Shown here one piece after another: positions 1-22,340 of a stretch of 22,340 nucleotides of DNA. Position 1 is the stretch's first letter. Each line of letters opens with the position of its first letter. The notes beneath the pieces are model-generated. The model searched no databases, was not told where the DNA came from, and saw nothing but the letters and a program-made list of their open reading frames with translations. The stretch is from positions 1-22,340 of the forward strand of contig CAYHBD010000003.1 of assembly GCA_964354805.1 (NCBI GenBank), in the 5' to 3' direction. This stretch comes from an uncultured archaeon (lineage in GTDB: Archaea > Iainarchaeota > Iainarchaeia > Iainarchaeales > GCA-2688035). A program made the position numbers and the translations under genes.

Positions 1-2
1 TG

Positions 3-569
3 GCCCATGCAAAGGCGGTTGCTGAGCAATTCGGCATTCCATTCAAGGTCATTGATTTGGCTGAAACCTTTGGCATGATTTCTTCCGCCCTGGAAAAGGC
101 TGCAGAAGGCAATGATGGCATGGAAAAGCTTGCTCTTGCAAACATCAAGCCGAGGCTGAGAATGGTCAGCCTTTACTACTTTGCAAACAAACTGAATTAT
201 TTGGTTGTTGGAACAGATAATAAAACAGAGGAAATGGTGGGTTACTTCACCAAATTCGGCGATGGCGGAGTTGACATCCTGCCTATAGCGGACTTATTCA
301 AGCGCGATGTAAGGAAGCTTGCATTGCATCTCGGCGTACCAAAAGAAATAATTGAAAAGCCTCCAACAGCAGGCCTTTGGCCAGGCCAGACTGATGAAGG
401 GGAAATGGGCATAACATACGAACAGCTTGATGGGCTGCTCGAAAAAATTGAAAAAAAGAAAACAGTTGGCTGTGACCAAAAACTGCTTGAAAAAGTGAAA
501 GCAATGATTCGAAATTCAGAGCATAAGAGGCAGCTTGCCCCTGTATGCAAAATTGGAGATGATAACTGA
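3..569 (+). CDS. nadE: NH3-dependent NAD+ synthetase, 5'-truncated by the window edge
   Basis: The frame is open from position 3 (AHAKAVAEQFGIPFKVID...). It has the NadE motifs NIKPRLRM, GTDNKTE, GYFTKFGDGG and KPPTAGLWPGQTDE. The stop overlaps the next start (TGATG). Confidence 0.93.
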   Translation, partial: AHAKAVAEQFGIPFKVIDLAETFGMISSALEKAAEGNDGMEKLALANIKPRLRMVSLYYFANKLNYLVVGTDNKTEEMVGYFTKFGDGGVDILPIADLFKRDVRKLALHLGVPKEIIEKPPTAGLWPGQTDEGEMGITYEQLDGLLEKIEKKKTVGCDQKLLEKVKAMIRNSEHKRQLAPVCKIGDDN

Positions 570-1510
570 TGCCTACCGCGCTTGTTACAGGCGGCTGTGG
601 ATTCATAGGGTCGCACCTTGCAGAGGCATTGGCAGCAGATGGCTTCAAGGTTAAAATCCTGGACAGCCTTGTGAAGGGAAAGCTTTCAAGCGTGCAGCGC
701 TTGATAGATGACGACAAAGCGGAATTCATCGAGGGCGATATCAGGGAAAGGGATTTGGTTGATGCAGCAACAAAAGGCGCCCAATTCGTTTTTCACACTG
801 CAGGGGTTCATATTCAAAGAAGCATTGCTTCGCCTGAAGAGGCAATCGACGTTAATGTGAAGGGCAGCTATAATGTTTTCAGGTCAGCGCTTGAGAACAA
901 AGTGCAGAGGATTGTTTTCAGCAGCAGTAGCAGCGTTTACGGCGAACCAGCCAAGCTGCCTATGAGTGAAGACAGTGAATTGCATATTGTCGAGCCTTAT
1001 GGTGCAAGCAAGCTGATGGCTGAGCATTTGCTGCAGTTCCTTTCGAAGCAGGGCTTGCAATACAACATTCTGCGTTATTTCAATGTTTATGGCGAGAGGC
1101 AGGCAGCGCATGCTTACTATACAACTGTAATAATCAGTTTCATCAAAAGAATTTTGAACGGTGAAGCGCCTGTCATTGACGGCAAAGGCGACCAGAGCAT
1201 GGATTTCACGCACGTGAGCGATGTTGTCAACGCAAACATTCTGGCAATGCAAAGCGAACACTGCAATGACGTGTTTAATGTTGGCACTGGCGTGGCAACA
1301 AGCGTAAGGCAAGTGGCCGATATTTTGATTGATGCCTTGGGTGCTGATGTGAAACCAATATTCAGGGACAGGGCTGTGCTGGTGACAAGAAGGCAGGCTG
1401 ATACAAGAAAGGCGGAGCGATTGCTCGGCTTTAAGGCAAAGGTTGATGTCAGGAACGGCTTAGCGCAAATTGCGCTTGCAATAAAGCAAAACCCTGAACT
1501 GTATTTTTGA
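569..1510 (+). CDS. NAD-dependent epimerase/dehydratase (extended SDR, UDP-sugar 4-epimerase-like)
   Basis: GGCGFIG Rossmann motif, SSSSVYG, catalytic YGASK, RYFNVYG, DFTHVSD. Confidence 0.92.
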   Translation: MPTALVTGGCGFIGSHLAEALAADGFKVKILDSLVKGKLSSVQRLIDDDKAEFIEGDIRERDLVDAATKGAQFVFHTAGVHIQRSIASPEEAIDVNVKGSYNVFRSALENKVQRIVFSSSSSVYGEPAKLPMSEDSELHIVEPYGASKLMAEHLLQFLSKQGLQYNILRYFNVYGERQAAHAYYTTVIISFIKRILNGEAPVIDGKGDQSMDFTHVSDVVNANILAMQSEHCNDVFNVGTGVATSVRQVADILIDALGADVKPIFRDRAVLVTRRQADTRKAERLLGFKAKVDVRNGLAQIALAIKQNPELYF

Positions 1511-1527
1511 TTTTTTTGGCGGTTTAA

Positions 1528-2643
1528 ATGAAACTGATTGGATTAAAACGGCCGACGATTACGCAACGAGATTTTTTTCAGGTAAAAGCTGGGCTTGAGC
1601 GAATGCGGGATTCTAAGGGGGGAGTAGTTGCAGAATTCGAGAAAAGTTTCAGGCGTTTCGTTGGCGCAAAAGAATGTTTTGCAGTAAACAGCGGCACAAA
1701 TGCTCTTTACCTTGCATTAAAGTGTCTCGGCTTAAAAAGAAGCGATGAGGTCATACTGCCAAGCTACACCTGCATTTCACTGTATTATGCAATAAAACAT
1801 GCCGGCGCTGTGCCTGTGTTGGTTGACAACAGTTTTGATGTAAAATGCATGGATTTCAATATGTCAATTGACAGTATCATGGAAAAATTGTCCAGCAAAA
1901 CAAAGGCGGTTATTGTGCCGCATATGTTTGGTGTGTGCAGTCAGATTGAAGAAATAATGAAGGAGACAGGGCTGCCAGTGATTGAAGACTCTGCCCAGGC
2001 TTTTGGGGCTGTTACTGCCAAGGGCAACAAGGCTGGCAGTGTTGGCGACCTGGCTGTTTTTTCTTTTAACGGAAAAATGATTACAACAGGCGAAGGTGGC
2101 ATGGTTTGTGTCAATAATAAAGATTTTGTGCAAAAAATGGTTGAAGTGAGCGGCAGTGATTTTGAGACAGATTTGTGGGCTCTGCGGACTGAACGAGACA
2201 TGCGCAAAATAAGGCGGCATTTTCTGCCAGCGCCTTTGAATAACAGCATGAGCGATTTGCAGGCTGGGCTCGGCATTGCCCAGCTTGGGCAGTTAAGGGG
2301 GTTCATTAAAAAAAGAAAAGCGATTGCCAAAAGTTACGCTGAAGGGCTTTCATTGCAGGGTGAAGCCAAGCCAGTGGTGAGAAGCGATTCCCTTAATGTT
2401 TTCTACAGGTTCATTGTAAGCGTTGGCCCTGATGCAGGCTCTGTTGTCGCAAAATTAAAGCGCAATGCTGTTGATGCAGGCAGGGGCTGCTATCCGCCAA
2501 TTCATTACTTCCTGGGGGCAAGCGCTGCTTTTCCAATGGCTGAAAAATGCGTTGGTTCGCTTCTCTCCATTCCAATATACCCTAAACTAAGTGATCCGCA
2601 AATTGAATACATTATCAAGATATGCAACAGGGTGATTGTATGA
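1528..2643 (+). CDS. DegT/DnrJ/EryC1/StrS family PLP-dependent sugar aminotransferase
   Basis: NSGTNAL, IEDSAQAFG, FSFNGKMITTGEGG (PLP lysine), C-terminal LSIPIYP. Confidence 0.92.
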   Translation: MKLIGLKRPTITQRDFFQVKAGLERMRDSKGGVVAEFEKSFRRFVGAKECFAVNSGTNALYLALKCLGLKRSDEVILPSYTCISLYYAIKHAGAVPVLVDNSFDVKCMDFNMSIDSIMEKLSSKTKAVIVPHMFGVCSQIEEIMKETGLPVIEDSAQAFGAVTAKGNKAGSVGDLAVFSFNGKMITTGEGGMVCVNNKDFVQKMVEVSGSDFETDLWALRTERDMRKIRRHFLPAPLNNSMSDLQAGLGIAQLGQLRGFIKKRKAIAKSYAEGLSLQGEAKPVVRSDSLNVFYRFIVSVGPDAGSVVAKLKRNAVDAGRGCYPPIHYFLGASAAFPMAEKCVGSLLSIPIYPKLSDPQIEYIIKICNRVIV

Positions 2644-3368
2644 AAATCGGCGCGATTGTGCAGGCAAGGGTTGGCAGCAGCAGGCTGCGTGGCAAGGTTT
2701 TGATGCGGATAAACGGCAAGACAATGCTGCAGATAATAATAGAAAAGCTTAAGAAAATCGCTGCTTTGGATGAAATAGTTATTGCAACGACAACGGGAAA
2801 AGAGGATAGGGCGATTGAGAAAATCGCGTTGCAGAACAAGGTGCATTGCTTCATGGGCAGCGAGGCAAATGTTTTGCAGAGGTTTGCGCAAGCAGCGGAA
2901 AAACATGGCCTTGATGTCATTGTCAGGGTCAGCGCTGACGACCCGCTTATTTCAACTCAAATAATTAAATCAAATTTAAAAAAATTTTTGCAATTCAAGA
3001 ACTTGGACTATTTTTTTGTCAGGGGTTTTCCAAGGGGTTTTGGCTCGGCGGAGATAGTGTCAACGAAAGCACTGGTTAAAGCAAATCAATTGGCTTATTC
3101 AAAGCGGGACAAGGAGCATGTGGTGACATTTATTGTAGATAACCCGGAATTGTTTAATGTTAGAATAGAAAAAGCCCCCCAAAATGCGATGAGACCGGAT
3201 TTAAGGGTTACAATTGACACAAAGGCAGATTTAGTGGCTGTTGAGAAAATCTGCGCTGGCCTTGGCACAACAGATATAAAAGCAGAGCGGTTGATAGGTT
3301 TTTTAGAAAAACATCCAGCGATAGCCGGCGTAAATAAAGGCGTGAAGCAGAAAAACGCAGAATACTGA
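2640..3368 (+). CDS. SpsF/PseF-like cytidylyltransferase (acylneuraminate-CT family)
   Basis: IVQARVGSSRLRGKVL, GSEANVLQRF, VRVSADDP, EHV and RVTIDT motifs. Start placed at ATG 2640, which has a GGTGA RBS and an ATGA overlap with the upstream stop. Confidence 0.88.
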   Translation: MKIGAIVQARVGSSRLRGKVLMRINGKTMLQIIIEKLKKIAALDEIVIATTTGKEDRAIEKIALQNKVHCFMGSEANVLQRFAQAAEKHGLDVIVRVSADDPLISTQIIKSNLKKFLQFKNLDYFFVRGFPRGFGSAEIVSTKALVKANQLAYSKRDKEHVVTFIVDNPELFNVRIEKAPQNAMRPDLRVTIDTKADLVAVEKICAGLGTTDIKAERLIGFLEKHPAIAGVNKGVKQKNAEY

Positions 3369-3419
3369 TGCAGGCTGCTGTGATAAAGCCAATGGGTTTT
3401 GTTTTATCCGGGTGAAAAA

Positions 3420-4058
3420 ATGGGTTATGCAGGCAAGTTGTTGCGTTTGCCTAGAACAGTTTCATTCAACCTCTACTGCCTGTATAAAAAGCACGCAAGC
3501 GGTTTCAACGCCATAGAGAACTTATACAACAGTGCTCTGCCGGCTGGCTACTATCTTTTGGAAGCAATTGCCTTGTTTGAGCTGGCTAAAAAAGCAAAGC
3601 ACCCCATAGTTGAGCTCGGCTCTTATGCTGGAAACGGCGCTGTTGTTTTGGCTGAAGGCAGCGCAAGGGGAAACAAGCAGCTGGTTTACAGCATTGACCC
3701 GCATACTGCCCTTAAAGTAGACAATCATTTATATCCTGACACAAAACAGTTATTTCAGTTGAATATCTTGAAAACAAGATACGCATATCTGATAAAGCCG
3801 ATTTACCTTTTTTCTTTCGAAGCAATAGAAGCCTTCAAAGAAAAAATCGGGCTGCTTTCCATTGACACATCCATTGACAGTGTCAGCAGGGATTTTATTC
3901 AATGGGCGCCCTTGGTTGTAAAAGGCGGGGTGATTACAATGCGCGATTACAGGATAAAAAAAATAGCCGACTTCATAAAAGAAAAGATTTTAACTGACCC
4001 AGATTATGCTGATGGGGGCCTTGTCCAGAACATGCAGATAATTTTGAAAAATAGGTGA
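3420..4058 (+). CDS. Class I SAM-dependent methyltransferase (Methyltransf_24-like)
   Basis: VELGSYAG motif I, YSIDPH, W-x-P-LVVKGG. Start placed at ATG 3420 after GGTGA (3411-3415). Confidence 0.8.
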   Translation: MGYAGKLLRLPRTVSFNLYCLYKKHASGFNAIENLYNSALPAGYYLLEAIALFELAKKAKHPIVELGSYAGNGAVVLAEGSARGNKQLVYSIDPHTALKVDNHLYPDTKQLFQLNILKTRYAYLIKPIYLFSFEAIEAFKEKIGLLSIDTSIDSVSRDFIQWAPLVVKGGVITMRDYRIKKIADFIKEKILTDPDYADGGLVQNMQIILKNR

Positions 4059-4138
4059 TTGTGAGATGAGGGGTTTGCCCCGCACAGCAATAGCAGAAAA
4101 TCGAATGCCTGTGGATGTGATTGTGGGATGAATGGTTT
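4055..4138 (+). repeat. Diverged direct repeat of the junction/initiation region (period 62 bp)
   Basis: gtgattgtgagatgaggggttt (4055-4076) versus gtgattgtgggatgaatggttt (4117-4138); 19/22 identical. Confidence 0.8.
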
Positions 4139-4829
4139 TATCTGCCAACCGCTTTACCTGCCCTGGATGGGATACTTTGAGATGATTGGCGCAACAGATG
4201 TTTTTGTTGTGTTTGACCATGTTCAATTCGAGAAAAAGACTTGGCAGCAAAGAAACAGGATAAAGACAGCCCAGGGCCAGTTGTGGCTGACTGTGCCGGT
4301 GCAAAAAACACCGAGAGGCACAAGGATTTGCGACGTAAAAATTTCTTATGCTGGAGGCAACTCTTTGTTAAAGCATTGGGAGACAATTTGCTGGAATTAC
4401 AAGAAAGCCCAGTTCTTTGATGAATACAAGGGCCACTTTGAGCAAGTGTTCAATAAAAAGTTTGATCTGCTGCGTGACCTGAATGTTGAGTTGATTAAAG
4501 TGATTTGCGGCATCCTCGGCGTAAAAACAAAAATAGTTTACAGCAGCGAGCTTGGCCTGAATGATGCTGCCCTCGGCAAGACCGAGAGGGTTGTGAATTT
4601 ATGCGAGATTGCATCCATAGATTTCCTTTACGATGGCTTGTCTGCAAAAGACTTTTTGCAGCTTGATTTATTTGAAAGCAAGGGAATAAAGATTCAGTTC
4701 CAGCAATACAATCACCCAAAATACAATCAGTTATACGGCGAATTTGTCCCTTATTTAAGCATAGTTGACTTGATTTTCAACGAAGGCGAAAAAAGCCTTG
4801 AAATAGTGAATAGCGGTAGGGTTGCGTAA
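4128..4829 (+). CDS. WbqC family protein
   Basis: QPLYLPWMGYF, FVVFDHVQF...WQQRNRIKT, WLTVPV, Y-x-Q...FVPYLSIVDLIFNEG are typical of WbqC. Confidence 0.9.
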   Translation: MNGFICQPLYLPWMGYFEMIGATDVFVVFDHVQFEKKTWQQRNRIKTAQGQLWLTVPVQKTPRGTRICDVKISYAGGNSLLKHWETICWNYKKAQFFDEYKGHFEQVFNKKFDLLRDLNVELIKVICGILGVKTKIVYSSELGLNDAALGKTERVVNLCEIASIDFLYDGLSAKDFLQLDLFESKGIKIQFQQYNHPKYNQLYGEFVPYLSIVDLIFNEGEKSLEIVNSGRVA

Positions 4830-4951
4830 TGGGGGAAAGGTTTTGGGATACAGGGGTGTCGCAGTGGTGCGGACGAGTAAAGGGTTTGGTTGTGTGAGAG
4901 CGGCAGGGCTGTGTAGGTGTGTGAAATGTTTTGGGCTGTGGGGGCGATAGA

Positions 4952-5692
4952 ATGTCCTTAAAGAATGGGCTGAAAAAATTTTTTAAAAAAAGTAAAATAG
5001 TGGTTGGCGCATACAGCCTGGTTAAGTTTCTTTCAAATGTTCCGCCACGTGACCTTTTTGATTTCAGGAAAGTAAGCCTCATCTTCACTGTGCGGTCTTA
5101 CTCTTTCCTGAGCTATGAAAGGCTGTCAAAGCTTGAGCAACTCGCCTGCTATTTGGAGAAGCAGGGTATTGGGGGCAGTTTTGTTGAATGCGGCGTTTGG
5201 AAAGGGGGAAGTGCAGCAATTGTTGCAAAGGTTGCTGAACACAACAGAGAAAGGCATTGCTGGTTTTTTGACTCGTGGGAGGGAGTGCCCAAGCCGACTG
5301 AAATGGATGTGCATGTAAGCGGCGTGGTTGGCGAGAAAGGCCGTTTTGCTGTGTCAGAGCAGTTTGCCAATGATTTGATTTTCGGAAAGCTTAAGCTGGA
5401 TGAGAAAAATGTCCACCTGGTAAAAGGGTGGTTTGATTCAACTATCCCATTGCACAAAAAACAAATGGCTGAAATTGCCCTTTTGCATTTGGACTGCGAC
5501 TTTTATGAGCCTGTTAAATTCTGTTTGGAGCAATTGTATGACAAAGTTGTTGAAGGCGGCTTCATCGTAATTGACGACTACCAGATTTGGCACGGCTGCA
5601 GGAAAGCAGTTGATGAATTTTTTGAAAAAAGAAAACTAAAAATAGATTTAATTAAAAACGGTAGCAGCGGTGTTTATTTTTCAAAAAAGTGA
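4952..5692 (+). CDS. TylF/MycF/NovP family sugar O-methyltransferase
   Basis: FVECGVWKGGS, FDSWEG, VKGWFDST, LLHLDCDFYE, IDDY...GCRKAVDEF. Start placed at ATG 4952. Confidence 0.9.
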   Translation: MSLKNGLKKFFKKSKIVVGAYSLVKFLSNVPPRDLFDFRKVSLIFTVRSYSFLSYERLSKLEQLACYLEKQGIGGSFVECGVWKGGSAAIVAKVAEHNRERHCWFFDSWEGVPKPTEMDVHVSGVVGEKGRFAVSEQFANDLIFGKLKLDEKNVHLVKGWFDSTIPLHKKQMAEIALLHLDCDFYEPVKFCLEQLYDKVVEGGFIVIDDYQIWHGCRKAVDEFFEKRKLKIDLIKNGSSGVYFSKK

Positions 5693-5713
5693 TGCCCTAG
5701 CCGGCTGTTTCGC

Positions 5714-7306
5714 TTAAAGTATTTTTCCGCAGAAGCCGTATTTTCGCTTGAATACCGCAAGCCCTTTTTTGATTTTTTCTCTATCGCAAGTCATGTTCCT
5801 GCCGTGCTTTAAATAATTGTACAGCGGTTTTGCTACATGCTTGCCTTTGAATTTTTTCATTACCCTCAGCAATAAATCGTATTCTTCAAAGAAAGGCAGC
5901 TTTTCGTCATAAACTTTTCCATTTACGGCAACTTGCATCAGAACATTTCTTCTGAACATTATATTGCATGCGAGGGTTTTAAACAAATTGAATTTTTTCA
6001 GGGAAACAATGCGTTTCACGCCTTTTTTTATCAGCCTGATGTCGCAGTAAACAAAGCCCAGGCGCGCGTCCTTGTCCAATTCAGCAGCCATTTGCTGCAA
6101 TGTTTCCGGCTCGAACCAGTCGTCTGCATCAAGCTTCATTACGTATTCGCCTTTTGCTTTCTTTAAGCCAAAATTTGACCCTGCTGTCGAGCCGCTGTTT
6201 TTTATTTTATAAACCTTGATTTTTTTGGAAAATTTGCGCAAAATCTCTTGCGTATTGTCTGTTGAACCATCGTCAACAACAATTATTTCAATCAAATTTA
6301 ACGGCATTGTCTGGCTTAAAGCGCTTTCAACAGCCTTTTCAATAAACCTGCCGTAGTTGTATGTTACGATTAACACAGTTACCTTTGGTTTAAACTTTTT
6401 TCCACGCAAGCCACCGGCAATGTCGTCAAAGCGGATTATTTTTTTAGGCAGGGCGCATGTTGCGCTTATCCTCTTGTTTGAAAGCTGGCACACCCTGATG
6501 TTGCCTGCAACGCTGATCAACATCACGGCGTCCTCCAAAGAAAAACCAAATTTTTTAATCAAAAATCCAGCCATGTCTGATGTGGCAATTTTTGCAGCTT
6601 CTTCAAGCGTGTCAGCAACAGCCAAAGCCATAAAGTTTTCCTTTGTTTCAATGCATGGCCTGTCCAAGCTCAGACCCTTCAAAACGCTTGCCTTGATTTT
6701 CACCATGGCGTTGCATTCGATGCCGCTGCCGCATACTTCGCCGTTGCCTTGCAGGGCATGCGCGTCTCCAACAGCTAAGCCAGCACCTTTCACAAAAACC
6801 GGGAAATAAACAGTTGAACCGCTTTTTATGTCAGTGCAGTCAACGTTGCCGCCTGCCAGCAACAAAGGCCTTCCAACCCTGTTGTCTTCATCGCCTGGCA
6901 TGACAGCAATGTTTCCAATCATCGGCTGCTGTTTTAATGAAATTTTTTCACTGAACTGGATTTTTTCCCCCTTTAAGTCAAAGAATTTTGTTTTATCAAC
7001 CATTTTTTCACCAAGAACGCCACTGCCTTTGTGGGTTGTGGCAATGCCCGGTGATTTTGTTTTAATGTCCAGAATCTCCACTTTCAGCACGTTGCCGGGC
7101 TCGGCTCCGCTGACTGCTATCGGGCCAGTGCAAAGCATTTCCTCCACATCGGCAACTTCTTCGATTGTTATTGATTCGTCAGTTATCTTGTTGTTGAAGC
7201 AATCAAGTGTTTCAACCAAAAAGGTTTCGCCGCTTTTCACCCTAAAATTCATTTTATTGCCGGGCTTGAACCGCCTGATTACCTTCACTGCCCCGATTCT
7301 TTTCAT
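5714..7306 (-). CDS. Fusion of an N-terminal acetamidase/formamidase (FmdA/AmdA) domain and a C-terminal GT2 glycosyltransferase domain
   Basis: About aa 1-295: ETLDC, TGPIAVSGAEPG, GGNVD, GDAHALQGNGEVCG. About aa 305-530: VLIVTYNY, VVDDGSTD, KLDADD (DxD). Single uninterrupted 530-aa frame; ATGA overlap with the neuB stop. Confidence 0.85.
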   Translation of the reverse strand: MKRIGAVKVIRRFKPGNKMNFRVKSGETFLVETLDCFNNKITDESITIEEVADVEEMLCTGPIAVSGAEPGNVLKVEILDIKTKSPGIATTHKGSGVLGEKMVDKTKFFDLKGEKIQFSEKISLKQQPMIGNIAVMPGDEDNRVGRPLLLAGGNVDCTDIKSGSTVYFPVFVKGAGLAVGDAHALQGNGEVCGSGIECNAMVKIKASVLKGLSLDRPCIETKENFMALAVADTLEEAAKIATSDMAGFLIKKFGFSLEDAVMLISVAGNIRVCQLSNKRISATCALPKKIIRFDDIAGGLRGKKFKPKVTVLIVTYNYGRFIEKAVESALSQTMPLNLIEIIVVDDGSTDNTQEILRKFSKKIKVYKIKNSGSTAGSNFGLKKAKGEYVMKLDADDWFEPETLQQMAAELDKDARLGFVYCDIRLIKKGVKRIVSLKKFNLFKTLACNIMFRRNVLMQVAVNGKVYDEKLPFFEEYDLLLRVMKKFKGKHVAKPLYNYLKHGRNMTCDREKIKKGLAVFKRKYGFCGKIL

Positions 7307-8322
7307 TTTTCCCCACCGATTTCATTCCATGTGATTGGCTTTCCCTTCGCAATGTTTCTCTTTGCCCTGCGTCCAACCGCTTTTTTTATTTCATCCGCTT
7401 TTATTCCAGCGCACGGCCTTTTCAGTTGCATGTTGCTGAAAGAAATTTTTTCGCCTTTTGCTATGCTGATTGCTGCAAACGCGCCCCTTCTTGAAAGGGT
7501 TATTTCTTTTTTTGGTTCAACTTGAAATATCCTGCTGCTGCCAAGCGCTGCAGCAGCGGTTCTTATGTTTTCAATGATTTTCTTTAATTCTTTTTCTGTT
7601 GCTGACATGCCGTTGTCCGGCCCAGGCAGTTTTTTGTCAATTGTAAAGTGCCTTTCAACCATTTTTGCTCCGCCTGCAACGGCAATTGCAGGCACTATTG
7701 CATCGGTTGAATGATCGCTTAACCCGACAACTGCGTTGAATTTTTCTCCAAGTGTTAAAATCCTTTTTAAGTTAAGCTCATTTATTTTTGCAGGATAGGT
7801 TGCATTGCAGTGCAGTAAAATAATTTTTTTGTTTCCAGCCGAATGCACTGCTTCAATTGCCTTTTTTATTTCCCCTGCTGTTGCCATCCCTGCCGATAAA
7901 ATGATCGGCTTTCTTTTTTTCGCGGCATAGGCAATCAGTGGCAGGTTGGTCAGGTCGCCTGATGCGATCTTGAAGCATGGCACGCCGGTTCTTTCCATTG
8001 CATCCGCTGATTCAAAATCAAAAACCGAGGCAAAAAAACCAATTTTGTTTTTGTCAGAGAATTTTTTCAGCAGGCTGAATTGCTTTTCGCTGAATTCGGT
8101 TTTTTTGAACTTTTTAAACGCATCAGGCTGCAAGCGTTTGCTTATGAATTCGCCTGTTTTATATGCCTGAAATTTTACTGCATCCGCCCCGGCGCGCTTT
8201 GCCGCCAAAATCATTTTTTTGGCAAGCGAAATACTGCCGTTATGGTTGTTCCCTATCTCTGCAACAACATAGCATGGAAAATTGCCGCCAATTCGCCTGC
8301 CGCCGATTTTTATTGCTTTCAT
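7303..8322 (-). CDS. N-acetylneuraminate/nonulosonate synthase family protein (NeuB/PseI/LegI/SpsE) with C-terminal SAF domain
   Basis: AEIGNNHNG, ADAVKFQ, FKIASGD, LLHC..YP, GLSDHS, ERHFT; SAF-like RRG...KRP..GI tail. Confidence 0.93.
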   Translation of the reverse strand: MKAIKIGGRRIGGNFPCYVVAEIGNNHNGSISLAKKMILAAKRAGADAVKFQAYKTGEFISKRLQPDAFKKFKKTEFSEKQFSLLKKFSDKNKIGFFASVFDFESADAMERTGVPCFKIASGDLTNLPLIAYAAKKRKPIILSAGMATAGEIKKAIEAVHSAGNKKIILLHCNATYPAKINELNLKRILTLGEKFNAVVGLSDHSTDAIVPAIAVAGGAKMVERHFTIDKKLPGPDNGMSATEKELKKIIENIRTAAAALGSSRIFQVEPKKEITLSRRGAFAAISIAKGEKISFSNMQLKRPCAGIKADEIKKAVGRRAKRNIAKGKPITWNEIGGEK

Positions 8323-8339
8323 AAAAGGGACTGCCTCTT

Positions 8340-8448
8340 GTTTTTTTCAACAATCTTAATTGGTACCGCCCGTTTTTTTTCAACAATCTTAATTGGCATT
8401 ATCCGCTGCCGGAATCAACTTTTTTTATTTTTTTCAACAATCGCAATC
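8340..8448 (-). repeat. Three-copy direct repeat echoing the aminotransferase 3' end
   Basis: tttttttcaacaatcttaattgg occurs exactly at 8341-8363 and 8374-8396. tttttttcaacaatc occurs again at 8428-8442 inside the gene end. Confidence 0.9.
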
Positions 8449-9584
8449 ACGTTGTCTATCACATAATCTGTTTCCGCTTTGCTCATTGTCGGATACAATG
8501 GCAGTGAAACAATTCTTTCAAATGCAAACTCGCTGTTCGGGAAATCTCCCCTGTTGAAGCCAAACCTGCTTTTGTAGTAGGGGTGGAAATGGATCGGGAT
8601 AAAATTCACGCTGGCTGCAATGCCGGCTTTCTTCAATTGCTCAATGAATTGGTTTCTGTCAATTTTCATGTTTTCAACATCCAGCAATATCGCATACAGG
8701 TGCCAGGCGTGTTTTACGTTTTCTTTAACCTCAGGCACCGCTATTCCTTCAATTGCACCAAATGCCTTGCTATACCTGCCAGCAATTTTTTCCCTCATCA
8801 AAATGCTTTTATCCAGTTTATCCATTTGCCTTAATCCAATTGAGGCAAGCACGTCGCTCATGTTGTATTTAAACCCGAGTTGTGTTACCTCGTAATACCA
8901 GCTGCCGGCGCCGTAATACCTTTTCCATGCGTCCTTTTTTATGCCGCAGTATCTCAGGCACCTCAATTGTTCAGCTGCTGCATCGCTGTCAGTTACAACT
9001 GCCCCGCCTTCTCCAGTTGTTATATTCTTTATGGGATAAAATGAAAAACACCCATACTTTCCAAGAGTTCCGCATTTTTTGCCTTTATACTCCGCGCCCA
9101 ATGCATGCGCAGCATCCTCTACAACAGCCAGCCCGTGCTTTTCAGCAATCTCGTTTATTTCATCCATACTGCAGCTCTGGCCGCCGTAGTGGACCGGAAT
9201 TATTGCCTTTGTTTTTTTTGAAATCTTTTTCTTTATCTCGGCAGGCGATATGTTAAATGTTTCACTGTCAATATCAGCGAGAACAGGCTTCGCCCCCTGG
9301 AATAAAATAACATTCACTGTCGAGCAGAAAGTGAACGGCGTTGTTATGACCTCGTCTCCAGCTCCAATGCCTTCCGCTGCCAGGGAAATGTGCAGAGCAG
9401 CAGTGCAGCTATCCACCACAATTGCATGCTTGACGCTGTTGTAGTCAGCAAGCTTTTTCTCAAAGGCCTCGCATTTTGGCCCGGTGGTAAGCCAGCCGCT
9501 TTGCAGGGTGTCGATTACCTCATTTATTTCCTCTTTTCCAATCCACGGTTTGCTGAAAGGAATATTCATTTTTTTCTCAGGCAT
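8415..9584 (-). CDS. DegT/DnrJ family aminotransferase (PseC/SpsC/ArnB-like)
   Basis: SGWLTTGP, VEDAAHALG, FSFYPIKNITTGEGG, GFKYNMSD, LPLYP. Start placed at ATG 9584 after AGGTG; ATG 9569 is an alternative. Confidence 0.92.
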   Translation of the reverse strand: MPEKKMNIPFSKPWIGKEEINEVIDTLQSGWLTTGPKCEAFEKKLADYNSVKHAIVVDSCTAALHISLAAEGIGAGDEVITTPFTFCSTVNVILFQGAKPVLADIDSETFNISPAEIKKKISKKTKAIIPVHYGGQSCSMDEINEIAEKHGLAVVEDAAHALGAEYKGKKCGTLGKYGCFSFYPIKNITTGEGGAVVTDSDAAAEQLRCLRYCGIKKDAWKRYYGAGSWYYEVTQLGFKYNMSDVLASIGLRQMDKLDKSILMREKIAGRYSKAFGAIEGIAVPEVKENVKHAWHLYAILLDVENMKIDRNQFIEQLKKAGIAASVNFIPIHFHPYYKSRFGFNRGDFPNSEFAFERIVSLPLYPTMSKAETDYVIDNVIAIVEKNKKS

Positions 9585-9612
9585 ATTCAACACCTTTTCA
9601 ATAATGTGTTTT

Positions 9613-9620
9613 TATTTAAA
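9613..9620 (-). promoter_or_regulatory. Candidate archaeal TATA box (internal promoter for the aminotransferase-neuB-fusion block)
   Basis: Minus strand TTTAAATA about 29 nt upstream of ATG 9584 in an AT-rich gap. Confidence 0.4.
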
Positions 9621-9652
9621 ATAATGGTATTGGTTCAATAATCAAATTTGGG

Positions 9653-11389
9653 TCACAGCATTGACTTTATAAGGGCAATTGCCCTTTCAGTAGCTTTTCC
9701 GTCCTGTTTGAAGGCAATTTCAACAATGAACTTTTCAGCCCTTAGCATAAGCTCTCTCCTTTCTTTGCAATCGCCCAATACTATGCCGAGCGCTTTTCCA
9801 AGCTCAGCTGCATCCCTTGCCCGCAACACGCTGTCGGTTGAATAGTAAACGCTGTCCAAAGGCTGCCTTTCACCGAACACTATCACAGGCTTGTGCAGCG
9901 TAATTGCCTCCAAGCCGACTGTCGATGTCTGGGTTATTACAGCGTCTGCCGCGTCAAGCAAATCATTCAGGTTGTAGCCAGGAATATTCTGCACAACTAT
10001 GCATTTGTTGCCGACAATGCTTTCATAGCTTTCGATATCGTCAGTAGGATGAACCTTCAGCAAAAGTTTTGCCTTCGGCGCTTTTTCAAAAGCATCCAGC
10101 AATTGCCCGACTTTTGCCTTGTCAAACGAAAGCTGTGGCGCAAACAGCACAAGTTTTTCTTCAGGACCACGAGCAAATTTTTTTCTCAATTCTTTGCCAT
10201 GCAATTCCTTTTTTTGAATGAGGTCAAGCTTCGGCGAGCCTGTTACAACAACCATTTGCTCCGGCACCCTGTGCCCAACCAATGTTTTTTTCGCCTGCTC
10301 TCCCCACACTGCAATGGCATCAGCTGTGAGCGGGGCAAAGGACCTCACCCAGTCCCCGCCAATGATTTCTTTCATTGCGCCATGCTGCAATACAATGCTT
10401 TTTGCCTTGTTTTGCCTGGCCAGCAGCACGCAGATTCTCTCAAAAGGCACAGAGTCAACCCAAACAACCAGCAGCCTGGGTTTTGCCGAACGGAATTCCC
10501 TTGACAGAATGTCAATAAGGAAAACAAATTCTGGCCAGTCCCTTTCCACTATTTCAGGGAAATGCCGCTTCAGCATTCTGCTGAAATCCATGCCCTCAAA
10601 AACAAGTTTTTCATTGAATGCCCTGCTTTCCTCCAACTCGTGGAAGGTGAGCTTAAAGCGCTTCTGCATCACTGCCCTTGTAGAGAAGTAGCGCGCTGCA
10701 TTCCACGGCAGCAGTATTTTTTTCAGCAGGAATTCATCCAATGAAACCACGTTAAGCATTGGCTCTTTCTGCAAATCTTTCCTCAGGTTTCCAAGGTACC
10801 CAAGGTCCCTTATGAAAACGGTTTTTTTGCCTTCCCCGCTTCTTTTAAATGACAGCGCTTCAGGCAGCAATGAGCGCAGCTTTGCGATTTTTTTCTTGAT
10901 GTTCTTTTTCGCAAAGTTTGGGAAAAGCAGGAAGCCGTGCCTTGCATTCAAATCGCAGAACAAAACATTGCCTATGCTCTTTGCTTTTGCAACAGCTTTC
11001 ACAGCTTCGCCTGCAAAAGATTTGCCGTCAACAATTATTGCTGCTGGCTTTTCCTTTTCAATTGCTGCTGCTATTGACTTCAGGAGAAAAAAAGTTGTCC
11101 TGAAGAAATAGTACAATTCGTTTTCATGCACAAAACCAAGGTTAATGCCGTTAAAAGTTGAGCTTTGCTCAAATTGCCTGTCAAACCTGTACCAGTTTCT
11201 GGCAAAGAAGCTTGCCCTTTCCTCCACCTCTTTGATGTCATCTGAGCTCAGGAAATCCTCTGGCGCGCGCCTGATGCTCTGCTGCCGCATTACGATAAGC
11301 TCGTCGCCTTTTGCAAGCTTTTCAGCTTTCAGGCTTTCCAAAGCAGGCAGCTCTGCATCGCTTGAAACAACAGCCAGGAATTTCTTCAT
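9653..11389 (-). CDS. GT-B-fold capsule/surface polysaccharide protein, candidate CMP-nonulosonate or CDP-polyol transferase
   Basis: The C-terminal half has LQHG, AVWGE, VTGSPKLD, LKVHP and TSTVGLEA..LHKPVI, as seen in capsule-synthesis/TagF-like and epimerase-2-like GT-B proteins. It lies next to the aminotransferase and neuB. Confidence 0.65.
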   Translation of the reverse strand: MKKFLAVVSSDAELPALESLKAEKLAKGDELIVMRQQSIRRAPEDFLSSDDIKEVEERASFFARNWYRFDRQFEQSSTFNGINLGFVHENELYYFFRTTFFLLKSIAAAIEKEKPAAIIVDGKSFAGEAVKAVAKAKSIGNVLFCDLNARHGFLLFPNFAKKNIKKKIAKLRSLLPEALSFKRSGEGKKTVFIRDLGYLGNLRKDLQKEPMLNVVSLDEFLLKKILLPWNAARYFSTRAVMQKRFKLTFHELEESRAFNEKLVFEGMDFSRMLKRHFPEIVERDWPEFVFLIDILSREFRSAKPRLLVVWVDSVPFERICVLLARQNKAKSIVLQHGAMKEIIGGDWVRSFAPLTADAIAVWGEQAKKTLVGHRVPEQMVVVTGSPKLDLIQKKELHGKELRKKFARGPEEKLVLFAPQLSFDKAKVGQLLDAFEKAPKAKLLLKVHPTDDIESYESIVGNKCIVVQNIPGYNLNDLLDAADAVITQTSTVGLEAITLHKPVIVFGERQPLDSVYYSTDSVLRARDAAELGKALGIVLGDCKERRELMLRAEKFIVEIAFKQDGKATERAIALIKSML

Positions 11390-11528
11390 TTTTCAATTCA
11401 CCTTGAAACAATCACCAGGGCTTTTTTCATTTTTAATTCATCTTGGAGCAATTGTCATTTTTTTTATTTTCAATTCACCTTGAAACAATCGCCATTATTT
11501 TCCATTTTCAGTTCACCTTAAAACAGTT
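11361..11528 (-). repeat. Degenerate tandem repeat of the gene junction, 4-5 units with period 37-41 bp
   Basis: ttttcaattcaccttgaaacaatc at 11390-11413 and 11467-11490 (identical), variants at 11430-11453 and 11505-11528, and the core cttgaaacaa at 11361-11370. Confidence 0.92.
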
Positions 11529-12559
11529 TCATACGCAGCCTTTGTTTTTTCTGCCGCATTGCGCCAAAGGAAATTGCGCTCAATGTGCCTGCTCAGCTGC
11601 TTTGTTTTTTCCTTCCGCAATTCAACCAAAATTTTGCGCCTGATATCGGAAACGCTTGCTGGATTCACATAGGAAGCCATGCCTTGGAAATACTCTTTTG
11701 CAGCGCCTTGCCCTGTAATGACAATGTTTGCGCCTGCAAGCCCTGCCTCCAAAGCAGCCAGGCCAGGCGTTTCATACCAGCTCGGCAAAACAAAAACCTT
11801 GCAAGCAGCATAAGCCGATTGCAGCACTGGGCTTTCATTAGGCATGCTTGGCAGGAACAAAACTTTTTTGCCAGCTTCCCTTTTGCACTGCTTTGCATAT
11901 GCCTCGCTTCCATGCTTTGCATCGCCTATTATCACCAAGTTTGCGTCAATTGAATCCATTGCCCTGACCAATGGCAAAACATTCTTTCTTTCCTCAATCC
12001 TTCCGACGAAAAGAGCAAAGCCAGACAAGCCGAATTTTTTTTCAAACAGCCCGGCAATTCCTTTCCCAAATCTTTTATCCACTCCGTTTGGCACAACCGC
12101 AATCCTCCCTGGTTTTGCCTGGAAAACATTTTCAAGCATTGCTGCTTCAGCCATGCTGTTCGGCAGCAGCAGGTCAGCTTTCCTCACAATGGCTTTAACG
12201 CTTGAAATTCCGAGAAAATCAATTCTGTTGATTAATTCAACTGCAAAAGCTTTTGCCTTCTTCGCCAACCCTTTGTTCCAGAGCAATGCGCTGCCGAGCG
12301 ATGGCCAGTAAACCGGGCTGATTGCAACAGGCAACCCAGCGGCTGCTGCTGCCTTAATGTCAACAAAAGTGTCCCTGTGCAGGCTGAAGTTGTGGAATAA
12401 ATCAAATCCGCTGAAATCATCCCTGTCCCGTTCAAAAATCTTTACATGCACGCCTATTCGCCCAAGTTCCTGCTTTGTGCGCAGCAGCTGCACTTCTCCG
12501 CCGCCAGGAGTCTTTAAAGCACTCTTGCTCATGTTGAATAGCACCCTGAGCTTTGCCAT
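11513..12559 (-). CDS. Glycosyltransferase family 4
   Basis: GGGEVQ, VPNGVD, FVGRIEERKN, PSWYETPGLAALEA (EX7E). Confidence 0.92.
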   Translation of the reverse strand: MAKLRVLFNMSKSALKTPGGGEVQLLRTKQELGRIGVHVKIFERDRDDFSGFDLFHNFSLHRDTFVDIKAAAAAGLPVAISPVYWPSLGSALLWNKGLAKKAKAFAVELINRIDFLGISSVKAIVRKADLLLPNSMAEAAMLENVFQAKPGRIAVVPNGVDKRFGKGIAGLFEKKFGLSGFALFVGRIEERKNVLPLVRAMDSIDANLVIIGDAKHGSEAYAKQCKREAGKKVLFLPSMPNESPVLQSAYAACKVFVLPSWYETPGLAALEAGLAGANIVITGQGAAKEYFQGMASYVNPASVSDIRRKILVELRKEKTKQLSRHIERNFLWRNAAEKTKAAYETVLR

Positions 12560-13660
12560 TCACTTCTCCTCCAATAAAATTTTTGCAATCCTTTTGCTTG
12601 CCTTTCCATCTCCGAAAGGGCACTGCAGTTTCAGCAAGCGCTTCTTTATTTTTGCATGGTTTTTGATCACTGCATTGCCTGCCTTCACTATTTTTTCCCT
12701 GTCATAGCCTGTGAGGCAGCCGAATTTTCCGATTATCTCCGGTCTTTCAGTATTGTCCCTTAAAACAACAACATATTTTTTGTAAACGCTGGCTTCCTCC
12801 TGGATGCCGCCGCTGTCGCTGAGCAAAAACATGCTGTTGCTGGCGAGCTGCAGGAAATCAAAGTATCCGATTGGTTCAATGAAACGCAGGTTTTTCAATG
12901 CAGTTGCCCTTTCCATTAAACCAAATTTTTGCAGGTTTTTAATTGTTCTTGGATGCGCAGGGAAAACGATTTCGATTTTTATTTCACCTATTGCCTTTAG
13001 CAATTCAAGCAAATTTTTCTTTTTGTCAACGTATTCCTGCCTATGCGCGGTCAATACTGCATAGCGCTCATTTTGCAATCCAAGCTTTTGCAGGATTTTT
13101 CGCTTCCCGGCTTTCGCCAAATTGCGCTGCACTGCTTCAACAATAGTATTGCCAGTCAGGTAGATTGATTCTTTTTGCTTGCCCTCTTTTTTGAGGTTCC
13201 TTGCAGCGTTTACGGTAGGGGCAAAGGCATAGCATGCAATCGCGTCGGCAACAACCCTGTTGAACTCCTCCGGCATCCTCCAATCCCTGCTCCGCAGCCC
13301 GGCTTCAACATGCGCGAACCTGCAGTTTGAATAAAACGAGGCAAGTGCTGCAGCCAGGACAGTGTTTGTATCGCCCTGGGCAACAACAGTTTCAACTTTT
13401 TGCTTTTCAAGGAAGCTTAACAGCTTGTCAAACATTCGCGAAACCTGGGACGCGTTTGTCCCTCCGCTGACGCCAAGGTTCAAATCAATTGCCGGCAATT
13501 GCAGTTCCCGCAAAAAAACTTGGTTTAAATTATAGTCATAATGCTGGCCGCTGAAAACAAGCAGCACTTTTGCAGGGCTTTCCTTTTTCAGCAGCTTGAT
13601 TAATTCAGCCAGCTTTATTATTTCCGGCCTTGTCCCGAAAACAACAGCAATCTTCCCCAT
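12560..13660 (-). CDS. wecB: UDP-N-acetylglucosamine 2-epimerase (non-hydrolysing)
   Basis: GTRPEIIK, SGQHYD, QGDTNT, HVEAGLRS, MPEEFNR, SDSGGIQEEA, TERPE, PFGDG. Confidence 0.93.
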   Translation of the reverse strand: MGKIAVVFGTRPEIIKLAELIKLLKKESPAKVLLVFSGQHYDYNLNQVFLRELQLPAIDLNLGVSGGTNASQVSRMFDKLLSFLEKQKVETVVAQGDTNTVLAAALASFYSNCRFAHVEAGLRSRDWRMPEEFNRVVADAIACYAFAPTVNAARNLKKEGKQKESIYLTGNTIVEAVQRNLAKAGKRKILQKLGLQNERYAVLTAHRQEYVDKKKNLLELLKAIGEIKIEIVFPAHPRTIKNLQKFGLMERATALKNLRFIEPIGYFDFLQLASNSMFLLSDSGGIQEEASVYKKYVVVLRDNTERPEIIGKFGCLTGYDREKIVKAGNAVIKNHAKIKKRLLKLQCPFGDGKASKRIAKILLEEK

Positions 13661-14623
13661 TTATATCCCCTTTTGCCCTTTTGCCCAGTCAATTGTGCGC
13701 TGCAGGCCTTCTTCAATTGCCACGCTCGGCTGCCATCCGAACATTTTTTTTGCCAGGCCGCAATTGCACAGCTGCCTCTGCACATCTGGCAAGCCGTGTT
13801 TAACATGCATTATCCCGCTTTTGCTTCCGCTCAGGCTTTTGATTTTTTGCGCAATAAAATTCACGCTGTAACCCTTGCCAGATCCGAAATTAATTGCCTT
13901 TCCAACTGCATCCCTGCTGCCTCCCATTAAAAGGAAAGCCTTGGCCATGTCGCTGACAAAAGTAAAGTCCCTACTTTGTTCGCCGTTTCCATTGATTGTT
14001 ATTGGCTGGTTGCGCAATGCAAGGTTGATGAATTTTGTTATAACATCGTGCTCTGCCCTAGGCCCAAATGAATTGAAGGGCCTTATGATTGCAATAGGCA
14101 AGCCATATGCTTTCCAATAAGCGTAGCAGTACCTGTCGGCAGCTGCCTTTGATGCAGCATAAGGCGATTCAGGGTTCAATGGATATGATTCATCAATTTT
14201 TCCTTCAGCCGCGCTTCCATAAACCTGGCAGCTGCTTGTGCAGACAACCTGTTGTATTCCACCCAGCTGCATTGCTGCATGCAGCACATTCAGAGTGCCG
14301 AGCAGATTAGTCCTCATGACCTGCATTGGGTGTTCAAAGCTGTAGTTTACATGTGCGTCAGCAGCGAGGTGAAAAATTATTGCAGGATTGTTTCGCTTGA
14401 TCGCTTTAATCGCGCCTTTGCCTGCAATATCATCCTGCAAAAAATTCTTTATCCTGCCGCCTGATTCGCTCAGGTTGCCAAAGTGTTTTGCTTTTTTCTT
14501 TCGCACAAAGACGCTTACCTCTGCCCCCTGTTCAACCAAAGCATCGGTCAAATGCGAGCCTATGAAACCGCTTGCGCCTGTTACAAGGACGGCTTTTCCC
14601 TTCCAAAACCTTGGTTTGTTCAA
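13661..14623 (-). CDS. NAD-dependent epimerase/dehydratase (dTDP/GDP-sugar 4,6-dehydratase-like SDR)
   Basis: GASGFIG, HLAADAHV, PYAASKAAAD, RPFNSFGPR, RDFTFVSD. TTG start preceded by AGGAGG. Confidence 0.88.
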   Translation of the reverse strand: MNKPRFWKGKAVLVTGASGFIGSHLTDALVEQGAEVSVFVRKKKAKHFGNLSESGGRIKNFLQDDIAGKGAIKAIKRNNPAIIFHLAADAHVNYSFEHPMQVMRTNLLGTLNVLHAAMQLGGIQQVVCTSSCQVYGSAAEGKIDESYPLNPESPYAASKAAADRYCYAYWKAYGLPIAIIRPFNSFGPRAEHDVITKFINLALRNQPITINGNGEQSRDFTFVSDMAKAFLLMGGSRDAVGKAINFGSGKGYSVNFIAQKIKSLSGSKSGIMHVKHGLPDVQRQLCNCGLAKKMFGWQPSVAIEEGLQRTIDWAKGQKGI

Positions 14624-14670
14624 TTAAAAGCCTCCTTTTGAAGTCCTTCCCAAAACGCAGATTTGTTCAA
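14599..14670 (-). repeat. Diverged direct repeat of the SDR 5' end (period 47 bp)
   Basis: Minus strand TTGAACAAATCTGCGTTTTGGGAAGGA versus TTGAACAAACCAAGGTTTTGGAAGGGA. Confidence 0.8.
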
Positions 14671-14675
14671 CCTGA

Positions 14676-15584
14676 TCAGCTCCTCACAATCAAATCGCCT
14701 TTTGCGTACCTTTTCCTCTTTTCAAGGATTTCACCCAAATTGCGCAGGTTAATCCAGTACGCCTGCAGCAGCCAGTGTGCCCTCAGGGTTGCAATGCTCT
14801 TAATGAAGCGCAGCATTTCCCAGAAAAAAGCTTTTGCCAATCTTTTTTTGCTGAAGTGCAGTAGCATGAAGCGCGCCCTGTTCTTGTTCATTGTCAAATA
14901 CATCCACTTGCTTGGCTGCTTTGCAGTAATCTTTGAGCCGAAGTGGACTATGACACTCTCTGGGGCAAACACGCACCTCATGCCGGCTTTCCTTGCCCTT
15001 GCGCAGTAATCGCTCTCCTCAAAATAAATCGGGCTGAATCCCTCGTCCAGAAAACCGATTTTTTCAAACAAGCTTTTTTTAATGAAAAAAGCTGCACCGC
15101 CTGCCTGCTCAATGTCGTGCATTCCGGGATGCTGCTGCTTCAAAATAAACTTGGCTGTTCCGCTGTCGTCAATGTATCCGCCGCTGTAAGGCTGCTGTTT
15201 GCCTTCTGCTTCAGGCAAATCAGGCTGGACAATGCCAATGCTTTCATCTGATTCAGCTGCTTTCACTAATTCATTAAGCCAGCTTTTTTTCACAATTGTG
15301 TCGTTGTTCAGCAAAAGAAAGAAATCACCGTTTGCTGCCCTCAGCCCCTGATTGTTGCCGCCAGCAAAGCCCTTGTTTTCCTTGTTCAGAATCAGCCTGT
15401 CAATCAACCCCTGATTATGCATGCCCTGCAATTGCTTTATTTCTTCTTCTCCGCTTCCGTTGTCAACAACAATTATTTCAAAGGGCTTGTAATCAGTGTT
15501 TTGCCTGATTGAGTCAATGCACTGCTTTGTAAAATCCAATCCGTTCCAGTTAAGGATGATTATTGAAACAAGCCTGTTTGCCAT
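14676..15584 (-). CDS. Glycosyltransferase family 2 (RfbF/WbbL-like)
   Basis: SIIILNWNG, VVDNGS, NKGFAGGNN, LLNNDT, GFLDEGF..YFEESD. Confidence 0.92.
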   Translation of the reverse strand: MANRLVSIIILNWNGLDFTKQCIDSIRQNTDYKPFEIIVVDNGSGEEEIKQLQGMHNQGLIDRLILNKENKGFAGGNNQGLRAANGDFFLLLNNDTIVKKSWLNELVKAAESDESIGIVQPDLPEAEGKQQPYSGGYIDDSGTAKFILKQQHPGMHDIEQAGGAAFFIKKSLFEKIGFLDEGFSPIYFEESDYCARARKAGMRCVFAPESVIVHFGSKITAKQPSKWMYLTMNKNRARFMLLHFSKKRLAKAFFWEMLRFIKSIATLRAHWLLQAYWINLRNLGEILEKRKRYAKGDLIVRS

Positions 15585-15648
15585 TCAGTTCACTTTCCTA
15601 AAATAAATTCATGTATTTTTATGCATTAATTGCCATTCAGCTCTTTCC
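15578..15648 (-). repeat. Direct repeat of the stop/start junction (period 52 bp)
   Basis: Minus strand GGAAAGAGCTGAATGGCAA versus GGAAAGTGAACTGAATGGCAA; exact ttgccattcag at 15578-15588 and 15630-15640. Confidence 0.75.
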
Positions 15649-16752
15649 CAACACGCTATTATACACTTCAATGTATTCATCTATTTTTCCCTGCCAGCTG
15701 AAATCATTTGCCCTTGCAGTGCAGTTCTGCCTGAGTTTTTCTTTTTCTTTTTCACCCAATCGCATTATTGCAAGGATTCTTTCAGCTGCCTGTAGTGGCT
15801 TTTCAAAATCCAAAATAAAACCATTCTCGCTGTCTTTTACAAATGCATTGAATGTCGCAATGTTGTTGAGCACTGGGATCGCGCCTGCAGCCATTGCCTC
15901 AATTACTGCAATGCCGAAGCCTTCATAAGCAGACGCGCTGATGAAGAACTGACTTTCATCGTATGCACTCATCAATTGCGCTTCGCTCACTTCTCCCCTG
16001 AAAACAATGTTGCCCTGCAATCCGTGCTGCCTGACCTTTTCACGCAATTCAGGCAGCAGTTGCTCGAAGTCCCTGCCGATTATCTGCATCCTGCTGCCCT
16101 TTTCCTTTTCGGCAATTTTTGCAAATGAGCGAATCAGCAGGTCAATTCTTTTGTTCCTGCTCAATCTGCCGACAAAAAGGAAAGTATTTTTTTTCTTCTG
16201 CTTTCCCAAGCGCATGAATTTTTCAACTGGGACAGCGTTCTCAATTAGCTTGATTTTTCCTCTGGGGGAGATCTTTGAAAAAAGCTCAAAATCATGCTGG
16301 CTGTCGCATATTACAAAGTCAACAGCTTTGAACAGCAAGCGCCACCATATGTGGAAGTATGCTTTTTTGAGCAGCCCAAGCTGCTTGCTGTGGAATATTC
16401 CGCCGTGAGTTGAAACAACAAGCTTCTTCCTGTGCAGCCATTTTGTTAAAGCAAGCAGGTCAATGAAAAAGCCTGGGCTGTGGATATGCACTAAATCAAA
16501 TCCCTTGATTTTTCCAAGCAGCCCTTTTGGCACTTTGTACCAGCGCAGATTCAAGAAAGGCATTCTGTGGACAGTTACGCCATTGATCACTTCTTTTTCT
16601 TTCAGCACGTTTTTGCTGTCCCAGCATTTGTTCAGGCAAAGCTCACTACATTGTATGCCTTTTTTGTTTAGGTTTTCCGCAAGCTGCTGGACAAATCCCT
16701 CAATGCCGCCAGTGCACGGGAAATAATGGTTTGATAACTGGACGATACGCAT
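15637..16752 (-). CDS. Glycosyltransferase family 4
   Basis: GGIE, STHGG, FVGRLSRNKR, YEGFGIAVIEAMAAG (EX7E). Start placed at ATG 16752 (MRIVQL, RBS AGGGAG) rather than 16803. Confidence 0.9.
   Translation of the reverse strand: MRIVQLSNHYFPCTGGIEGFVQQLAENLNKKGIQCSELCLNKCWDSKNVLKEKEVINGVTVHRMPFLNLRWYKVPKGLLGKIKGFDLVHIHSPGFFIDLLALTKWLHRKKLVVSTHGGIFHSKQLGLLKKAYFHIWWRLLFKAVDFVICDSQHDFELFSKISPRGKIKLIENAVPVEKFMRLGKQKKKNTFLFVGRLSRNKRIDLLIRSFAKIAEKEKGSRMQIIGRDFEQLLPELREKVRQHGLQGNIVFRGEVSEAQLMSAYDESQFFISASAYEGFGIAVIEAMAAGAIPVLNNIATFNAFVKDSENGFILDFEKPLQAAERILAIMRLGEKEKEKLRQNCTARANDFSWQGKIDEYIEVYNSVLGKS

Positions 16753-22340: not shown

What the first reader, a model, noticed from the sequence alone, without database searches (positions are those of the whole stretch)
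5714..7306. Acetamidase/formamidase domain fused to a GT2 glycosyltransferase, coupled to a nonulosonate synthase
Seen: a full-length FmdA/AmdA domain and a full GT2 domain in one frame, overlapping neuB by ATGA. The usual GDGE and EPGD motifs read GNGE and EPGN. Established: this amidase family is known from small-amide catabolism, not glycan synthesis, and I do not know of a described fusion with GT2. Inference: a bifunctional enzyme that transfers a sugar and removes or exchanges its N-acyl (acetyl/formyl) group, exposing an amine for WbqC or a methyltransferase. This would be a new glycan de-N-acylase class.
Basis: partly seen in the sequence, partly recalled or inferred. Interest (0 to 1): 0.72.

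Follow-up and report, generated by a model that had tools for sequence, protein, structure and literature searches.

The report
One-off amidase–glycosyltransferase fusion, archaeal sugar locus
A tiny uncultured (DPANN, Iainarchaeum-like) archaeon encodes one protein that joins an intact formamidase/acetamidase-type amidase to a glycosyltransferase inside a sialic-acid-like sugar operon; the join is real in the assembly but found nowhere else, so a sugar de-N-acylating role is a reasonable but unproven idea.

Summary
ORF 5714-7306(-) encodes 530 aa: a complete FmdA_AmdA domain (aa 1-~298) joined by a ~9-residue linker to a complete GT2 domain (aa ~308-530). It starts in an ATGA overlap with neuB.

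Both domains look functional. AF2 gives pLDDT 95 and 93, all seven invariant FmdA residues are kept, and the GT2 DDGS/DADD motifs are kept.

The fusion is a singleton. No other protein among 1.84 billion cluster representatives carries both domains. FmdA occurs in 2 of 196 genomes of the order. None of 80 genomic loci of the closest FmdA homologues has NeuB, DegT, a cytidylyltransferase or WbqC within 10 kb; they sit beside permeases, ABC transporters and regulators.

The GT2 module belongs to a nonulosonate-linked clade. Its members are repeatedly fused N-terminally to sugar-tailoring enzymes: a CMP-sugar synthetase, NeuB plus synthetase, or an ArnA-like formyltransferase.

Best reading (about 0.4): a GT2 coupled to an amidase retargeted to a sugar N-formyl or N-acetyl group.

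Rivals are a neutral young fusion of an imported small-amide amidase, a mis-assembled stop, or a non-catalytic domain. The read check was not possible.

The parts
5714..7306 (-). Whole FmdA-GT2 ORF (530 aa plus TAA stop at 5714-5716)
6413..7306 (-). FmdA_AmdA (acetamidase/formamidase) domain, aa 1 to about 298, short 300-aa subtype
   Evidence: Pfam 1.9e-33. PDB 3tkk 4e-56 and 2ii1 8e-54. AF2 pLDDT 95.2, pTM 0.93. Foldseek TM 0.93-0.94, rmsd 1.4 A. Invariants G61, P62, G131, N154, D156, D181, E190 are kept.
7091..7093 (-). Codon 72: Asn where 92% of homologues have Asp (PGD to PGN)
6743..6745 (-). Codon 188: Asn where 91% of homologues have Asp (GDGE to GNGE). It co-varies with position 72.
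6854..6856 (-). Codon 151: Ala before the GGN(M/L)D motif, where 136 of 140 homologues have an aromatic residue (W/H/Y/F) and none has Ala. A possible pocket-opening change (inference).
6386..6412 (-). Very short linker, aa 299-307 (GLRGKKFKP). It contains a TTG (codon 300, 6407-6409) and an A6 run (6396-6401). Standalone GT2 relatives start at this very point.
5717..6385 (-). GT2 (GT-A fold) glycosyltransferase domain, aa 308-530, soluble, with no membrane segment seen
   Evidence: Pfam 1.7e-31. PDB K4CP and 6p61 about 1e-30. AF2 pLDDT 93.3. Foldseek 6p61, SpsA, K4CP.
6119..6130 (-). DADD (DXD-type) motif, aa 393-396, invariant in the GT2 alignment
7303..8322 (-). neuB-type nonulosonate synthase (NeuB + SAF). 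Its stop overlaps the FmdA-GT2 start (ATGA). GGTGGGG RBS at 7311-7317.
8415..9593 (-). PseC/LegC-like DegT aminotransferase, upstream in the same operon
9653..11389 (-). 578-aa protein with a C-terminal KpsS / 'BFO_1060 family' / surface-carbohydrate domain. Candidate nonulosonate transferase (inference).
2622..3368 (+). Separate CTP_transf_3 cytidylyltransferase, 40% identical to the N-terminal domain that relatives carry fused to this GT2
4128..4829 (+). WbqC-like protein, part of the DegT / cytidylyltransferase / WbqC / GT2 module that is also seen beside the closest standalone GT2 (L029)

Best explanation
The ORF encodes a real two-domain enzyme of a nonulosonate (legionaminic/pseudaminic-type) glycan pathway in a DPANN archaeon.

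The C-terminal domain is an ordinary soluble inverting GT-A (GT2) transferase. It belongs to a clade that travels with neuB, DegT, cytidylyltransferase and WbqC genes.

The N-terminal domain is a horizontally acquired member of the short acetamidase/formamidase family. It has kept its catalytic core but changed several otherwise conserved positions: D72N, D188N, aromatic151A and M155V.

Inferred mechanism: the amidase hydrolyses a small N-acyl group (formyl or acetyl) on the amino sugar that the GT2 domain handles. This frees an amine on the substrate or product, as in the protect, transfer, deprotect logic of ArnA/ArnC/ArnD.

Shown: the anatomy, the intactness of both domains, the operon position, and the clade's habit of fusing to sugar-tailoring enzymes.

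Inferred: any activity, the substrate, the acyl group and the order of steps.
For: 1. There is one open frame with a coupled start. The ATGA overlap with neuB has a GGTGGGG RBS 4 nt upstream.

2. Both domains are complete and confidently folded. Every invariant FmdA residue is present, and so are the GT2 DDGS and DADD motifs.

3. The query differs from consensus at 7 of 50 conserved FmdA columns, against a family median of 1. It is within the range of the 45 closest members (0-12). Ala151 is found in no other homologue. This fits a changed specificity rather than decay.

4. GC and GC3 of the FmdA part match its neighbours, and its nearest relative anywhere is only about 41% identical. The domain is therefore not a fresh import.

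5. In the GT2 tree, the module groups (89/95 support) with a formyltransferase-GT2 fusion and a clade of cytidylyltransferase-GT2 and NeuB-cytidylyltransferase-GT2 fusions. The formyltransferase domain is closest to ArnA among solved structures.

6. N-formylated legionaminic acid, and a predicted formyltransferase in the Leg cluster, are documented in Archaea (PMC6137143).
Against: - The fusion is unique: no second example among 1.84e9 representatives.
- FmdA is present in only 2 of 196 genomes of the order.
- None of 80 loci of the closest homologues carries NeuB, DegT, a cytidylyltransferase, WecB or WbqC within 10 kb.
- All six contexts examined in detail are transport or catabolism.
- The linker is almost nil, as expected for a young or accidental read-through of two adjacent genes.
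- No sugar formyltransferase was found in the 88.5%-complete genome; the only Formyl_trans_N hit is PurN, next to PurH. No NeuD/PglD-type acetyltransferase was found either.
- The family is known for small free amides, and nothing here shows that a sugar fits the pocket.
- The junction could not be checked against reads.
Confidence: 0.4

Rival explanations
1. Neutral or young fusion. A horizontally acquired small-amide amidase gene landed between neuB and the GT2 gene and lost its stop. The amidase still acts on free formamide, acetamide or amino-acid amides (nitrogen scavenging), or does nothing useful. Only the GT2 half matters for the glycan.
For: The fusion is a singleton. The family is nearly absent from the order. 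Homologues sit beside permeases, ABC transporters and GntR regulators, not glycan genes. The two domains abut with hardly any linker, exactly where standalone relatives of each end and begin.
Against: The position inside the operon, with a coupled start and its own RBS, means the domain is made whenever the glycan genes are. The catalytic core is conserved while normally conserved positions have changed. Composition is fully ameliorated and no close donor is known. Streamlined 1.4-Mb genomes rarely keep useless 900-bp inserts (general knowledge).
Confidence: 0.3
2. Assembly or sequencing artefact. Two separate genes (an FmdA of about 300 aa and a GT2 of about 230 aa) were merged by a miscalled base or indel in the 45 nt between codons 292 and 307.
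For: The contig comes from a MAG with no second copy anywhere. The junction has an A6 run (6396-6401) and a TTG at codon 300 that would give a GT2 N-terminus like those of standalone relatives. One-base changes could turn several junction codons (TTG, GGA, AAA, AAG) into stops.
Against: The frame is supported by family-typical residues up to 291 and again from 307 on. An indel in the A6 run would leave the GT2 without a plausible start (and my reading). The GGTGG before the TTG is only 1 nt away, which is poor spacing for an RBS.
Confidence: 0.1
3. Non-catalytic amidase domain. With Asp72 and Asp188 replaced by Asn and the aromatic residue before GGN lost, the domain no longer hydrolyses amides. 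It serves instead as an acetamido- or formamido-sugar binding module, or as an oligomerisation module, for the GT2.
For: There are three changes at positions that are 91-97% conserved or always aromatic. The two Asp positions co-vary across the family, which suggests a shared role.
Against: All invariant residues are kept (N154, D156, D181, E190, plus H183 and E197). Asn at 188 occurs in 9 other natural members and Asn at both sites in P0149. The role of the two Asp residues is not known to me from any source I could read.
Confidence: 0.12
4. Acyl-transfer (transamidation) role. The domain uses free formamide or acetamide to N-acylate the amino sugar. This would replace the acetyl-CoA or formyl-folate dependent acyltransferase that was not found in this genome.
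For: No NeuD/PglD-type acetyltransferase and no sugar formyltransferase were found in the genome. In a sister protein the same position is occupied by a formyltransferase.
Against: This is pure inference and I know of no precedent in this family. The genome is 88.5% complete, and other acyltransferase families (GNAT, WbqC-like) were not excluded.
Confidence: 0.06

Closest known systems
Short (about 300 aa) acetamidase/formamidase family proteins: PDB 3tkk (Thermoanaerobacter), 2ii1 (Bacillus halodurans), 2f4l (Thermotoga TM0119)
   Same: Full-length domain match with 38-41% identity. The model superposes at TM 0.93-0.94 and rmsd 1.4 A. All invariant residues are shared.
   Different: The known proteins are standalone, and their relatives lie in transport or catabolic neighbourhoods. 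Here the domain is fused to a GT2 in a glycan operon and carries D72N, D188N and aromatic151A.
Cytidylyltransferase-GT2 and NeuB-cytidylyltransferase-GT2 fusion proteins of DPANN archaea (P0002, P0360, P0231, P0004, P0361; G001 and G011 of the same family)
   Same: The GT2 module is orthologous (43-54% identity, same clade at 89/95 support). The position directly after neuB and the neighbours (DegT, methyltransferase, B12 radical SAM) are the same.
   Different: The N-terminal partner there is a CMP-sugar synthetase. Here it is an amidase, and the synthetase is a separate gene at 2622-3368. In the tree the window's GT2 pairs with a standalone GT2 (P0214), not with the synthetase-fused clade.
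P0213: formyltransferase-GT2 fusion on a virus-like marine-sediment contig (L020/L021)
   Same: It is the closest GT2 of all (56% identity). It has the same architecture: an N-terminal enzyme that handles a one-carbon acyl group, followed by the GT2.
   Different: A formyltransferase adds formyl, whereas an amidase would remove it. The genomic setting is different (many tiny ORFs, DNA methylases).
ArnA / ArnC / ArnD of the polymyxin-resistance (L-Ara4N) pathway
   Same: The proposed logic matches: an amino sugar is N-formylated, a GT2 transfers it, and a hydrolase then removes the formyl group (established knowledge). ArnA is the best solved match of the P0213 N-domain, and ArnC appears among weak GT2 matches.
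   Different: ArnD is a polysaccharide-deacetylase-type enzyme, not an FmdA fold. ArnC is membrane-bound and transfers to undecaprenyl phosphate, whereas this GT2 is closest to soluble SpsA/K4CP/6p61-type enzymes. This is a resemblance of logic only, not membership.

Membership tests
FmdA_AmdA acetamidase/formamidase family (PF03069) | Profile match above the curated threshold over the whole domain | tested here: met
   116.4 bits against a cut-off of 27. Phmmer to 3tkk gives 4e-56 over residues 10-291.
FmdA_AmdA acetamidase/formamidase family (PF03069) | Family fold | tested here: met
   AF2 model pLDDT 95.2. Foldseek to 2ii1 and 3tkk gives TM 0.93-0.94, rmsd 1.4 A.
FmdA_AmdA acetamidase/formamidase family (PF03069) | Invariant polar core (N154, D156, D181, E190; near-invariant H183, E197) | tested here: met
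   All are present in the query.
FmdA_AmdA acetamidase/formamidase family (PF03069) | Conserved Asp of the PGD and GDGE motifs | tested here: not met
   Both are Asn. Asp is found in 92% and 91% of 140 homologues, but Asn occurs naturally in 4 and 9 of them.
FmdA_AmdA acetamidase/formamidase family (PF03069) | Hydrolysis of formamide, acetamide or another amide; metal content | not testable with these tools
   Needs enzyme assays and metal analysis.
Glycosyltransferase family 2 (PF00535, GT-A fold) | Profile match above threshold and GT-A fold | tested here: met
   109.9 bits against 23.3. AF2 pLDDT 93.3. Foldseek to 6p61, SpsA, K4CP.
Glycosyltransferase family 2 (PF00535, GT-A fold) | Nucleotide-sugar and metal motifs (DDGS, DXD) | tested here: met
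   D346, G347, S348, D350 and D393, D395, D396 are invariant columns and are present.
Glycosyltransferase family 2 (PF00535, GT-A fold) | Donor and acceptor identity | not testable with these tools
   No specific equivalog model is reached; all NCBIfam hits are far below their cut-offs.
Nonulosonate-linked cytidylyltransferase-GT2 fusion clade | GT2 module inside the clade | tested here: met
   ML tree: the clade holding P0213, P0001+P0214 and the synthetase-fused proteins has 89/95 support.
Nonulosonate-linked cytidylyltransferase-GT2 fusion clade | N-terminal CTP_transf_3 domain in the same protein | tested here: not met
   The N-terminal domain is FmdA. CTP_transf_3 is a separate gene at 2622-3368.
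Known sugar de-N-acylases (ArnD/CE4 polysaccharide deacetylases, LpxC, NagA-type amidohydrolases) | Sequence membership in one of those families | tested here: not met
   Pfam and NCBIfam scans of P0001 list only FmdA and GT2 models.

The most novel reading that the evidence does not exclude
The FmdA fold has been recruited as a new kind of glycan-tailoring de-N-acylase, hard-wired to a glycosyltransferase. An archaeal nonulosonate glycan would then be built by a protect, transfer, deprotect route like Arn, exposing a free or re-modifiable amine. This would supply the missing de-N-acylation step needed for N5/N7-variant legionaminic or pseudaminic acids.
Probability: 0.3. Interest if true: 0.7.

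Novelty: new variant of a known kind. Interest (0 to 1): 0.45.

Why it matters
How bacteria and archaea swap the N-acetyl groups of legionaminic- and pseudaminic-type sugars for formyl, acetimidoyl, methyl or free amino groups is poorly understood. No FmdA-fold enzyme is known to act on a sugar.

If this domain de-acylates a sugar, it gives a new function to a family whose solved 300-aa members still lack a known substrate. It would also be a compact two-step tool for glycoengineering.

Independently of that, the survey shows a more robust point. One GT2 clade of DPANN archaea is a module that keeps fusing to whichever sugar-tailoring enzyme lies upstream: a CMP-sugar synthetase, a synthase plus synthetase, a formyltransferase, or an amidase. 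This marks it as a dedicated, uncharacterised transferase of nonulosonate pathways.

Tried and rejected
- **Exact-match scans.** Scans for the 43-nt junction in metagenome contigs and genome contigs found nothing.
- **Complex prediction.** Complex prediction of the FmdA domain against the GT2 domain gave 'no answer' (ipSAE 0.00). I count it neither for nor against.
- **Combined alignment.** A combined full-length alignment (A1) misplaced the FmdA homologues across the GT2 region. I dropped it, folded the two domains separately, and made no full-length model.
- **Wide profile scan.** The search for related loci with the wide alignment A2 failed for lack of conserved stretches. It was repeated with the 12-sequence A4.
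- **Literature.** Searches for the FmdA active site, for any glycan-linked FmdA and for WbqC gave nothing usable. The roles of Asp72 and Asp188 therefore stay unknown to me.
- **Frameshift in the A7 run (6439-6445): rejected.** Both alternative frames stop at once (PKK* or PKKNNPL*), but the residues after the run fit the family pattern.
- **FmdA replaced an ancestral cytidylyltransferase domain: weakened.** In the tree the window's GT2 pairs with a standalone GT2.
- **NadE-like gene at 3-569 as a glycan amidotransferase fed by the amidase: rejected.** It appears to be the genome's single NAD synthetase, split across the ends of contigs C43 and C3.
- **Sugar formyltransferase elsewhere in the genome: rejected.** The only hit is PurN, beside PurH.
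Full report
**What is there**

The window is a whole 22.3-kb contig (C3) of a 1.38-Mb MAG that is 88.5% complete. The organism is an archaeon: ribosomal protein L21e is present and bacterial L21p was not found. All relatives have 0.5-1.5 Mb genomes. A same-order genome is titled Candidatus Iainarchaeum (L056), which agrees with earlier notes that call this genome DPANN/Iainarchaeota.

The contig is one large glycan island, annotated.

Plus strand:
- the 3' part of NAD synthetase
- an SDR epimerase/dehydratase
- a DegT aminotransferase
- a CTP_transf_3 cytidylyltransferase (2622-3368)
- a methyltransferase
- a WbqC-like protein
- a TylF-like methyltransferase

Minus strand, converging on the above:
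- GT4
- GT2
- a LegB-like 4,6-dehydratase
- WecB
- GT4
- a 578-aa protein with a KpsS/'BFO_1060'-type C-terminal domain
- a PseC/LegC-like aminotransferase
- NeuB
- the ORF in question, last in the operon

Further genes on the contig: a Gmd-like dehydratase (plus strand), a GT2, a methyltransferase, a B12 radical SAM enzyme, a second methyltransferase and a partial nucleotidyltransferase.

**The observation**

ORF 5714-7306(-) is a single 530-aa frame. It holds a full FmdA_AmdA domain and a full GT2 domain, both far above Pfam thresholds.

The FmdA part is the short, 300-aa form of the family. It aligns end to end with 3tkk (4e-56) and 2ii1 (8e-54). Its AF2 model has pLDDT 95.2 and pTM 0.93, and it superposes on those structures at TM 0.93-0.94 and rmsd 1.4 A.

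The GT2 part models at pLDDT 93.3. It is closest to soluble GT-A enzymes: a 228-aa Leptospira transferase (6p61), SpsA and chondroitin polymerase K4CP. It keeps every invariant column of its alignment, including DDGS and DADD.

The start codon overlaps the neuB stop (ATGA) and has a GGTGGGG element 4 nt upstream. The gene is therefore translated with the operon.

**The two motif changes**

In an alignment of 140 homologues, position 72 is Asp in 129 and position 188 is Asp in 128. The query has Asn at both.

These are not unique, however. Asn188 occurs in 9 other members and Asn72 in 4. The two positions co-vary: of the nine other homologues that have Asn188, four also lack Asp72. P0149 has both Asn.

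Everything that is truly invariant is kept: G61, P62, G131, N154, D156, D181, E190, plus H183 and E197.

The query departs from consensus at 7 of 50 highly conserved columns. The family median is 1, and the range among the 45 closest members is 0-12. One change is unique: Ala151 sits before the GGN(M/L)D motif, where 136 of 140 homologues have W, H, Y or F and none has Ala.

I could find no readable source on what Asp72 and Asp188 do. I therefore read the pattern only as 'core kept, periphery changed'. It is not evidence of inactivity.

**Is the join real?**

At the junction the other two frames are closed.

There are two A-runs. For the A7 run (6439-6445), a one-base error would end a standalone FmdA at once. 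But the residues that follow in the present frame (Ile290, Ile291) fit the family's C-terminal pattern PK-x-[YLVI]-[LI]. The frame is therefore right at least to residue 291.

From about residue 307 (KP-x-V-[ST]-V) the sequence aligns with the very N-termini of standalone GT2 relatives (M-x-x-KP...).

So a complete amidase is joined to a complete transferase by about nine residues (aa 299-307). This is what a lost stop between adjacent genes looks like.

An error in those 45 nt cannot be excluded. An indel in the A6 run (6396-6401) would leave the GT2 without a credible start. A TTG at codon 300 could act as an internal start, but the GGTGG before it is only 1 nt away. I put an artefact at about 0.1.

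**How common is the fusion?**

It is a singleton.
- The exhaustive HMMER search of 1.84 billion cluster representatives returned nothing above 289 bits apart from the query itself. A protein with both domains at the identities seen for single-domain hits would score about 350 bits or more.
- None of the 358 proteins fetched matches both halves.
- The word-indexed searches of 5.8 billion clusters gave only single-architecture hits. They were run with the whole protein, the amidase half and the GT2 half.
- Very remote fusions scoring under about 165 bits would have been missed.

**Where does the amidase come from?**

The family is nearly absent from this archaeal order. It is found in 2 of 196 genomes. 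The other is a 2.7-kb contig carrying a class-III aminotransferase and a periplasmic binding protein.

The nearest homologues anywhere are only 36-41% identical. They belong mostly to Bacillota, plus a Bathyarchaeota MAG, Fusobacterium, Actinomycetota and Thermotogota.

GC and GC3 of the amidase part equal those of its neighbours. It is thus a horizontal acquisition, but not a recent unaltered one.

**Neighbourhood survey**

I examined six contexts of the closest standalone homologues in detail. They show amino-acid permeases, ABC transporters, GntR regulators, an M20 peptidase, SIS and NagA-like genes, or unrelated genes. None shows glycan synthesis.

I then scanned 80 genomic loci from different species (1.33 Mb, up to 10 kb each side) with the window's own glycan proteins:
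- None has NeuB, either DegT, the cytidylyltransferase, WecB, WbqC or the 578-aa protein.
- Three have some GT2, three a GT4 and one an SDR. All but one of these lie several kb away.

The family as a whole is not a glycan family.

**The transferase half tells a different story**

Its closest relatives are all multi-domain proteins of nonulosonate loci:
- CTP_transf_3-GT2 (P0002 at 54%, P0360 at 51%, P0231, P0003, and G001 of the same family)
- NeuB-SAF-CTP_transf_3-GT2 (P0004, P0361, G011)
- the closest of all, P0213 (56%), which is Formyl_trans_N-GT2

The N-domain of P0213 is best matched among solved structures by the ArnA formyltransferase domain, followed by tRNA and sugar formyltransferases.

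P0002 lies in the order methyltransferase, DegT, NeuB, [synthetase-GT2], B12 radical SAM. This mirrors the window, whose NeuB is 48% identical.

In a maximum-likelihood tree one clade (89/95 support) holds three groups: P0213; the pair P0001 plus standalone P0214 (97/94); and the synthetase-fused proteins (98/97). Neighbouring clades include fusions in the reverse order (GT2-synthetase).

P0214 sits in a DegT / CTP_transf_3 / WbqC / GT2 row. The same genes lie on the window's plus strand, facing the fused ORF. The window's separate cytidylyltransferase is 40% identical, over its whole length, to the N-domain of P0002.

This GT2 is therefore a nonulosonate-pathway module that repeatedly fuses with whatever sugar-tailoring enzyme lies upstream. 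Here that upstream gene happens to be an amidase.

**Interpretation**

By the Rosetta-stone argument, the partners of this module are enzymes acting on the same sugar. One of them handles a formyl group. N-formyl-legionaminic acid, and a predicted formyltransferase in the Leg cluster, are documented in a haloarchaeon (PMC6137143).

The most likely reading (about 0.4) is therefore that the amidase domain removes a formyl or acetyl group from the amino sugar that the GT2 uses or makes. This is analogous in logic to ArnA/ArnC/ArnD.

The points against it are listed in the Best explanation section: the singleton status, the catabolic habit of the family, the almost absent linker, and the failure to find a sugar formyltransferase or a NeuD/PglD-type acetyltransferase in the genome.

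Rivals:
- a neutral young fusion with a small-amide amidase (about 0.3)
- a non-catalytic binding or oligomerisation domain (about 0.12)
- an assembly artefact (about 0.1)
- an acyl-transfer role (about 0.06)

**Verdict**

The architecture is new, but it is built from two known families and is seen only once. I rate it a new variant of a known kind, of moderate interest (0.45). The more general and better supported result is the modular, nonulosonate-linked GT2 clade.

Noticed in passing
L019:1955-4287; L006:802-2181; L007 (G011:C7); P0004, P0361, P0360, P0231: A clade of DPANN proteins fuses a CMP-sugar synthetase (CTP_transf_3) to this GT2, and in two cases NeuB+SAF as well (829 aa, three enzymes in one chain). 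Other clades carry the reverse order (GT2-synthetase). This is an uncharacterised transferase tightly tied to nonulosonate activation.
   Followed up: partly
L020:3086-4411 and L021:4803-6128 (P0213): The closest GT2 relative of all is fused to an ArnA-like formyltransferase. It lies on a marine-sediment contig full of tiny ORFs, DNA methylases, a radical SAM/SPASM gene and further GT2s, which looks viral.
   Followed up: partly
window 1528-4829 (+) and L029:7344-10729: The row DegT, CTP_transf_3, WbqC-like, GT2 is conserved beside the closest standalone GT2 (P0214). The window has the same genes with two methyltransferases inserted and the GT2 inverted. WbqC-like proteins have no known function, and no conventional N-acetyltransferase is in the window.
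   Followed up: partly
window 9653-11389 (-): A 578-aa protein whose C-terminal 150-200 residues match KpsS/Capsule_synth, 'BFO_1060 family glycosyltransferase' and TIGR04396, so it is a candidate nonulosonate transferase. Its N-terminal 330 residues match no Pfam family.
   Followed up: no
window 3-569 (+) and G000:C43:3-230 (-): The NAD synthetase gene is cut by the contig end, and its missing N-terminal part lies at the end of contig C43. C43 and C3 are therefore probably adjacent in the genome. An NAD synthetase also sits next to the synthetase-GT2 gene in the related genome G001 (L006:2229-2972).
   Followed up: partly
whole genome G000: No NeuD/PglD-type sugar N-acetyltransferase (TIGR03570) and no sugar formyltransferase were found; the only Formyl_trans_N is PurN, beside PurH on C40. 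This is despite a nonulosonate pathway that normally needs N-acylation. The genome is 88.5% complete.
   Followed up: partly
L024:1645-12894: One close standalone FmdA homologue (P0128) lies in a sugar-type ABC transporter cluster with SIS-domain, M20 peptidase and NagA-like amidohydrolase genes. This hints that some short FmdA proteins may act on amino-sugar-like amides in catabolism.
   Followed up: no
L008 / L056 (G036:C109, 2670 bp): The only other FmdA gene in the order sits on a 2.7-kb contig with a class-III aminotransferase and a periplasmic binding protein. It could be a binning contaminant rather than an archaeal gene.
   Followed up: no
window 18054-21266 (-) and L019:4344-5873: A B12-binding radical SAM gene accompanies the nonulosonate/GT2 genes both in the window and in the unrelated contig L019. 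This suggests it belongs to the same sugar pathway.
   Followed up: no
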